Assembly: GCA_015064585.1 (NCBI GenBank)
Contig: SVRY01000006.1
Span: 2,209 to 66,208, forward strand
DNA from: Oscillospiraceae bacterium
GTDB lineage: Bacteria; Bacillota; Clostridia; Oscillospirales; CAG-272
Direction: 5' to 3'
DNA length: 64,000 nt
A program made the position numbers and the translations under genes. Within the stretch, counting starts at the first letter, position 1. Every line of letters begins with the position of its first letter. The notes below the pieces were generated by a model, which was not told the origin of the DNA, ran no database searches, and was given only the letters and a program-made list of their open reading frames with translations. Shown here piece by piece: positions 1 to 64,000 of the stretch.

Positions 1-20
1 ATGTAAATTTTAGCTTTTTA

Positions 21-73
21 CAATCCCTCCGTCACGGCGTTTCCGTGCCACCTCCCTTTACATCAAGGGAGGC
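21..73. repeat. REP-like double-hairpin intergenic element
   Basis: Two adjacent hairpins: CACGG-cgttt-CCGTG (33-47) and CCTCCCTT-tacatc-AAGGGAGG (51-72). The layout resembles clostridial intergenic palindromic repeats. Only one copy is in this window. Confidence 0.5.
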
Positions 74-129
74 GTTTTTGTTTCCCTGCAAGTACGCACT
101 TACTCACCACCAGCGGTGGTTGTGCGAAA

Positions 130-179
130 TAAAACAATTTACCGCCGAGAGTGACCGAACGGTTACCCTCGGCGGTGAT
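130..179 (-). terminator. Rho-independent terminator of the ECF sigma gene
   Basis: ACCGCCGAG...CTCGGCGGT stem directly after the stop at 182, followed on the minus strand by a T-rich tract. Confidence 0.7.
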
Positions 180-181
180 CC

Positions 182-1735
182 TTATTTCAAGACAACATAT
201 GTTGTAGGCATTTCAAGAGGATGCCAAGCTGTGCTTAACACTTGTCTATCCATAAGAATTGTTGCGGGAATACATACTGCATTAACAAACTTATCCATAG
301 AAGCAATGCCATTAACTTGATTTTGTAAATGCTTGGGTGTATGAGCACTTAAAATCTTAGCGGCGCTTCGATCAAGCTCTTGAATAACAGATATAAGTTC
401 ATTGGATATAAACGCTTGCACCATATCCACAACAGCGTTATATTGATCAAAGGTATATATCGGAATGGTTGCTCTGTATGTTTCGTTTTCCTTGATAACA
501 TATCCCTTTTTTATCATTTCCGCAATGGCTTCAAGATCATATTCGCTGAGAGCCATTTTGCTACCACGGCAGATATCACAGAAAATATTGATATAACGTT
601 CGTTGCCGTAAAAATCATGGTGATCGCCTTTTCCTTTAACGTCTTTCCAATAGTCAAAGAAATACAGACGGTCTCCGTGGTTGCTGTCTACATCGCAAAT
701 ATTGAATATATGCTTCTCATTCAGTTTTTCCACACACCAAAGAAAAGCCGGTTCGCCCCATGCAGTTTTCGGAGCATCCGATGTTTTTCGGCAATACCCA
801 CTGAAGATCATTCGGAACAACGCAACAGTCAACTGCCAACGCAATGTGTTCTCTGAAAAATCACTTCCAATAAAACCGATCGCTTTATATTCCTTCACAT
901 TTGCACTTATAAAAGATTCCATTTTGTTAGCTATCGGTTCGTGATACTTTGTAACAGCGCGCTCAATCTCGTCGGCACATTCGGCCGTAATAATGATTAT
1001 GTTCGCTTTATAATGCTTCCCGTCTTTGACGATAATCATCCTATTTTCAAGTTCCTTGATTTCGTCATCAAGATACGGAAGCGGGATGCCGGTTTCGAGA
1101 CTGATCTGCTGAACGGTAAGTGCGTCATTGTAGCAAGCGCTAACAATGTTCTGCTTGATCTTGCTCTGCATAAACTGCCCGAATTGGTTTGGACCCTGAC
1201 CATTGTACAGGGGGATCAATGTTTTTGGATTATAACTGAGTTCTCCAAGATTTCTTTCCATACTCATTCCTTCTTTCAGCATTTTTCTTGATTTGAAAAG
1301 CAGATATTTTGCCATACTTTCGGAAATGGCAAGCGCAGATGAAATTTCAGAACAAGAACGTCCATGAATGTAGTAAAGGATCGTCGCCTTTCGATATTTT
1401 TCGGACAGCAAAGCAAGTTCACGCCTTAGAAGATAGATATCACTGCCGTTGTCTTCGATGAAATCATCCTCTGCAGGAATATTGTCTGTCAGTTCGCAGG
1501 TATTGTTTTTCAGTTTCTTTCTGTACCACTGCTTATAAACATTTCCTGCAACTCCCCACATGAAAGCGTAAAATGCACGGTCATCACGGATATTCTCAAC
1601 CGATTTGATGAGTTCACAGAGAATATCTTGGGACAGATCTTCAGCTTCTTCCCGTGTAGGAGTTTTTGCCATACAGTACGAGAAGATCGTTTTGGACACT
1701 TCCGCTATCTTTTCATGGAGTTCGATTTCCTTCAT
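182..1735 (-). CDS. ECF-type sigma-70 factor with long C-terminal extension
   Basis: Region 2 motif EAEDLSQDI..FYAFMWGVAGN and region 4 motif LSEKYRKATILYY..SCSEISSALAISESMAKYLLFKSRKML lie in the first ~160 aa. SD AAGGAGGTG upstream. Confidence 0.88.
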   Translation of the reverse strand: MKEIELHEKIAEVSKTIFSYCMAKTPTREEAEDLSQDILCELIKSVENIRDDRAFYAFMWGVAGNVYKQWYRKKLKNNTCELTDNIPAEDDFIEDNGSDIYLLRRELALLSEKYRKATILYYIHGRSCSEISSALAISESMAKYLLFKSRKMLKEGMSMERNLGELSYNPKTLIPLYNGQGPNQFGQFMQSKIKQNIVSACYNDALTVQQISLETGIPLPYLDDEIKELENRMIIVKDGKHYKANIIIITAECADEIERAVTKYHEPIANKMESFISANVKEYKAIGFIGSDFSENTLRWQLTVALFRMIFSGYCRKTSDAPKTAWGEPAFLWCVEKLNEKHIFNICDVDSNHGDRLYFFDYWKDVKGKGDHHDFYGNERYINIFCDICRGSKMALSEYDLEAIAEMIKKGYVIKENETYRATIPIYTFDQYNAVVDMVQAFISNELISVIQELDRSAAKILSAHTPKHLQNQVNGIASMDKFVNAVCIPATILMDRQVLSTAWHPLEMPTTYVVLK

Positions 1736-1996
1736 ACGCTCACCTCCTTCATATTTTTTAGAAGCTTCTGCCTTAATAGTGAAAGAAAAATGATTTGGTT
1801 AATATATTTTTTGAAAATATTATATCATAAATTTGTGAATCCGTCTATACACAAGATTTATGGCAACAAATCAGTGCTTGCAAAGAAAAGAAGACAGAGA
1901 GTGTAAAAACATTCTCTGTCTTTATCCTGTTGGTAAGTAACGAACTCTAAAAACGGTCCTTTAGAACACGCACCATAGGCAACAGATTTTTTTGTT

Positions 1997-3070
1997 TTAC
2001 CATATCAAACGGTCCAACCAATTGGTTAAATGTTGGAAGCAATACGCCAAAATCAGCGTGCTTACAACGCAAACAATGAAATAGAGGGGAATACTATAGG
2101 TCAGCAATCCTACCTCTCTGAAAAGAATATAAGGAATGCGCTGCAGAATATAGATCGGGAAGGTGTATTTGCCCAACCATAAAAGAACCTTGTTGCCAAA
2201 TGTCAGCTTTTCTGCCAGCAAAATAAAGAAAAAGGCAACTGCGAGGGCATAAAAATTGTACAGAAGATTACACACAACATTTTCATGTCCTGTACATAAG
2301 ATGGCAAAAACAGTACCGACTGCAACACAGAGGATCAAAGAGAAAATATAGTTCTTTTTGCTTTTGCGGATAAAGGCGAAGAAGTGATTTTTGAAATGAG
2401 AAAACCACATGCCTACCACAAAACAAAATACAGTATTATAAAAACGGGAAGAATTGTTGGGGGAAAGACAAATCAAAAGGATATATATTCCCACAAGAGC
2501 GGTCATTATGGAAAGGCTGCGGATCGGCTTTTTTTCATCGTAACGGAAAAAGGCAATGAACACAATGATATATAAGCAAAATGTGGTGAACATAAACCAG
2601 TTGCTGTTTCCGATGGACAGCTTTGACCATCCGATCAGCGAAGTTAATATTTTTAACGGCTTATCGGGACGCTTGAATACAATTCCCATGATGATAAAGA
2701 GAATTAACGCTAAATCAAAATGGAAGAGAACTTTTAAAAAGCGATTTTTAAAGATGGATCGCGCATAACTTTGCTTCTTTTTGGAAATTTGTTCCATCAT
2801 GCCGTAGCCTGAAAAGAAGAGGAAGGTGGCTACTACCGTCTGCCCCATAATAAACCGTGCAGTACCGTAGGCTGTATTGGGCAGGGAGGTTAAATATTTT
2901 CCTGCATACTGATAAAAGTGAGTCAGCATAACCATCAGCACAAAAATACCGTTGATTGAGGTCGTTACGGCAGGTGCCAGTGGATTTTCGCCCTTGGCTC
3001 TTTTGCGAACACCGATAAACAAGATGCCAAAACACAGAATGAATAAAAAAATCAAGACAGTTTCCTCCAA
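1997..3070 (-). CDS. Acyltransferase family 3 (OafA/YrhL-like) integral membrane protein
   Basis: Multi-TM protein with GIFVLMVMLTH, VATFLFFSGYG, WFM and LGKYTFPIYILQ motifs; TTG start. Confidence 0.8.
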   Translation of the reverse strand: MEETVLIFLFILCFGILFIGVRKRAKGENPLAPAVTTSINGIFVLMVMLTHFYQYAGKYLTSLPNTAYGTARFIMGQTVVATFLFFSGYGMMEQISKKKQSYARSIFKNRFLKVLFHFDLALILFIIMGIVFKRPDKPLKILTSLIGWSKLSIGNSNWFMFTTFCLYIIVFIAFFRYDEKKPIRSLSIMTALVGIYILLICLSPNNSSRFYNTVFCFVVGMWFSHFKNHFFAFIRKSKKNYIFSLILCVAVGTVFAILCTGHENVVCNLLYNFYALAVAFFFILLAEKLTFGNKVLLWLGKYTFPIYILQRIPYILFREVGLLTYSIPLYFIVCVVSTLILAYCFQHLTNWLDRLIW

Positions 3071-3116
3071 ATGCTGAATCTGCGAAAAGAATCACATAAA
3101 GTGGGCTATTGGTAGA

Positions 3117-4082
3117 TCAAGTCCACCACATATCCGAAGCGTTTTCGAAAATGATGAGGTCTTTTAAGAAGGAGACAGCCTTTTCAAGCCCTTCTTTGGG
3201 TGCCATGAGGGGATCTTCGTGCTCGATGCTGATAATGCCGTCATAGCCTGCGGCCTTGAGCTGGGAGATGATATCTGCCCAAACTTCGCGGCTGTGACCG
3301 TAACCCACCGTGCGGAATTCCCAAGAGCGAGCAGTAATATCACCGTAGCCTGAGGTGTCAAGTACCCCTGTCACACCGGTGTTGAGTGCGTCGATCTTGG
3401 TGTCTTTTGCGTGGAAATGGTAGATAGCACCTTTCAGATAACGGATTGCTGCCACAGGATCGATGCCCTGCCAAAACAGATGGCTTGGGTCAAAGTTGGC
3501 ACCGATGATGTCTCCGACAGCCTCGCGCAGCCGCATCAGCGTGGGAGGGTTGTACACCATAAAGCCGGGGTGCATTTCAAAGGCGATATGGTTTACTTGA
3601 TGTGCTTTACAAAATTCAGCTTTTTGGCGCCAGTAGGGAATGAGTACTTCATTCCATTGCCACTGCAAAATGCGTTTATAATCATTGGGCCAGGTACAGG
3701 TGACCCAGTTAGGGTTTTGACTTTCGGGACAATCGCCGGGACAGCCTGAGAAACCTACGATCGTATCAATGCCCAGCTGCTCTGCCAGCAGGACTGTGTT
3801 GTCAAAATCATTTTCAAAACGGTTTGCAATTTCCTTGTTGGGATGCAAAGGATTGCCGTGGCAGGCAAGGGCTGGCAGCTTCATGTTGTATTTTGCAAGC
3901 AGTTTTTTCAGATGCTCAATTTTTTCGGGATGGGCGAGGAAATCAGCCGCGTCGCAGTGCGCTTTGCCGGGATAACCGCCGCAACCCAGCTCCAGGGCTT
4001 GCACGCCAATAGAGGACAGATATTTTATCATTTCTTCAAGGGAAATGCCGCCAAGCACAGGAGACATTACGCCGAGTAACAT
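3117..4082 (-). CDS. Sugar phosphate isomerase/epimerase (xylose isomerase-like TIM barrel)
   Basis: Metal motifs FEMHPG, NFDPSHL, HFHAKD and SIEHED. Start moved to MLLGV after SD AAGGA. Confidence 0.88.
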   Translation of the reverse strand: MLLGVMSPVLGGISLEEMIKYLSSIGVQALELGCGGYPGKAHCDAADFLAHPEKIEHLKKLLAKYNMKLPALACHGNPLHPNKEIANRFENDFDNTVLLAEQLGIDTIVGFSGCPGDCPESQNPNWVTCTWPNDYKRILQWQWNEVLIPYWRQKAEFCKAHQVNHIAFEMHPGFMVYNPPTLMRLREAVGDIIGANFDPSHLFWQGIDPVAAIRYLKGAIYHFHAKDTKIDALNTGVTGVLDTSGYGDITARSWEFRTVGYGHSREVWADIISQLKAAGYDGIISIEHEDPLMAPKEGLEKAVSFLKDLIIFENASDMWWT

Positions 4083-4203
4083 AGAATCATTCCTTTCAAA
4101 TATAGTAAAGCTTTGATCAAACTTTTTCAAAAATTTGCAGATTCTTAAGACGGATTCTTAAGTCGCACTTCGCAAAGTGCGAAATTCTGCTGTCTTGTGT
4201 GTA

Positions 4204-4920
4204 TTAGTGTCCTTGCTCAGGCGACGGTGCCCAAGGGCAGGGGATACGGTAACGCACGGGATTATATGCCCAACGGATAGCGTTTTTGATAATACGCTGT
4301 ACGTGATCGTTGTGGAAGGAGGGATAATCCTCGTGACCCGGTTGAAAATAGAAGATCCGTCCGTTTTCCCGTCTGAAGGTTACACCTGCGCGGAATGCTT
4401 CGCCGCCTGCAAACCAACCGAGGAAAATTACTTCATCCGGTTCGGGAATGGCAAAGGGCTCCCCATACATTTCTTCGTGTTCCAGCTCAAAGTATGCGGG
4501 GATACCTGCGGCAATGGGATGCCCCGGTGATACTGTCCAAATGCGTTCTCGATCGTTTTCACGCCAGTGCAGATTGCAGGTAGTACCCATCAGACGGCGG
4601 AAAACTTTACTGTGATGTCCCGAATGCAATGGGATAAACCCCATGCCGTCCAGCACTCTTCGCCAAACACGCTCCACCACTTCGTCCGGAACCAGATGAT
4701 GCCCCATATGTCCCCACCAAAGAAGCACATCGGTATTTTCCAGTACTTCTTCGGTAAGACCGCATTCGGGATCGTCCAAGGTCACTGTGTAAACGGTTAA
4801 GTCTTGTTCGGATTTTAGAAAGCTTTGGATGTGTGCATGGATTCCTTCGGGATACAAACGCTTGGCTTCTCCATCATACTTTTCATGGAGAAATTCATTG
4901 AATATCGTAACGCGGATCAT
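4204..4920 (-). CDS. ThuA-domain (trehalose utilization) protein
   Basis: MIRVTIFNEFLHE, DVLLWWGH, GMGFIPLHSGH, EEMYGEPF and FYFQPGHE motifs. Confidence 0.88.
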   Translation of the reverse strand: MIRVTIFNEFLHEKYDGEAKRLYPEGIHAHIQSFLKSEQDLTVYTVTLDDPECGLTEEVLENTDVLLWWGHMGHHLVPDEVVERVWRRVLDGMGFIPLHSGHHSKVFRRLMGTTCNLHWRENDRERIWTVSPGHPIAAGIPAYFELEHEEMYGEPFAIPEPDEVIFLGWFAGGEAFRAGVTFRRENGRIFYFQPGHEDYPSFHNDHVQRIIKNAIRWAYNPVRYRIPCPWAPSPEQGH

Positions 4921-4924
4921 ACCG

Positions 4925-5266
4925 TTAAGCCATTGTGTCGGACAGCTGTCTGCCGCCGAGAATGTGGAAATGCAGATGCGGCACGCTTTGGCAGGCATCG
5001 GACCCGCAATTAGAGATTACGCGGTAACCGCCGGTAAGACCTGCGCTTTGCGCAATTTCGGGAATTTTAGTGAAAAGGTAAGCTACTACATTGGCATTTT
5101 CGGCGTTGACGCCGTCCACGGAAGGAATGTGACATTTGGGAATTACAAGAATATGGGTGGGGGCTTGGGGATTGATATCATGGAAAGCTAAGATCTTTTC
5201 GTCTTCATATACTTTGTTTGACGGAATGATACCGTCGATGATTTTGCAGAAAAGGCAGTTGTTCAT
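4925..5266 (-). CDS. HIT family (histidine triad) nucleotide-binding protein
   Basis: CLFCKI N-terminus and Q-S-V-P-H-L-H-F-H triad. Confidence 0.95.
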   Translation of the reverse strand: MNNCLFCKIIDGIIPSNKVYEDEKILAFHDINPQAPTHILVIPKCHIPSVDGVNAENANVVAYLFTKIPEIAQSAGLTGGYRVISNCGSDACQSVPHLHFHILGGRQLSDTMA

Positions 5267-5408
5267 AATTAAGACTCCTTTTTAATCTTTTTCCTTATTA
5301 TACCACGCTGTAACTGAAAATTCAATTGTTTTTTTCAAAGAACGATTGACATTTTACTGCAGTATGGGTATAATAGGGGAAAAGAAAAGAAAACGGAGAA
5401 TCAATATC

Positions 5409-5612
5409 ATGGTCGTAACCAAAGAAAGCATTATCGGCGATGTTTTGGACGCAGCTCCCGAAACCGCAAAATTCTTCCTTGAGATCGGTATGCACTGCCT
5501 TGGCTGTCCTTCTGCCAGAGGCGAAAGCATTGAAATGGCTTGTGCCGTACACGGAACCGATGCCGATGAACTGATCACGCGTATCAACGATTACTTGGCA
5601 ACCAAGGACTAA
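5409..5612 (+). CDS. DUF1858-type small protein
   Basis: GMHCLGCPSARGESIEMACAVHG signature; SD GGAGA. Confidence 0.85.
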   Translation: MVVTKESIIGDVLDAAPETAKFFLEIGMHCLGCPSARGESIEMACAVHGTDADELITRINDYLATKD

Positions 5613-5670
5613 AGAAATGGGGCGCATGCCCTTTTTCTTTTCATAGAATTTTTATACAGAAAGAGGACCC

Positions 5671-6351
5671 ATGAAACATATTATACCGGATGCCAGACTG
5701 CAAATGGTGGCAACGCTTGTACCCAAAGGTGCGCGCCTTGCCGATATAGGCAGTGATCATGCCTATTTGCCTGTTTATCTGATTCAGTCAGGAAAAATTA
5801 CCCAAGCGCTAGCTACCGATGTGAATTTCGGACCCATTGAGCGTGCACAAAAAAATATTGCCCTGGCGGGACTGCGGGACAAGATTCAAACGAGAAGATG
5901 CGATGGACTTTGCGGCGTGGAGGATTTTGCGCCCGACACTGTTTCTATAGCGGGTATGGGGGGAGAATTGATCGTGTCAATTCTCGATAAAAGTGATTAC
6001 GTGAGAGAAAATGCTCCCCTTTTGATATTGCAGCCCATGACGCAGATCGCATTCTTGCGCAGATATTTGGCACAAAAGGGATATGATATATTCAGTGAGC
6101 ATCTGGTGCCTGATGAACACCGTATTTACCAAATAATCGTTTGCCGTTATCTGGCATTGCCCTCAAGAAAACTCGGGGCACTTGCCGAATTGGCAGGCGA
6201 AAAAACGAAGGACAGCCCGGTACTACCCGAATTGATGGCAAAGTTAAAGCGCCAGTATGCCGATATTATTGCGGGTAAGAAAATTGCGGGACAGTCCACA
6301 ACAGCCGAAGAAAGTATCCTGCAGGAGATTTTGGCATATGAAACACATTGA
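5671..6351 (+). CDS. trmK: tRNA (adenine22-N1)-methyltransferase
   Basis: ADIGSDHAYLP, GP, DGL, IAGMGGELI and LILQPM motifs; upstream of a Nif3 gene as is typical in Firmicutes. Confidence 0.92.
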   Translation: MKHIIPDARLQMVATLVPKGARLADIGSDHAYLPVYLIQSGKITQALATDVNFGPIERAQKNIALAGLRDKIQTRRCDGLCGVEDFAPDTVSIAGMGGELIVSILDKSDYVRENAPLLILQPMTQIAFLRRYLAQKGYDIFSEHLVPDEHRIYQIIVCRYLALPSRKLGALAELAGEKTKDSPVLPELMAKLKRQYADIIAGKKIAGQSTTAEESILQEILAYETH

Positions 6352-7105
6352 ATTATATGAAAAACTGGAACAGCTTTATCCGACGGTATTGCGATGCGAA
6401 TGGGATAATGACGGCATTATGTGCATGGCGGATCCGAACAGAGAGGTGCGCAAAGTACTTGTTACGTTGGATATCACCGAAAGCGCTGTAAAAAAGGCAA
6501 TTGACGAGAATTTTGATTTGGTGCTTTCCCATCATCCCTTGATCTTTCGGCGTGTTGCCCATTTGGATGTGAGAGAATCGGTGCCTCGCCGTCTTTTGAT
6601 GCTGGCGGCACATGGTATTACCGCGCTCTCCTATCATACACGCTTGGATGCCGCCAAAGGGGGCGTCAATGATATGTTGGCAAAAGCCCTCTGCCTTACC
6701 GATGTTGAACCTTTGATGGTGGATGGTGTACCCATGGGACGTATTGGCACTGCCGAAAAAGAATTTTCGCCCCAAGAATTGGCGCTGTATGCCAAAGAAA
6801 AACTGGGTTCCAGGCAGGTTGTTATGGCAGACGGTGGAAGGTTGGTGCGCCGCGTGGCAGTGGTAGGCGGCAGCGCGGAAGAAGGAATCGCTCCGGCAAA
6901 GTGCATGGGGGCGGAGGCTTTTATAACCGGCGAAGCCAAGTATCATACTCTGTCGGATGCTCATTTGGGGGGGATTACGGTGATTGCACTGGGACACTAC
7001 GAAACCGAGCAGCAGGTATGCTGTGCACTGGCGGATGCGGTAAAAGATCGGATTCCGGAAGCGGAAATTGAAATTTATCATGCAAATACTCTGATTCGCT
7101 TGTAA
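6338..7105 (+). CDS. Nif3-like dinuclear metal center protein
   Basis: EWDNDG, SHHPLIF, YHTRLD, ITGEAKYH and GHYETE motifs; start overlaps the trmK end. Confidence 0.92.
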   Translation: MKHIELYEKLEQLYPTVLRCEWDNDGIMCMADPNREVRKVLVTLDITESAVKKAIDENFDLVLSHHPLIFRRVAHLDVRESVPRRLLMLAAHGITALSYHTRLDAAKGGVNDMLAKALCLTDVEPLMVDGVPMGRIGTAEKEFSPQELALYAKEKLGSRQVVMADGGRLVRRVAVVGGSAEEGIAPAKCMGAEAFITGEAKYHTLSDAHLGGITVIALGHYETEQQVCCALADAVKDRIPEAEIEIYHANTLIRL

Positions 7106-7174
7106 AAAACACTTTACAAACAGAGAAAAAACGGCTATAATAAGAAGTAAGAAACTATACGGAGGAATTTACTC

Positions 7175-8281
7175 TTGATTATACAGTTGGATGAAGCAAA
7201 GCGCACTCTGACCGCACTTGAGGCAGATGTCAAAGAATTGGGAAATGCGCTGAAAATAGAATCACTGAAAGAAAAATTGGCAGAGCTTGAGGACCGCTCC
7301 AGTTCTCCCGAATTTTGGGCAGATCAGTCAAAATCGGGTAAGATCCTGCAGGAGATCAAGCGCTTGCGTGATACAATTGAAGAATATGACGGCCTTGTGA
7401 AAAAGCATAGCGATACATTTGAACTGTGCGAGATTGCCATTGAAGAAAATGACGAATCCTTTACCGAGGATATTCTTGCCGCTGTGCAGGAGATTGAGGA
7501 ACAGGAAGAGCGCATGCGCATAGAAGTGTTGCTTTGCGGTGAATACGACGGCAATAATGCCATTCTTTCTCTCCATCCCGGTGCAGGCGGTACGGAGGCG
7601 CAGGATTGGGCACAGATGCTCTACCGTATGTATACCCGCTGGGGTGAAAAGAGAGGCTTCAACGTAAAGCTTATTGACTGGTTGGATGGAGATGAAGCCG
7701 GGATCAAAAGTGCTACTATCATGGTGGAAGGAACCAATGCGTACGGTTATCTCAAGAGCGAGAACGGTGTGCACCGTTTGGTAAGAGTTTCTCCCTTTGA
7801 TGCTTCGGGCAGACGTCAAACCTCTTTTGCTTCGGTGGAAGTTATGCCTGAATTTACGGATGATGGATCTATTGAGATTCGGGAAGAAGATCTGGAAATT
7901 ACAACGCACAAAAGTAGCGGCGCAGGCGGTCAGCATATCAATAAGACCGAATCGGCAGTGCGTATTACCCATATTCCCACGGGTATTGTTGTAGGATGTC
8001 AGACCGAGCGCAGTCAGCTTCAGAACAAGGAAACTGCACTAAAAATGCTCAAAAGCAAGCTCATGGAGATCAAACAGCGTGAGCAATTGGACCGTATTGA
8101 AGATATCCAAGGCATCAAAACCAAAATTGAGTGGGGCGCTCAAATTCGATCTTATGTGTTTATGCCTTATACCTTGGCGAAGGACACGCGTACAGGATAT
8201 GAAGAGGTCAACATTTCTTCTGTTATGGACGGTAACATCGATGGCTTTATCAATGCTTATTTGAAAGCAAATTCCAAATAA
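7175..8281 (+). CDS. prfB: Peptide chain release factor 2
   Basis: SPF anticodon-mimic tripeptide (RVSPFD) and GGQ motif; continuous ORF from a TTG start with SD GGAGG. Confidence 0.97.
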   Translation: MIIQLDEAKRTLTALEADVKELGNALKIESLKEKLAELEDRSSSPEFWADQSKSGKILQEIKRLRDTIEEYDGLVKKHSDTFELCEIAIEENDESFTEDILAAVQEIEEQEERMRIEVLLCGEYDGNNAILSLHPGAGGTEAQDWAQMLYRMYTRWGEKRGFNVKLIDWLDGDEAGIKSATIMVEGTNAYGYLKSENGVHRLVRVSPFDASGRRQTSFASVEVMPEFTDDGSIEIREEDLEITTHKSSGAGGQHINKTESAVRITHIPTGIVVGCQTERSQLQNKETALKMLKSKLMEIKQREQLDRIEDIQGIKTKIEWGAQIRSYVFMPYTLAKDTRTGYEEVNISSVMDGNIDGFINAYLKANSK

Positions 8282-8297
8282 CGAAAGGACAAAGACT

Positions 8298-8546
8298 ATG
8301 AATGAAGATAAGAAAACATATAGTATAGGTCCCAGTGCCCTAATATTTTTTGGCTCCGCTATCGGAATGCTGATCAGTTTTGTGATTGCATTGAGCGGGA
8401 AAAAGAAAACCTTTGCCACTTTGGCATTTCTTCTTTCTTTCGGCGGTATGCTGTATGGTGCAATGCGTCAGATCGGTATTCTGAAAAGAGAAGAGGAAGA
8501 GCTTTTGACCATTGAGTTGGAAGAAGACGAAGAAGAAAATACTTGA
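8298..8546 (+). CDS. Small two-TM membrane protein with acidic tail
   Basis: SD AAGGA, two hydrophobic segments, followed by a terminator. Confidence 0.7.
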   Translation: MNEDKKTYSIGPSALIFFGSAIGMLISFVIALSGKKKTFATLAFLLSFGGMLYGAMRQIGILKREEEELLTIELEEDEEENT

Positions 8547-8566
8547 ATTCTTGATAATAACGGTAT

Positions 8567-8611
8567 AAGAGGCTGTTTCAAATCCATTTTAGGATTTGAA
8601 ACAGCCTCTTA
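8567..8611. terminator. Inverted repeat between convergent genes (bidirectional terminator)
   Basis: AAGAGGCTGTTTCAAATCC...GGATTTGAAACAGCCTCTT perfect stem. Confidence 0.75.
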
Positions 8612-8645
8612 CTGTTATCGTGAAGCCGCGCTGGCTGAATGGATA

Positions 8646-9521
8646 TTATTTCTTTTGCATTTCTTTATAAATATCGCTTTTCCCAACCCCGCGGTCGCGG
8701 GCGGCGGCTTTCATGGCATCCATACGGGAAAGTCCGTTTTGCTCATAAAAAGCAACATGCTCGGGAATGGTCATTTCAGCAAAGAACATTTCGCCCTTGG
8801 GTTTGGCACCGCCGAGGATCAGTACGTATTCACCGCGAGGGTCGGTTGTTTTGTAGTGCGCAACTGCCCCTGCAAGGGTGGTGCGCATGATTTCCTCGTT
8901 GCGCTTGGTTAGTTCTCTGCACAGTGCAATAGGACGATCTTTGCCCAAAGATGCTTCCATATCGGATAGAGAATCTTGCAGACGATGGGGAGCTTCGTAA
9001 AGGATCAAAGTTCGTTCTTCTCTTGCCAGTTCCGAAATCCGCTGTTGTCTTCCTTTTTTATCGGATGGCAAAAAACCTTCAAAAACAAATTTGCCGGTGG
9101 GAAGTCCCGAAAGGATCAATGCAGTAATTGCCGCACAGCAGCCGGGAACCGATGTGACAGTAATACCGTATTCGGCGCAAAGGCGCACCAAATCTTCGCC
9201 GGGGTCGCTGATGGCAGGCGTGCCGGCGTCGGTAACAAGGGCACAGGATTGCCCTGATTGCAGGCGCTCGGCAATTTCTCTTCCTTTTGCAGTTTTATTG
9301 TGTTCAAAATAACTGATAACCGGTTTGGAGATGCCCAGCAAGGTAAGTAATTTCATGCTGTTTCGGGTGTCTTCGCAGGCAACAAAATCCACTTCGCGCA
9401 GTACTTTTTCCGCTCTTTCGGAAAGATCTGCCAGATTTCCGATCGGTGTTGCTACCAAATACAAAACACCGGGCAATACTTTATTCTTTTCTTCTGCCGA
9501 TTGGTATACGGAATTGTTCAT
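8646..9521 (-). CDS. rsmI: 16S rRNA C1402 2'-O-methyltransferase
   Basis: LYLVATPIGNL, ACEDTR, DAGTPAISDPG, YEAPHRL and RELTK motifs. Confidence 0.96.
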   Translation of the reverse strand: MNNSVYQSAEEKNKVLPGVLYLVATPIGNLADLSERAEKVLREVDFVACEDTRNSMKLLTLLGISKPVISYFEHNKTAKGREIAERLQSGQSCALVTDAGTPAISDPGEDLVRLCAEYGITVTSVPGCCAAITALILSGLPTGKFVFEGFLPSDKKGRQQRISELAREERTLILYEAPHRLQDSLSDMEASLGKDRPIALCRELTKRNEEIMRTTLAGAVAHYKTTDPRGEYVLILGGAKPKGEMFFAEMTIPEHVAFYEQNGLSRMDAMKAAARDRGVGKSDIYKEMQKK

Positions 9522-10317
9522 TAAATTCACCTTTTTCAAGTATGTATGTATATGTGTCAAAGGGCGTACCGTCTTCGCACATGAGAATCAGCGGCGGCGT
9601 GCAATAAAGCCCTTCTTTTCCGCCGCGTTTTGCTTCGGTCAGTACGAGACTGGGGGTATGCCGATGGTCACGATATACCATTGTCATGCGTTTGGGCGCA
9701 AATCCTGTTTCCCGTAGTGCGGCAAACAGTGATTCCAAACGGTCGGGACGGTAGACGCTGACAAAGGAACCGCCAAATTTGGTAAGCTTTGCGGCAACAC
9801 GGCAAAAATCAAAAATAGTACCGTTTTCTTCATGGCGGGCAGTTTGACGAGCATCGCTGGGGGACACCTTCCCTTCGCCTGATTTCATATAAGGAGGATT
9901 GGAAAAAACGCAATCGACACTGCCCGGGGGGATATCGTTTTGCAGCAGGCGAATGTCTTTTTGCAGGATCGTTACTGTGTTTTCCATTTGATTTGCCGCT
10001 ACATTTTGTTTGGCAAGAGAAGCAGCGCCGGTTTGGATCTCCACTGCATATATTTTGGAGAAAGCGCGGCGGCGGGCAGCCAGCAACGATACGACTCCAT
10101 TGCCGGCTCCCAATTCCAAAGCGGTGCCGTATGGCATCTTGGGCAGATAAGCGGAAAGGAGCAGTGCATCGGTTCCAAACATAAATCCGTTCGGATCCTG
10201 CAACAGCGTTATGTCATGATTGATCACATTGGTGTGTGGCTGTAATGTCGCTTCGATGGCAAACACCTCCCGGAATGAAAATAAGGGATGATGCACCAAA
10301 GGTACGCCATCCCTCAT
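9481..10317 (-). CDS. tRNA1(Val) adenine37-N6 methyltransferase-like (YabB) SAM methyltransferase
   Basis: FGTDALLL, LELGAGNG, NPPY and ARHE motifs. True start is uncertain, possibly 10257. Confidence 0.88.
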   Translation of the reverse strand: MRDGVPLVHHPLFSFREVFAIEATLQPHTNVINHDITLLQDPNGFMFGTDALLLSAYLPKMPYGTALELGAGNGVVSLLAARRRAFSKIYAVEIQTGAASLAKQNVAANQMENTVTILQKDIRLLQNDIPPGSVDCVFSNPPYMKSGEGKVSPSDARQTARHEENGTIFDFCRVAAKLTKFGGSFVSVYRPDRLESLFAALRETGFAPKRMTMVYRDHRHTPSLVLTEAKRGGKEGLYCTPPLILMCEDGTPFDTYTYILEKGEFNEQFRIPIGRRKE

Positions 10318-10341
10318 TAAATTTGAACGAATATGCAGAGA

Positions 10342-10512
10342 TTATTCTGCAGAGGGTGCGCCTACAGGGCAAACGCCTGCGCAAGCACCGCAATCCAGAC
10401 ATTCATCAGGATTGATTACGTACGTACCGTCCTTTTCGCTGATAGCGTTAACAGGACATTCTGCAGCGCAAGCGCCGCAAGCAATGCATTCGCTGGAAAT
10501 CTTGTATGCCAT
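10342..10512 (-). CDS. 2[4Fe-4S] ferredoxin (56 aa, absent from the ORF track)
   Basis: Manual translation [56 protein letters not shown] gives two CxxCxxCxxxCP motifs; SD GGAGG. Confidence 0.95.
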
Positions 10513-10599
10513 GGTTTGAATACCTCCGTATTTGTTTTCTTCATTCTAGCATATTTTTTTGAAAAATGCAAATGTTTTTTGAAATTTTTTTGTGGAATT

Positions 10600-12201
10600 T
10601 TATGAGGATTCGCCCGATTTTTTGTCTTTTTTGTCACGAGGCGGATAATTCTTTCGATTGGGATGGTTTCCGTCACGTTTTTTAGACGCATTTCCCTCCG
10701 TTTTGGAGGCGTCTTTTCCTTTTTGGATGCTGTATTTGCGTTCGATCTTCACGGGCTCTGTCTTATCGGTTTTATCTGTTTTTTCGACTTTTTCGATTTT
10801 ATCCGACTTTTCGTTTCGAACAGGCTTTTCTTGTTTGGCAATTTTTTCTTGGCGTTCGGTAGATTTATTATCGTTTTCAGGGGCTTTTTTTCTTTCCGAT
10901 GGTTCAAATTGCCGTTTGCGATGATTGGGGACGGGATTTTTGGATGATTGCTCCGCTTTTATGCCATCGGCAAGCTTGCTTGGTTTTTCTTTTGGCAAAG
11001 AGGGAGTCGGCTTGGGATCTTCAATGGGTTCGCCAGGTTGAATTATTTTTAATAAATCTCTGCTGAATACCATGGGAGCTGCATCGGGACTGTTGGCAAG
11101 CTGTACTTTTACAAGTCCGAGCAGCGGTTTGGTTTCAACTACGGTGCCTACGCCTTCGGGGGTTCTGACAAGGGAATCGACACGAGGAGTCAATTTCGCT
11201 TCTTCGCAATATACATCGTATTCATAGCGCAGACAGCACATCAAACGACCACACGCCCCCGAAATCTTGGCGGAGTTAAGGGATAGATTTTGTTCTTTTG
11301 CCATTTTAATGGAAACCTGGACAAAATCGGGCAGAAAGCTGTGACAGCAGAAAGGACGGCCGCAAACGCCAAGTCCGCCTAAGATCTTGGCTTCGTCACG
11401 AATACCCATTTGTCTGAGTTCTATTCTGCAACGGAAGACGGATGCCAGGTCCTTGACCAGATCGCGGAAGTCAACACGCCCTTCTGCAGTGAAGTAGAAG
11501 AGCAATTTGCTGTTGTCAAATGTGCATTCCACATCAATAAGCTTCATTTCCAGTCCGTGGGCGGCAACTTTCTTTTCCCATATTTCAACGGCATCGCTTT
11601 CTTTTTGCCTGTTTTCGGCATGATGGCGGTCATCGTCCGGTGTGGCGACCCGGAGTGCTTCGCGCAAAGGAAGCACCAGCTCAGAGGTAGGAACCATGCG
11701 ATTGGTCATGGCGACCTCTCCATATTCCACCCCGCGGGCAGTGTCTACAATGGCATGACAGCCAAGAGGGTAAGTCACGCCGCAGTTGTTGAAATAATAG
11801 ATCTTTCCCGATGTGCGGAAGCGAACCCCGATGACCTCGGTTAGTTCAGGTGTAGGATCGGAGTTTTCCGAATGCTCTTCGGTTTGAGGTTCTGCCGCCG
11901 ATTCGGTCGTGTCCTCATGACCGATATTGTCGGTAATTTGGATGTCTGCCGCTGTTTCAATCGATTCATCCGAAACGGATTCTTCGAATGTAAACAAAGA
12001 TGTTATTTCTTCCTGCTCATCGTAGGGTTCATCATTGCGAATGTCGGTGCCGAGAGTTTCTTCTAATACAGTTTGGTTTTCCTGTTCTTTGGGGCGTTTT
12101 TTGCCGGGATATCGTCCGTATTTACCGGGACGGCGGTTTTTATTTCCGCCATGCTTTTTGTAGGCGGCGGAAGTGTTCTCGTTTTTATTCTGTTCAGACA
12201 T
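10600..12201 (-). CDS. ricT: PSP1-domain / YaaT (RicT) stage 0 sporulation family protein
   Basis: GVRFRTSGKIYYF, FTAEGRVDFRDLVKDLA, GVCGRPFCC and ISGACGRLMCCLRYE motifs; follows holB. Confidence 0.92.
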   Translation of the reverse strand: MSEQNKNENTSAAYKKHGGNKNRRPGKYGRYPGKKRPKEQENQTVLEETLGTDIRNDEPYDEQEEITSLFTFEESVSDESIETAADIQITDNIGHEDTTESAAEPQTEEHSENSDPTPELTEVIGVRFRTSGKIYYFNNCGVTYPLGCHAIVDTARGVEYGEVAMTNRMVPTSELVLPLREALRVATPDDDRHHAENRQKESDAVEIWEKKVAAHGLEMKLIDVECTFDNSKLLFYFTAEGRVDFRDLVKDLASVFRCRIELRQMGIRDEAKILGGLGVCGRPFCCHSFLPDFVQVSIKMAKEQNLSLNSAKISGACGRLMCCLRYEYDVYCEEAKLTPRVDSLVRTPEGVGTVVETKPLLGLVKVQLANSPDAAPMVFSRDLLKIIQPGEPIEDPKPTPSLPKEKPSKLADGIKAEQSSKNPVPNHRKRQFEPSERKKAPENDNKSTERQEKIAKQEKPVRNEKSDKIEKVEKTDKTDKTEPVKIERKYSIQKGKDASKTEGNASKKRDGNHPNRKNYPPRDKKDKKSGESS

Positions 12202-12221
12202 AAAATTCTGTTACCTCGGTT

Positions 12222-13211
12222 TTAATTTTGTATAGCGCGGAACAGTTTGTCCGCAAGTAAAATTTGCGCACCCTTTAAATTGGGATTGCCGGTGAGTTGA
12301 AGTCTTGTTTGTTCAATTTCTGTTATGACACTGAGAATAGCGTAGGTTGTCAAATGAAAAGCGGCATTCAGCGCGGCACTCTCAGATAGATATAACTGCA
12401 TATCAATGGGGTTTCCGTGTCGGCAGGCGAGAATATCGCGAAGACCGAGTGCGGTTTTTAAAAGCAGATAGTCCAGTTCGCTTCGGCTGGAGGCGATCTT
12501 GGTACAGTATAAGAGCAGTGGTACGTATTCACCGCTGTCCAATAATGATATCAGTTTTAATGCGTTTTCTTGCATACGCAATTCGTCTTTATCATCGGTG
12601 TTATTATATAGGTTCCCGATGCATCCGTTGGCTTTTTTGATGGTACGCATAAAGCCTTCGGGATCTCTTTGCGAAAGCGATTGCCATTTGGGATCTTTTT
12701 TTGCATATAGCCCAAGTTCGTTTTCGCCAAAGATTTGCATACGGATTGTTTGAGCACGGGAACGAACGGTAGGCAGAAGTGCAGAGGAACTGTCGGTACA
12801 AAGGAAAAAGTATACGTTTTGCGGCGGATCCTCCAAAATCTTCAGTGCGGCATTTTGTGCAGCAGTGGTCATTGCTTGGCAATCGGTTAATATAAAAAAC
12901 TTTGCGTCCAGTTCGCTTGGCTTGATATAAACGGCGTTTTTGAGTGTTCGTATTGTATCTACGCCAATGGTCTTCTTTTTTTCGGCAAGACCGAAAAACA
13001 TCAGATCGGGGGAGTTTTCGGAAAGTATTTTGTCGGCAAACTGACTGTCTTTTTCTCTGGTGGCGGCAATTGCTTTTGCAAAGGTTCGTTTTCCGCTGCC
13101 GGCAGGGCCTTCCAAAATATAAGCGTGTGCCAGTTTGTTTTCCTTGATTGCACAGGTAAAATAACGAATGCTGTCGTTGTTTCCGTATATTGTATCAAAA
13201 TAGTTAATCAA
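12222..13211 (-). CDS. holB: DNA polymerase III subunit delta'
   Basis: HAYILEGPAGSGK, AQNAALKILEDPP and LLPTVRSRA motifs; holB-yaaT synteny. Confidence 0.9.
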   Translation of the reverse strand: MINYFDTIYGNNDSIRYFTCAIKENKLAHAYILEGPAGSGKRTFAKAIAATREKDSQFADKILSENSPDLMFFGLAEKKKTIGVDTIRTLKNAVYIKPSELDAKFFILTDCQAMTTAAQNAALKILEDPPQNVYFFLCTDSSSALLPTVRSRAQTIRMQIFGENELGLYAKKDPKWQSLSQRDPEGFMRTIKKANGCIGNLYNNTDDKDELRMQENALKLISLLDSGEYVPLLLYCTKIASSRSELDYLLLKTALGLRDILACRHGNPIDMQLYLSESAALNAAFHLTTYAILSVITEIEQTRLQLTGNPNLKGAQILLADKLFRAIQN

Positions 13212-14575
13212 TGGTTCTCCTTTTTATTCGTGTCAGGCGTGGTGGAGACAGAAGGAGGAAGATCATCGTCTTCATCCGGCACTTCCATAATTTGCTTGAC
13301 GATACGCAGATAGCGCATGCGTGCTACAATCAGTATATAGGCAACACAACAGAGAAACGTAATGGCAAGTGTCCACAAAAATCCGGAGGAAACCAAAAAA
13401 TTGCGTAGCCGCCGTGAGAATTGTTCCGAGTGATCTCGGGAAAGGGAGGAGGCGGTGATTAATTCCACCCGCGCGACTTCCTTGCCTTCTACATATACAA
13501 TTGCTTCTCCAACGATGAGTCCTGCTTTTACGGGAGCTGTCAATTTTTGAAAGTACATATCGGTTTCCACGGCGACGGCGGTGGAAAGATCCAGATACAG
13601 CGGAATGTAACAGGATACATCGCTTTTGGGAATGACGGTAATATAGTCGGATGCCCCGGCGAGTACTACTGAGATTTCTGCCAGTATGTTGGTTTTAGAA
13701 AGAACGGTTCGGTATCCGTACGCTTGTGAACTCCATTCAAAAAAGGCTTTGGCAATTTTGAAATTTTCAAATTTTGCAGCCCCCATGACGATACAAAGAT
13801 AATTTTCATTGTTGATGCGTGCGCTGGAAACAATACAGTATCCGGCGTTATCGGTGGCTCCCGCATTCATGCCTGTTGCGGGTTCGTAATAATAATCGGC
13901 ATAGGTTTGTTTGGACAAAAGATAATTACGGGTGTAGAGTGTTCTTTGCGTATGCTGAGACGTTTCGTCTACGGTATAACGCGCCATGCCCGCCAGCTCC
14001 ATATATATGGGGTTTTCAAATGCTTTTTTGGCAAGAATCAAAAGGTCGTTTGCGGTGGTAGACGGCGCTTCATCCAGCCCGGATACATTATAAAAAACAG
14101 TGTCTTTCATGCCAAGTGTATTGGCAGTGCGATTCATGCGGGAAATAAATGTATCAATACTGCCGTCTATGGCAAGGGCTAATGCGTAGGCTGCATCGTT
14201 GGCACCGGCAATAATCATACCGGCAAGCAGATCTTTGGCGGTGAGGGTTTCGTTTCGGCGAAGCTCCATGGAAAGGCCTGTGGATTCACGGATTACTTCG
14301 GCAGGAATTGTAATTTTGGTCTCAAGCGCGTCGGGTGAATCAGAAAAGTATTCAATGGCGATCAGTGCTACCATGATCTTGACAGTGGATGCAGGATAGA
14401 CCAATTTGTCGCATTCATGCGAAAAAACAAGGCTGTCGCTGTCCAGGTTGTAGACAAGGACACTGACAGCGCCGGATGTGTCAGGAGGGGATAATGGCTC
14501 AGCGGATGTCGGAAAAACGAAAAATGACAAAAGAAAAGCCAATACCAAGAGATATACTATAAGTTTATTTTTCAT
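13208..14575 (-). CDS. D-alanyl-D-alanine carboxypeptidase (peptidase S11)
   Basis: Signal peptide, PASTVK (SxxK), ANDAA and a C-terminal TM. The SxN and KTG positions look degenerate (GAN; MNAG). Confidence 0.85.
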   Translation of the reverse strand: MKNKLIVYLLVLAFLLSFFVFPTSAEPLSPPDTSGAVSVLVYNLDSDSLVFSHECDKLVYPASTVKIMVALIAIEYFSDSPDALETKITIPAEVIRESTGLSMELRRNETLTAKDLLAGMIIAGANDAAYALALAIDGSIDTFISRMNRTANTLGMKDTVFYNVSGLDEAPSTTANDLLILAKKAFENPIYMELAGMARYTVDETSQHTQRTLYTRNYLLSKQTYADYYYEPATGMNAGATDNAGYCIVSSARINNENYLCIVMGAAKFENFKIAKAFFEWSSQAYGYRTVLSKTNILAEISVVLAGASDYITVIPKSDVSCYIPLYLDLSTAVAVETDMYFQKLTAPVKAGLIVGEAIVYVEGKEVARVELITASSLSRDHSEQFSRRLRNFLVSSGFLWTLAITFLCCVAYILIVARMRYLRIVKQIMEVPDEDDDLPPSVSTTPDTNKKENH

Positions 14576-14577
14576 GT

Positions 14578-15504
14578 TCAGTCCCTTAATAGGATCGGAT
14601 CGGTACTTGCCATTTCATAGGCAGCAGTAATATCGCGGTGTACCGCTTCGGCAAGTGCGTTGCTGTCCCGGAATGCCGTCTCGGGCCGCAAAAAATGAAT
14701 GAGTTCCACGGTGACTGCCTGTTGATACAGATCACCCGAAAAATTGAGCAGATGAGCTTCCAAAACAGGTTCGGCAGGGCAATCCGAAAAAGTGGGGCGC
14801 ATACCGATATTGGAAACTGCACCGTATATGCCGCTTTCTGTGATTACTCTGCTATAGTATACCCCGTTTTTAGGAATCAATTTTCCATCTTGAAAAGAAA
14901 GATTCAAAGTAGGAAAGCCGAGCGTTCTTCCGATTGCACGGCCGTGGCTGACTGTACCCGTGACAAAATAAGGCTGCTCTAACAGCTCGTTTGCTTCTTG
15001 GATATACCCTTGCAGCAGTAATGAACGAATGCGAGTGCTGGATACGGGGCTGCCGTTGATATTGACCTCCGATTGTATCAGAGTGCGCCGCCCCAGTTCG
15101 GTCATTAGCCGATGCAGTAAAGCGCTGTCCCCCGCTGCTTGATGACCAAATGAGAAATTGTATCCGCAGACTGCGGTATGACAATTGAGGGTGCGACACA
15201 GGATCTCTGTCACAAACTGCTCCGGAGAAAGATCCTTGATTTTTTCAAAATCAGCAAGAATAACACAGTCGGCGCCCAGATGATACAGCAGGCGCTTCTT
15301 CTCGTTGGCGGGAGTAAGAAGAGATTGCCCCTTTTTGGCTTCCGGAGAATACACAACAAGCGGAAGAGCCAAGCGGGACGCCTGTTCTTTTGCGCAGGAA
15401 AAAATCTTTCGATGCCCCGTGTGCAGTCCATCGAAACATCCCAGTGCTGCCACGCAGCCCGTTGCCGCAATATCAGAGACCGAGATAGGAGCGGACGAGA
15501 ACAT
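14578..15504 (-). CDS. ribF: Bifunctional riboflavin kinase/FAD synthetase
   Basis: [35 protein letters not shown] and EAHLL motifs. Confidence 0.96.
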
Positions 15505-15721
15505 TCAGCAGTTCATCTCTGTCGATCTTGCAGATCAGACTTCTGGCATTGTTGTGATTGGTGATGTAGGTGGGTTCTTCGGTGAGAATATACCCTACGA
15601 TCTGATTGATGGGATTATATCCCTTTTCCCTAAGAGAATTATAGACATTTTGCAGAGTTGCACGAATTTCTTTTTCTCTTTCTTCCCGAATAGGAAATGT
15701 GAGCGTTTTGTCGTTTTTCAT
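15473..15721 (-). CDS. IreB/DUF965 family regulatory phosphoprotein
   Basis: [29 protein letters not shown] motif. Confidence 0.93.
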
Positions 15722-15937
15722 AGACTACCTCATGCGCCAAAGGCAATGTAAATATAAAAAACATTTAATTAAAAATGAATCATATATAGAATACACTATT
15801 TGTAACAAAAAATCAAGAGAAAATCGAAAGATTTTATAAGTATAGGAATAATAAGAAATTTTAAGAAAGGACTTTACAAAACAAGAAAAACAGTGTATAA
15901 TAATAAAGAATAGTGCTACACTGTATAGAATATATCA

Positions 15938-16155
15938 AAGCAATGAACAGGAAAAATCCGTGCAATGATCCCGGTTGCAGAGAATGACCGCCCAGGCTGA
16001 AAGCGGACATCGAGGGATGTGCGGCGTGCGCCTGTTGGCTACAGGTGCGAAAGATGATCCGGTAGTGCCTGCCGTTTCCCGCGTTAAGGGGCTCAAGTTA
16101 CAAATCAGAGTGGAACCGCGGAAACGCCTCTTGGATCGTTTCTGTGGTTTTTGTA
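15938..16155 (+). promoter_or_regulatory. T-box riboswitch (Cys specifier)
   Basis: Stem I with AGAGA and GCTGAAA motifs and specifier TGC before CCTGTT. T-box AGAGTGGAACCGCG (16107-16120), antiterminator partner CGCCTCT, terminator AACCGCGGAAACG/CGTTTCTGTGGTT plus T-run. Lies upstream of cysE-cysS. Confidence 0.92.
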
Positions 16156-16172
16156 TTTTGGGAGTGTTGAAT

Positions 16173-16928
16173 TTGAAAATAACCGTAAAAAGGAAAAACA
16201 AAATTGTGGCACAGGTGCGCTTGCCGATTGCATTCAATGCGGCATCGAATACGCATGAAACGAAAATTCCGTTTGGCGAATCGGTGCAACAGGATGTGCG
16301 GGCGATCAGAGAGCGAGATCCTGCGGCGACCAGCGATGTTGAAGTGATGCTTTTGTATTCCGGACTGCATGCAACCTTGGCGCACCGTGCCGCACATGCG
16401 TTGCAGATGAAGGGGCATCGATTTACAGCGCGGTTTGTCAGCCAAAGCGCTCGTATGCTTACCGGTGTGGAGATCCATCCGGGAGCCAAAATCGGAAAAG
16501 GCTTATTTATTGACCACGGTACAGGGGTGGTGATCGGTGAAACTACCGAGATCGGCGATAACTGTACTATTTACCAAGGAGTGACCCTTGGAGGAACAGG
16601 CAAAGATGTCGGAAAACGCCATCCGACGCTTGGAAATAATGTAATGGTAGGAGCAGGTGCCAAAGTGCTTGGTCCTGTCAAAATCGGTGACAATGTCAAA
16701 ATAGCAGCAGGCGCTGTGGTACTGCAGGATATTCCCGATAATTGTACTGCCGTGGGCATACCTGCGCGTATTGTGCGAAGAGGTAATATGAAAATTGCGG
16801 ATCTTGACCAGATCCATATTCCCGACCCGGTTTCTCAGGAGCTGTGCCGCCTGCAACACCGTATAGAACTATTGGAAATGGCGCAAAACAAAATGAAGAA
16901 CGGAGACGATCAAAATGAAACTGTATAA
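16173..16928 (+). CDS. cysE: Serine O-acetyltransferase
   Basis: [21 protein letters not shown] and GKRHPT hexapeptide-repeat motifs; TTG start after GGAG, downstream of the T-box. Confidence 0.93.
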
Positions 16929-18345
16929 TTCTTTGACAAGACAAAAGGATGAATTTATTCCCCACGAGCCCGGAAAGGTCAGCATGTATACCTGCGGACC
17001 TACGGTATATCATTTCGCTCATATCGGAAATTTGCGCAGCTATATCATGGAAGATGTGCTGGAGCGTTATCTGCGTTATGCGGGATACGATGTCACCCGT
17101 GTTATGAACATTACAGATGTGGGACATTTGTCCAGCGACGGCGATACCGGTGAAGATAAGATGCTTAAGGGCGCCAAGAGAGAAAAGAAGACCGTTTTGG
17201 AGATTGCAAAGTTTTATACCGATGCATTTTTTGAAGACTGCAAAGCGCTTAACATCAAAACCCCCGATGTGGTGCAGCCTGCCACAGGGTGTATTGATGA
17301 ATTTATTCATACCATCACTGTTCTTTTGGAAAAAGGGTATGCGTATGAAGCGGGCGGAAATATTTATTTTGACACTTCGAAATTAAAGCAGTACTATGTA
17401 TTTAACGATTTTGAAGAAGAAGATTTGGCAGTGGGTGTACGAGAAGGCGTAGAAGCCGATAGTAATAAACGAAACAAGGCGGATTTCGTTTTGTGGTTTA
17501 CAAAGTCTAAGTTTGATGATCAGGAACTGAAATGGGACAGTCCCTTTGGCCTTGGTTATCCCGGCTGGCATATTGAATGCTCCTGCATTTCCATGAAGTA
17601 TTTGGGTGAGTATTTGGATATCCACTGCGGCGGTATTGACAACGCATTCCCGCACCATACCAATGAAATTGCTCAGAGCGAAGCTTACATCGGACATGAA
17701 TGGTGCAAATATTGGTTCCATGTGCACCATTTGAATACCAATTCGGGAAAAATGAGTAAGAGCAAGGGAGAGTTCCTGACTGTTTCTTTGTTGAAAGAAA
17801 AGGGATATGACCCGTTGGTATACCGCTTCTTCTGCCTGCAATCCCATTACCGCAAGGGTTTGGTATTCAGCTACGAAAATTTGGACAATGCGGCTACTGC
17901 ATATAAAAAACTGGTTGCCAGAATTGCATCGCTTCTGCCCGAGGGCAAGAAGAGCAGTGTAGATGCGGCAAAATTGGCTGAAATTAAGAAGACATTTGCC
18001 GATGCCATGGACAATGACTTAAACACATCTCTTGCAGTTACCGCACTTTACGATGTGCTCAAGGCAGATGCCAATGCCGCCACCAAATTGCAGGCAATTG
18101 CGGATATGGATACAGTGCTGCAATTAAATCTGCTGTCGGCTGCCGAATCCGCTACTGAACCCCAAAAGGAAGAAAACGGATTGGATGCGCAGTTGGTTGC
18201 CTGGATTGAGGAACGCATTGCTGCAAGAGCAAATGCCAAAAAGCAAAAAAATTATGCCGAAGCGGATGCTATTCGTGCAGAGCTTTTGGCAAGCGGCATT
18301 GAGATCACCGATACCAAGGATGGTGTAAAATACAAAAAGATCTGA
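16915..18345 (+). CDS. cysS: Cysteine--tRNA ligase
   Basis: [18 protein letters not shown] and KMSKS motifs. Confidence 0.98.
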
Positions 18346-18375
18346 TTGATTAAAAATTGGAAAAGGGGGAAACGT

Positions 18376-19590
18376 ATGAGAATAACTAAAATGATACGGC
18401 TTGCATGCCTTGTACTGGCATTGATGATGCTTTTGACCTCCTGCGAAATCTTTCAAAGAAAAAAATCATTCGATACAAAACAGCCCACTGTTTCCGATAA
18501 GGAACCGCCTGAGCCAAGTGTTTCGGACGATGATAATAAGGAAGAAATATCCGTTCAAACGCCGGAAGAACTGCTGGACAGTCTTCGCATGTTTGATTTT
18601 GAAGGAACAGCGATTATGATTGCAGTGCCTGAAAATGCGTATCTTTTGGCGGATTCGACAATGTCGACTGTTTTGGATGTGATTGAAAAGAAATATAACG
18701 GAAAGATCACTTTGAGCGAATACTCCAAGGGTCATATGTATTATGGCGTAAAGAGTATGGTGGAAAAGGTTGGTGTGTCAGAATATTTTGCCGATCTTTT
18801 GATTCTGTCGGCAACAGAATATTTTCGGTTCAAAGACGCAGATCTTTTGGAACGATTGGAAACTCTGCCGTTTATGAATCCGAATGACGATTGTTTTGAT
18901 GCCGCCATGACAGAATTGTTTTCCGATGATACCGGAACATACGGTATTGTGGGGGACGGTTCTCAGCTTTTCAAAAGCCAGATCGTTTTGTATGTGAATT
19001 TTGAATTGTTGGCTGCTGTGGATATGAAATTTGACGGTTATGCCATGGCAGAGCGGGGAACTTGGGATATGCAAGCCCTTTGCAAAGTATTGGCGGCGTA
19101 TGAAAGCGTTGCCGGGAAAACTGCACTTGCCTCTTCTGTTTCGTCAGAAATGATATCCCATTTGACAACCGCATTGGCACAGCAAGGATCGTTTGAAGAT
19201 CTTTCCATTGAACTGCACGGTGCAGACGGACGTACTGCGTTCATGATGGGAAGAATTCCGTTTTTGATCGGAACGGTGGGTGATATGGAGCTGATGACCA
19301 AAGCGAGGGATTCTTACGGTATGTTGCCCGTTCCTTATACCGAAAACGGAGAATACAAAACATTCTACGACATGGACAGTGTATACGTGTTCTGCATTCC
19401 CAAGGGAAGCAGTCGTTCGGATTGTACGGGGGCTTTGTTGGAAGCCTACCACACTGCGTCAAAGTATCTGCCGTATCAGTACTTTACAGATAATTTGATT
19501 GAAAAATATGCGCGCCAGGAAGGAACGATCAAAATGATCGCCATGATCGGTAAAGAGGGATACCCTTTGCCCCATAAAATTGAAGAATAA
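18376..19590 (+). CDS. Lipoprotein, divergent extracellular solute-binding-like
   Basis: Lipobox LTSC; segments GTWD and YGMLPVP resemble family-1 solute-binding proteins. Confidence 0.65.
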   Translation: MRITKMIRLACLVLALMMLLTSCEIFQRKKSFDTKQPTVSDKEPPEPSVSDDDNKEEISVQTPEELLDSLRMFDFEGTAIMIAVPENAYLLADSTMSTVLDVIEKKYNGKITLSEYSKGHMYYGVKSMVEKVGVSEYFADLLILSATEYFRFKDADLLERLETLPFMNPNDDCFDAAMTELFSDDTGTYGIVGDGSQLFKSQIVLYVNFELLAAVDMKFDGYAMAERGTWDMQALCKVLAAYESVAGKTALASSVSSEMISHLTTALAQQGSFEDLSIELHGADGRTAFMMGRIPFLIGTVGDMELMTKARDSYGMLPVPYTENGEYKTFYDMDSVYVFCIPKGSSRSDCTGALLEAYHTASKYLPYQYFTDNLIEKYARQEGTIKMIAMIGKEGYPLPHKIEE

Positions 19591-19634
19591 GATTGCCGCG
19601 GCTTTCCATCATTGTGAAGCCGCGGCTGTGTCTA

Positions 19635-20246
19635 TTATGCAAATGATTGACGGGATGCTATTTCGCGCATTGCCGCCAATACCTCATGGATTCCGCATAG
19701 ACGGCAATCGATCCCGCAGGAGGGCAGAAAAATCTCCAATTCTGTTTTAGGTTCGAATTTATGGTCATAATTTCCAAGATATGCGGAAAGACTTTCGACG
19801 ATCAGACGTTTGTAATAAATGTCCATATCGGAGCGCAATGTTTTATTCAGCTTGCTCCATAGTTCGCACGCTTCGTCCAGAGCTTTGTTTGCCATGCCTC
19901 TGCCGTCTTCGTAAATTTGATGGATATTTTCGGTTTTCAAACGGTTCATCGCAGCTTGCGGTGTGCCGGAGGATTTTAAAGCGGCTTCGATATGAAAAAG
20001 GATATTGTCAAACAGTGTCTTTGCGGTTTCTTCCTTGACAGATGTGGATCTGCCCTTGGAGATGCAGAGAATATTTTCTGCCAATATGTTGAGAATACCT
20101 GTGTGCACAGCGTCAAATTCGTCCTGCGTTAATATTCCCAAACGTGCGCCTTCTGCTATCAAAGAGAGAACAAAATTTTTAGGATCAATGAAAAAAGGTT
20201 CAGAAATCGTCGGCGTAGGTGCCGGTATAATCGGGAGCTGTGTCAT
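19635..20246 (-). CDS. DUF6179-like hypothetical protein
   Basis: GRSTSVKEETAKTLFDNILF..IYEDG pattern recalled from this family; coupled to the upstream DUF6323-like gene. Confidence 0.6.
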   Translation of the reverse strand: MTQLPIIPAPTPTISEPFFIDPKNFVLSLIAEGARLGILTQDEFDAVHTGILNILAENILCISKGRSTSVKEETAKTLFDNILFHIEAALKSSGTPQAAMNRLKTENIHQIYEDGRGMANKALDEACELWSKLNKTLRSDMDIYYKRLIVESLSAYLGNYDHKFEPKTELEIFLPSCGIDCRLCGIHEVLAAMREIASRQSFA

Positions 20247-20721
20247 AGTAGTCCTCCTTTCTGATCCGATAGTGCGGATTCTCTTCCCAGTTGTGTTTTC
20301 CCTCTTGGATATAGCGAATCAGTATCTCCATGTCTCTGCCAAAAAAGAGTTCGATTGAACCATGGCTGATATTATCAAAAAAATCTACCATGGCGGCAAT
20401 TACGGCGTTATCGTTGATCTCAAGGGGGGCTTGCCGTTTGATATGGTAAAATGCTTCTGTCATTTCATTCACTATGTCAGCAAAGTTGGAATTGTCCACG
20501 TAACAGGATGCGGCAAAGGCTTCGAGCAGTTTGGAAACGCCTTTGCATCCGACCTCTATGATCCGATTTTCGGAAAGGGAGGTTTGAAAGGTGAGAGCAA
20601 GCTCCATTGCTTGTGCTTCGGTCAGTACAAGACCGTATTTTTCCGTGCGTTCGTTGGTTTTTAAGAGTAGTTGCTGCGTCGTGTTTGGGGACGGAACGAT
20701 TAGGCTAAATATGTTTTGCAT
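20200..20721 (-). CDS. DUF6323-like hypothetical protein
   Basis: NERTEKYGLVLTEAQA..RIIEVG..FAASCYV..FYHIK pattern; SD AAAGGAG. Confidence 0.65.
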   Translation of the reverse strand: MQNIFSLIVPSPNTTQQLLLKTNERTEKYGLVLTEAQAMELALTFQTSLSENRIIEVGCKGVSKLLEAFAASCYVDNSNFADIVNEMTEAFYHIKRQAPLEINDNAVIAAMVDFFDNISHGSIELFFGRDMEILIRYIQEGKHNWEENPHYRIRKEDYYDTAPDYTGTYADDF

Positions 20722-21049
20722 ATGATCAACTCCTTTCATGGTCATTATACAGAATAAATTGTAAAATACAAGTCTTGACTTTTGGTGCGTTTTGTGGTAT
20801 AATTAGGGCGGTGAAAAAGAGAGAAAAACGCTGTTTTTGTGGATAAAAACGGCGTTTTTTGCATCAAAACGGTAGCATCTGTGCCTGTGCTGTGTTCTTT
20901 TTATAAAAAATGCTCAATAAAAAACAGAAAGTTTGTGCAAAAGGTAGAAAAAGTGCACGGACGGCAATATTGCTGATTGAAAATAAAAATATTTTGTAAA
21001 TTTTCAAAAAATACTTTACAAATCTTTGGTTTTATGGTACAATGCATTT

Positions 21050-21150
21050 CGGTTGCGCTGACAACCGGAAAGAACGCATCCGCAGGGAACGGATAAAGCG
21101 GTTATTTGCCGATCTCACCCACCGCCCCTTCGGTTGACGAAATATTTTAT
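21050..21150 (+). promoter_or_regulatory. rpsO promoter-proximal structured leader (putative S15 autoregulatory leader)
   Basis: Follows TTTACA-17-TACAAT promoter; GC-rich pairings ahead of the rpsO SD. Assigned by position. Confidence 0.5.
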
Positions 21151-21164
21151 AGAGGTGAACAAAT

Positions 21165-21431
21165 ATGTTACTCAAAGACGAAAAGCAAAAGATTATTGAA
21201 ACTTACGCTACCCATGAAGGCGACACCGGTTCTCCCGAAGTTCAGATCGCTGTTCTGACCGCCCGCATCAACCAGCTCACTGAGCACCTGAAGGTGAATG
21301 CAAAGGACCACCACAGCCGCAGAGGTCTTTTGAAGATGGTTGGTCACAGAAGAAACCTGCTGAACTACCTTCAGAAGAAGGATATCACCCGTTACCGTGA
21401 TATCGTTGAAAAGCTGGGTCTGCGTAAATAA
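21165..21431 (+). CDS. rpsO: 30S ribosomal protein S15
   Basis: [24 protein letters not shown] motif. Confidence 0.99.
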
Positions 21432-21444
21432 TTTTCGCCAAATG

Positions 21445-21472
21445 AGGGGTGTATGCTGAATCGTACACCCCT
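21445..21472 (+). terminator. Hairpin after rpsO
   Basis: AGGGGTGTAYG...CGTACACCCCT stem. Confidence 0.55.
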
Positions 21473-21594
21473 TGAAAATATTATATTATAAAAGATATGC
21501 CAGGTGGAATTAGCAGTTAAATATGCCGTTTGTTTATATGAACGGTGTATTTAAGTGCTAAACCTGCCGGGCAAGAAAGAAGAGGAAAAGCATT

Positions 21595-24012
21595 ATGGCA
21601 ATGTCAACACAGCTTGAATTCAAGAATTTTAAGACATTCGAAACCACCGTTGCCGGTAGAACTTTGCGCGTGGAAACCGGTAAAATGGCAGGTCTGGCCA
21701 ATGGCTCCTGCCTTATTCAGTATGGCGAAACCAGCATTCTCGCCACCGCTACCGCATCTGCAAAGCCCAGAGACGGTATTGACTTTTTGCCCCTGTCGGT
21801 AGATTTTGATGAAAGAATGTACGCTGTTGGTAAGATCCCCGGCGGATATCTGCGCAGAGAAGGCAGACCTTCCGAAAAATCCATTCTCACCTCCCGTGTG
21901 ATCGACCGCCCCATTCGTCCCCTGTTCCCTAAGGATTTGCGTAATGATGTGGCACTGAACTTGATGGTTATGAGCGTGGACTACGATTGCTCTCACGAAA
22001 TTACCGGTATGATCGGTGCATCTATCGCACTCTCCATTTCCGATATTCCGTGGAACGGACCGATTGCGGGTGTATTTGTAGGTTTGGTTGACGGCAAGAT
22101 CGTCATCAACCCCACCCAGGAGCAGAGAAAAGTAAGCGACCTGCAACTGACTGTTGCCGGCTCTAAGGAAAAGGTTGTAATGATCGAAGCAGGTGCCAAC
22201 GAAGTAGACGATGACACCATGTTCGAAGCAATCATGCAGGCACACGCAGAGATCAAGAAGATCTGTGCCTTCATTGATGAGATCGTTGCTGAGATCGGTA
22301 AGCCTAAGTTTGACTATCCTTCCTGCGAACTGGATCACGATATGTTTGACAAGGTATTCGCATATTGCGAAAAGGCTGTTATGGAAGCACTGGATACCGA
22401 CGATAAAAATGTGCGTGACGCCAAGATGCAGCCCATTCAGGATGATATCGTTGAAAAATTCAGCGAAGAATATCCCGACATCGCCGCTATTCTGCCTGAG
22501 TTGATTTACAAGATTCAGAAAAAGATCGTTCGCAGATGGTTGCTCGTTGACAAGAAGAGAGTCGACGGCAGAACGATGGATCAGATCCGTCCTTTGGATG
22601 CGCAGGTTGATCTGCTTCCCAAAGTACACGGCTCCGGTATGTTCACCCGTGGTCAGACCCAGGTTTTGACCATTGCAACTCTCGGTACTCTTTCCGAAAG
22701 TCAGGAATTGGATACCATTGACGAAGAAGTGACTAAGCGCTATATGCATCACTATAACTTCCCCGGTTTCTCTGTCGGTGAAGCAAAGGCAGTTCGTTCT
22801 CCCGGACGCCGCGAGATTGGTCACGGTGCATTGGCTGAAAGATCTTTGATCCCTGTTCTTCCTTCTGTGGAAGAATTCCCCTATGCAATCCGTACTGTTT
22901 CCGAGGTTATTTCCTCTAACGGATCTACCTCTCAGGCTTCCGTTTGCGGCTCTACTTTGGCACTGATGGCGGCAGGTGTTCCGCTGAAAGCTCCCGTTGC
23001 CGGTATTTCTTGCGGTCTGATCACTGCTGAAGACGGCTCATTTGACACCATGATTGATATTCAGGGTCTGGAAGACTTCTACGGAGATATGGACTTTAAG
23101 GTAGCAGGTACTCACAAGGGTATTACCTCTATTCAGATGGACCTGAAGGTTGACGGCTTGACTCCTGAGATCATCAAGAGCGCGTTTGAAAAGACCAAGA
23201 AGGGCAGAGAATATATCATTGACGAAGTGATCCTGAAGGCAATTCCCGCTCCCAGAGAAGAAGTTGCGGAAACTGCCCCTAAGATGATCACTATGCAGAT
23301 CAAGCCCGAAAAGATTCGTGAAGTAATCGGTAAGGGCGGCGAAGTCATCCAAAAGATCGTCGCTGAAACCGGCGCAAAGATCGACATTCAGGATGATGGT
23401 ACCGTATATATCGCTTCTGCTGACCGTAACGGTGCTTTGGCAGCTAAGGCGCAAATTGATGCGATCTGCTTTGAACCTGAAGTGGGTGCTATTTACACCG
23501 GTAAGGTTACCCGTATTATCGAATGCGGTGCATATGTTGAATTTGCTCCCGGCAAGGAAGCCCTCTGCCATGTTCGCAATTTGGACACCAAGTTTGTAGA
23601 AAAGGTTGAGGATGTTGTCAGCGTTGGCGATGAGATCATTGTAATGTACACCGGTATCGACGATAAGGGCAGAATGAACCTGTCCCGTAAGGCAGCCCTC
23701 GGCGGCGGTGAAGAAGGCGAAAGTCGTCCTCCTCGCGCTCCCCGTGAAGGTGGCAACCGTAACGGCGGCGATCGCGGCAATCGCGGTGGTGACCGTGGCG
23801 GCAACCGCGGCGGCAACCGTAACGGCGGCGGTGATCGCGGTCCCAGAGCTCCCCGTGAGCAAAGAGAGCCCCGCGCTCCCAGAATGGAAGAGGTAAAGGT
23901 TGAAGCACCTGCGCCCAAAGCTGAGCCTGCTCCTATTCCTGCTGTCGAAGTTGCAGAAACCGATGATAAAAAGAACAGCGGCTTCTTCTCCATTTTCAAG
24001 AAGAAGGACTAA
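21595..24012 (+). CDS. pnp: Polyribonucleotide nucleotidyltransferase (PNPase)
   Basis: Two RNase PH domains (RREGRPS, FTRGQTQ, RREIGHG, SNGSTS, GDMDFKVAG), KH (IGKGG) and S1 domains; follows rpsO. Confidence 0.99.
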   Translation: MAMSTQLEFKNFKTFETTVAGRTLRVETGKMAGLANGSCLIQYGETSILATATASAKPRDGIDFLPLSVDFDERMYAVGKIPGGYLRREGRPSEKSILTSRVIDRPIRPLFPKDLRNDVALNLMVMSVDYDCSHEITGMIGASIALSISDIPWNGPIAGVFVGLVDGKIVINPTQEQRKVSDLQLTVAGSKEKVVMIEAGANEVDDDTMFEAIMQAHAEIKKICAFIDEIVAEIGKPKFDYPSCELDHDMFDKVFAYCEKAVMEALDTDDKNVRDAKMQPIQDDIVEKFSEEYPDIAAILPELIYKIQKKIVRRWLLVDKKRVDGRTMDQIRPLDAQVDLLPKVHGSGMFTRGQTQVLTIATLGTLSESQELDTIDEEVTKRYMHHYNFPGFSVGEAKAVRSPGRREIGHGALAERSLIPVLPSVEEFPYAIRTVSEVISSNGSTSQASVCGSTLALMAAGVPLKAPVAGISCGLITAEDGSFDTMIDIQGLEDFYGDMDFKVAGTHKGITSIQMDLKVDGLTPEIIKSAFEKTKKGREYIIDEVILKAIPAPREEVAETAPKMITMQIKPEKIREVIGKGGEVIQKIVAETGAKIDIQDDGTVYIASADRNGALAAKAQIDAICFEPEVGAIYTGKVTRIIECGAYVEFAPGKEALCHVRNLDTKFVEKVEDVVSVGDEIIVMYTGIDDKGRMNLSRKAALGGGEEGESRPPRAPREGGNRNGGDRGNRGGDRGGNRGGNRNGGGDRGPRAPREQREPRAPRMEEVKVEAPAPKAEPAPIPAVEVAETDDKKNSGFFSIFKKKD

Positions 24013-24014
24013 TA

Positions 24015-24062
24015 TAAACGTAAAAAGGAGTTTGTGTTTTGAGCAAACTCCTTTTTACGTTT
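24015..24062. terminator. Terminator after pnp
   Basis: AAACGTAAAAAGGAGTTTG...CAAACTCCTTTTTACGTTT inverted repeat. Confidence 0.8.
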
Positions 24063-24141
24063 GTTTTTACATGAAATTCTGTCTGACATATGGAAAAACA
24101 AAACAATCGATCAAATGCACTTGCAGCTGACCGATTGTTTC

Positions 24142-24786
24142 TTATAATGTTTGTAAAAAACCTGCCAGACGGTCGGCAATCAATACATGTCCTGCATCGT
24201 TTGGGTGCAGACCGTCGGGACAAAGACGCTCACGATTGCCGTCAAGATCGGGCTGAATGCCCGAAACGGCATATAAATCGAGCACGGGAATGGCATAGTA
24301 CTCTGCCACTTCTTTGATGATATTCACAAAGGTTTTTAAATTGGCAGTCTCCTTGTAGTTTGCCTTTTGATGACGGTCATTGCGGCAGTGCAGAGGAGTC
24401 ATAATGACAACAGTTGGATAGGTTTCAGCCAAATAGGAAAACAGCAGATGGCAAGCACCATAAAAGGTGTCGTCTCTGCGATCTTCAAAATGCCCAAGCG
24501 GTGCATCGCCATGACCGTAGTCATTGGTACCGCCGAAAAAGATACAGATATCTGCATCGGTATCCATTTCGCGGCAACGGTTGCACATTTCACCGTCGCT
24601 TTTGATCCAGTCGACCCATTCTAAGCGTTTGGCAATGCGAGTGGCGGAAATGCCGTAATTGGTTGCCTTTTCAAGATGAAAACGTTCTTTCAAAAGATTC
24701 AAATAAATTTTATCGGGATGGGATACCCCCCATCCTTCGGTGATACTGTCGCCGAGAAACACAATCTTTTTTCCTTCAATATTCAT
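24142..24786 (-). CDS. SGNH/GDSL hydrolase
   Basis: FLGDSIT, GGTND and DGLHPN motifs. Confidence 0.92.
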   Translation of the reverse strand: MNIEGKKIVFLGDSITEGWGVSHPDKIYLNLLKERFHLEKATNYGISATRIAKRLEWVDWIKSDGEMCNRCREMDTDADICIFFGGTNDYGHGDAPLGHFEDRRDDTFYGACHLLFSYLAETYPTVVIMTPLHCRNDRHQKANYKETANLKTFVNIIKEVAEYYAIPVLDLYAVSGIQPDLDGNRERLCPDGLHPNDAGHVLIADRLAGFLQTL

Positions 24787-24793
24787 AAATACC

Positions 24794-25264
24794 TCATCGT
24801 GTGATTGGATTTCCATTCAGTACCGCATCGGTCAGTTTGTCCCCGCGGTAGATTAGTTTTAGTGAAAAATAAGGAATATCCCGGGTGAGCAGTTCTAAGA
24901 ATATGCGGTCGCCCTCCCATAGCCGAAGATGTGGAACGTCTTCTTTGGATATCCATTTCAATTCACCTTCGCTACACTCCTGCAATGTTCCGGTAAAAGC
25001 GTCAGCAGTAAAAAGATGCATCCATTCACCTTCAAAGGTATCCGAAACAAAGGTTACAAGACCGCGGGCATGGCAGTTTTGTAAAATGAGTCCTGTTTCT
25101 TCCAAGACTTCTCTCAAGATGCATTCATCGGGAGATTCGTTTTCTTCGATGTGACCGCCTACTCCGATCCACTTGCCCTTATTAACATCTTGCTCTTTTT
25201 TTGTGCGGTGGAGCATGAGATAGCATCCGTCTTTTTCAATATAACATAAGGTAGTGGCCTTCAT
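24794..25264 (-). CDS. NUDIX hydrolase (8-oxo-dGTP diphosphatase-like)
   Basis: GGHIEENESPDECILREVLEETG Nudix box; LWEGDRIF. Confidence 0.92.
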   Translation of the reverse strand: MKATTLCYIEKDGCYLMLHRTKKEQDVNKGKWIGVGGHIEENESPDECILREVLEETGLILQNCHARGLVTFVSDTFEGEWMHLFTADAFTGTLQECSEGELKWISKEDVPHLRLWEGDRIFLELLTRDIPYFSLKLIYRGDKLTDAVLNGNPITR

Positions 25265-25668
25265 TCTTTGTCACCCTTAAATCCGTTCATGTCGAAACGG
25301 ATGATGTTTTGTTTTTCAATTTCTGCCATGGGAAAGATGATGGGAGGGATGCCTGCATTTACTGTAACGCCGGACAGCATGGCACGGGCAAAAGGAAAGA
25401 GTTCTTTGTAGGTTTGTATGTGAATGTTTTCTTTGGCAGTGCCTTCTTTATAGGAAAACAGTCCTATGATGACTGCGTGGATTCCAAACATATCGGGAGA
25501 TTCTTTATGCTGTGCATCCAGTGTCAATTCGCATTGGCAAAGATTGTTGCCGGCATATTTTACATTATACTGAAATTTATGTTCAAGCTGGATCCGGGTT
25601 CCGGGTTTTACTTTATTGATAAAACGGATCTCTTCGGCATGCCAGCCTTTCAGGGATACTTCACTCAT
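25261..25668 (-). CDS. SecB-like chaperone
   Basis: 135 aa, beta-rich N-part followed by LFPFARAMLSGVTVNAGIPPIIFP, resembling the SecB LFPYAR..GGFPPL motif. Confidence 0.65.
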   Translation of the reverse strand: MSEVSLKGWHAEEIRFINKVKPGTRIQLEHKFQYNVKYAGNNLCQCELTLDAQHKESPDMFGIHAVIIGLFSYKEGTAKENIHIQTYKELFPFARAMLSGVTVNAGIPPIIFPMAEIEKQNIIRFDMNGFKGDKE

Positions 25669-25851
25669 GATGTTCTCCTTTGCGTTTTTTCTATTGTATC
25701 ATTTTTTGTTGCAAAATTCAAGTCAAAATAGGAATGATTTTAACCATAGGAGGCGAAATTGACTATAAGTTTGTAGAATTTGCCTATTACATTTTTGGCT
25801 AGAAAGTGCTAAAATATAATTAGCAAATATCAGGAGCTTTTTGAGGTGGTT

Positions 25852-26370
25852 ATGAATTATCAAATTGGCGAGGTTGTGCTTTACGGCACGGAAGGGATCT
25901 GTACGGTGCTTGGGACCGAAGAGAAACGTTTCGGAAAAGAAGCGCTGATGTATTACGTACTGGAATCAAAGAGCAAAGGTTCGCGTATTTATGTGCCTTT
26001 TTCCAATGAAACGCTGGTCAACCGTATTCGCAAACCGCTTTTCGAAAATGAAATGAAAGAGTTGCTTGCAAGTATTGATACAATTGATGAGCTTGCATGG
26101 ATCGAGAATGACCGAGAACGTAAAACGGCGAATATGGCGTGCGTGGCAAACGGTTCGGCTACGGAACTGCTGATGCTTATGAAGACGATTCAAAGTCGCA
26201 GAATGGAGTTGGAAAGCAAAGGAAAGCGATTGTATGCCCATGATGATCGTTCTTACCGCGAAGCAAGAGCGCTTTTGGTGGCGGAAATGACCGCTTCCTT
26301 TGGAATTACCGAAGAGCAAGCAAGTATTATGCTGTTTGAAACCTGGGAACCGCTCGGAATAGCGGAATAA
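25852..26370 (+). CDS. CarD family transcriptional regulator
   Basis: YQIGEVVLYGTEGIC..YYVL..IYVP N-terminal CarD RID pattern. Confidence 0.85.
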   Translation: MNYQIGEVVLYGTEGICTVLGTEEKRFGKEALMYYVLESKSKGSRIYVPFSNETLVNRIRKPLFENEMKELLASIDTIDELAWIENDRERKTANMACVANGSATELLMLMKTIQSRRMELESKGKRLYAHDDRSYREARALLVAEMTASFGITEEQASIMLFETWEPLGIAE

Positions 26371-26467
26371 ATATTTTATTATTATATAACCAAAGAGAGA
26401 TTTCTTAGCAATGAGACATCTCTCTTTGTTTTGTTTATGGTATTTAAAGTTTCAAAGGTAGGATGGT

Positions 26468-27238
26468 TTACAGATAATTGACTGCCAGTATGACCGCTCC
26501 AAGGACAGTTAGAATGATGCCCGTGGCACGATTAAGGGTTTTGGGTGATGCTTTGTTTGCCCAAAGTGCGGCAAGCCTTGCCCAAAGAAGGGTGAAAACG
26601 ATGCATAGAAATAGGATTGTCAAATCAGGCATACCGCCTGCAATAAAATGACTGACCGATCCGGTAAAGGCAGTAAATGCCATGATGAAAACACTGGTGC
26701 CCACGGCAGTTTTCAGCTCATAGCCGAGAACTCCTGTCAAAATCAATAGCATCATCATGCCGCCGCCTGCGCCTACAAAGCCGCAGATGAATCCGATGAG
26801 AATGCCGCAAAGCAAACTTTCGGTGATCTGACGGCGGCGGGATTTCCCGCCTCTTGCCTCTTTTGTGGTCATAACAGGCTTTACGATAAATTTAATACCC
26901 AGTATCATGGTCATAAATACCGAGAAATTCCCCATGGTGGAGCGTTCTACCTGATTGGCAACCAAACTGCCAACCACGGTGAACAAAAGGACAGCGCACA
27001 TCATAACGATCCCGTTTTTGATGTCCAAATTTTTGTTTTTGCCATATGTATATGCCGAAACGGCGCTGGCAAGCACATCGGAAGCAAGGGCGATACCCAC
27101 AGCAAGGTAGGGATCCATATTCAAAAAGGTGGTAAGCATGGGACTAATGACTGCCGCGGCACTCATGCCAGCAAAACCGGTACCGAGTCCGGCTCCCATG
27201 CCTGCAAGAAAACAGATGAAAATCTTATAAACTAACAT
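26468..27238 (-). CDS. Sulfite exporter TauE/SafE family membrane protein
   Basis: Multi-TM; GFVGAGGG and AVGTS motifs. Confidence 0.85.
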   Translation of the reverse strand: MLVYKIFICFLAGMGAGLGTGFAGMSAAAVISPMLTTFLNMDPYLAVGIALASDVLASAVSAYTYGKNKNLDIKNGIVMMCAVLLFTVVGSLVANQVERSTMGNFSVFMTMILGIKFIVKPVMTTKEARGGKSRRRQITESLLCGILIGFICGFVGAGGGMMMLLILTGVLGYELKTAVGTSVFIMAFTAFTGSVSHFIAGGMPDLTILFLCIVFTLLWARLAALWANKASPKTLNRATGIILTVLGAVILAVNYL

Positions 27239-27332
27239 GTTTTTCTCCTGTATGATAGTAGGAGAATTGTAGCATAAGTTCAAAGAAAAGTCAAGAAAAA
27301 TGAGCCGCTATGAATAAGCGGCTCAAAACGCA

Positions 27333-29015
27333 TTATAAATTGATGATTACCGGCAGAACCATGGGACGGCGCTTGGTTTTGTTGTAAATGAGATGATTGA
27401 TGTCGTCGCGGAGTTTGTTTTTGATTTGCGCCCAATCGTTGATTCCCATGCCAAGGCTGTCACTGAGACTATCAAACGCTTCTTGTTTCAGATCAGCCAT
27501 CAATTCTTCCGATTCTTTGACATATACAAAACCGCGGGTGACAATGTCGGGGGCGGATGCAATGGTGTTGTCATAACTGTTTACCACCGCTACGATGACG
27601 ATGATGCCGTCCTCGCCCAAATGTTTGCGGTCACGCAGTACAATGCTGCCCACATCCCCGACACCTTTTCCGTCGATCATGATCTTGCCGGCAGGCACTG
27701 TACCATTGAATGCGGCAGATTTTTGACCCACTTCCAATACTTTTCCAATGTCGGAAACAAAAATGTTTTTTTCAGGCATTCCCATTTCGATAGCGAGATC
27801 TCTGTGCGAACAAAGGTGCTTACACTCACCGTGAATGGGCATGAAAAACTTTGGCTTGATCAGAGCGTGCATCAGCTTGATTTCTTCGCGGCAGGCGTGT
27901 CCCGATACATGAACATCGGAGGTCGCTTCACGGTAAACTGAAATGCCTCTGCGGTAGAGTTCGTTTACGATATTATCCACCAGCTTTTCATTTCCGGGGA
28001 TGGGGTGAGCGGAAATGACTACAAGGTCTTTGCTGCCTAAGATCACGCGGTCGTGCTCGCCGTATGCCATACGGTAAAGCGCAGACATGGGCTCTCCTTG
28101 GCTGCCGGTGCAGATGATGGTGAGCTGTTCGGGATTATATCGTTTCATCTCGTTGATGTCCGCAAGTAAGCCTTCCGGCACGTTCATGTAGCCGAGTTCA
28201 CTGGCGGCGGATACAATATTTTGCATACTGCGTCCCGTTATGGCAACTTTTCTGCCATAACGGGCGCTTTTGTCTATGATCTGCTGTACACGGTGTACGT
28301 TGGATGAAAAGGTGGCAATGACAAGACGCTTATCGCGGTTTTGGGAGAAGATGTTGTCTAGTGCCTGCCCCACCGTACGTTCGGAAGGTGTATAACCGGG
28401 GCGCTCCACATTGGTCGATTCGCAGAGCATTAACAATACACCTTTTTTGCCGATTTCGGCAAGACGGTGCAGATCCATAACATCTCCGTCGATAGGCGTC
28501 AGATCCAGTTTGAAGTCACCGGTGTGCAAAACGGTACCAATGGGGGTTTTGATTGCCAGACAACAGGCGTCTGCAATGGAGTGGTTAACGCGAATAAATT
28601 CCACTTGGAAATTTCCGACTTTTACAGTGTCACCGGCTTCTACATCCACAAGCTCGGGAATGAAGTCCAAATTATGCTCTTGTAATTTGTTTTGCAGAAT
28701 GCCGATGGCAAGGCGAGTAGCGAAAATAGGTATGTTCAGCGTTTTTAATAAATAGGGGAGTGCGCCAATGTGATCCTCGTGCCCATGGGTGATAAAAACG
28801 CCAAGCAGTTTTTCCTGATTTTTTTCCACATAGGAAAAATCGGGGATCACCAGATCGATTCCCAACATATCATCGTCCGGGAAACCAATACCGCAGTCAA
28901 TAATAATCATTTCATCTTTATATTCGATGAGGGTCATGTTTTTGCCGATCTCATTCAGACCGCCCAGCAACATGACTTTTAGTTTTTCTTCGGGTTTCTT
29001 TACGTTCTTTGCCAT
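27333..29015 (-). CDS. rnj: Ribonuclease J
   Basis: GGLNEIGKN, THGHEDHIG, TGDFK, TGSQGEP and HVSGHA motifs. Confidence 0.97.
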   Translation of the reverse strand: MAKNVKKPEEKLKVMLLGGLNEIGKNMTLIEYKDEMIIIDCGIGFPDDDMLGIDLVIPDFSYVEKNQEKLLGVFITHGHEDHIGALPYLLKTLNIPIFATRLAIGILQNKLQEHNLDFIPELVDVEAGDTVKVGNFQVEFIRVNHSIADACCLAIKTPIGTVLHTGDFKLDLTPIDGDVMDLHRLAEIGKKGVLLMLCESTNVERPGYTPSERTVGQALDNIFSQNRDKRLVIATFSSNVHRVQQIIDKSARYGRKVAITGRSMQNIVSAASELGYMNVPEGLLADINEMKRYNPEQLTIICTGSQGEPMSALYRMAYGEHDRVILGSKDLVVISAHPIPGNEKLVDNIVNELYRRGISVYREATSDVHVSGHACREEIKLMHALIKPKFFMPIHGECKHLCSHRDLAIEMGMPEKNIFVSDIGKVLEVGQKSAAFNGTVPAGKIMIDGKGVGDVGSIVLRDRKHLGEDGIIVIVAVVNSYDNTIASAPDIVTRGFVYVKESEELMADLKQEAFDSLSDSLGMGINDWAQIKNKLRDDINHLIYNKTKRRPMVLPVIINL

Positions 29016-29200
29016 ATAGTTCCTTTCTGTAAAAATGTGCAACAAAGCAAAGGGCATTTACTTAACGTCAAATGTCCCTGTAAATGTATTGCGGTGTCCG
29101 ATACGTTCCAAGCCCACAGAACGATGGCTGTACCGCATTTGTACGATTATCTGTCAAGAGTAATATAACAAATAAATATGAATAAATTATGAACAAAATG

Positions 29201-29488
29201 TTAAAACAGCACTGCGTACAGGAGCGTGGTCAGACCTACAATGCTAAGGGAAGTGAAAATGCCCAAGAAAAACCAACCAAAACGTTGTCGGATAGGGGAA
29301 ACAGCCTTTTTGTTTTTTTGATAGACGCGTTGACTCTGTGCATGCTGAATAATACGGTTTGCTTCTTCCACCATAGCGCTGTCTTCCGTATATTCCATTT
29401 TGTCTTTTAATATCAAATATACTTCTTCAAAGCATTGGCTGTCATCGGTTTTTAGTACGATCATTTTCTTTTGTAGGCTTTTTTGCAA
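29201..29488 (-). CDS. Small hypothetical protein with C-terminal TM
   Basis: TTG start after AAGGTGGG; KKMIVLK..FEEVYLILK..MVEEANRII; divergent from the nucleotidyltransferase-spoIIR pair. Confidence 0.65.
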   Translation of the reverse strand: MQKSLQKKMIVLKTDDSQCFEEVYLILKDKMEYTEDSAMVEEANRIIQHAQSQRVYQKNKKAVSPIRQRFGWFFLGIFTSLSIVGLTTLLYAVLF

Positions 29489-29615
29489 TTAAAATCCCAC
29501 CTTTCATAAGACGGATAGAATATTCTTTTCCATGCTGAGGAAAAATATTCACCTTTCGGAATAAAGCCGACAGAAAAGGAAAAAATAGTATTAAAAGCGA
29601 AATGAAAGGTGAACA

Positions 29616-31802
29616 ATGATGTCAACTGAATTTAAAATGCCTCCTGCCGTGATTCTTGCGGGCGGTGAAGGAAAACGGCTTAGACCGCTGACCGCAACAA
29701 CCCCCAAACCGTTGTTGCCAATGTTGGGGGAACCTCTTTTATTCCATATTTTACGGCGTTTAGAATCGATGGGGGTGGAGAGGGCATATTTGATGACCGG
29801 TTATCTTGGCGAAAAAATAAAACAGGCTCTTACACAGTATAGGGGAAAACTAAAGCCTGTTTGTATCCAAGAAGAACAGCCAAAGGGGAGTGCCGGCTGT
29901 CTTACCCTGATTCCCGGCTTGCATACAGAAAAAGAATGTATCGTTGTTAGCGGAGATGCGTATTTTGAATTTGATTTGCGCAGTGCTGTGGCGCTTAAAA
30001 GAGAGAAGGAGGCGGCGGCAGTATTGTGTTTGGCGCGGGCGGAAACTCCGATTGGATTTGGATTGGTGCAGAGTGAGGCGGATGGAAAAATCAAAGGGTT
30101 TATTGAAAAACCGACCTGGTCAAGAGTTCAGAGCGACTTGGTGAATACGGGAATATATATTTTGGGAGAACAGGCGCTTTCTATGATCTCAAAAGCACGA
30201 TTGCCGTTGGATTTTGGCGCAGATGTTTTTCCGGCGTTGTTGCGAAGCGGCGCTTTACTGTACAGTAAAGAAGGGCAGGGGTATTGGTGCGATGTGGGCA
30301 CTCCTACCGCTTATCGCATGTGTAATCTGCGTCTTTCCAAAGGTCAAAATATTTTAGGGCGAGGGGTCAAATTGGCAACCACTGCATCCCTTAGCGAAAG
30401 TGTTTTATTTGATGCAGTCCAAGTTGGAGCGGGGGCTACGGTAAAGTGCAGTGTAATCGGCGAGAATACTATTGTGGGAGAAGGTGCTACGGTGGAGGAA
30501 GATACTACGGTGGGCGCTTCTTGTGTGATTGGTGAACGCAGTTATGTGGGAAACGGTGTTTCTTTGCCTGCGGGTACGATTGTTGCGGCACGTTCTGTTT
30601 TGAAGGCTGATTTCAATATGGAGAAACAAGGACTTTTTACGGATGGTTGTTTGGTCTTGCACCCATTGGGGAATGCCTGTCGTTGCGGCAGACGTGTTGG
30701 CAGAGCATTTGCAGCATGCGCGGGCCAAGATGGGAGTATTGCACTTTTGCGCAGTGAAAAAAAGGGACAATCAGATTTTGTGAAGGGGTTGGCAGAGGGA
30801 ATTCTTGCCGGCGGCATTGGTTTGAAGGATTGCGGGTGGGGATTTCCTGCCATGGCTTCTTTTGCAGCGCAAAGCGGTAAGGCGGTTTATACTCTGTTTT
30901 TGGATGAAACGAAGGATGCAGTAAAAATTTGGATCTTTGATAGAAACGGTTTGTATCCCGATGCTCGTTTTGAAAGAGAGTTTTCTGATAATGCAAGGGA
31001 AACTCCTGCGGAAGCGGAAAGGGCGGGGGAGATATCTACTGTAAAAGAACTCAAGGATCGGTATTGCCTGTCGCTTGGTCTGATGGGAGGAAACACGGGA
31101 TCGCTACAGGGAATCACGGCATATGTCGCCGAAATCGAAAGCCCGGTGGGGGCAGTTCTTGAAAAGGCGCTAAAAATGCAAGGCGCTGCTATTTCGGAGA
31201 AAGCAGATATTTTCTTTTGGCCAAGCGAGGATGGCAGGCGGGTGGACACAACGATATGCGGTGTGCATGCCGGTTGGTGGCAGATTTTTATGGTATTGGC
31301 TCTTGAAACAGCAAAATTGAACGGAATGGTATTTCTTCCGTATTGCTGCCCTGAAATAATTAAGAGAGCGGTGACAGGAGCCGGCGGAAAGATAATACAT
31401 TATATGATGTATCCTGAAAATGATGCCGAAACCAATTTGCGTATGCGGTTGCTCAGAGAACAGCCATGGTTGCAGGACGGGCTTGCCGCTGCCATGATGT
31501 TTTCTTCCATGATCGCTTCCGGCTCTTTGCATGCGGCAGAGCTTACTTCCGTTTGTCGGGAGATGACTGTGAATGAAGTGAATGTTGATGCATGCGATAC
31601 CGATACCAAATTGCGCATGATTGTTTCTCACAAACAGGATTTTGACGGAGAAGGAATGTTGCGCAAATACAGGGAAGGCAATGTGCGTATCATAGCTAAA
31701 TCAGAAGGAGCAATGCATTTGATGGCGGAAGCGGCGGACATGGCAGATGCGGCGGAGCTGATTCGAAAGGCTAAAAAAGAAATTTTAGATTTTGGTGTAT
31801 AA
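29616..31802 (+). CDS. Sugar-phosphate nucleotidyltransferase (mannose-1-P guanylyltransferase-like) with hexapeptide repeats and degenerate phosphomutase-like C-terminus
   Basis: ILAGGEGKRLRPLT..PKPLLP, FIEKP, NTGIYI and YWCDVG motifs; hexapeptide repeats. Confidence 0.85.
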   Translation: MMSTEFKMPPAVILAGGEGKRLRPLTATTPKPLLPMLGEPLLFHILRRLESMGVERAYLMTGYLGEKIKQALTQYRGKLKPVCIQEEQPKGSAGCLTLIPGLHTEKECIVVSGDAYFEFDLRSAVALKREKEAAAVLCLARAETPIGFGLVQSEADGKIKGFIEKPTWSRVQSDLVNTGIYILGEQALSMISKARLPLDFGADVFPALLRSGALLYSKEGQGYWCDVGTPTAYRMCNLRLSKGQNILGRGVKLATTASLSESVLFDAVQVGAGATVKCSVIGENTIVGEGATVEEDTTVGASCVIGERSYVGNGVSLPAGTIVAARSVLKADFNMEKQGLFTDGCLVLHPLGNACRCGRRVGRAFAACAGQDGSIALLRSEKKGQSDFVKGLAEGILAGGIGLKDCGWGFPAMASFAAQSGKAVYTLFLDETKDAVKIWIFDRNGLYPDARFEREFSDNARETPAEAERAGEISTVKELKDRYCLSLGLMGGNTGSLQGITAYVAEIESPVGAVLEKALKMQGAAISEKADIFFWPSEDGRRVDTTICGVHAGWWQIFMVLALETAKLNGMVFLPYCCPEIIKRAVTGAGGKIIHYMMYPENDAETNLRMRLLREQPWLQDGLAAAMMFSSMIASGSLHAAELTSVCREMTVNEVNVDACDTDTKLRMIVSHKQDFDGEGMLRKYREGNVRIIAKSEGAMHLMAEAADMADAAELIRKAKKEILDFGV

Positions 31803-31826
31803 AAACCAAATATTGGGGGAAAGATA
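31797..31826 (+). promoter_or_regulatory. Putative sigma-F promoter of spoIIR
   Basis: GTATA-15nt-GGGAAAGATA resembles the GYATA/GGnnAnnnT consensus; spoIIR is sigma-F dependent in model sporulators. Confidence 0.5.
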
Positions 31827-31859
31827 CGTCAGATCATTAAAAAGAGGTGTAACTAAAAT

Positions 31860-32465
31860 ATGAAAAAAATACTGATACTATGCCTGGGGATCGTAATATT
31901 TTGTTCTGCTATCCTGTTTTTGCCCACTTCGTATGACAGAGCGATTTATGATAAGACCCTGAGATTGCATGTGCTTGCCAATTCGGATTCTGAAGAGGAT
32001 CAAGAAAATAAGTTGGCAGTAAGAGATCGTGTTTTGGAGGTGTTGTCCGAACAAATGCAGGCGTGTACTTCCCGTAGCGAGGCAGAGGGGATGCTTTTAG
32101 AAAAAGAAGAATTGTTGCTGTCAGAATGCAGCGAGGTGCTTTCGGAAAAAGGAAGCAGTCATTCGGTGGCACTGAAGATCACTGAAGAGTACTATCCTAC
32201 CAAGGAGTATGATGATATCGTATTGCCTGCAGGTCGGTATTTGTCCTTGCAGATTTGTATCGGAGAAGCGAAAGGCAGGAATTGGTGGTGTGTATTATAT
32301 CCGCCGGTTTGCATGGGTGCTTGCTCGGCAAAAGAAAAATTACAGGGCGCGGGATTTGAGGAAGAACAAGTAAAACTGGTCAGCGAAGAAAAAGAGATTC
32401 GCTATGCTGTAAAATTCAAGATTTTAGAAACAGTTGGAAAATTTTTTGGCAGTTTGTTTGGATAA
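31860..32465 (+). CDS. spoIIR: Stage II sporulation protein R
   Basis: LRLHVLANSDS.EDQ..KL.VRD, LPAG.Y and G.NWWCVLYPP.C motifs. Confidence 0.97.
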   Translation: MKKILILCLGIVIFCSAILFLPTSYDRAIYDKTLRLHVLANSDSEEDQENKLAVRDRVLEVLSEQMQACTSRSEAEGMLLEKEELLLSECSEVLSEKGSSHSVALKITEEYYPTKEYDDIVLPAGRYLSLQICIGEAKGRNWWCVLYPPVCMGACSAKEKLQGAGFEEEQVKLVSEEKEIRYAVKFKILETVGKFFGSLFG

Positions 32466-32599
32466 AATTTGGGTTTTGATCCATAGGAAGTTTTGAATAA
32501 AAGAAAAGCGTTCGTGATAATAAATCGCGGACGCTTTTTGCCAATTGCCAGGAAACAAAATAAACGATAAAAGTTCACAAGTTTGTCACATATATAATA

Positions 32600-32628
32600 T
32601 TGACATTCTTGCGAGAATATAGTACAAT
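32600..32628 (+). promoter_or_regulatory. Sigma-A promoter of the envelope operon
   Basis: TTGACA (32600)-17 nt-TACAAT (32623). Confidence 0.7.
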
Positions 32629-32635
32629 TACTATT

Positions 32636-33007
32636 ATGGATAATTTTAATGTGTCGGTATTTGTCAAATGGATGACAATGCTTTTAACCCTTGCCGCACT
32701 GTTGTGGATCGGATGCGGTTGTGAAAAACAAAATGATAAATTCCCGGGCGGAGAAAACGGAAATGAGACGTTTTCTTTTTCCGGTGCGGAGCAGACAGAG
32801 GAAGAAGGCTTTGTTTTAAATACTGCCTCTTCTCGTATTCATGTGCCCGATTGCCCATATGCCGAGCGCACTGCCAAGGAAAATCGGCTATGGGTTTCCG
32901 ATGTGAAACAAGCTTTGGCAGAGGGATATGATTTTTGTAAGCATTGTCTTGGGGAAAAGTCCGATGCAGATATAAAAAACGAGGAACAGCAGAATGCAAA
33001 ACAGTAA
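32636..33007 (+). CDS. Small putative lipoprotein with Ada-like Zn-binding domain
   Basis: Hydrophobic signal ending IGCGC; FVLNTASSRIHVPDC...GYDFCKHC (H-x3-C...C-x2-C). Confidence 0.7.
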   Translation: MDNFNVSVFVKWMTMLLTLAALLWIGCGCEKQNDKFPGGENGNETFSFSGAEQTEEEGFVLNTASSRIHVPDCPYAERTAKENRLWVSDVKQALAEGYDFCKHCLGEKSDADIKNEEQQNAKQ

Positions 33008-34418
33008 TAATAAGATGAAAATTAGCGTTTCCGGTATAAAACGTCTTTTGATTTGCGCGGTATCAGTGGTACTGCTTGCGGCATTGGTGATGGGTATTCT
33101 TGTGGCGATCAATGCATACCGCAATAGCGGTAAAGGCATTCGAAATGTGACTGTGTTGAAAAGCGAGCACTTTACGTTAACATTGCCTATGTATACTTAT
33201 TACTATCGTTCCATGGGTGAAGGCGCAGATTATGATCTGGTGGCAATGGCATTGTCAGAGCAAATGGCGCTGTATGAAGCGGCACTGGCTGACAACAACA
33301 GTCTGTCGCAAGAACGGAAAACTGTGTTGGAAGCGCAACTGCAGTCTATTGAGGAGGCTGCTGAAGAAATGGAAGTTTCCTGTGATGAGTATTTGGCAGT
33401 AACCTACGGAAGAGGTGTCAAAATCAGCGATATTCGTTCTTTGCTCACAATGACAGCGCTGGCTGATCAAAAATATGAAATGATTTGGGAATCCATTGCG
33501 GTTTCGGAAAACGAAATGGCGGATTATTGTAAAGAGAATGAAGAGGCATTCCTGTATTGTGATTATTTATTCTATGTATTTTCTGTCCCGTTGACAAAAG
33601 ATATGAACGAGGATGAGCAGGATCAGTTAATTGCACAATATGAAGCCTATGCCAATCGTTTGGCGGAAAGCAAGGATGTGCAGACATTCTTGGATATGGT
33701 GGTGGAATATGAGGAGCAGTTCGTCAAAGAAGAGGATGAAAATGCTTCTTTTACCGAAAATGACATTGCTTCTATCCGTAAGTCGGTAAAATATGAACGC
33801 ATGCCCTACAGTGAATATACAGAGGGGAATGCAATTGTCAAAGAAATCAATCAGTGGCTGTATTCTACCGACCGCACTGTCGGCGATCATATGGTCAATC
33901 CGTATACCAAGCCGGAGAATAATATTGCTACTTTTGGGGTGTATTATATGACCCGTCCACTGTATACCAATACGGATCTGACACACACCTTTTACGATAT
34001 TCAGCTGCTGTTTTCCAAGTATACTGAGTCTGCAGCTGAATCGGGCATCAAGCAGGCAGAAGCGCTCTATAAAAAGAATCCCAATGAAACTACTCTGCAA
34101 GAGCTTGCCAAACAGTATGGAGGCGGTCTTTGCCGGAATGTGGCGTGTACGAACGCTTTGGATGATGCGTTATATACCTGGTTGAAAGAAGAGCGCGCTT
34201 CAGGGGATGTTTTGGTATACAAGAGCTCAGACGGTTGGCACATGGCGTGCTATAAACAAGCAGGTATTCCCGAATGCTATGCGCAGGCAAAGGCAATTTT
34301 GGAAAAAGAAGCTTACGATGCGCAAATGGGAACCTATAGAAAGGCACATGCGGTAACTGTTACCCCGAACAGTTATTACGATCTGCCCGAACTGAATTAC
34401 GGTTGGCTGATGATTTGA
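32994..34418 (+). CDS. Membrane-anchored hypothetical protein, weakly PrsA/SurA foldase-like
   Basis: Single N-terminal TM; helical SurA-N-like segment (YLAVTYGRGV) and two degenerate parvulin-like units ending WL...R..GD. Confidence 0.55.
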   Translation: MQNSNNKMKISVSGIKRLLICAVSVVLLAALVMGILVAINAYRNSGKGIRNVTVLKSEHFTLTLPMYTYYYRSMGEGADYDLVAMALSEQMALYEAALADNNSLSQERKTVLEAQLQSIEEAAEEMEVSCDEYLAVTYGRGVKISDIRSLLTMTALADQKYEMIWESIAVSENEMADYCKENEEAFLYCDYLFYVFSVPLTKDMNEDEQDQLIAQYEAYANRLAESKDVQTFLDMVVEYEEQFVKEEDENASFTENDIASIRKSVKYERMPYSEYTEGNAIVKEINQWLYSTDRTVGDHMVNPYTKPENNIATFGVYYMTRPLYTNTDLTHTFYDIQLLFSKYTESAAESGIKQAEALYKKNPNETTLQELAKQYGGGLCRNVACTNALDDALYTWLKEERASGDVLVYKSSDGWHMACYKQAGIPECYAQAKAILEKEAYDAQMGTYRKAHAVTVTPNSYYDLPELNYGWLMI

Positions 34419-34430
34419 TGAGGTTTGGAT

Positions 34431-35369
34431 ATGAATAGAATCCCGCAGAATGATCCCGGTTTTTTGGCATTTCAAAGAAAACTGAGATCTGAAAACAGAA
34501 AAAGACGGTGGAAACGTACAGCAGTTATTTCAGCGGTTGTGGTGCTTATTCTTGGATTGTTGGCAGGTGGAGTGATTTGGATTTACCGTTCTGCTGATAT
34601 ACCAAATGCAGAACCTAACGACGCTCCTTTGCATGAAACACCAAATGACACCCCCTCTCTTGAAACAGGCGATGGGGGAGATGAGAATAATCAACCTCCC
34701 AGCACGAGTACACCTTCCAATGATGATCCCGTGGATCCTCCGAATGATCGCGATGACGGCAAAACCGTTGTATATATAGATGCAGGACACGGGTTTGCCA
34801 ATTCCTACGGTGTTGCGGACAAAGGTGCGGGTGACGGTACCCCCTATCACGAGCTGACAGGTAAGCATGAAAGCGATCTGAATCTGGATGTGGCTTTTAA
34901 GTTGAAAGAGCTGCTTTTGGAAAAGGGATATGAAGTAATCATGATGCGGGAAGGCGAGAGCGCCGAGCATGTAACGGTTAACGACCGTGTAAACAGAGTA
35001 AACAATTCAATCGCTGATATTTTTGTTTCGATCCACGCGAACAGTAGTGATACGCCCACTGCTAGCGGTGCGCGCTTATATTATAGCACTCTGAATGTGG
35101 CTGCCATGAAATGTCAGAAATACGCAAGCGTTATGGCGGATGCTTTGAATGCCACCGAAGGAGCGTCACTGAAAAAGGTAAATGTGTTTACCGACAGACC
35201 GGACGTTGCTGTAATCAAAGGTATTAGAATTCCCACGGTTCTTGTTGAAACATGCTTTATGACCAGTGCAGAAGATGCTGCTTTGGCAGCGACCGAGGAA
35301 TGGACTGTGGCAATGGCCACAGGTATTTGTCTTGGTATTGAAAACTACTTGGCACAGACTGCCGGCTGA
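34431..35369 (+). CDS. N-acetylmuramoyl-L-alanine amidase (Amidase_3), TM-anchored
   Basis: YIDAGHG, ESDLNL, FVSIHAN and VLVETCF Zn/catalytic motifs; Pro/Asp-rich linker. Confidence 0.92.
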   Translation: MNRIPQNDPGFLAFQRKLRSENRKRRWKRTAVISAVVVLILGLLAGGVIWIYRSADIPNAEPNDAPLHETPNDTPSLETGDGGDENNQPPSTSTPSNDDPVDPPNDRDDGKTVVYIDAGHGFANSYGVADKGAGDGTPYHELTGKHESDLNLDVAFKLKELLLEKGYEVIMMREGESAEHVTVNDRVNRVNNSIADIFVSIHANSSDTPTASGARLYYSTLNVAAMKCQKYASVMADALNATEGASLKKVNVFTDRPDVAVIKGIRIPTVLVETCFMTSAEDAALAATEEWTVAMATGICLGIENYLAQTAG

Positions 35370-35388
35370 CGGGGTGGAAGGAGTCAGA

Positions 35389-36615
35389 ATGCAAAATAAA
35401 GTTAGATATCTTTCTCTTTTCTGTGTATTTTGTTTTATTATCAGTGCGGTTTTCATGCTTTCCGGATGCGGTTCCGGAAAAAATTCTGCGGCTGACGATA
35501 AAGTTATGTTTTCGGTTTTGCTGCGGGACAGCGAGAGAGGAACACATTATCAGTTTGATATTAAACGTTCGGAGTGCTCGGCTACACAAGCATCTGTTTT
35601 GGACAGACTGGAAAATTCAGGTATGCGAATTGCGGTGTCTGTTTCGAAATCCCCCGACCAAATGACCGATAATGAGCGTCAAAAGCTGATTTCGGCAATT
35701 ATTGAGGAATATCGAAGAATAGAAAACGAAGAAAATAAGAATAATGGAAGTACTGTTACACCGGAAGATCCCACTCCCGGTATGGATCCGATGAAAGAGC
35801 CGGTTACACTCTCGTTGTCAGACGCGGAAAGCGGAGCGACCTATTCATTTACGTTTGACGCAAGCGAACTCAGCGATGAAGATAAGGCGTTGATCACTGC
35901 GCAGATTGAAAGCGGAACGCTTATAATGGATATCCAAGAAGATCCTGCAGAGATGACCGAAATACAAAAGCAAGATTTGTTGGCAAAGATTATTTCCATA
36001 CTCAGTTATGTGCCGCCTGAGCCCATTGCAACGGTGCTGATCGATGCAGGCCATGGGTTTGCCAATTCGGAAGGCGTGATTGACAAAGGAACCGGCCACG
36101 GATCTCCGTACTATGATTTAACAGGAAAGTATGAAAGCGATCTGAACCTTGCGATTGCATTGTGCTTGAAAGAAAAACTGATCGATGCGGGTTTTGCAGT
36201 GATTATGATCCGCGAAAGTGAGGTTTTTGAGACGCTGGGTATCAATGACCGTGTGCGCCGTATCAATGCACTTGGGGCGGATATTATGATTTCGGTACAT
36301 GGAAATGCGGCAGGTGCTACCGCAAGCGGTGCTCGCGTATACTGGAACAGAAAGAACAGACATGCCGAAATATGTGAAGCATATGCCCAAACAGTGACTG
36401 ATGCCATTAACAGTGTGGAAGGAACCACTTTGGTGGAGGCAAAAATGTATGAAGGTGACTATGCAGTGGTGCGCGATGTACATATTCCGTCTGTTCTTGT
36501 GGAAACCTGTTTTTTGACCAACCAAGCAGATGCGCAAATGGCAAGCGATCCAATTTGGGTCGAACGTATGGCGGACGCTTTGTGTCTTGGCCTTCAAAAT
36601 CAATACGCAAGTTGA
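35389..36615 (+). CDS. N-acetylmuramoyl-L-alanine amidase lipoprotein with two N-terminal repeat domains
   Basis: Lipobox LSGC; LIDAGHG, ESDLNL, ISVHGN and VLVETCFLTN motifs. Confidence 0.92.
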   Translation: MQNKVRYLSLFCVFCFIISAVFMLSGCGSGKNSAADDKVMFSVLLRDSERGTHYQFDIKRSECSATQASVLDRLENSGMRIAVSVSKSPDQMTDNERQKLISAIIEEYRRIENEENKNNGSTVTPEDPTPGMDPMKEPVTLSLSDAESGATYSFTFDASELSDEDKALITAQIESGTLIMDIQEDPAEMTEIQKQDLLAKIISILSYVPPEPIATVLIDAGHGFANSEGVIDKGTGHGSPYYDLTGKYESDLNLAIALCLKEKLIDAGFAVIMIRESEVFETLGINDRVRRINALGADIMISVHGNAAGATASGARVYWNRKNRHAEICEAYAQTVTDAINSVEGTTLVEAKMYEGDYAVVRDVHIPSVLVETCFLTNQADAQMASDPIWVERMADALCLGLQNQYAS

Positions 36616-36634
36616 TGAGAAATGAGGTGTGCGT

Positions 36635-39514
36635 GTGAATCGCGAATTTGATGAACGTGATCCGGATAAAGAACCCGATGATCTGAATTTTGCAGAAGAT
36701 GGATCCGAAAATGATAAAAATGAAAAAGAAAATGATGCCGAAGAAGAGCTCGGGTTTGAAATAACTGAGGTTGATGATGCGGAAATTGCACCGGTAATTG
36801 TTGATAATGATGCCAAAGAAGCTGAAGATTCCGCTTTGGATCAAGAACTGTTGGATGAACTTGTGATTGCAACACAACAGTCGGATAAGAAAAAACGAAT
36901 CAAAAAGATTCTTTTGATCGTTGCAGCGGTATTGCTTGGCTTGGCATTGACGCTTGGTGGTGTAGGTGTTTTCTTGTTTTATCATTATTATAACAAGATT
37001 GATTACCAAAAGCCGGAAGAGATTGATGCAAATGAGCGCGATATCAAACTTTTTGACAGCTTGACCGGGAGCAGATATACATTTACCATTGACTTGATTG
37101 GATTGACCGATGAAGAAACTTTGTTGGTGGATATTTGGTATCTTTCCAATAAAGAATTGGTATTGGAAATCGGCAAAGATCCCGCAACGATGACCGTTTT
37201 GGAAAAAGAAGCACTCAAAAAATTAATTCTGGAAGAATTGCGCAGATTACAGGTGCAGGTTGAGGTAAAACTGCCGGTAATTACTGTATACAATACTGTG
37301 GATGGCAAGGAATATGCTATTGAGATATCGCGGGAATTATTACAAAACGCTTCGGACTATGCGGTAATACTGGAATATATCGCTTTGCATGGCGAGGAAC
37401 AATTGCTGATTGCTTTTGAAGGTCAATTTAATACAATGACCGATGAACAAAAGACGGCATTGTACGCCAAGATTGCCGGTGAGATCCGTGACAGACAGAA
37501 GATAAGATATCCGCTCAATTTGCAGGATGCGGTAAGCGGAAAACAATACGTGATGTATTTATATGAGGAAGAACTCAGCGAAGAACAGGCAAAACAGATC
37601 ATGGCAATGACAGATGTACTGGTTTTGGATGATCTTTCTGTAGATCCTGCAGAGTTGGATGCTGAGGCGCGCTCTGCATTCATTGTAAAGATTTTTGATA
37701 AGATTCAGGATGCGTCTATTGCTCGATATACGATTTTACTGCGCGATCCCGCTTCCGGAACGGTATATTCCTTTGTGCTTAAGCAAAACGAACTGACAAA
37801 TGTACAACTTGTGGAGATTGTAAAACAGATCCACCGCGGTATGCTGGATCTGCCCTTGTCCTCGGATCCCAATTTGTTGGATACCGAAGGTAAACAACAG
37901 GTTGTTCAGGATATATTGAAGGCAATCGAACTTCTGGAAAATCCTCCAAAGGTCTATCAGATTACAATTAAGGACCGTACAAGCGGGAAAATGTATATTT
38001 TGTCGTTTGATGAAAATGAGGCGACTGATGATCAGTTAATTACGTTGCTTACCAAGATCAGTGAAGGGGCTGTAATACTGGTTCCTGTTTTGGGCGATCC
38101 CGCATTGATGAATGCGCAAGAAAAGAAGGCATTGATAGAAGAAACCGTCGCGGAGATCTTGAATCCTTCACGTGCGTTGTCTTTGATGGATCCCGCAACC
38201 AAGCAAACGTATACTTTGTATTTCAGAGATACCGATGTAAGTGCATCTCAGCTTAGTTATTTGGCAGCTCAGATGCAAACAGGAAAGCCTTTTGAGATAA
38301 ATCTTTCTAAAGATCCTGCAAGCATGACTGCAAGTGAAAAGGCAGCTTTGTTGGAAGCGATTATAACAAAATTGCAGGCGCCTCCGGTGGTAGAGTATAA
38401 ATTCCCTGTGCGTGACCCCGAAACCGGTACAGCGTATATTTTGGTGTTTACCAAAGATGAGATCGGTGATGAGTCTGTGTTTGGCTATTTGCTGGAACAG
38501 GCACAGAAGGGAACTGCGTTGGATGTGGCAGTTTCTATGGATCCTTCTAAAATGAGTGCGGAAGATCGCAAAGCATTGTTTGCGGCTGCCGTGGAAGCGA
38601 TCAAAAATGTTGAAAACAATAATGAAGATCCCGAGTTACTGGAAAAACTGCTGGAACATCTAAACAGTATTGCGCAAAATCCCGTTCAGCACACCGAGAA
38701 CATTTACAATGTACTGTTGGTTGGTACTGACGAACGCGAGAATTATACTGCGAAAAACTCGGATACCATGATTGTTGTGACGCTGAACTACAAAGATAAG
38801 ACGATTACCCTGACTTCGCTGCTCAGAGATACTTGCGTAAAGTTCAAATATATGTCGGGTGGAAAAGAACGTGAAGTGGTTACACGTCTGAACAGCGCAT
38901 ATGCAATTGGCGGTATCAAAACGCTTATTTCGGCGATTGAGTCAAATTACGGACTTAAGATCGATAACTATGTCAGTGTTAACTGGTTCTCTTTCCTGGA
39001 TGTGTTTGAGGTGTTGGGCGGATTGGAGATCGATATTCCTCAGTCGGAAATTTCGAAGATCAATAAGGTAATTTCCTTACAAAGTCCCATTACTATCGGT
39101 CATAACGGAAATGCGGATCTTATAATCAAGAGCGGTAAACAGATGCTGAATGCCAATCAAATCCTTGCGTATTGCCGTTACCGTGATACGCAGGCAGACT
39201 TTGCGCGTACGCAGCGTCAGCGCCAAGTGTTAAAACTGGTGTTTGAAAAATTTAAGGACAGTGACATCTTTACGATTAATGAGCTGTTGAATAAGGTGCT
39301 TCCCTGCATTACCACCGACTTGACGGAAGGGAACTGCGCCGCACTGTTAAAGGATTTTTTGACGATCATCAATTGCAAGATGCAGGATCTTCGTTTGCCT
39401 GCATATCTGGAATACACGAGTAAAGACGGTATGCTTTGGCCTGATTGGGAAAAGACTTTGAAGAGAATGTACGGATTGGCGTACGGATCTCTTTGTCCCG
39501 AACAGTATAAATAA
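36635..39514 (+). CDS. LCP (LytR-CpsA-Psr) family protein with seven tandem repeat domains
   Basis: Acidic cytoplasmic N-terminus, one TM, then C-terminal NVLLVGTDER, SDTMIV, SLLRD, RLNSAY, LAYCRYR and DFARTQRQR motifs. Confidence 0.92.
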   Translation: MNREFDERDPDKEPDDLNFAEDGSENDKNEKENDAEEELGFEITEVDDAEIAPVIVDNDAKEAEDSALDQELLDELVIATQQSDKKKRIKKILLIVAAVLLGLALTLGGVGVFLFYHYYNKIDYQKPEEIDANERDIKLFDSLTGSRYTFTIDLIGLTDEETLLVDIWYLSNKELVLEIGKDPATMTVLEKEALKKLILEELRRLQVQVEVKLPVITVYNTVDGKEYAIEISRELLQNASDYAVILEYIALHGEEQLLIAFEGQFNTMTDEQKTALYAKIAGEIRDRQKIRYPLNLQDAVSGKQYVMYLYEEELSEEQAKQIMAMTDVLVLDDLSVDPAELDAEARSAFIVKIFDKIQDASIARYTILLRDPASGTVYSFVLKQNELTNVQLVEIVKQIHRGMLDLPLSSDPNLLDTEGKQQVVQDILKAIELLENPPKVYQITIKDRTSGKMYILSFDENEATDDQLITLLTKISEGAVILVPVLGDPALMNAQEKKALIEETVAEILNPSRALSLMDPATKQTYTLYFRDTDVSASQLSYLAAQMQTGKPFEINLSKDPASMTASEKAALLEAIITKLQAPPVVEYKFPVRDPETGTAYILVFTKDEIGDESVFGYLLEQAQKGTALDVAVSMDPSKMSAEDRKALFAAAVEAIKNVENNNEDPELLEKLLEHLNSIAQNPVQHTENIYNVLLVGTDERENYTAKNSDTMIVVTLNYKDKTITLTSLLRDTCVKFKYMSGGKEREVVTRLNSAYAIGGIKTLISAIESNYGLKIDNYVSVNWFSFLDVFEVLGGLEIDIPQSEISKINKVISLQSPITIGHNGNADLIIKSGKQMLNANQILAYCRYRDTQADFARTQRQRQVLKLVFEKFKDSDIFTINELLNKVLPCITTDLTEGNCAALLKDFLTIINCKMQDLRLPAYLEYTSKDGMLWPDWEKTLKRMYGLAYGSLCPEQYK
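37043..38605 (+). repeat. Seven tandem ~72-80 aa protein repeats within the LCP protein
   Basis: Each unit begins h-x-h-x-D-x-x-(S/T)G-x-x-Y and most end DP-x-x-(M/L)-x-x-x-(E/Q)K-x-AL; aligned by eye. Confidence 0.85.
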
Positions 39515-39648
39515 GTCTGTAAATAATATTTTAGGGAGTTGGCTGTAAAGTCAACTCCCGCGACTTTTTTTGAAAAAAATAGAAAAGGTACTTGACAAAG
39601 CGTCTTTTGTGTGATATTATACTTTAGGTTTCCGTAGGATGCTTATAT

Positions 39649-39722
<74 letters not shown>

Positions 39723-39725
39723 AAT

Positions 39726-39802
39726 GTGCCCTTAGCTCAGTCGGATAGAGCAACTGCCTTCTAAGCAGTAGGTCGGGGGTTCGAATCCCTCAGGGCACGC
39801 CA
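39726..39802 (+). tRNA. tRNA-Arg(TCT)
   Basis: Anticodon arm ACTGC-CTTCTAA-GCAGT, GGTTCGAATCC T-arm, CCA end. Confidence 0.97.
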
Positions 39803-39810
39803 TATAATAC

Positions 39811-39888
39811 GGTGGAATTAGCTCAGTTGGTTAGAGCGCCAGGTTGTGGCCCTGGAGGTCGTGGGTTCAACTCCCATATTTCACCCCA
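39811..39888 (+). tRNA. tRNA-His(GTG)
   Basis: Anticodon arm CCAGG-TTGTGGC-CCTGG, G-1, GGTTCAACTCC T-arm, CCA end. Confidence 0.96.
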
Positions 39889-39892
39889 GATT

Positions 39893-39920
39893 AAAAAGAT
39901 CGCCGGATGGCGGTCTTTTT
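39893..39920 (+). terminator. Terminator of the tRNA operon
   Basis: AAAAGATCGCC-ggat-GGCGGTCTTTTT. Confidence 0.8.
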
Positions 39921-40002
39921 GCTTTTGGGGGACTTGATTTTTGTTCCTGTGTATGATATTCTATATAGTAGAAACAGAAACAAACGGGAGGTATTGATTA
40001 TT

Positions 40003-40251
40003 ATGGGTAGAGTGCTCTATTTTGTTTTAGGAATAAAGAAATTCATGGGTCCTGCTCTTCTTTTGATCGCGGGATTGATGATTGCGTTTTGTGTTGTAAT
40101 GTTCTTTGTGGGTCTTGCACAGAAGGCAAAGCGCCGCAATGACGGATTGGCACAAAAGTCCAAGTTGCTTGAAATGTACGCCGCTGAAGAAAAAGAACGG
40201 GAAGAGCAAGAAAAATTGAAAGAATCCCAAAAGAAGCAGTCGGAAGAATGA
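40003..40251 (+). CDS. Small membrane protein with charged C-terminus
   Basis: SD GGGAGG, one TM, coiled-coil-like tail. Confidence 0.65.
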   Translation: MGRVLYFVLGIKKFMGPALLLIAGLMIAFCVVMFFVGLAQKAKRRNDGLAQKSKLLEMYAAEEKEREEQEKLKESQKKQSEE

Positions 40252-40291
40252 TCGATGCGGGAGCCGTAAATGCGGTTTCCGCTTTTGTTTT

Positions 40292-40320
40292 GCATAAAAC
40301 GCGCTAAAACCGCATAGCTT
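40292..40320 (+). promoter_or_regulatory. Putative sigma-E promoter of spoIVA
   Basis: GCATAAAA...CATAGCTT resembles the sigma-E -35/-10 consensus; spoIVA is sigma-E dependent in model sporulators. Confidence 0.5.
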
Positions 40321-40351
40321 TATACAAAAGTAATGTGCGGAGGTTGACGCA

Positions 40352-41830
40352 ATGGCGGACACAAGCATTTATCAAGATATTGCAAAGCGTACGGGCGGAG
40401 ATATTTATGTGGGAGTGGTTGGTCCTGTGAGAACAGGAAAATCCACACTGATCAAAAAGTTTATGGAGGGGCTGGTGCTGCCGGGGATTGCCGATGAATA
40501 TGACCGCAAGCGGGCAAGGGATGAACTGCCGCAAAGTGCAGGCGGAAAGACAGTGATGACAACGGAGCCGAAATTTATTCCCGATGAGGCGGTGGCATTG
40601 ACGCTGGACGATATGTCGGGGGTGAGGGTGCGTCTCATTGATTGCGTCGGATATGTTGTTCCCGATGCGCTGGGGCAAACCGAGAACGGTGAGCCGCGAA
40701 TGGTGCACACCCCTTGGGATCAAGAACCCATTCCCTTTGTGGAAGCGGCAGAGATCGGTACGCGAAAGGTTATTACCGATCATGCTACTATCGGGTTGTT
40801 GGTTACCTGTGACGGCAGCATTTGCGAGATCCCAAGACACTCCTATGAAGAAGCGGAAGCGAGGGTGGCAAATGAATTAAAAGGATTGGGAAAACCGTTT
40901 GCCATTGTTTTGAATTCAGCACATCCCAATGCACCGGAAAGTATTGCGCTGGCAATGGAACTGGAAGAAAAATACGGCGCGCCTGTGGCGCTTGTCAACT
41001 GCACCGAACTCAATGGAGAGGATATACGTCACATATTGGGTATGATCCTATTGGAATTCCCTGTAAAAGAACTCAAGGTGGAACTGCCTGCTTTTACCTT
41101 GGCGTTGGAGGAAGATCATTGGTTGATGCAAAGCTTGCATGAAAGTATGATCAAATGCGCTTCGGAAATACATAAAATGGGGCAGGTTACGCATGCGGTG
41201 GCGATGATGGGAGAGAATGATAGCGTAGGCAGTGTCAGACTGAAAACTTTGGATATGGGCAGCGGTATTTGCCGAGCGGAAATTCAGCCGATTGCCGGAT
41301 TGTATTACAGAGTGCTCAGTGAACTGACCGGTTTGCGCATTGACAGCGAAGAACAGCTGGTGTCCATGATGCGGGAATTGGCAAAGATCAAAGAAAAATA
41401 CGATAGAGTGGATGAGGCACTGAAAAGCGTTGAAGAAAGAGGTTACGGTATTGTGATGCCTGATGTATCAGAGCTTCGGCTGGAGGACCCGAAAATTATG
41501 AAACAACCGGGAGGCTATGGCGTAAAATTGCGTGCTTCTGCTCCGTCTGTGCATATGATCAAAGCGGATATCGAGACAGAACTCAATCCCATTGTGGGCA
41601 GTGAACAGCAATCGGAGGAATTGATTCGGTATTTGATGCGGGAATTTGAAAACGATCCCGCAAAGATATGGCAGACTAACATGTTTGGCACAACACTATA
41701 TGAATTGGTTAGTGAAGGTTTGCATTCCAAACTGCAAAATATGCCTGAGGACGCCAGAATAAAACTATCTGAAACACTCTCGCGTATCATAAATGAGGGA
41801 ACAAACGGGCTGGTATGCATTTTACTTTGA
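40352..41830 (+). CDS. spoIVA: Stage IV sporulation protein A
   Basis: IYVGVVGPVRTGKST, DELPQS, MTTEPKF; 492 aa. Confidence 0.99.
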   Translation: MADTSIYQDIAKRTGGDIYVGVVGPVRTGKSTLIKKFMEGLVLPGIADEYDRKRARDELPQSAGGKTVMTTEPKFIPDEAVALTLDDMSGVRVRLIDCVGYVVPDALGQTENGEPRMVHTPWDQEPIPFVEAAEIGTRKVITDHATIGLLVTCDGSICEIPRHSYEEAEARVANELKGLGKPFAIVLNSAHPNAPESIALAMELEEKYGAPVALVNCTELNGEDIRHILGMILLEFPVKELKVELPAFTLALEEDHWLMQSLHESMIKCASEIHKMGQVTHAVAMMGENDSVGSVRLKTLDMGSGICRAEIQPIAGLYYRVLSELTGLRIDSEEQLVSMMRELAKIKEKYDRVDEALKSVEERGYGIVMPDVSELRLEDPKIMKQPGGYGVKLRASAPSVHMIKADIETELNPIVGSEQQSEELIRYLMREFENDPAKIWQTNMFGTTLYELVSEGLHSKLQNMPEDARIKLSETLSRIINEGTNGLVCILL

Positions 41831-41835
41831 AGTGT

Positions 41836-42102
41836 ATGCGGCTTTCCGATCTGCGCTGCCGCGAGGTGATATGTCTTGCAGACGGCAGGCGCCTAGGGTA
41901 CATCAGTGACTTGGAGATCGATCTATCCTGCGGTAAGATTATCGCCTTGATTCTGCCGGGCCCCGGAAGATTGAAAGGACTGCTTTCAAACGGCGAATTC
42001 AGGGTGCCTTGGCAGGAGATTGCCAGCATTGGAGCTGATTTGATCCTGGTTAACCGATGCGAAGAGTTGTGCACAGATCGTAAAAGAGAAAAACGAAGCT
42101 GA
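41836..42102 (+). CDS. YlmC/YmxH family sporulation protein (PRC barrel)
   Basis: LSDLRCREVI..DGRRLG.ISDLEID..VPW..I..IGADLILV motif. Confidence 0.9.
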   Translation: MRLSDLRCREVICLADGRRLGYISDLEIDLSCGKIIALILPGPGRLKGLLSNGEFRVPWQEIASIGADLILVNRCEELCTDRKREKRS

Positions 42103-42179
42103 ATTTGTAATTGTAAATAAATTGTAAATTTATAAAAATGTCTTGCTTTTTGCCAAGATGTGTGCTAGAATAGTTCGAA

Positions 42180-42250
42180 ATTCACACACGGGAAGCACTT
42201 TCGGTGCCTATGGCGTATGCCCCGTGGTGGAAAAACCGAAGGAGGACATG
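42180..42250 (+). promoter_or_regulatory. Putative S2 leader RNA
   Basis: CACACACGGG...CCCGTGGTG pairing with inner GCAC-tttcg-GTGC hairpin, directly upstream of the rpsB SD. Confidence 0.6.
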
Positions 42251-42254
42251 AAAC

Positions 42255-42989
42255 ATGTCGATTATTTCTATTAAACAACTGCTTGAAGCAGGCGTCCATT
42301 TCGGACATCACACCAGAAGATGGAATCCCAAGATGGCTGAGTACATCTTCACCGAACGTAACGGTATCTACATCATTGACCTGCAGAAGACCGTTAAGAA
42401 GTTTGACGAAGCTTACATGTTTGTTCGTGAACTTTCTCAGAACGGCGGCAGCATTCTGTTTGTTGGTACCAAGAAGCAGGCTGCTGAAGCTATTAAGGAA
42501 GAGGCTGAAAGAGCCGGTCAGTACTATGTAAACGTACGTTGGCCCGGCGGTATGCTGACCAACTTCAAGACCATCAAGCGCTCCATCAACCGTTTGAACA
42601 CTCTGGAAAAGATGCAGGCTGACGGTACCTTTGATCTGCTTCCCAAGAAAGAAGTTGCTGCTCTGGTTAAGGAAATGAACAACCTTGAAAAGAGCTATGG
42701 CGGTATCAAGACCATGAACACACTGCCTTCTGCAGTATTCATTGTTGACCCCCGCAAAGAACACAATGCTGTTCTGGAAGCAAAGAAGCTGGGCATTCCG
42801 GTTGTTGCTATCGTTGACACCAACTGCGATCCTGATGATGCTGACTATGTAATTCCCGGTAACGATGACGCTATCCGCGCTATCAAGCTGATCTCCGCAT
42901 CTCTGGCTGACGCAGTGATCGAAGGCAGACAGGGTGAGCAGACCGAGGCAGAAGCTACTGAAGCTCCCGCTACCGAAACTGCTGAATAA
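42255..42989 (+). CDS. rpsB: 30S ribosomal protein S2
   Basis: [16 protein letters not shown] and PGNDDAIR motifs. Confidence 0.99.
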
Positions 42990-43024
42990 TTATTGTATTC
43001 TCAAAATACAGGAGGAAAACCAAA

Positions 43025-43960
43025 ATGGCTCAAATTAAAGCTCAAGACGTTGCTGCTCTGCGTGCTAAGACCGGTCTTGGTATGATGGACTGCAAAAAGG
43101 CACTGGTAGAAGCAGAAGGCGATATGGAACAGGCTATTAAGATCCTGCGTGAAAAGGGTCTGGCTACTGCTGCTAAGAAGGAAAGCCGTATTGCGGCTGA
43201 GGGTATTGTTGACATCATGACCGAAGGCGATGTTACCGCTATGATCGAAGTCAACACCGAAACCGACTTTGTTGCAAAGAACGCAAGTTTCCGTGAATTT
43301 GTTAAGAGTGTTCTCTCCACCATCATTGCCGGCAAGCCCTGCTGCCTGGAATCCTTGATGGAGATGACCTGTGCCGGTACTGAAATGACCGTATCTCAGG
43401 CTCTGGTTGAAAAGATCGCTCAGATCGGCGAAAAAATCAGCATTCGCCGTTTCACCGTTGTAGAAGGAACCGTTTCCACCTATATCCATGGTGCAGGCCA
43501 GACCGGTGTTATCGTTAAGTTTGAAGCTGAAGATGCTGCTAAGGCAAATGAAGGCTTTGCTGAAGTTACTAAGAATATCGCTCTGCAGATCGCTGCAGGT
43601 ACTCCTCCCACCTATGTGGCAAAGGAAGATGTTCCTCAGAACGTAATCGATGAGGAAATGGCTATTCAGGTTGCAGCTGCTAAGAACGATCCTAAGTTGG
43701 CAAGCAAACCTGAAAACGTGCTGAAGAACATTGTTGCCGGTAAGCTTGGCAAACTGTTCTATGAAAAGGCATGTCTGCTGGAGCAGGCATACGTTAAGGA
43801 AGACTCCTTGACCGTAGGTAAGTATCTGGCACAGGCATCCAAGGAACTCGGAGGCAATGTAAAGGTTGTTTCCTTTGTGCTCTTTGAAAAGGGCGAAGGT
43901 CTTCAGAAGAGAGAAGAAAACTTTGCAGACGAAATTTCCAAGATGGTAAATAAGGGCTGA
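43025..43960 (+). CDS. tsf: Elongation factor Ts
   Basis: LRAKTGLGMMDCKKAL and EVNTETDFVAKN motifs. Confidence 0.99.
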   Translation: MAQIKAQDVAALRAKTGLGMMDCKKALVEAEGDMEQAIKILREKGLATAAKKESRIAAEGIVDIMTEGDVTAMIEVNTETDFVAKNASFREFVKSVLSTIIAGKPCCLESLMEMTCAGTEMTVSQALVEKIAQIGEKISIRRFTVVEGTVSTYIHGAGQTGVIVKFEAEDAAKANEGFAEVTKNIALQIAAGTPPTYVAKEDVPQNVIDEEMAIQVAAAKNDPKLASKPENVLKNIVAGKLGKLFYEKACLLEQAYVKEDSLTVGKYLAQASKELGGNVKVVSFVLFEKGEGLQKREENFADEISKMVNKG

Positions 43961-43985
43961 TTTTAGTTTCTAAGATCCAGGAATC

Positions 43986-44019
43986 AAAACGGATGACAGA
44001 ATAACTGTCATCCGTTTTT
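43986..44019 (+). terminator. Terminator after tsf
   Basis: AAAACGGATGACAG...CTGTCATCCGTTTTT. Confidence 0.85.
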
Positions 44020-44160
44020 CAAGTTACGATAGTTTATTCAAAAAAACGAAAAAATTTTATAAATTTGCAAAATGCTGTTTACAAAATGAAGAAAATACGC
44101 TACAATAAAAAAGAGCATACAATTAGAAGACTATATAGGTAAATGAAGGAGGAAAACTCC

Positions 44161-44874
44161 ATGGCGGAAGTGAAATACAAGAGAATTCTTTTGAAACTAT
44201 CCGGTGAAGCAATGAAAGGGGAAGCCCCAAAAGGGCTTTACGATTATGCAGTGCTTGACAAGATATGTGATGTGATTTCCAAGCTGACTGCAAGCGGTGT
44301 CCAGGTAGCTATCGTTGTAGGTGCCGGCAATATTTGGCGCGGCGGCAGATCAGATAAGAAGATGGACCGCACCAGAGCGGATCATATGGGCATGTTGGGT
44401 ACTACAATCAATGCGCTTTGCTTGAAAGACTGTTTGGAACATGTGGGCGTGGATGCTCGTGTGATGACAGCGGTGGAAATGCGAACCTTTGCAGAGCCTT
44501 ACGTTAAAGACGATGCCGTTCGTTATTTGAATGAAGGCAAGGTAGTTATTTTCGGATGTGGAACGGGTAGCCCTTATTTTTCCACTGATACAGCGGCAGT
44601 ACTTCGTGCGGCAGAGATTGGCGCAGACGCGGTTCTCTTTGCCAAAAATGTAGACGGTGTATACACTGCAGATCCCAAAGAAGATCCTGCTGCACAGAAG
44701 TTGGATGAAATTTCATATATTGACATTTTGAAAAATGGTATGAAAGTTATGGATCTGACAGCGGCATCTTTTAGTATGGACAATCATTTGACTATACTGG
44801 TATTCGGTCTCGATGATCCGGAAAACATAATTCGCGTTGCAAATGGCGAAGCGATAGGAACGATTGTAAAATAA
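44161..44874 (+). CDS. pyrH: UMP kinase
   Basis: RILLKLSGEA, GAGNIWRG, DHMGML and PYFSTDT motifs. Confidence 0.98.
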   Translation: MAEVKYKRILLKLSGEAMKGEAPKGLYDYAVLDKICDVISKLTASGVQVAIVVGAGNIWRGGRSDKKMDRTRADHMGMLGTTINALCLKDCLEHVGVDARVMTAVEMRTFAEPYVKDDAVRYLNEGKVVIFGCGTGSPYFSTDTAAVLRAAEIGADAVLFAKNVDGVYTADPKEDPAAQKLDEISYIDILKNGMKVMDLTAASFSMDNHLTILVFGLDDPENIIRVANGEAIGTIVK

Positions 44875-44889
44875 TTGGAGGATATAAAT

Positions 44890-45444
44890 ATGAAACTTGA
44901 TGTAAAACCTTATGAAGAAAAAATGAAAAAGAGCATTACCTCTTTGGAAAATGAAATGGATTTGGTAAGAGCCGGCAGAGCAAACCCCGGTATTCTGGCA
45001 CCGGTTATGGTGGAATATTATGGCGCACCCACCCAAATCAATCAAGTAGCTGAAGTTAAGGTGACTGACGCGCGTACTATTACCATTACCCCTTGGGAGT
45101 CTAGTTTGTTGCGCGGTATCGAAAAGGCTATTTTGGTGGCTGACATCGGTATCAATCCTCAGAATGACGGTAAATCTATCCGTTTGTCGTTCCCTCAGCC
45201 TACTGAAGAACGCAGAAAAGAACTTTGTAAGCAGGTAGCCAAGATGGGCGAAGATACAAAGGTTATGATTCGTAATATCCGCCGTGACGCCAACGACAAG
45301 GCAAAGGATATGAAAAAGAAGAGCGAAATGACCGAAGATGAACAGAAGCAGTCTGAAAAGTCTGTTCAAGATCTGACCGATAAGTACATTAAGCTGGTGG
45401 ATTCGGTAGTGGATAAAAAATCTAAGGAAATCATGGTCATTTGA
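44890..45444 (+). CDS. frr: Ribosome recycling factor
   Basis: RAGRANP, NPQNDG and RNIRRD motifs. Confidence 0.98.
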   Translation: MKLDVKPYEEKMKKSITSLENEMDLVRAGRANPGILAPVMVEYYGAPTQINQVAEVKVTDARTITITPWESSLLRGIEKAILVADIGINPQNDGKSIRLSFPQPTEERRKELCKQVAKMGEDTKVMIRNIRRDANDKAKDMKKKSEMTEDEQKQSEKSVQDLTDKYIKLVDSVVDKKSKEIMVI

Positions 45445-45467
45445 TCGGATTTTCGGGATAAATAAAA

Positions 45468-46184
45468 ATGTTTTTCAGACAAAATGAGAAATTCCCCGAT
45501 CAGAAATCTGAACACGGGGTAAGACATATTGCTTTCATCATGGATGGAAACGGTAGATGGGCGAAGAAACGGGGAATGCCCAGAGAATTCGGTCATCGGG
45601 AAGGAGCCAAGGCTTTCCAGCGTGTTGTGGAGTATTGCGGCGATATTGGCATTGAATATGTTACGGTATATGCTTTCTCCACCGAAAATTGGAAAAGACC
45701 TGAAAATGAAGTGAAAGCAATCATGCAATTGTTTACCGAATATATGTCGGAGGCATTTCGGGTATTTGCTGAAAAGGGATTACGGATTCGTTTTATCGGA
45801 GACCGTTCCCGTTTTGATGCTGATCTGCTTTGTGAAATGAATCGGTTAGAACAGGATTCCAAAGATAATAAAAAAGTACTGAATGTCGCTTTTAATTATG
45901 GTGGCAGAGAAGATATTCTGCATGCTGTGAAAGTATTGGCGTCGGAAGGAAAAGATTTTACCGAGGAAAACCTGACAGTGGCACTTTATACAGAGCAGTG
46001 TCCCGAGCCGGATTTAATTGTGCGTACCGGTGGAGAAATGCGAATTTCTAATTTCCTTCTTTGGCAGTCAGCTTATGCGGAACTGTATTTTACCGATACC
46101 CTTTGGCCCGATATGCAGGAAAAAGATGTGGACGCGGCAGTCGCAGAATTTGCGCGTCGTAACCGCAGGTTCGGCGGTGTCTGA
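45468..46184 (+). CDS. uppS: Undecaprenyl diphosphate synthase
   Basis: HIAFIMDGNGRWA, FSTENW and RTGGEMRISNFLLWQ motifs. Confidence 0.98.
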   Translation: MFFRQNEKFPDQKSEHGVRHIAFIMDGNGRWAKKRGMPREFGHREGAKAFQRVVEYCGDIGIEYVTVYAFSTENWKRPENEVKAIMQLFTEYMSEAFRVFAEKGLRIRFIGDRSRFDADLLCEMNRLEQDSKDNKKVLNVAFNYGGREDILHAVKVLASEGKDFTEENLTVALYTEQCPEPDLIVRTGGEMRISNFLLWQSAYAELYFTDTLWPDMQEKDVDAAVAEFARRNRRFGGV

Positions 46185-46206
46185 AAATTCGGAAAGGATA
46201 AAGACT

Positions 46207-47043
46207 ATGAAAACAAGAATCATCACGGCTTTGATTGCTTTATGCTTGTTTTTGCCGTTTCTCTATTTTTCCGATACACTTGCATTTTTGGTTTTGATAC
46301 AATTGCTTGCATTTGTTTCAACCTATGAAATATTGCGTTGTATTGGACTTGATAAACACAAAGCACTTGCTATTCCTTGCTATATAGTATCAATTTTGGT
46401 ACCGTATTTTTGCCGCTATTCTGAAAAAATGTATTGCGGTCGTATGGAGATAATATTCCTCATCTTTTTTGTGCTTGCATTTTATATGTTGTCAGCCGGT
46501 GTGTTTTATCGCGGAAAAGTTGACCTCTCTTCGATTGGCACGCTGTTGACAATGGAAATGTATGTGGTATTCGCCGTCAGTTCTATCCTACTTTTGCGTG
46601 ATATGCGTTTTGGTCAGTATGTGTACTTGTTGGTATTTATATCTGCATGGGTAACCGATACGGGCGCATATTTTGTGGGAAAGAGCCTGGGGCGTCATAA
46701 GCTGATCCCCGAAGTCAGCCCCAAAAAGACAATTGAGGGTGCTGTGGGCGGTTTTGTTGTAGGTGTTATTGGGCTTGTGATCTACGGTGCTGTGATTGGC
46801 AGTATATCGTACGCAACACCGCAATATTTGTATTTAGCAATTGCGGGCGGTGTTATGTCGCTGGTATCTATGCTGGGTGACCTGATTGCATCGCTTTTGA
46901 AACGGCATTTCGGAATAAAAGACTTTGGATGGATATTGCCGGGTCATGGCGGCGTTCTGGATCGATTCGATTCAGTATTTGCCACAGCCCCTTTCCTCTT
47001 TTTCCTGTATTATTTTATTCCCGACTTTGCGCTGTTTATTTAA
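46207..47043 (+). CDS. cdsA: Phosphatidate cytidylyltransferase
   Basis: DTGAYF, SPKKTIEG and KDFG..LPGHGGVLDRFDS motifs. Confidence 0.97.
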   Translation: MKTRIITALIALCLFLPFLYFSDTLAFLVLIQLLAFVSTYEILRCIGLDKHKALAIPCYIVSILVPYFCRYSEKMYCGRMEIIFLIFFVLAFYMLSAGVFYRGKVDLSSIGTLLTMEMYVVFAVSSILLLRDMRFGQYVYLLVFISAWVTDTGAYFVGKSLGRHKLIPEVSPKKTIEGAVGGFVVGVIGLVIYGAVIGSISYATPQYLYLAIAGGVMSLVSMLGDLIASLLKRHFGIKDFGWILPGHGGVLDRFDSVFATAPFLFFLYYFIPDFALFI

Positions 47044-47110
47044 CAAATTCGGGGTTGTTGCTTGGCAACAACCCCTCTGTTTATTATAGATGTATTTTAT
47101 GAGGGAATGT

Positions 47111-48253
47111 ATGAGAATTGCAATTTTGGGATCTACTGGTTCCATTGGACGGCAGACGGCGGATGTGGCGGCGTTTCACGGTTATGAAGTGGAAGCCATT
47201 TGTGCTGCGCGCAGTATTGATATTTTAGAAGAGCAGATTCGTCGTTTTTCCGTAAAGTATTGCGGCGTTTTTGATTCCAAGGCGGCGAATGATTTAAAAG
47301 AACGCATTTCGGATACCAAAACACGTATATTTGCGGGTGAAGAGGGTATCTTGGAGATGATTGATCTTTTGACTTGTGATACAGTGGTCAACGCTATTGT
47401 CGGAAAAGCAGGTTTGCTTCCTACATTGGCGGTGATACGAAAAGGCATCACATTGGCACTGGCAAACAAAGAGTCGCTTGTTTGTGCGGGTGAACTGGTG
47501 ATGTCTGAGGCGGAACGCATGGGTGTTTCTATTTTGCCGGTTGACAGCGAACACAGTGCGATCTTTCAGTGTTTACACGCGGGCAGGCGCCAGGATCTGA
47601 AAAAAATCCTGCTAACGGCATCCGGAGGGCCTTTTTGGGGAAAAACGAAAGAAGAACTGGAAAACTGTACCCTTGCAATGGCGTTGGCACATCCCACTTG
47701 GAGTATGGGGGCTAAAATTACGGTGGACAGCGCTACCTTAATGAATAAAGGCTTTGAGGTCATTGAGGCGATCCATCTATTCAATGTGAAGCCTTCGGAA
47801 ATTGAAGTGTTGGTGCATCGTCAAAGTATTGTGCATTCCATGGTGGAATTTGCCGATCATTCGGTGATTGCACAATTGTCATTGCCTGATATGCGGGATT
47901 GTATTCAGTATGCACTGACCTATCCCGAAAGGCATCCATCGCCTGTGGCGGAATTGGATTTGACAAAAATCGGAGCATTGACTTTCCAACATCCCGATAC
48001 AAAAGCATTTCCCATGTTGCCTTTGGCACTGCGTGCCATCACTGAGGGGGGCGTGCGCCCTGCGGCATTGAATGCCGCAAACGAGGCGGCAGTGGCACTG
48101 TTCCTTGCAGGTAAGATTCGATTTGTTGAAATTTTTTCACTGGTGACCGATGCGGTAAATGCCGCACCAATGATAAAAAAACCAAATTTAGCGGATATTT
48201 TAAACGCATCCGATGCTGCTTTTGCGCATGTGCAGATGGCAGTAGGCGGATAG
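47111..48253 (+). CDS. dxr: 1-deoxy-D-xylulose 5-phosphate reductoisomerase
   Basis: LGSTGSIG, LANKE, PVDSEH and HPTWSMG motifs. Confidence 0.98.
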   Translation: MRIAILGSTGSIGRQTADVAAFHGYEVEAICAARSIDILEEQIRRFSVKYCGVFDSKAANDLKERISDTKTRIFAGEEGILEMIDLLTCDTVVNAIVGKAGLLPTLAVIRKGITLALANKESLVCAGELVMSEAERMGVSILPVDSEHSAIFQCLHAGRRQDLKKILLTASGGPFWGKTKEELENCTLAMALAHPTWSMGAKITVDSATLMNKGFEVIEAIHLFNVKPSEIEVLVHRQSIVHSMVEFADHSVIAQLSLPDMRDCIQYALTYPERHPSPVAELDLTKIGALTFQHPDTKAFPMLPLALRAITEGGVRPAALNAANEAAVALFLAGKIRFVEIFSLVTDAVNAAPMIKKPNLADILNASDAAFAHVQMAVGG

Positions 48254-48265
48254 TTAGGAGGCGTT

Positions 48266-49297
48266 TTGCTAACACTTTTACTTACTGTTCTGATTTTTGG
48301 CTGCTTAATTCTGATCCATGAATTGGGTCACTATTTGTTTGCCCGACTGTTTGATGTTGCTATCACTGAGTTTGCTGTGGGAATGGGTCCAAAATTGTTT
48401 TCCCGCGTATCTAAAAAGACAGGTATTCGTTATTCTTTGCGACTGATTCCGTTTGGCGGTTATGTCAGCATGGTGGGAGAGGATGAGGCATCGGAGGATG
48501 ATCGCGCGTTTTGCAATAAGGCAACATGGAAGCGAATGATCATAACAGTGGCAGGTGCGACGATGAATCTTTTGCTTGGCTTTATTTTAATGACAGGTTA
48601 TGTCAGCACTTACCCGATGTACGGCACTACGGTACTTGCCGATTTGGAGAATAGTGTATTAAAAGAGCATGCTCAGGTGGGGGATGAGATCGTTGAGATC
48701 GATGGTCATAATGTTTATACAGCCAATGATCTGATCTATGAGATATTTCGCCTTGGCGTTGAGCCTGTAGATGTTGTCCTTTTACGCGACGGTAAAGAAA
48801 TCATTGTTGAAAATGTTCAGTTCCCCGTAACCAATGAAAATGGAATTGCTGCCGGTATGTATGATTTTAAAATATACGGCAAAGAGAAATCCTTTGGAGA
48901 AGTACTGCGTCAATCGGTTTTTCAGTCCAGGCTTTCCGGAAAAATGGTATATGAGTCGCTGTGGGATCTTATGACCGGCAGATATGGCATGGAGGCAGTT
49001 TCCGGCCCTATCGGAACGGGAGAAGTGATCGGAGAAGCGGTGCAAAATGATAGAGAAACCGGCGGATACAGTCTACTGTATTTGTGCGCGGTGATTACTA
49101 TCAACCTTGGAATTTTTAATTTGCTTCCGATTCCTGCGTTGGATGGCGGCAGATTGTTCTTCCAATTGATCGAATTGATACGCAGAAAGCCTATTAACCG
49201 TAAATATGAAGGGTATATCCATGCAGCCGGTATGGCACTGCTCCTTTTACTGATGGCTCTTATTACTTTTAAAGATATTATAAAACTATTTACGTAA
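48266..49297 (+). CDS. rseP: RIP metalloprotease RseP (site-2 protease)
   Basis: HELGH, PDZ-like middle region and NLLPIPALDGG. Confidence 0.95.
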   Translation: MLTLLLTVLIFGCLILIHELGHYLFARLFDVAITEFAVGMGPKLFSRVSKKTGIRYSLRLIPFGGYVSMVGEDEASEDDRAFCNKATWKRMIITVAGATMNLLLGFILMTGYVSTYPMYGTTVLADLENSVLKEHAQVGDEIVEIDGHNVYTANDLIYEIFRLGVEPVDVVLLRDGKEIIVENVQFPVTNENGIAAGMYDFKIYGKEKSFGEVLRQSVFQSRLSGKMVYESLWDLMTGRYGMEAVSGPIGTGEVIGEAVQNDRETGGYSLLYLCAVITINLGIFNLLPIPALDGGRLFFQLIELIRRKPINRKYEGYIHAAGMALLLLLMALITFKDIIKLFT

Positions 49298-49301
49298 AGA
49301 G

Positions 49302-50384
49302 ATGAAGAGTATGACTAATTACAATCAAATTCGCAGAAAATCAAAAGAGATCAAAATCGGAAAGATTGCCATTGGGGGAAATAATCCCATTGCAGTACAA
49401 TCGATGGTGAATGTCAGCGGTTATGATGCGGTCTATTCTCAAATGAAAGAACTGGAAATGGCAGGGTGCGATATTATACGCATGACTGTGCCTGATGCAG
49501 ATGCGGTAAAGGTGCTTGCCAAATTAAAGGAATCTGATTTGACCATGCCCATTGTGGCGGATATTCACTTTGATTATCGCATGGCAATTGAAGCTGCAAT
49601 GGCAGGCGCCGATAAGATCCGTATCAATCCCGGTAATATCGGGTCGGAAGATCGGGTAAAAGCCGTGGTGAATGTTTGTCGTGCCAAAAATGTACCTATT
49701 CGAGTGGGCGTTAACAGCGGCTCGCTTGCCAAGTCTAAGCTTGAGGCGTTTGGCAGGGCAAGTGCTGCGGCGCTGGCGGAAAGCGCATTGGAAAACGTCA
49801 GATTGCTTGAAAAATATGATTTTGACGGAATTGTGGTGGCAGTGAAATCCTCTTCTCCGTATACCATGGTGTCTGCCAATAAGATTCTTGCCGATGCTTG
49901 CAAGTATCCGATTCACTTGGGGGTGACCGAAGCCGGAACCCGTCATGGAGGTATTTTGAAAAGCGCCGCCGGAATTGGCGGTATGTTGTTACAGGGGATT
50001 GGTGATACGATCCGTATTTCGTTGACCGATAGACCTGTGGAAGAAGTAAAGGAAGGTATTGCGCTTTTAAAATCCCTTTCTTTTTACAGTAAGCCTACGT
50101 TGGATATTGTTTCTTGTCCCACTTGCGGCAGAACAAAAATTGATATTATCTCACTTGCCGCGGAATTTGAAGAACGGACCGCAGGCATTGCGCTGAAGCA
50201 AAACTGCAAGGTGGCAATTATGGGATGTGTTGTAAATGGGCCCGGAGAAGCGGGAGATGCAGATTTCGGAATTGCGGGCGGCGTTGGCGAGGCAGTTTTA
50301 TTTAAAAAAGGCAAGATTGTATGTAAAATACCGGAAGATTGCATTGTTTCGACATTGCTTGGTGAACTTGAACAGTATAAGTAA
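49302..50384 (+). CDS. ispG: HMBPP synthase (flavodoxin/ferredoxin)
   Basis: VADIHF, RINPGN, HLGVTEAG, SCPTCGR and MGCVVNGPGE motifs. Confidence 0.98.
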   Translation: MKSMTNYNQIRRKSKEIKIGKIAIGGNNPIAVQSMVNVSGYDAVYSQMKELEMAGCDIIRMTVPDADAVKVLAKLKESDLTMPIVADIHFDYRMAIEAAMAGADKIRINPGNIGSEDRVKAVVNVCRAKNVPIRVGVNSGSLAKSKLEAFGRASAAALAESALENVRLLEKYDFDGIVVAVKSSSPYTMVSANKILADACKYPIHLGVTEAGTRHGGILKSAAGIGGMLLQGIGDTIRISLTDRPVEEVKEGIALLKSLSFYSKPTLDIVSCPTCGRTKIDIISLAAEFEERTAGIALKQNCKVAIMGCVVNGPGEAGDADFGIAGGVGEAVLFKKGKIVCKIPEDCIVSTLLGELEQYK

Positions 50385-50392
50385 GGATACGT

Positions 50393-53300
50393 ATGACCGA
50401 AGAAAAGAATTTTTTTACGCTGTTTGCCAGATACCATCCCAAAGATGAATTGGCGGAAATACTGGCGCAGGCAAAAGATATTGTACGGCGGCTGGATGCA
50501 GACCGCCGTATTGTTGAAGTAACTTGCCGCTTTCCCAAACTGATTGATAAAAGTAAGATCTACCGTATTGAAAAAGAGATAGAAGAGGCATATCAGCTCA
50601 CACGGTGTATCATGCTGACTCGCTACGATGCGCAGCTCTTCACGCCTGAATATCTCCCTCAGATCATTGAGGAGGCCAAACGTGTCAAAGCGGTATCCAA
50701 TGGCTTTTTGGATGATTGTAAGATCTTGGTGGAAGGGACTGATATTACCTTTTTCATTGCCTATGGAGGCGGCAGTGTGGGACTTTTGGAACGGGCAAAG
50801 GCTTCCGAAATGCTGGAAAATATTATTCGTTCTGAATTTGGGATTGATACCAAAGTACATATCCGCATGAGCGAAACCGCAGGTGGATATGAACAGTACC
50901 AACAAGCCATGAATTCCCGATTGTTGGATATTCGTAAAACCGAGCAATCTGCCAAAGCGGCTGCAAAAGTGCAGGCAGAAAAAGCGGCGGCAGAGACGGA
51001 AGCGATGAAAGAACCGCCCAAAAAACGCGTTACCATGGTAAAAGAAGGGGATGAAATGCCGCAGGCGACACTTGGTGCCCAAGAGGGGATCTACCGTGTG
51101 GGGAATATGACCTTTGATCTGCGCAGTCCCGAGTACATATACGGGGAGGGTAAAATAACTTCTTCTCCCACACCGCTTGGGGCAATTACAGGTGCGGCGC
51201 GCAGTTTGCTGGTTTGCGGACAGGTCAACTCCTTTGACGCACGCGCTAACAAAGGAGAAACCAAGCTGATCCTTTCTATCGGTATTACCGACAATCAAAG
51301 CTCCATCAATGTAAAACTCGTTATGGATAAAGAAGAGGGCGATGGGCTTGCTGCCATGATCCGCAAAAGCGGCAGAACGATACGCCGCGGCGTGCAGGAG
51401 GTTGTGACGGTATATAGCATGGTGCTGGCTGTACATGGTTATGCCAAAGAGGATAAATTTGACGGCGAACTGGCAATTACGCCTTCTGCCATTGCCAAGA
51501 TAACCAAAATTGATCGAATGGATACTGCCCCGGAAAAACGCGTAGAATTGCATATGCATACCAACTTGTCTACAATGGATGCGCTGATTTTTCCCGAATT
51601 TGCGGTAGATACTGCTGAGCGATGGGGATGGGATTGCCTTGCGGTTACAGACCACGGTAATGCACAAGCATATCCGTTGATGCTTGACTATACCGTGAAA
51701 AAAAATATCAAGATCTTATACGGTATGGAGGCTTATTATGTAGATGATACGGCGCGGGCTGTATACGGAGATCAGAATTCGTCTTTTGATACCGATGAAT
51801 TTGTTGTCTTTGATATTGAAACCACCGGGCTTTCGGTAACGACCTGTAAGATCACCGAGATCGGGGCGGTGAAGGTTAAAAATGGAGAAGTGTTGGAACG
51901 GTTTAACACTTTTGTTGACCCTGAGGGGCATATTCCCGAGGAAATCACCAAGCTGACCGGTATTACCGATGAAATGGTGGTAGGTGCACCGTCACAGCTG
52001 GAGGCTGTACAGGCGTTTTTGCAATTTGCGGGCAATTGTCTCTTGATTGCGCATAACGCAACCTTCGATATCGGCTTTATCCGCCGTGTTTGCGAACTGA
52101 ACAAGATCCCTTTTCCGTATAGCTATCTGGATACGGTTCCGCTGGCGCGGTTTGTGGCGCCGGAACTAAAAAAATACAAATTGGATTCATTGGCAGAGCA
52201 TTACGGTCTAGGTGATTTCAACCACCACAGAGCCAGCGATGATGCGGAAATGCTTGCTATGATCGTCTTTAAAATGGTGGAACAATTGAGGCGCGAAGGC
52301 GTACACACTATTGCGGAAATGAATGCCGCTATGAGTGATAAGGCTGATCCGCTCAAATTAAAGCCATATCATATGATCCTGTTTGCCAAAAATCTTGTGG
52401 GACTGAAAAATCTTTATAAGATTATATCCATGAGTTATCTAAACTATTACCACCGCGTGCCTCGCGTGCCCCGTACGGTATTGGATGCACACAGGGAAGG
52501 TATTATCGTCGGTTCCGCCTGTGAAGCGGGCGAAGTATACAATGCTCTGCTTGCCGGCAACAAAACAGCGGATGAGATTAAAAAAATCGCATCGTATTAC
52601 GATTATTTGGAGATTCAGCCCCTTTGTAATAACCGTTTCCTTGTGGAAAACGGCACTGTTTCGGGGGATGAGGATCTAAGAGAGATCAACCGACGTATTT
52701 GCCGCTTGGGTGAGGAGCTGGGGAAACCGGTCGTTGCTACCTGCGATGCGCATTTTCTCAACAAAGAGGACGATATTTACCGTCAGATCCTGCAAAAAGG
52801 CATGAAATTCGCCGATGCTGACCGTGAAAGCGGTTTGTATTTGCGTACCACCGAAGAAATGCTGGAGGAATTCTCCTATTTGGGTGAAGAGAAGGCATAT
52901 GAAGTGGTTGTAACCAACACCCGCATGATCGCGGATTCCATTGACAAAATGCGCCCGATTCCCGACGGTGCTTTTACGCCCAAAATGCCGGGCGCGGAGG
53001 AAGATCTGCAGAATATGTGCTGGGAACGGGCGATGAATATGTATGGCTATAACGGACAGATCCCCGAAATAGTCTCCAAGCGTCTTGCTAAGGAACTGGA
53101 TTCTATTATCAAAAACGGCTTTGCCGTACTGTATATGATCGCGCAGAAACTGGTGTGGTACAGCGAATCGGAAGGCTACCTTGTGGGCTCCCGCGGTTCT
53201 GTCGGTTCTTCTTTCGTTGCTACTATGGCAGGTATTTCGGAAGTAAATCCCCTGCCGCCCCATTACCGTTGTCCGGCTTGCCGTTACAGTGAGTTTATTG

Positions 53301-54856
53301 AAGACGGATCGGTGGGAAGCGGGTTTGACCTTCCTGACCGTAATTGCCCCAAGTGTGGCGGCAAAATGACGCAGGACGGACATGATATTCCCTTTGAAAC
53401 CTTTCTTGGCTTCAAGGGCGATAAATCTCCCGATATAGACTTGAATTTCTCGGGCGAAGTGCAGGGAAGGGTACATAAATACACCGAAGATTTGTTCGGT
53501 TCGGAAAACGTGTTCAAAGCAGGGACGCTTGGTACCCTTGCATCCAAGACTGCCTATGGATATGTTATGAAGTATTTGGATGAAAAGGGAATTTCGGTCA
53601 ATTCTGCAGAAGTTAACCGATTGGTCAATGGCTGTGTGGGGGTCAAACGCACCACAGGTCAGCATCCCGGCGGTATTGTTGTTATTCCCAGAGAATATGA
53701 TGTGTATGATTTTACCCCGGTACAGCACCCTGCTGATGATCCCAATTCGGATATTGTTACCACCCATTTCCCGTTTGCATTCCTGCATGACACCATTTTG
53801 AAACTGGATGAGTTGGGACACGATATTCCTACCAAATATAAATGGCTGGAGCGATTCTCGGATCTTTCGGTGATGGATGTTCCCATGAACGACCCTGCGG
53901 TTTATCGTTTGTTTACCTCTCTGGAAACACTGGGACTGAAACAGGGGGATATTGATTGTAACGTAGGAACCTATGGACTGCCCGAATTTGGAACCCGCTT
54001 CTCTCAGAAGATGTTGGAGGATGCGCAACCTAAAAACTTTGCGGATCTTTTGCAGATTTCGGGACTTTCTCACGGGACTGACGTTTGGACAGGCAATGCA
54101 CAGGATCTGATCAAATCGGGTACTTGTACTATTTCCAATGTTATCGGATGTCGTGACAATATTATGATCGACTTAATTCGTTACGGACTTGACAATCTGA
54201 TGGCTTTCCAGATCATGGAAAGCGTGCGTAAGGGCAAGGGCCTGAAGCCCGAATGGGAAGAAGCGATGATTGCCAGCAATGTTCCCGAGTGGTATATCGG
54301 TTCTTGCAAGAAGATCAAGTATATGTTCCCCAAAGCCCATGCAGCGGCATACGTAATGTCGGCGATCCGCCTTGGGTGGTTTAAGGTGCATAAACCCCTT
54401 GTGTTTTATGCGGCGTATTTTTCGGTGGCGCCCGATGGATTTGTGGCAGATGTGGTAATGAAGGGACGTGCTGCGGTCAAAGCCACCATGCGTGAGATTG
54501 ACGATAAGATCAAATCTAAGCAGAACAGCCAAAAGGACAATGATATTTTGTCTGCCCTGCAGCTGGTGGATGAAAGTATGGCAAGAGGTATTTCCTATTT
54601 GCCTGTGGATCTGCATCATTCAGATGCCATTCGCTTTGTTCCCGAAAACGGGCGTATTCGCATTCCTTTCAATGCTCTTGACGGGGTTGGAGAAAATGCT
54701 GCGCAAAAAATCGTGGCAGCGCGAGAGGAAAGTGAAATTTTCTCAAAGCTGGAACTGCAGGAAAGGGCAAAGCTTCCGAAATCGGTTATGGAAATTTTGG
54801 AAAATAACAATGTTTTGAAGGGGCTTTCCGAAACCAATCAGATTACGCTCTTTTAA
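50393..54856 (+). CDS. polC: DNA polymerase III PolC-type
   Basis: PHP motif ELHMHT, embedded exonuclease FDIETTG, GSRGSVGSS, PDIDLNFSG and KYMFPKAHAAAY. Confidence 0.99.
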   Translation: MTEEKNFFTLFARYHPKDELAEILAQAKDIVRRLDADRRIVEVTCRFPKLIDKSKIYRIEKEIEEAYQLTRCIMLTRYDAQLFTPEYLPQIIEEAKRVKAVSNGFLDDCKILVEGTDITFFIAYGGGSVGLLERAKASEMLENIIRSEFGIDTKVHIRMSETAGGYEQYQQAMNSRLLDIRKTEQSAKAAAKVQAEKAAAETEAMKEPPKKRVTMVKEGDEMPQATLGAQEGIYRVGNMTFDLRSPEYIYGEGKITSSPTPLGAITGAARSLLVCGQVNSFDARANKGETKLILSIGITDNQSSINVKLVMDKEEGDGLAAMIRKSGRTIRRGVQEVVTVYSMVLAVHGYAKEDKFDGELAITPSAIAKITKIDRMDTAPEKRVELHMHTNLSTMDALIFPEFAVDTAERWGWDCLAVTDHGNAQAYPLMLDYTVKKNIKILYGMEAYYVDDTARAVYGDQNSSFDTDEFVVFDIETTGLSVTTCKITEIGAVKVKNGEVLERFNTFVDPEGHIPEEITKLTGITDEMVVGAPSQLEAVQAFLQFAGNCLLIAHNATFDIGFIRRVCELNKIPFPYSYLDTVPLARFVAPELKKYKLDSLAEHYGLGDFNHHRASDDAEMLAMIVFKMVEQLRREGVHTIAEMNAAMSDKADPLKLKPYHMILFAKNLVGLKNLYKIISMSYLNYYHRVPRVPRTVLDAHREGIIVGSACEAGEVYNALLAGNKTADEIKKIASYYDYLEIQPLCNNRFLVENGTVSGDEDLREINRRICRLGEELGKPVVATCDAHFLNKEDDIYRQILQKGMKFADADRESGLYLRTTEEMLEEFSYLGEEKAYEVVVTNTRMIADSIDKMRPIPDGAFTPKMPGAEEDLQNMCWERAMNMYGYNGQIPEIVSKRLAKELDSIIKNGFAVLYMIAQKLVWYSESEGYLVGSRGSVGSSFVATMAGISEVNPLPPHYRCPACRYSEFIEDGSVGSGFDLPDRNCPKCGGKMTQDGHDIPFETFLGFKGDKSPDIDLNFSGEVQGRVHKYTEDLFGSENVFKAGTLGTLASKTAYGYVMKYLDEKGISVNSAEVNRLVNGCVGVKRTTGQHPGGIVVIPREYDVYDFTPVQHPADDPNSDIVTTHFPFAFLHDTILKLDELGHDIPTKYKWLERFSDLSVMDVPMNDPAVYRLFTSLETLGLKQGDIDCNVGTYGLPEFGTRFSQKMLEDAQPKNFADLLQISGLSHGTDVWTGNAQDLIKSGTCTISNVIGCRDNIMIDLIRYGLDNLMAFQIMESVRKGKGLKPEWEEAMIASNVPEWYIGSCKKIKYMFPKAHAAAYVMSAIRLGWFKVHKPLVFYAAYFSVAPDGFVADVVMKGRAAVKATMREIDDKIKSKQNSQKDNDILSALQLVDESMARGISYLPVDLHHSDAIRFVPENGRIRIPFNALDGVGENAAQKIVAAREESEIFSKLELQERAKLPKSVMEILENNNVLKGLSETNQITLF

Positions 54857-54871
54857 TAACAAAAAGGCACG

Positions 54872-54907
54872 ATTGCGCAACTTCTCTATGAGAAGTTGCG
54901 CAGTTTT
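54872..54907 (+). terminator. Hairpin after polC
   Basis: TGCGCAACTTCTC-tat-GAGAAGTTGCGCA followed by GTTTT. Confidence 0.7.
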
Positions 54908-55076
54908 ATTCGCCTTTGGCGAGTTATATTGCGTTGCAGTGATATTCGGCATTCGCCGAGTGGTATTCGCTACGCGAGTTTTATGGCGAATAAAATATCA
55001 CTGTGAGGCGCAACCGAACAATATCACTACACGGCGCAGCCGTATAGTATCACTCCGACGAAGTCGGAATATCACT
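54902..55076. repeat. Branched palindromic element built from 9-bp AGTGATATT/AATATCACT units
   Basis: Four AGT(G/T)NTATT units separated by mini-hairpins, then four inverted A(A/G)TATCACT units separated by hairpin-like spacers. Confidence 0.8.
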
Positions 55077-55117
55077 CTTGCTTTCTCTGCTGATTTTTGT
55101 TATAATGGGGTTAGATC

Positions 55118-55172
55118 GTAGGGGAGTATTCTATATGCTTTCGATAGGGGCGGATATGGAATCCGCCCCTAC
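55118..55172. repeat. GTAG-type REP doublet
   Basis: GTAGGGG...GGGGCGGAT-atgga-ATCCGCCCCTAC. Confidence 0.75.
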
Positions 55173-55245
55173 AGGGTATGGGCTTTGCCCGAAGCCTTTG
55201 TAATACAAAGGCGAAACTTGCGATAAATAAAATAGGAGGTTATCA

Positions 55246-55710
55246 ATGGGACACATTTTACCTGAAGAGCAGTTGATTGAATATTTAAAGCCATACTTAA
55301 AAGCAAAAGGATTTAAGAAAAAGAATAAACGTTGGACAAAAGATACAGGTGAATTTACCCTCTGTTTTTATATCCAAGGTAGCTCTTATTCAAAAGAAGA
55401 TTATTACATCCGTCCGGGAATTTTTATCAACACTTTGATGCCTTGCGACGACTTTTACGGTCATTTTATGTTTGAAATTGCCCCCACCACTCCCGAAGAT
55501 GTGGCAAGAAAATTTGACAATTGGTGTGAAGAATGGACAAACAAGTCTTTAATCAAAGAACGTCTGCTTGCGTTTATTGAATGGGATAAACGAAATCCTT
55601 TAGAAAATCGGAGAGCAGGATTGGTTGATTATGAGGCAGATCCTGTTCCCGCACGCGAATTTTTTTCAATTACATTATCAGCAAAGCAGTTTATAATAGA
55701 TAACTTTTAA
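55246..55710 (+). CDS. DUF4304-like hypothetical protein
   Basis: LKPYLKAKGFKKKNKRW..QGSSY N-terminus; SD AGGAGG; own promoter TTGCTT-17-TATAAT (55078-55106). Confidence 0.75.
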   Translation: MGHILPEEQLIEYLKPYLKAKGFKKKNKRWTKDTGEFTLCFYIQGSSYSKEDYYIRPGIFINTLMPCDDFYGHFMFEIAPTTPEDVARKFDNWCEEWTNKSLIKERLLAFIEWDKRNPLENRRAGLVDYEADPVPAREFFSITLSAKQFIIDNF

Positions 55711-55719
55711 TATGCTAAT

Positions 55720-55752
55720 ACCCCGACAGACTTTGAAAAATCTGTCGGGGTT
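55720..55752. terminator. Terminator after the DUF4304-like gene
   Basis: ACCCCGACAGA...TCTGTCGGGGT. Confidence 0.7.
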
Positions 55753-55787
55753 AATATTTGTTTTCTGCGATTCAATTTTTATTATCC

Positions 55788-55835
55788 GTAGGGGAGACCT
55801 GAGGTCTCCCGCGGGCGAACGCAGTTCGCCCCTAC
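55788..55835. repeat. GTAG-type REP doublet
   Basis: GTAGGGGAGACC-tga-GGTCTCCC-gc-GGGCGAAC-gca-GTTCGCCCCTAC. Confidence 0.8.
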
Positions 55836-55856
55836 CGAATCTTTAGACAAACATCC

Positions 55857-56114
55857 TTATGAGAAGTCTGCATTTTCCATGTCTTTTTTGTTATTTGTAA
55901 AACTTATAAAAGTCGTTTTTTGACATAATACAATTTCATCTACATAGGTTTCAAATTCTTCTATCATTTGAGGATCCAGCTTGATATACGTAAATTCACC
56001 GCAGATATCCCGCAATTTTCGAAAATCGTATTCATATACTACCCTGAAATCTGCCGCAGTGCCTCTTTTTAGAATGAGGCGGTTGGTGGATAATTCGGGA
56101 GTAACGTATTTCAT
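55857..56114 (-). pseudogene. Truncated RimJ/RimL-type GNAT acetyltransferase
   Basis: N-terminus TPELSTNRLILKR...D is typical of acetyltransf_3 and has SD AAAGGAG, but the ORF is only 85 aa and lacks the acetyl-CoA-binding G.GY motif. Confidence 0.55.
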
Positions 56115-56136
56115 GACCAAAACTCCTTTTGCCCTG

Positions 56137-56745
56137 TTATTGAAGTTCAAAATACTCTTTTCCGTGCTGACAAAGCGGGCAGAGATAGTCTTCGGGAATT
56201 TCATCACCCTCATAAACATAACCGCAAATGGTGCAGACGTACTGCTTTTTTTCAGTCTCCGGAGCTTTTGGCTTGGGCTTGACCTCGGCGTGATACTGCG
56301 CGTAGGTGAGGGAAGGGGTGTTTTCCATAACGATGGCATCGGTCAGTTCTGCAATGAACAGAATATGACTGCCAAGATCCATGTGTTCGATAACCTTGCA
56401 GGAAAGATACATATTGGTGCTTTCCGCCAGATACAGTATGCCGTTTTCCGAGCGAAAAACAGTGCGCATGCCTTCAAATTTGTCGGTATTTCTGCCCGAT
56501 TGCATACCAAAACGGCGGATGAGGTCAAAGGTGACGGTGTTGTCAAGGGCAGAGAGATTGAATTTTCCGGTATTTAAGATCATGTCGCAGGTTAAATTGC
56601 CCTTGATGACGGAAATGCTGATGCGCGCAGGATTTTCGGCAATCTGCACGGCTGTGTTAATGATGCATCCGTTATCTTTTCCGTTTTCATTGGCAGTGAG
56701 AAGATATACTCCGTAGGAAAGGTTGTAAAGCGCTTTATTATCCAT
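56137..56745 (-). CDS. Flavin reductase-like protein with C-terminal rubredoxin domain
   Basis: LSYGVY, NGCIINT, FGMQSGR..DKF, GSH and LTYAQYH motifs; C-terminal CTICGY..CPLC. Confidence 0.92.
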   Translation of the reverse strand: MDNKALYNLSYGVYLLTANENGKDNGCIINTAVQIAENPARISISVIKGNLTCDMILNTGKFNLSALDNTVTFDLIRRFGMQSGRNTDKFEGMRTVFRSENGILYLAESTNMYLSCKVIEHMDLGSHILFIAELTDAIVMENTPSLTYAQYHAEVKPKPKAPETEKKQYVCTICGYVYEGDEIPEDYLCPLCQHGKEYFELQ

Positions 56746-56961
56746 TTTGACCTCCGTTTTTACAAATAAAGGATATGTTACTTTTATGATATCATATCTC
56801 ATGGGGGTTGTCAATGAGGACAACATGTTTTGATTATAATTGTACTATAAAATTTTACTTTTCTTGACAAAAATAATAAATTTTATAACTTTTTATTGCG
56901 TTTTTTGACATTTGCTGTATAATGATTTAATAAGCTTGAATTTATGGGAGGCATTTTTATT

Positions 56962-57372
56962 ATGAATGATCGTGAACTGATCGAAAAATGGCTTTTGGTT
57001 TTTGGAAAGGACATTGATAAGGACCTGATCGATACGTATGTTATAGGCGAGGGAGCGTTCTTGTGGCATTTGTTTACTTGGGGGAAAGTTTCGTGTCTGA
57101 AAGGCAATGCGGCGAAAAAGACTTTTGATAAGTTGCAGTATACAAAAGCCATCCGATTTTACGGCGGTTACTCAAACCGTATCGAAGGTGTTTCTTTGAT
57201 TGAAAAGATCTCCTCTAAAGAAGTAAAACAAGACCCAAAGAGTGATGTCTATATCGTGGCAGAAGATTTTTCATGGACATATGTGCGTACACATGAATGT
57301 GATTTGGGACCGTATCTGTGTATTAAGAGTGAAGAGCTCGGGTATCTAAAATTCAAGTATGCCAAACACTGA
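56962..57372 (+). CDS. DUF4275-like hypothetical protein
   Basis: FLWHLFTW..CLKG..A and DVYIV..DFSWTYVRTHE..GPY motifs; SD GGGAGG. Confidence 0.75.
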   Translation: MNDRELIEKWLLVFGKDIDKDLIDTYVIGEGAFLWHLFTWGKVSCLKGNAAKKTFDKLQYTKAIRFYGGYSNRIEGVSLIEKISSKEVKQDPKSDVYIVAEDFSWTYVRTHECDLGPYLCIKSEELGYLKFKYAKH

Positions 57373-57452
57373 AAGCGACGCATCGAAAATTTTACATTTT
57401 TATGAAATAATGAGTTTGGAAAATAAGAATTTGTGAAACGGAGGTATATGTA

Positions 57453-57908
57453 ATGAAAAAATACACATCTCGTGCAACAAAATGGTTAGCAATCCTTACT
57501 ATTATTAGTGTCGCAGTTTTGATTGCGGGCATTATTTGCATTCTTCCACATTCATCAAATGTTGGATTGCAAATTGGACTAACAATGCTTGGTGGTCTAA
57601 TGAGTATTCTTTTTCTCGCTTGCTATTTCGTAGAAAAAAGTCGATACTTAACAATAGACTGTGAAAAAATCGTTCTGCCAAGAGGTGCAGACAAAAACGG
57701 AAAGATGTCTTTTCAAAAAATTGTTATAAATATTAACGAAATTCGCTCGATTAAGAGTGAATTGTACAAAGGTGATGGAATAATTTCAAAGGATACTCTT
57801 TTTCACAAATTGAAATTAAAAGATGGCATAGCAATCAAATTTACCCTTTATGCCTATGGGAAAGATGCTGAAAAAGAAATCTTAGAAAGCATTAAAAAAC
57901 ACGTTTAA
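57453..57908 (+). CDS. Hypothetical membrane protein (two TM plus soluble beta domain)
   Basis: SD GGAGG; two hydrophobic helices; AT-rich coding sequence. Confidence 0.75.
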   Translation: MKKYTSRATKWLAILTIISVAVLIAGIICILPHSSNVGLQIGLTMLGGLMSILFLACYFVEKSRYLTIDCEKIVLPRGADKNGKMSFQKIVININEIRSIKSELYKGDGIISKDTLFHKLKLKDGIAIKFTLYAYGKDAEKEILESIKKHV

Positions 57909-58145
57909 CAAATTCCAATTTGCTCGAACAGATCTAAAAGGGACTTTTTTACAGCTCTTTGTACTTCTTGAGGTGCTTTTTTACAGTGCCTTTAGTGTTG
58001 CATCACATCAATCAAAGCGAAGCGATTGGAAAATTTACAAAATTATGATATAATATCATATATGCCTGTCATATTTGAAACAAAATGTTGACTTAATAAG
58101 TGAAAGGCATAACGCGCGGTGTCAATTGTCACGGAAAGGAGTATT

Positions 58146-58706
58146 ATGGATGATAACAGAATAATCGAATTGTTGTTTGAGCGTGCCGAAACTGCGCTCA
58201 ATGAAGTATCCCATAAATATTCCCGACTGTACAAAGGGATTATCAGAGAAGTTCTGAGCGATGAATGCGATATCGACGAATGTGCTAACGACGTTCTGCT
58301 TGCCGTGTGGAATACGATTCCCCCAAACAGACCGAATAGCCTTACGGCATATATCTGCAAGATCGCCAGGCGCATCGGAATAAACAGGCTGAAATATAAC
58401 ACAAGACAAAAGCGTAACACCGGTTACGTAGCGATGCTCTTAGAACTTGACGATTGTTTGCCGTTTGTCGAACCGATTGATGATAGCGACGAACGCAGTG
58501 AACTCATTCGCTCGGTTCTGTCTGATTTTATTCGAAGTCTTGATCCTGAAACAGAAATCTTGTTTGTGCGCCGATATATGTATCTTGAATCAGTGACCGA
58601 TTTGGCAAAACGGTTTGAACTTGATGAAAATCGCATTTCGGTAAAGCTGTATCGCGCGAGAAAAAAGCTAAAAAAGGTGCTTGAAAAGGAGGGTATCAAA
58701 GTATGA
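58146..58706 (+). CDS. ECF sigma-70 factor
   Basis: MDDNRIIELLFER.E.A, ECANDVLLAVWNTIPP, FVRRY and ISVKLYRARKKL motifs. Confidence 0.92.
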   Translation: MDDNRIIELLFERAETALNEVSHKYSRLYKGIIREVLSDECDIDECANDVLLAVWNTIPPNRPNSLTAYICKIARRIGINRLKYNTRQKRNTGYVAMLLELDDCLPFVEPIDDSDERSELIRSVLSDFIRSLDPETEILFVRRYMYLESVTDLAKRFELDENRISVKLYRARKKLKKVLEKEGIKV

Positions 58707-60085
58707 AAAACTCTCGCAATGAAAGATTGTCCGAACACTTATTGAATGTCGACGAAGAAATTTTCACGAATGCACATGATATTGATGACGCTGAAAAGCT
58801 TAGGCAATATATCAAAACAAAGAACGCAAAGACTAAGAAACCGTTTTATATGACTTCTGTGTTTCGCAGAGTAGCCGCAATTGCAGCTTGCTTTGTTTTG
58901 ATCGTTGGAGTAATGTTCTCAATTCCTGCGCTGTTTAACAAGGGGGGCGATGCTCCTAATAATAATCCTGATGATGATCGAAACCACCTTGAAGAGGTTA
59001 CCCCACCTTGGTTAAAAGGAGAGGAAGACTATCTCACGATTAACAGCATTGATATGTTGAATTACTATACCGCAATGAAGGTACTTGCAGATCCGACGAA
59101 TGCGACAAACACAGCGTCTTACAAAACAGACAGTGGAATAACTCTTCTTTCTGCAAGTGTAAACGCCAATGCGAACTCGTATGGATTTACGCTCCTATCT
59201 AATACAGATAGTGATGTTGGATACGACACGCCTCCTGAAGGGTATAATCCTGATAATCAAGAGAAGAACGAAGAAAAAGTTTATTATTACGAGTTGGATC
59301 CAAATGAAGTCTTCTCGGTATCAAGAGTAATTTTCTTTCAGATCGAAATTAAGAATGCTAACGGATTTCTGGCTTCTAAGGTTGGAACAGGCATCATTGA
59401 TGTTGTAATTACCGAAAACAGCTTGGAGCCTATGATTACCTTCAGAAATGGCGACCGTTACTATTCATGCTGTGAAAACACGCTCCTTGATAATGGAAAA
59501 TTGTACTCGACTCACAAGTATATTGAAGGCTTCTATATTGTCAAGAATTTAGAACAAGAGAACTATTCCTTTAGCGTTGAATACGATAATTTCAATCTCG
59601 ACTATGTGAATGTGATCGCAAAGAGCGTAACGTGTGATTCGTATAAAAACGGTGGAAACATCCCCGATGGTGAAATGTCAGTGATTAGCAAAACGTATTT
59701 TTCCAATCACTTTGTAGAAATGACTATTGCCGATCTTGAAGAATATTTCAATACAGGCAAGTTTACCGAGGGAATGGAGGATCCTTCTCAATCAGAGAAG
59801 CCTCCCGCAGTGACACCTCCTGCTGAAACAGCAGATTTTTATACCAACGGACAGTATGTCTTCGAACTTAAAAGCGACAATACCTTTGCTTATTACAGAG
59901 CCGATGAAAAATCCGCAGTATACCGTAAAGGCAGCTATTCGTGGGGCTGTAGTGCGATTGAATTCAGATTCACGCATGAAGGTGAGGTTGTCGAAACAGT
60001 AAGCTGTGATCTCCGCGGACCAATTGGCTTCATATATAACGGATTGGAATATGCTAAAGAGCTGTCCGAAGGTGAACAGTCGTGA
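58703..60085 (+). CDS. Putative anti-sigma factor (single TM, large extracytoplasmic domain)
   Basis: ATGA overlap with the ECF gene; N-terminal L.NVDEE.F motif and TM AAIAACFVLIV. Confidence 0.75.
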   Translation: MKNSRNERLSEHLLNVDEEIFTNAHDIDDAEKLRQYIKTKNAKTKKPFYMTSVFRRVAAIAACFVLIVGVMFSIPALFNKGGDAPNNNPDDDRNHLEEVTPPWLKGEEDYLTINSIDMLNYYTAMKVLADPTNATNTASYKTDSGITLLSASVNANANSYGFTLLSNTDSDVGYDTPPEGYNPDNQEKNEEKVYYYELDPNEVFSVSRVIFFQIEIKNANGFLASKVGTGIIDVVITENSLEPMITFRNGDRYYSCCENTLLDNGKLYSTHKYIEGFYIVKNLEQENYSFSVEYDNFNLDYVNVIAKSVTCDSYKNGGNIPDGEMSVISKTYFSNHFVEMTIADLEEYFNTGKFTEGMEDPSQSEKPPAVTPPAETADFYTNGQYVFELKSDNTFAYYRADEKSAVYRKGSYSWGCSAIEFRFTHEGEVVETVSCDLRGPIGFIYNGLEYAKELSEGEQS

Positions 60086-60378
60086 AAAAACATCTGATTT
60101 ACCTCGGAATATTCCTCTTATCTATTGTCCTCTGTCCGCTTGGTTTCGCCCTCATGTCTCAGATCGGCGCTTGGGAAGAAATTGCATTCAGAAGGAAGTA
60201 TGATATAGTAGAAGAGGTAAGGACGGACTGTACCATTTTCCGCTGCGCTGCGTTCCACGGGGGAAAATCAACGGAAAAGACGAAGCATAGACGCCTTTTT
60301 CTACGATTTCAGATATTTCTATGCAAGATAGTTGAATGCATATGGTTGACGTTTTGCCAATCCATCCGAACGAAATAA
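60082..60378 (+). CDS. Hypothetical protein, possibly truncated
   Basis: GTGA overlap with the upstream stop; plausible signal/TM N-terminus but unconvincing C-terminal half. Confidence 0.35.
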   Translation: MKKHLIYLGIFLLSIVLCPLGFALMSQIGAWEEIAFRRKYDIVEEVRTDCTIFRCAAFHGGKSTEKTKHRRLFLRFQIFLCKIVECIWLTFCQSIRTK

Positions 60379-60393
60379 TAAATGGAGGAAACG

Positions 60394-61596
60394 ATGAATA
60401 AGTGTATTGTAAGAACAAAACGGGCAGTGGCGGCGCTGTTGGTGCTTCTTACCCTGCTGACCTTGGTTTTGACGGGATGCAACGACAATACGGTCGGTCA
60501 GCCTACCCCGCCTTCGGTTTTTGAGGAACACGATGACAATACGGTCAGTCAGCCCACCCAGCCTTCGGCAGGGGATGAGGACGGATCTGAAGTTCCCATT
60601 TCCTATCCCTTGTGGTTTTTTCTGGCGAAATGGAAAGAGCAGCCTCTTACCGTATCAGAGAAGCTAAAGCTGATAAAATTGGGAATGAGCTATGCGGAAG
60701 TATCGGAGATTTTGGGAGGCAAGGGTAAAGAAACCGAGGAATTCCTTGTTTATGAGTGGGAACTTGACGGCGGAGATCTTTTGAAGATCGCCTTCAGCCA
60801 TCCCACCTGGCTAATTCGCTATGAATATCCTGGTGACTTGGTGCTGAAAAATATGCGTATTGTCCCGGCGGAGGAAGGAGCGCCTGTGCGCTACTCGATT
60901 TACGTTCACCGCAAAGACACAGTGGAGAGTATTCTTTCAAGCTTTTATGGGCTTCACGGATTCAACGATGCCGATATTGCCAAAAAGGCTTTTGAAGAAT
61001 TGGATATTTCAAATACCGATTTTTGGTTTAAGGATCTGCTTCCAACGGTAACGAATGCGCCGTCCTATAAACGCTTTGAAGGCTATTTTTTGGAGGGATT
61101 TTATTTCTACGATAGCTATGAACCGACCGAGGAGGCATACGCCGAGGCGGTAACAAATTTGCTTTTGGATATGCTTTCCTATTTTGATCAGAAGATTGGT
61201 GATGATCTGCTCACTACCCATCAACAACATATGCAAAGGTATTATCCGGACTACACCCCTCTTTATTCCCTTGCTGAAATCGTCACGATGGCATCGTTGA
61301 TTGAGAGTGACATAGGGGAGATTCGAGAAGAATACTATTATATGACTTTGGCGGCAGAGTATCATAAGCGCTTGAATGATGAGAAAACGGGCGGAGTGAT
61401 TTGCAGCCCCGGGTCGCTGACGTACGGTGTGTGGTTAGCTGAGGGTCATTTCTACGTAAGAGTAGAGGAATATCTGGATTATGATAGTGCTTATAACACC
61501 TATAAAAACAAGGGACTTCCCCCCTCACCCATTTGTGTGCTGAGCCTTGATGCGATCGAGGCGGCAGTAACGCTTGCGCAGCATGCTAAGAGATGA
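60394..61596 (+). CDS. Lipoprotein with divergent, C-terminally shortened MltG/YceG-like domain
   Basis: Lipobox LTGC; EGFYFYDSY, IVTMASLIE and DSAYNTYKNKGLPPSPIC..SLDAIEAA match YceG motifs. Confidence 0.75.
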   Translation: MNKCIVRTKRAVAALLVLLTLLTLVLTGCNDNTVGQPTPPSVFEEHDDNTVSQPTQPSAGDEDGSEVPISYPLWFFLAKWKEQPLTVSEKLKLIKLGMSYAEVSEILGGKGKETEEFLVYEWELDGGDLLKIAFSHPTWLIRYEYPGDLVLKNMRIVPAEEGAPVRYSIYVHRKDTVESILSSFYGLHGFNDADIAKKAFEELDISNTDFWFKDLLPTVTNAPSYKRFEGYFLEGFYFYDSYEPTEEAYAEAVTNLLLDMLSYFDQKIGDDLLTTHQQHMQRYYPDYTPLYSLAEIVTMASLIESDIGEIREEYYYMTLAAEYHKRLNDEKTGGVICSPGSLTYGVWLAEGHFYVRVEEYLDYDSAYNTYKNKGLPPSPICVLSLDAIEAAVTLAQHAKR

Positions 61597-61709
61597 TGAT
61601 TTGGCGAACAAGCCAAGTGCATTTGACGGGATTTTAATCCGGTGTTTTGGTAAAGGATGATGGACCATGTTCGTTTCTGTAATATCTTCTAACAAAGAGG
61701 ACGACATAA

Positions 61710-61922
61710 AATGAAAAGCAGTATATAATTGACCTTTTGAATAATGATTCTTGGGTAAATGACCTCTCAAACTGTGGTAGTGATTTTGTATTCTATACCC
61801 AAGCACGAGATATTAGATACCATTCTGAATGTGGAACTTTTAATGATTATACAAACCAAAAAAGTATGACCGTTTCTGAGGAACAGCGAACCACTATCAA
61901 TGCGATGTTAGGTATCAATTAA
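61710..61922 (+). pseudogene. 3' remnant of a hypothetical gene
   Basis: Open frame NEKQYIIDLLNNDSWVNDLSNC...LGIN begins right after an in-frame stop with no proper start; followed by the boundary motif and a terminator. Confidence 0.5.
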
Positions 61923-62012
61923 CTTGTCAATTCCAATTTTCTCGGACAGATTAAAAGAAACCAAGGCACATTTCTGAGCCTTGGTTTTTTGTATGGAGGA
62001 AACCCTATTATC

Positions 62013-62076
62013 TTTATGCCTGTTCTTCAAATGCGCTCTTGTCAAGTCCGCAGATGGGGCAGACGAAGTGTTCGGG
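62013..62076 (-). repeat. Duplicated 3' end of the rubredoxin gene
   Basis: 62013-62068 is identical to 62749-62804 (56 bp), extending to 64 bp with 2 mismatches; encodes ..[17 protein letters not shown]. Confidence 0.92.
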
Positions 62077-62181
62077 CGAGAATTTGCGCGTTTTATCATT
62101 TCACCCGGAAGCATTGAAAAATTCACATTTTTATGCTATAATCAGTTCGATATACTTGAATTTAACGGAGGGAAAGGCGCT

Positions 62182-62574
62182 TTGTATAACGAAATTAAAT
62201 CATCCGAAGATATAAAAATTTTTCTTGAGAAAACAAATATGCTTCATGACGGATACATCATTGATGCTCAATACAAGTATTACGGTATAGAAAAGACGGA
62301 AGACGGGCTTTGTTTTTGTCCCGAAGAAAAAAAGCTGACACTTCAAATATTAGTTACAAGCATTTTTAATACCGTTGTAGAAATCGAATTTGAAAATATT
62401 TTGGAATGGCAGATGAAAAGCGACACAGAGTACATATTCTCTACTTTCGTTGATTTCATTGAGCCTAAACGAATTGTCTGGTCCAGTGAGTTTTTTACAA
62501 ATATGGATTCGATAAAAAATAATTCCTACGTAATTGCCAAATCCATGAAGTGGCGAATTGTTGGAGAATTTTGA
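62182..62574 (+). CDS. Hypothetical protein
   Basis: Promoter TTGAAA-17-TATAAT (62114-62142), SD GGAGGG, TTG start; contains LHDG motif. Confidence 0.7.
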   Translation: MYNEIKSSEDIKIFLEKTNMLHDGYIIDAQYKYYGIEKTEDGLCFCPEEKKLTLQILVTSIFNTVVEIEFENILEWQMKSDTEYIFSTFVDFIEPKRIVWSSEFFTNMDSIKNNSYVIAKSMKWRIVGEF

Positions 62575-62749
62575 TTTTAGAAATTTTACGTTACAATCAG
62601 ATGAGCAATTCCAATTTACTCGAACAGTTTGAAAGCGGAGGCACGTGCCTCTGCTTTTTGTTATTTTTTGGTGCCGACTCAAAAAGAAAACAGAGCACCA
62701 AAGGTGCTCTGTTTAGGTATGGAGGAAAAACATGTGTGTTGTTTTTTAT

Positions 62750-62905
62750 TTATGCCTGTTCTTCAAATGCGCTCTTGTCAAGTCCGCAGATGGGGCAGAC
62801 GAAGGCTTCGGGAAGATCTTCCCATTTGGTGCCGGGGGCGATGCCGTTTTCGGGATCGCCTACAGCGGGATCGTATTCATAGCCGCAGGGGCAAACGTAT
62901 TTCAT
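62750..62905 (-). CDS. Rubredoxin (51 aa, absent from the ORF track)
   Basis: Manual translation [51 protein letters not shown]; SD AAAGGAG. Confidence 0.95.
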
Positions 62906-62952
62906 AGTAAAACTCCTTTCACTTTATGTTATTTTACCCAAAACTCTTATGT

Positions 62953-63019
62953 AAAGTTTTGGGAGTTCCAAGAACCTTTTTTCAAAAAGGTTCTTGGTGG
63001 GGTGTGGGGCAACGCCCCT
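62953..63019. repeat. Intergenic double-hairpin (REP-like) element
   Basis: CCAAGAACCTTTT..AAAAGGTTCTTGG (62968-62997) plus GGGGC-aac-GCCCC (63006-63018). Confidence 0.55.
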
Positions 63020-63030
63020 ATATAATCAAA

Positions 63031-63588
63031 TTACTTTCCGAAATATCTTTCCAGCAGACCCTGGAAGGCTTTGCCGTGTCGGGCCTCGTCGCGTGCCATT
63101 TCGTGTACGGTATCGTGGATAGCATCCAGACCCTGCTGTTTTGCCATCTTGGCAAGCTCAAACTTGCCGGCGGTAGCGCCGTTTTCGGCGGCAACGCGCA
63201 CAGTCAGATTTTCTTTGGTAGAGGTGGATACACATTCGCCCAACAGTTCAGCAAATTTAGCGGCGTGTTCAGCTTCTTCAAAAGCTGCCTTTTCCCAGTA
63301 CAGACCGATTTCAGGATAGCCTTCGCGGTGAGCAACTCTCGCCATAGCCAGATACATCCCAACTTCGGTGCATTCACCTTCAAAGTTAGCACGCAGACCG
63401 TCGATAATTTCCTGAGGAACGCCGGGTTCCTTGCCGACGCCAACGATATGTTCTGCTGCCCAGGTCATGCCTGCTTCTTCTACAACTTCCACAAATTTTT
63501 CAGCGGGCTGTTTGCAAAGAGGGCATTTTTCAGGGGGGGTAGGACCTTCAACGATTTCTCCGCAAATTGTGCATCTCCATTTTTTCAT
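63031..63588 (-). CDS. rbr: Reverse rubrerythrin / NADH peroxidase
   Basis: N-terminal CTICG..CPLC, then ferritin-like GECTE, EEAEHA, AENGA and DEARHG motifs. Confidence 0.93.
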
Positions 63589-63624
63589 AGTAATAATCTC
63601 CTTTTACATTTTAAATATAATTTT

Positions 63625-63990
63625 TTAGATTTGTTTTTCGCATTTGGGGCAAACGTGATATACATTCAGTGTATAGGACGTGGGAATAACCCCCGTGTTT
63701 CTGCGTACGATTTCCGCAATATCGGGAAGGGGCAGATCGGAGAGGGAATGGCATTGCTCGCAAATCACATGCGCATGGCGGGCGGGATTTTTATCAAATC
63801 GATCGGCTTCGCCATCCATGGGGATCTTTTGAATGAGTCCCTCTGTGACCATCAGGCCGAGATTGCGATATACAGTTCCCACAGCAATGCTGGGGTACTT
63901 GGATTTGGCTTCCAAATAGATCTCATCTGCCGAAAGATGTTCTTCCGAAGTGCAGATGATATCGTATATGATCTGTCTTTGCTTTGTCAT
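63625..63990 (-). CDS. Fur family transcriptional regulator (PerR-like by context)
   Basis: TKQR, HLSADEIY, TVYRNL, HAHVICEQC and CPKC motifs; upstream of rubrerythrin. Confidence 0.92.
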   Translation of the reverse strand: MTKQRQIIYDIICTSEEHLSADEIYLEAKSKYPSIAVGTVYRNLGLMVTEGLIQKIPMDGEADRFDKNPARHAHVICEQCHSLSDLPLPDIAEIVRRNTGVIPTSYTLNVYHVCPKCEKQI

Positions 63991-64000
63991 TACTCTCCTC

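What the first reader, a model, noticed from the sequence alone, without database searches (positions are those of the whole stretch)
35509..38605. Unrecognised ~75-aa repeat domain shared by adjacent amidase (2 copies) and LCP protein (7 copies)
By-eye alignment shows one module: a beta-hairpin h-x-h-x-D-x-x-(S/T)G-x-x-Y-x-h-x-h, then (E/D)-h-(S/T)-x-x-Q helix, a strand, DP-x-x-M(T/S)-x-x-(E/Q)K-x-AL-h and a helix. Amidase copies: FSVLLRDSERGTHYQF..SPDQMTDNERQKLI (35509-35718) and LSLSDAESGATYSF..DPAEMTEIQKQDLL (35809-36003). LCP copies start IKLFDSLTGSRY, ITVYNTVDGKEY, LNLQDAVSGKQY, ILLRDPASGTVY, ITIKDRTSGKMY, LSLMDPATKQTY and FPVRDPETGTAY. In both proteins the repeats lie between membrane anchor and catalytic domain. 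They do not look like LysM, SH3b, SLH, CWB2, PASTA, AMIN or G5 to me. Inference: a modular stalk or 'ruler' setting enzyme height in the wall, or a homotypic docking or glycan-binding domain pairing the two enzymes. LCPs normally act close to the membrane on lipid-linked donors, so a ~520-aa stalk is unexpected.
Basis: partly seen in the sequence, partly recalled or inferred. Interest (0 to 1): 0.85.

Follow-up and report, generated by a model that had tools for sequence, protein, structure and literature searches.

The report
New repeat domain in two wall enzymes
Two neighbouring cell-wall enzymes of an uncultured gut Clostridia relative carry 2 and 7 copies of a roughly 75-residue domain that matches no described family or solved fold, probably a non-catalytic spacer or targeting module found only in a very small group of bacteria.

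Summary
A lipoprotein Amidase_3 enzyme (35389-36615) carries 2 copies, and the next gene, an LCP transferase (36629-39514), carries 7 copies, of one 72-80-aa module. Every copy is recovered by a leave-one-out profile (17.7-60.8 bits; shuffles at most 10.3).

No described family or structure matches:
- Pfam, NCBIfam, PHROGs and PDB sequence searches gave nothing significant.
- Foldseek against PDB and BFVD gave no hit at E <= 0.001.
- AlphaFold2 predicts a beta-beta-alpha-beta-alpha unit (pLDDT 80), and the same unit at all seven positions of the full-length LCP model.

The family is tiny. Among 1.84 billion representative proteins, only LCPs (7 or 9 copies), amidases (2 copies) and their fragments carry it. 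In 400 family-level genomes only the one congeneric species had it; in 400 order-level genomes none did.

Repeats are old and orthologous by position. Array length is conserved (522-529 aa), the array is acidic, and linkers are 2-7 residues. The genes sit in a conserved operon with a PrsA-like protein and a second amidase.

Function is inferred. My best guess is a fixed-length extracytoplasmic stalk or scaffold that places both enzymes in the same wall zone. Wall-polymer binding and enzyme-enzyme docking remain open. It is a new domain family with modest reach.

The parts
32600..32628 (+). sigma-70-like promoter match (TTGACA-17-TACAAT, 11 of 12) ahead of the operon
   Evidence: a consensus match only
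32994..34418 (+). 474-aa membrane-anchored protein, first large gene of the operon; no Pfam family; distant relative of parvulin-type (PrsA-like) proteins
   Evidence: 0 families; 16 close relatives without Pfam, and one distant hit P0045 carrying PF00639/PF13616 at E 1.1e-10
34425..35369 (+). amidase 1: N-terminal hydrophobic anchor, P/D/N/T-rich low-complexity linker, Amidase_3 domain; no repeat copies
   Evidence: Amidase_3 E 3.5e-36, aa 116-307; sequence (no repeat match)
35389..36615 (+). amidase 2 (P0001, 408 aa): lipoprotein-type signal (LSGC, Cys27), repeat A1, P/D-rich linker, repeat A2, Amidase_3 domain (aa 216-404, nt 36034-36600)
35503..35742 (+). repeat copy A1 (amidase aa 39-118)
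   Evidence: leave-one-out 52.9 bits
35803..36027 (+). repeat copy A2 (amidase aa 139-213)
   Evidence: leave-one-out 60.8 bits
36629..39514 (+). LCP transferase (P0002, 961 aa): acidic cytoplasmic tail (aa 1-91), KKKRIKK plus TM helix (aa 94-118, nt 36908-36982), seven repeats, conserved helical linker (aa 667-709), LytR_cpsA_psr domain (aa 710-876, nt 38756-39256)
37037..37273 (+). repeat copy R1 (LCP aa 137-215)
   Evidence: (37.2 bits)
37274..37507 (+). repeat copy R2 (LCP aa 216-293), the most divergent copy
   Evidence: (17.7 bits; shuffles at most 6.0)
37508..37726 (+). repeat copy R3 (LCP aa 294-366)
   Evidence: (36.6 bits)
37727..37954 (+). repeat copy R4 (LCP aa 367-442)
   Evidence: (54.7 bits)
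37955..38170 (+). repeat copy R5 (LCP aa 443-514)
   Evidence: (53.1 bits)
38171..38395 (+). repeat copy R6 (LCP aa 515-589); the copy modelled alone
   Evidence: (57.1 bits)
38396..38626 (+). repeat copy R7 (LCP aa 590-666)
   Evidence: (51.9 bits)
39534..39559 (+). terminator-like hairpin (11 pairs, then a T run) 20 nt after the LCP stop codon
   Evidence: a consensus match only

Best explanation
The nine segments are copies of one previously undescribed extracytoplasmic domain. It is about 75 aa, acidic, and predicted as beta-hairpin / helix / short strand / helix. It exists only in a small clade of uncultured Oscillospiraceae/Ruminococcaceae-type Clostridia. There it was inserted between the membrane anchor and the catalytic domain of two enzymes of one operon: a lipoprotein MurNAc-L-Ala amidase (2 copies) and an LCP glycopolymer transferase (7, sometimes 9 copies).

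Shown: homology of the copies, their location, the predicted fold, the narrow distribution, the fixed copy number, the conserved array length, and the operon.

Inferred mechanism: the copies are non-catalytic and form a fixed-length, semi-rigid, negatively charged beads-on-a-string stalk or scaffold. This holds both catalytic domains away from their lipid anchors and in the same zone of a thick wall, so that glycopolymer attachment and stem-peptide removal act on the same peptidoglycan. The LCP domain must still reach its membrane-bound donor, so the array probably bends or lies along the wall rather than standing as a rigid ruler.
For: Homology and reality:
- Leave-one-out and cross-protein profiles are far above shuffles.

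Location:
- In the LCP, a KKKRIKK cluster and a TM helix precede the array, and the catalytic domain follows it.
- In the amidase, an LSGC lipobox precedes the copies, and A2 abuts the Amidase_3 domain.
- The third enzyme of the operon, amidase 1, has a P/D/N-rich low-complexity linker in the equivalent place (sequence). All three enzymes therefore carry some spacer.

Dispensable for catalysis:
- Related LCPs of 368-372-aa frames share the LF(F/Y)HYYN juxtamembrane motif and the catalytic domain but have no copies.
- The genome has two further LCPs with frames of 337 and 339 aa.

Stalk-like properties:
- Linkers between copies are 2-7 residues in the full-length model, and every copy has the same fold at block pLDDT about 75-88.
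- Array length is 522-529 aa in 6 of 6 seven-copy LCPs, although they are only 44-58% identical in that region.
- All nine window copies are acidic (pI 4.05-5.26, array net charge -34), while the LCP domain has pI 8.4.
- Columns conserved across 27 copies are core hydrophobics, a turn Gly and a D-P helix cap. No obvious shared ligand site is visible.

Operon:
- Gaps between the genes are 6, 19 and 13 nt. A promoter-like site lies upstream and a terminator-like site downstream.
- The gene order is the same in L023 and L027.
Against: - LCP enzymes take polyprenyl-pyrophosphate-linked donors. Solved relatives were crystallised with octaprenyl-pyrophosphate lipid (entry titles 3tep, 4de9, 6uex). 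A rigid 530-aa stalk would carry the active site away from its donor.
- Classical stalk repeats vary in number and are often near-identical (recalled). Here the number is fixed (7 in 6 of 8 LCPs, 9 in 2 of 8; 2 in 6 of 6 amidases), and each position has its own conserved sequence. That fits position-specific roles such as binding partners.
- The amidase A1-A2 linker varies from about 22 to about 60 residues, so exact length is not conserved there.
- A domain shared by adjacent wall enzymes is the hallmark of wall-targeting modules.
- The model has pTM 0.32, so no inter-copy geometry is known.
- No experiment exists.
Confidence: 0.4

Rival explanations
1. The module is a shared wall-targeting domain. 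It would bind a peptidoglycan feature or the secondary wall glycopolymer that this LCP attaches, and so recruit both enzymes to the same substrate. This is the role CWB2 repeats play in LytB/LytC and LysM, SPOR or AMIN play in other amidases.
For: - The same domain is present in two adjacent enzymes that both act at MurNAc of peptidoglycan.
- Each repeat position is conserved as its own orthologous group. Identity is 44-58% in the array against 55-63% in the catalytic domain, so the array is under real constraint.
- Copy number is fixed.
- There is a precedent for an LCP gene next to an amidase operon: lytR beside lytABC (passage read in PMC2632651). That LytB and LytC share repeats is recalled.
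Against: - There is no similarity to any known wall-binding family.
- Both proteins are already membrane-anchored, and the module lies between anchor and enzyme rather than at a free end.
- The copies are acidic, which suits anionic wall polymers poorly.
- The residues conserved across all copies look structural.
Confidence: 0.25
2. The module is a protein-protein docking domain. The amidase copies would pair with LCP copies, or with the PrsA-like protein or amidase 1 of the operon, to assemble a multi-enzyme wall-remodelling complex.
For: - The module is found only in these two protein types, and the two genes are always adjacent in the loci seen: the window, L023 and L027.
- Position-specific conservation of the copies would suit specific partners.
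- The operon partner protein of 474 aa has relatives on contigs of the same lengths as three of the repeat-bearing LCPs: 26279, 115462 and 7000 nt.
Against: - All copies are acidic, so like-charged arrays would repel each other.
- There is no direct evidence of any contact.
- Tandem arrays of seven copies are more than a docking site needs.
Confidence: 0.15
3. The module is not new. It would be a very divergent member of a known small alpha/beta fold, for instance a trimmed ubiquitin-like beta-grasp of the kind that binds soluble ligands in polysaccharide export proteins. It would then inherit that family's function.
For: The best Foldseek hits of the single-copy model are ubiquitin-like/Ras-binding beta-grasp domains (PI3K RBD, TBK1 ULD, elongin B, SUMO). 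After the LCP structures, the full-length model again hits PI3K, USP7 UBL arrays and talin/kindlin FERM heads. The order hairpin-helix-strand matches the start of a beta-grasp (recalled topology).
Against: - All these hits are non-significant: E >= 0.96, probability <= 0.20 and TM <= 0.29 for the single copy; E >= 0.03 for the full model.
- No Pfam beta-grasp family matched.
- The predicted unit ends in a long helix where a beta-grasp has two more strands.
Confidence: 0.1

Closest known systems
CWB2 (CW_binding_2) repeats shared by Bacillus subtilis LytB and the Amidase_3 enzyme LytC, beside the LCP gene lytR
   Same: A non-catalytic tandem repeat is shared by neighbouring wall proteins, one of them an Amidase_3 amidase, with an LCP gene next door. 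The lytR-lytABC adjacency is in a passage read in PMC2632651; the repeat sharing is recalled.
   Different: There is no sequence match to PF04122. Here the LCP itself carries the repeats, both proteins are membrane-anchored, the repeats lie between anchor and enzyme, and they are acidic.
POTRA and PASTA: roughly 70-75-aa alpha/beta extracytoplasmic tandem domains
   Same: Similar size. Tandem arrays have low identity between copies but conserved identity by position. They occur in envelope-biogenesis proteins.
   Different: The predicted order here is beta-beta-alpha-beta-alpha, against beta-alpha-alpha-beta-beta for POTRA and alpha plus three strands for PASTA (recalled). There is no Pfam match and no Foldseek hit.
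Stalk repeats of Gram-positive surface proteins (Rib/aRib, G5-E, SHIRT)
   Same: Tandem modules between a cell anchor and a functional domain, thought to set reach through the wall.
   Different: Those are all-beta, often near-identical and variable in number, and sit in LPXTG adhesins (recalled). Here the copies are alpha/beta and 19-33% identical, their number is fixed, and they sit in enzymes. The aRib proteins P0013 and P0016 surfaced only as spurious partial matches of about 20 profile positions.
Cps2A-type LCP proteins with an accessory domain between membrane anchor and LCP domain
   Same: An LCP with an extra extracytoplasmic domain N-terminal to the catalytic domain. Cps2A-type structures (2xxq, 3tep, 3tel) match the catalytic part.
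   Different: Cps2A has one accessory domain of another fold and three TM helices (passage in PMC2632651). Here there are seven or nine copies of an unrelated module. LCPs analysed in that paper were 293-485 aa, against 923-1119 aa here.

Membership tests
LCP (LytR-CpsA-Psr) glycopolymer transferases | LytR_cpsA_psr domain above curated cut-offs | tested here: met
   PF03816: 120.6 bits (cut-off 24.6), profile positions 1-149 of 150. TIGR00350: 93 bits (cut-off 62.3).
LCP (LytR-CpsA-Psr) glycopolymer transferases | LCP fold of the C-terminal domain | tested here: met
   Foldseek with the full-length model: 22 hits at E <= 0.001, all LCP-family structures (3pe5, TagT/U/V, LcpA, Cps2A type). The model's C-terminal part has low pLDDT.
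LCP (LytR-CpsA-Psr) glycopolymer transferases | N-in single TM helix with an extracytoplasmic catalytic domain | tested here: met
   A Lys/Arg cluster precedes a 25-residue hydrophobic helix at aa 94-118. Topology is inferred from the positive-inside rule.
LCP (LytR-CpsA-Psr) glycopolymer transferases | Conserved Arg/Asp residues that bind pyrophosphate and Mg | not tested
   No residue-level alignment to a solved LCP was made.
Equivalogs TagU / LytR / CpsA | Score above the equivalog cut-off | tested here: not met
   96.4 against 450, 90.2 against 441 and 55.1 against 650 bits.
Amidase_3 N-acetylmuramoyl-L-alanine amidases | Amidase_3 domain above the cut-off | tested here: met
   P0001: 123.4 bits, profile positions 1-174 of 174. 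Amidase 1: 125.3 bits (cut-off 27).
CwlD spore-cortex amidase (TIGR02883) | Equivalog cut-off of 221.55 bits | tested here: not met
   74 and 82.4 bits.
Known wall-binding or envelope repeat domains (LysM, SH3b, SLH, CWB2, PASTA, AMIN, G5, SPOR, POTRA, choline-binding and others in Pfam-A) | A significant match of the repeat copies to the family model | tested here: not met
   Whole proteins at E <= 1: only the catalytic domains plus sub-threshold noise. Nine copies scanned singly at E <= 10: nine unrelated families, each hit by 1 of 9 copies, best E 0.006. NCBIfam: none in the repeat region.
Any solved structure | Sequence or fold match of the repeat | tested here: not met
Ubiquitin-like beta-grasp fold | beta-beta-alpha-beta-beta core with a significant structural match | tested here: inconclusive
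   These domains recur among the top hits, but all are non-significant. The predicted unit lacks the last strands.

The most novel reading that the evidence does not exclude
The array is an active part of wall assembly, not a passive spacer. It would be a position-specific, seven-station scaffold that grips the growing or lipid-linked glycopolymer, or nascent glycan strands, and feeds it to the LCP active site. The two matching copies on the amidase would dock it on the same track. Glycopolymer ligation and stem-peptide trimming would then be physically coupled at a set distance from the membrane. That would be a new organising principle for LCP enzymes, built from a new fold.
Probability: 0.1. 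Interest if true: 0.75.

Novelty: new variant of a known kind. Interest (0 to 1): 0.45.

Why it matters
LCP enzymes attach teichoic acids, capsules and other glycopolymers to peptidoglycan. In the architecture survey I read, they are short proteins whose catalytic domain follows a single membrane helix. An LCP with a conserved 530-aa array of an unknown domain, and an amidase next door carrying the same domain, would be a natural experiment on how far from the membrane, and beside which partners, these enzymes can work. The domain is also a candidate new family, and perhaps a new small fold, for Pfam. Its weight is limited because it is confined to a handful of uncultured gut or rumen-type Clostridia and no function has been measured.

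Tried and rejected
- Weak 'Catalase-rel' (PF06628) and catalase 4e37 matches cover about 23-40 residues around the DP-x-x-M-T-x-x-E-K helix cap. They are below threshold (17.1 against 30.1 bits; E 0.15). I rejected them as motif resemblance. The Tautomerase_2 and 3c6v hints were rejected likewise.
- Eleven of the 21 hits in the representative library (P0012, P0013, P0015-P0023) match only 17-42 of 76 profile positions in many stretches. Nine of the eleven were scanned with Pfam. Seven of those belong to other repeat families (aRib twice, DUF11, fn3, FG-GAP twice, Ig_7/PKD), P0015 has only weak unrelated hits, and P0023 has none. P0017 and P0022 were not scanned. All eleven were treated as additive noise from repetitive proteins.
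- Two weak family-level genome hits (G130, G364; E 5.6e-4 and 8.8e-4) lie in the helical C-terminus (MTNEERNALLKEILKKI) of a 512-aa protein that I read as a large serine recombinase. That reading was not tested. Rejected as spurious.
- Docking of the amidase copies on the LCP array (complex prediction) gave no verdict (score 0.00, controls not run). It is not used as evidence either way.
- The protein Atlas gave no usable hit for aa 443-666 or aa 515-589. In PHROGs, at most 2 of 27 copies hit any one family.
- The first genome-contig scan with P0002 alone found nothing. The second scan, with alignment A2, gave L023-L026.
- Synteny in five other genera of the family: SpoIIR is present in 5 of 5, but none of the other eight window genes queried lies in the 14-kb stretches taken. 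The cluster is therefore not a general neighbour of spoIIR, and I did not pursue a sporulation role.
- Literature: two full-text searches listed nothing describing such a domain. Only PMC2632651 was opened, and only as passages. Supplements were not consulted.

Full report
What is there. On the + strand of the window lies a tight gene row:
- a 474-aa membrane-anchored protein (32994-34418);
- amidase 1 (34425-35369);
- amidase 2 (35389-36615, P0001);
- an LCP protein (36629-39514, P0002).

The gaps between them are 6, 19 and 13 nt. Pfam gives Amidase_3 for both amidases (E 3.5e-36 and 1.3e-35) and LytR_cpsA_psr for the last protein (E 8.1e-35, aa 710-876). Nothing above threshold covers P0001 aa 28-215 or P0002 aa 119-709. 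NCBIfam agrees: the LCP domain model TIGR00350 scores 93 bits against a cut-off of 62.3, while no equivalog (TagU, LytR, CpsA, CwlD) reaches its cut-off. SpoIIR (31860-32465) and SpoIVA (40352-41830) flank the row. A sigma-70-like promoter match lies at 32600-32628, and a terminator-like hairpin lies at 39534-39559, 20 nt after the LCP stop.

The nine segments align over their whole length with few gaps.
- 26 of 36 pairs give blastp hits at E <= 10 in the nine-sequence database, mostly at E 1e-5 to 2e-11.
- In leave-one-out tests each copy scores 17.7-60.8 bits against a profile of the other eight. The best of 1000 shuffles of that copy reaches 6.0-10.3 bits.
- A profile made only from four amidase copies of other organisms (L023, L027) scores the window LCP at 193.7 bits, against 10.3 for the best of 2000 shuffled arrays. 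It finds R1 and R4-R7 individually, but not R2 or R3.
- The copies are 19-33% identical to the reference copy, and there is no DNA-level tandem repeat.

This is an old, diverged repeat and not a recent amplification.

No known family matches.
- Scanning the nine copies singly against Pfam at E <= 10 gives nine unrelated families, each hit by 1 of 9 copies, best E 0.006.
- Profile searches of PDB sequences give best E-values of 0.15 (A1) and 0.51 (A3).
- In PHROGs, no family is hit by more than 2 of 27 copies.
- The protein Atlas gives no usable hit.

Predicted fold. AlphaFold2 on copy R6 with a 27-copy alignment gives mean pLDDT 80.1 and pTM 0.59. The elements are strands 2-7 and 12-17, helix 25-37, a short strand at 41-42 and helix 54-69. 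A full-length model of the LCP with 10 rows has mean pLDDT 67.9 and pTM 0.32. It repeats this beta-beta-alpha-beta-alpha pattern at all seven positions, with block pLDDT about 75-88, and only 2-7 residues separate the last helix of one copy from the first strand of the next.
- Foldseek of the single copy against the PDB finds 146 matches at E <= 10 and none at E <= 0.001. The best has E 0.96 and TM 0.27.
- BFVD gives a best E of 0.38.
- The full-length model hits 22 LCP structures at E <= 0.001, which confirms the catalytic fold, and nothing else of significance.
- Ubiquitin-like beta-grasp domains recur among the non-significant top hits in both PDB searches. I record this as a lead only. AFDB could not be searched.

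Distribution.
- In the window's own 2.39-Mb assembly the profile finds only these nine copies.
- An exhaustive HMMER pass over 1.84 billion representative proteins finds 21 proteins at E <= 0.001. Ten are the family: the window's own LCP, LCPs of 929 and 1119 aa, four LCP fragments and three amidases of 413-451 aa. The other eleven match only short stretches. Of the nine I scanned, seven belong to other repeat families.
- A search of the 5.8-billion-protein collection with the 27-copy profile returns seven LCPs of 923-1119 aa.
- In six-frame genome searches the only other genome with true copies is the one congeneric species. The tallies are 2 of 41 relatives including the window's genome and 4 of 401 family genomes, two of those spurious. 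In the order-level sample, across 30 families, none of the 400 other genomes has a match. These are samples, so the statement is 'not found in those searched'.
- The congeneric record is titled as a MAG of an Oscillospiraceae bacterium. A relative of the first operon gene is named by its source as from a Ruminococcaceae bacterium MAG.

Architecture is fixed.
- Eight full-length LCPs have 7 copies (6 of 8) or 9 copies (2 of 8). The array spans 522-529 aa in the six seven-copy proteins and 676 aa in both nine-copy proteins.
- All six amidases examined have 2 copies, separated by a P/D-rich linker of about 22-60 residues.
- In a maximum-likelihood tree of 31 copies, the copies group mostly by position (R1 with R1, and so on; amidase copy 1 and copy 2 each form their own group). 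Most deeper forks are unresolved and only 2 of 28 inner branches are fully supported. The full-length alignment shows the same positional orthology and places the two extra copies of P0004 between positions 4 and 5.
- Against five orthologues the array is 44-58% identical, the catalytic domain 55-63% and the cytoplasmic tail 25-47%. The array is therefore constrained, but a little less so than the enzyme domain.
- The copies are acidic: pI 4.05-5.26 in the window, with array net charge -34, while the LCP domain has pI 8.4.
- Columns conserved across 27 copies are L5, D7, G11, Y14, E22, Q27, G38, L41, V45, D48-P49, M52-T53, A59-L60 and I68. I read these as core, turn and helix-cap positions (inference).

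The array is an insertion into ordinary enzymes.
- LCPs from three other Clostridia MAGs share the juxtamembrane LF(F/Y)HYYN motif and 28-29% identity in the catalytic domain. Their frames are 368-372 aa and hold no copy, and they are not next to amidases.
- The window's genome has two more LCP genes with frames of 337 and 339 aa.
- LCPs analysed in a 2008 survey were 293-485 aa, with a short tail, one TM helix and the LCP domain (passages of PMC2632651).

Operon conservation. The order NTP-transferase, SpoIIR, small ORF, 474-aa protein, amidase 1, amidase 2, LCP recurs in L023. The part amidase 1, amidase 2, LCP recurs in the metagenome contig L027. Five other genera of the family have SpoIIR but none of the cluster genes in the 14 kb taken beside it. 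The 474-aa protein has 16 close relatives without any Pfam family. One distant hit (24% identity, 87% coverage, E 1.1e-10) carries parvulin rotamase domains. Its relatives sit on contigs of the same lengths (26279, 115462 and 7000 nt) as three of the repeat-bearing LCPs.

How it probably works (inference). The module is non-catalytic and extracytoplasmic, and in two enzymes it sits between anchor and catalytic domain. The third enzyme of the operon has a low-complexity linker in the same place. Together with the short linkers, conserved array length and uniform negative charge, this points to a fixed-length stalk or scaffold that places the enzymes in the same wall zone (confidence 0.4).

The main objection is biochemical. 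LCP domains bind membrane polyprenyl-pyrophosphate donors (entry titles), so the array cannot simply hold the domain far from the membrane. It must bend, lie sideways, or do something more specific. The fixed copy number and the position-specific conservation fit the rivals equally well: a shared wall-ligand targeting module (0.25) or a docking module (0.15). The docking computation gave no verdict and is not counted.

Verdict. This is a real domain family that none of the libraries searched here describes, with a probably simple alpha/beta fold and no detectable relatives. It creates an unusual LCP architecture, but it is confined to a very small uncultured clade and has no measured function. 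Interest 0.45; a new variant of a known kind (non-catalytic repeat modules in wall enzymes).

Noticed in passing
window 32994-34418: The first large gene of the operon is a 474-aa membrane-anchored protein with no Pfam or NCBIfam family. Its only distant relative carries parvulin rotamase domains (PF00639/PF13616, E 1.1e-10). It is possibly a degenerate PrsA-like foldase that travels with the repeat-bearing enzymes.
   Followed up: partly
window 32636-33007: A small ORF overlaps the start of the 474-aa gene. It has a lipoprotein-like signal (LLWIGCGC) and a Cys/His-rich C-terminus (HVPDCPY...FCKHC) that reminds me of Ada-type zinc-binding motifs (recalled, not tested). A homologous stretch is present in L023 (36% identity).
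   Followed up: no
L015 (G130:C30) 205-2985 and L016 (G364:C9) 159-2720: Two genomes of different genera carry near-identical 512-aa proteins that read like large serine recombinases. Each lies directly beside a SpoIVB-like peptidase gene whose product ends in VCVNL. This may be a mobile or sporulation-excised element inserted at spoIVB.
   Followed up: no
window 34425-35369: Amidase 1 of the operon has a roughly 60-residue P/D/N/T-rich low-complexity linker between its membrane anchor and the Amidase_3 domain, in the position that the repeat copies occupy in amidase 2. In L027 the equivalent linker is a DKEDPD repeat.
   Followed up: partly
window 36629-36901: The LCP has an unusually long (about 90 aa), strongly acidic (pI 4.05, net charge -22), predicted-disordered cytoplasmic tail. 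It is the least conserved part of the protein (25-47% identity to orthologues).
   Followed up: partly
window 29616-31802: A 728-aa protein has an N-terminal sugar-nucleotidyl-transferase domain and hexapeptide repeats, plus a long uncharacterised C-terminal half. It lies upstream of spoIIR and is syntenic in L023 (56% identity).
   Followed up: no
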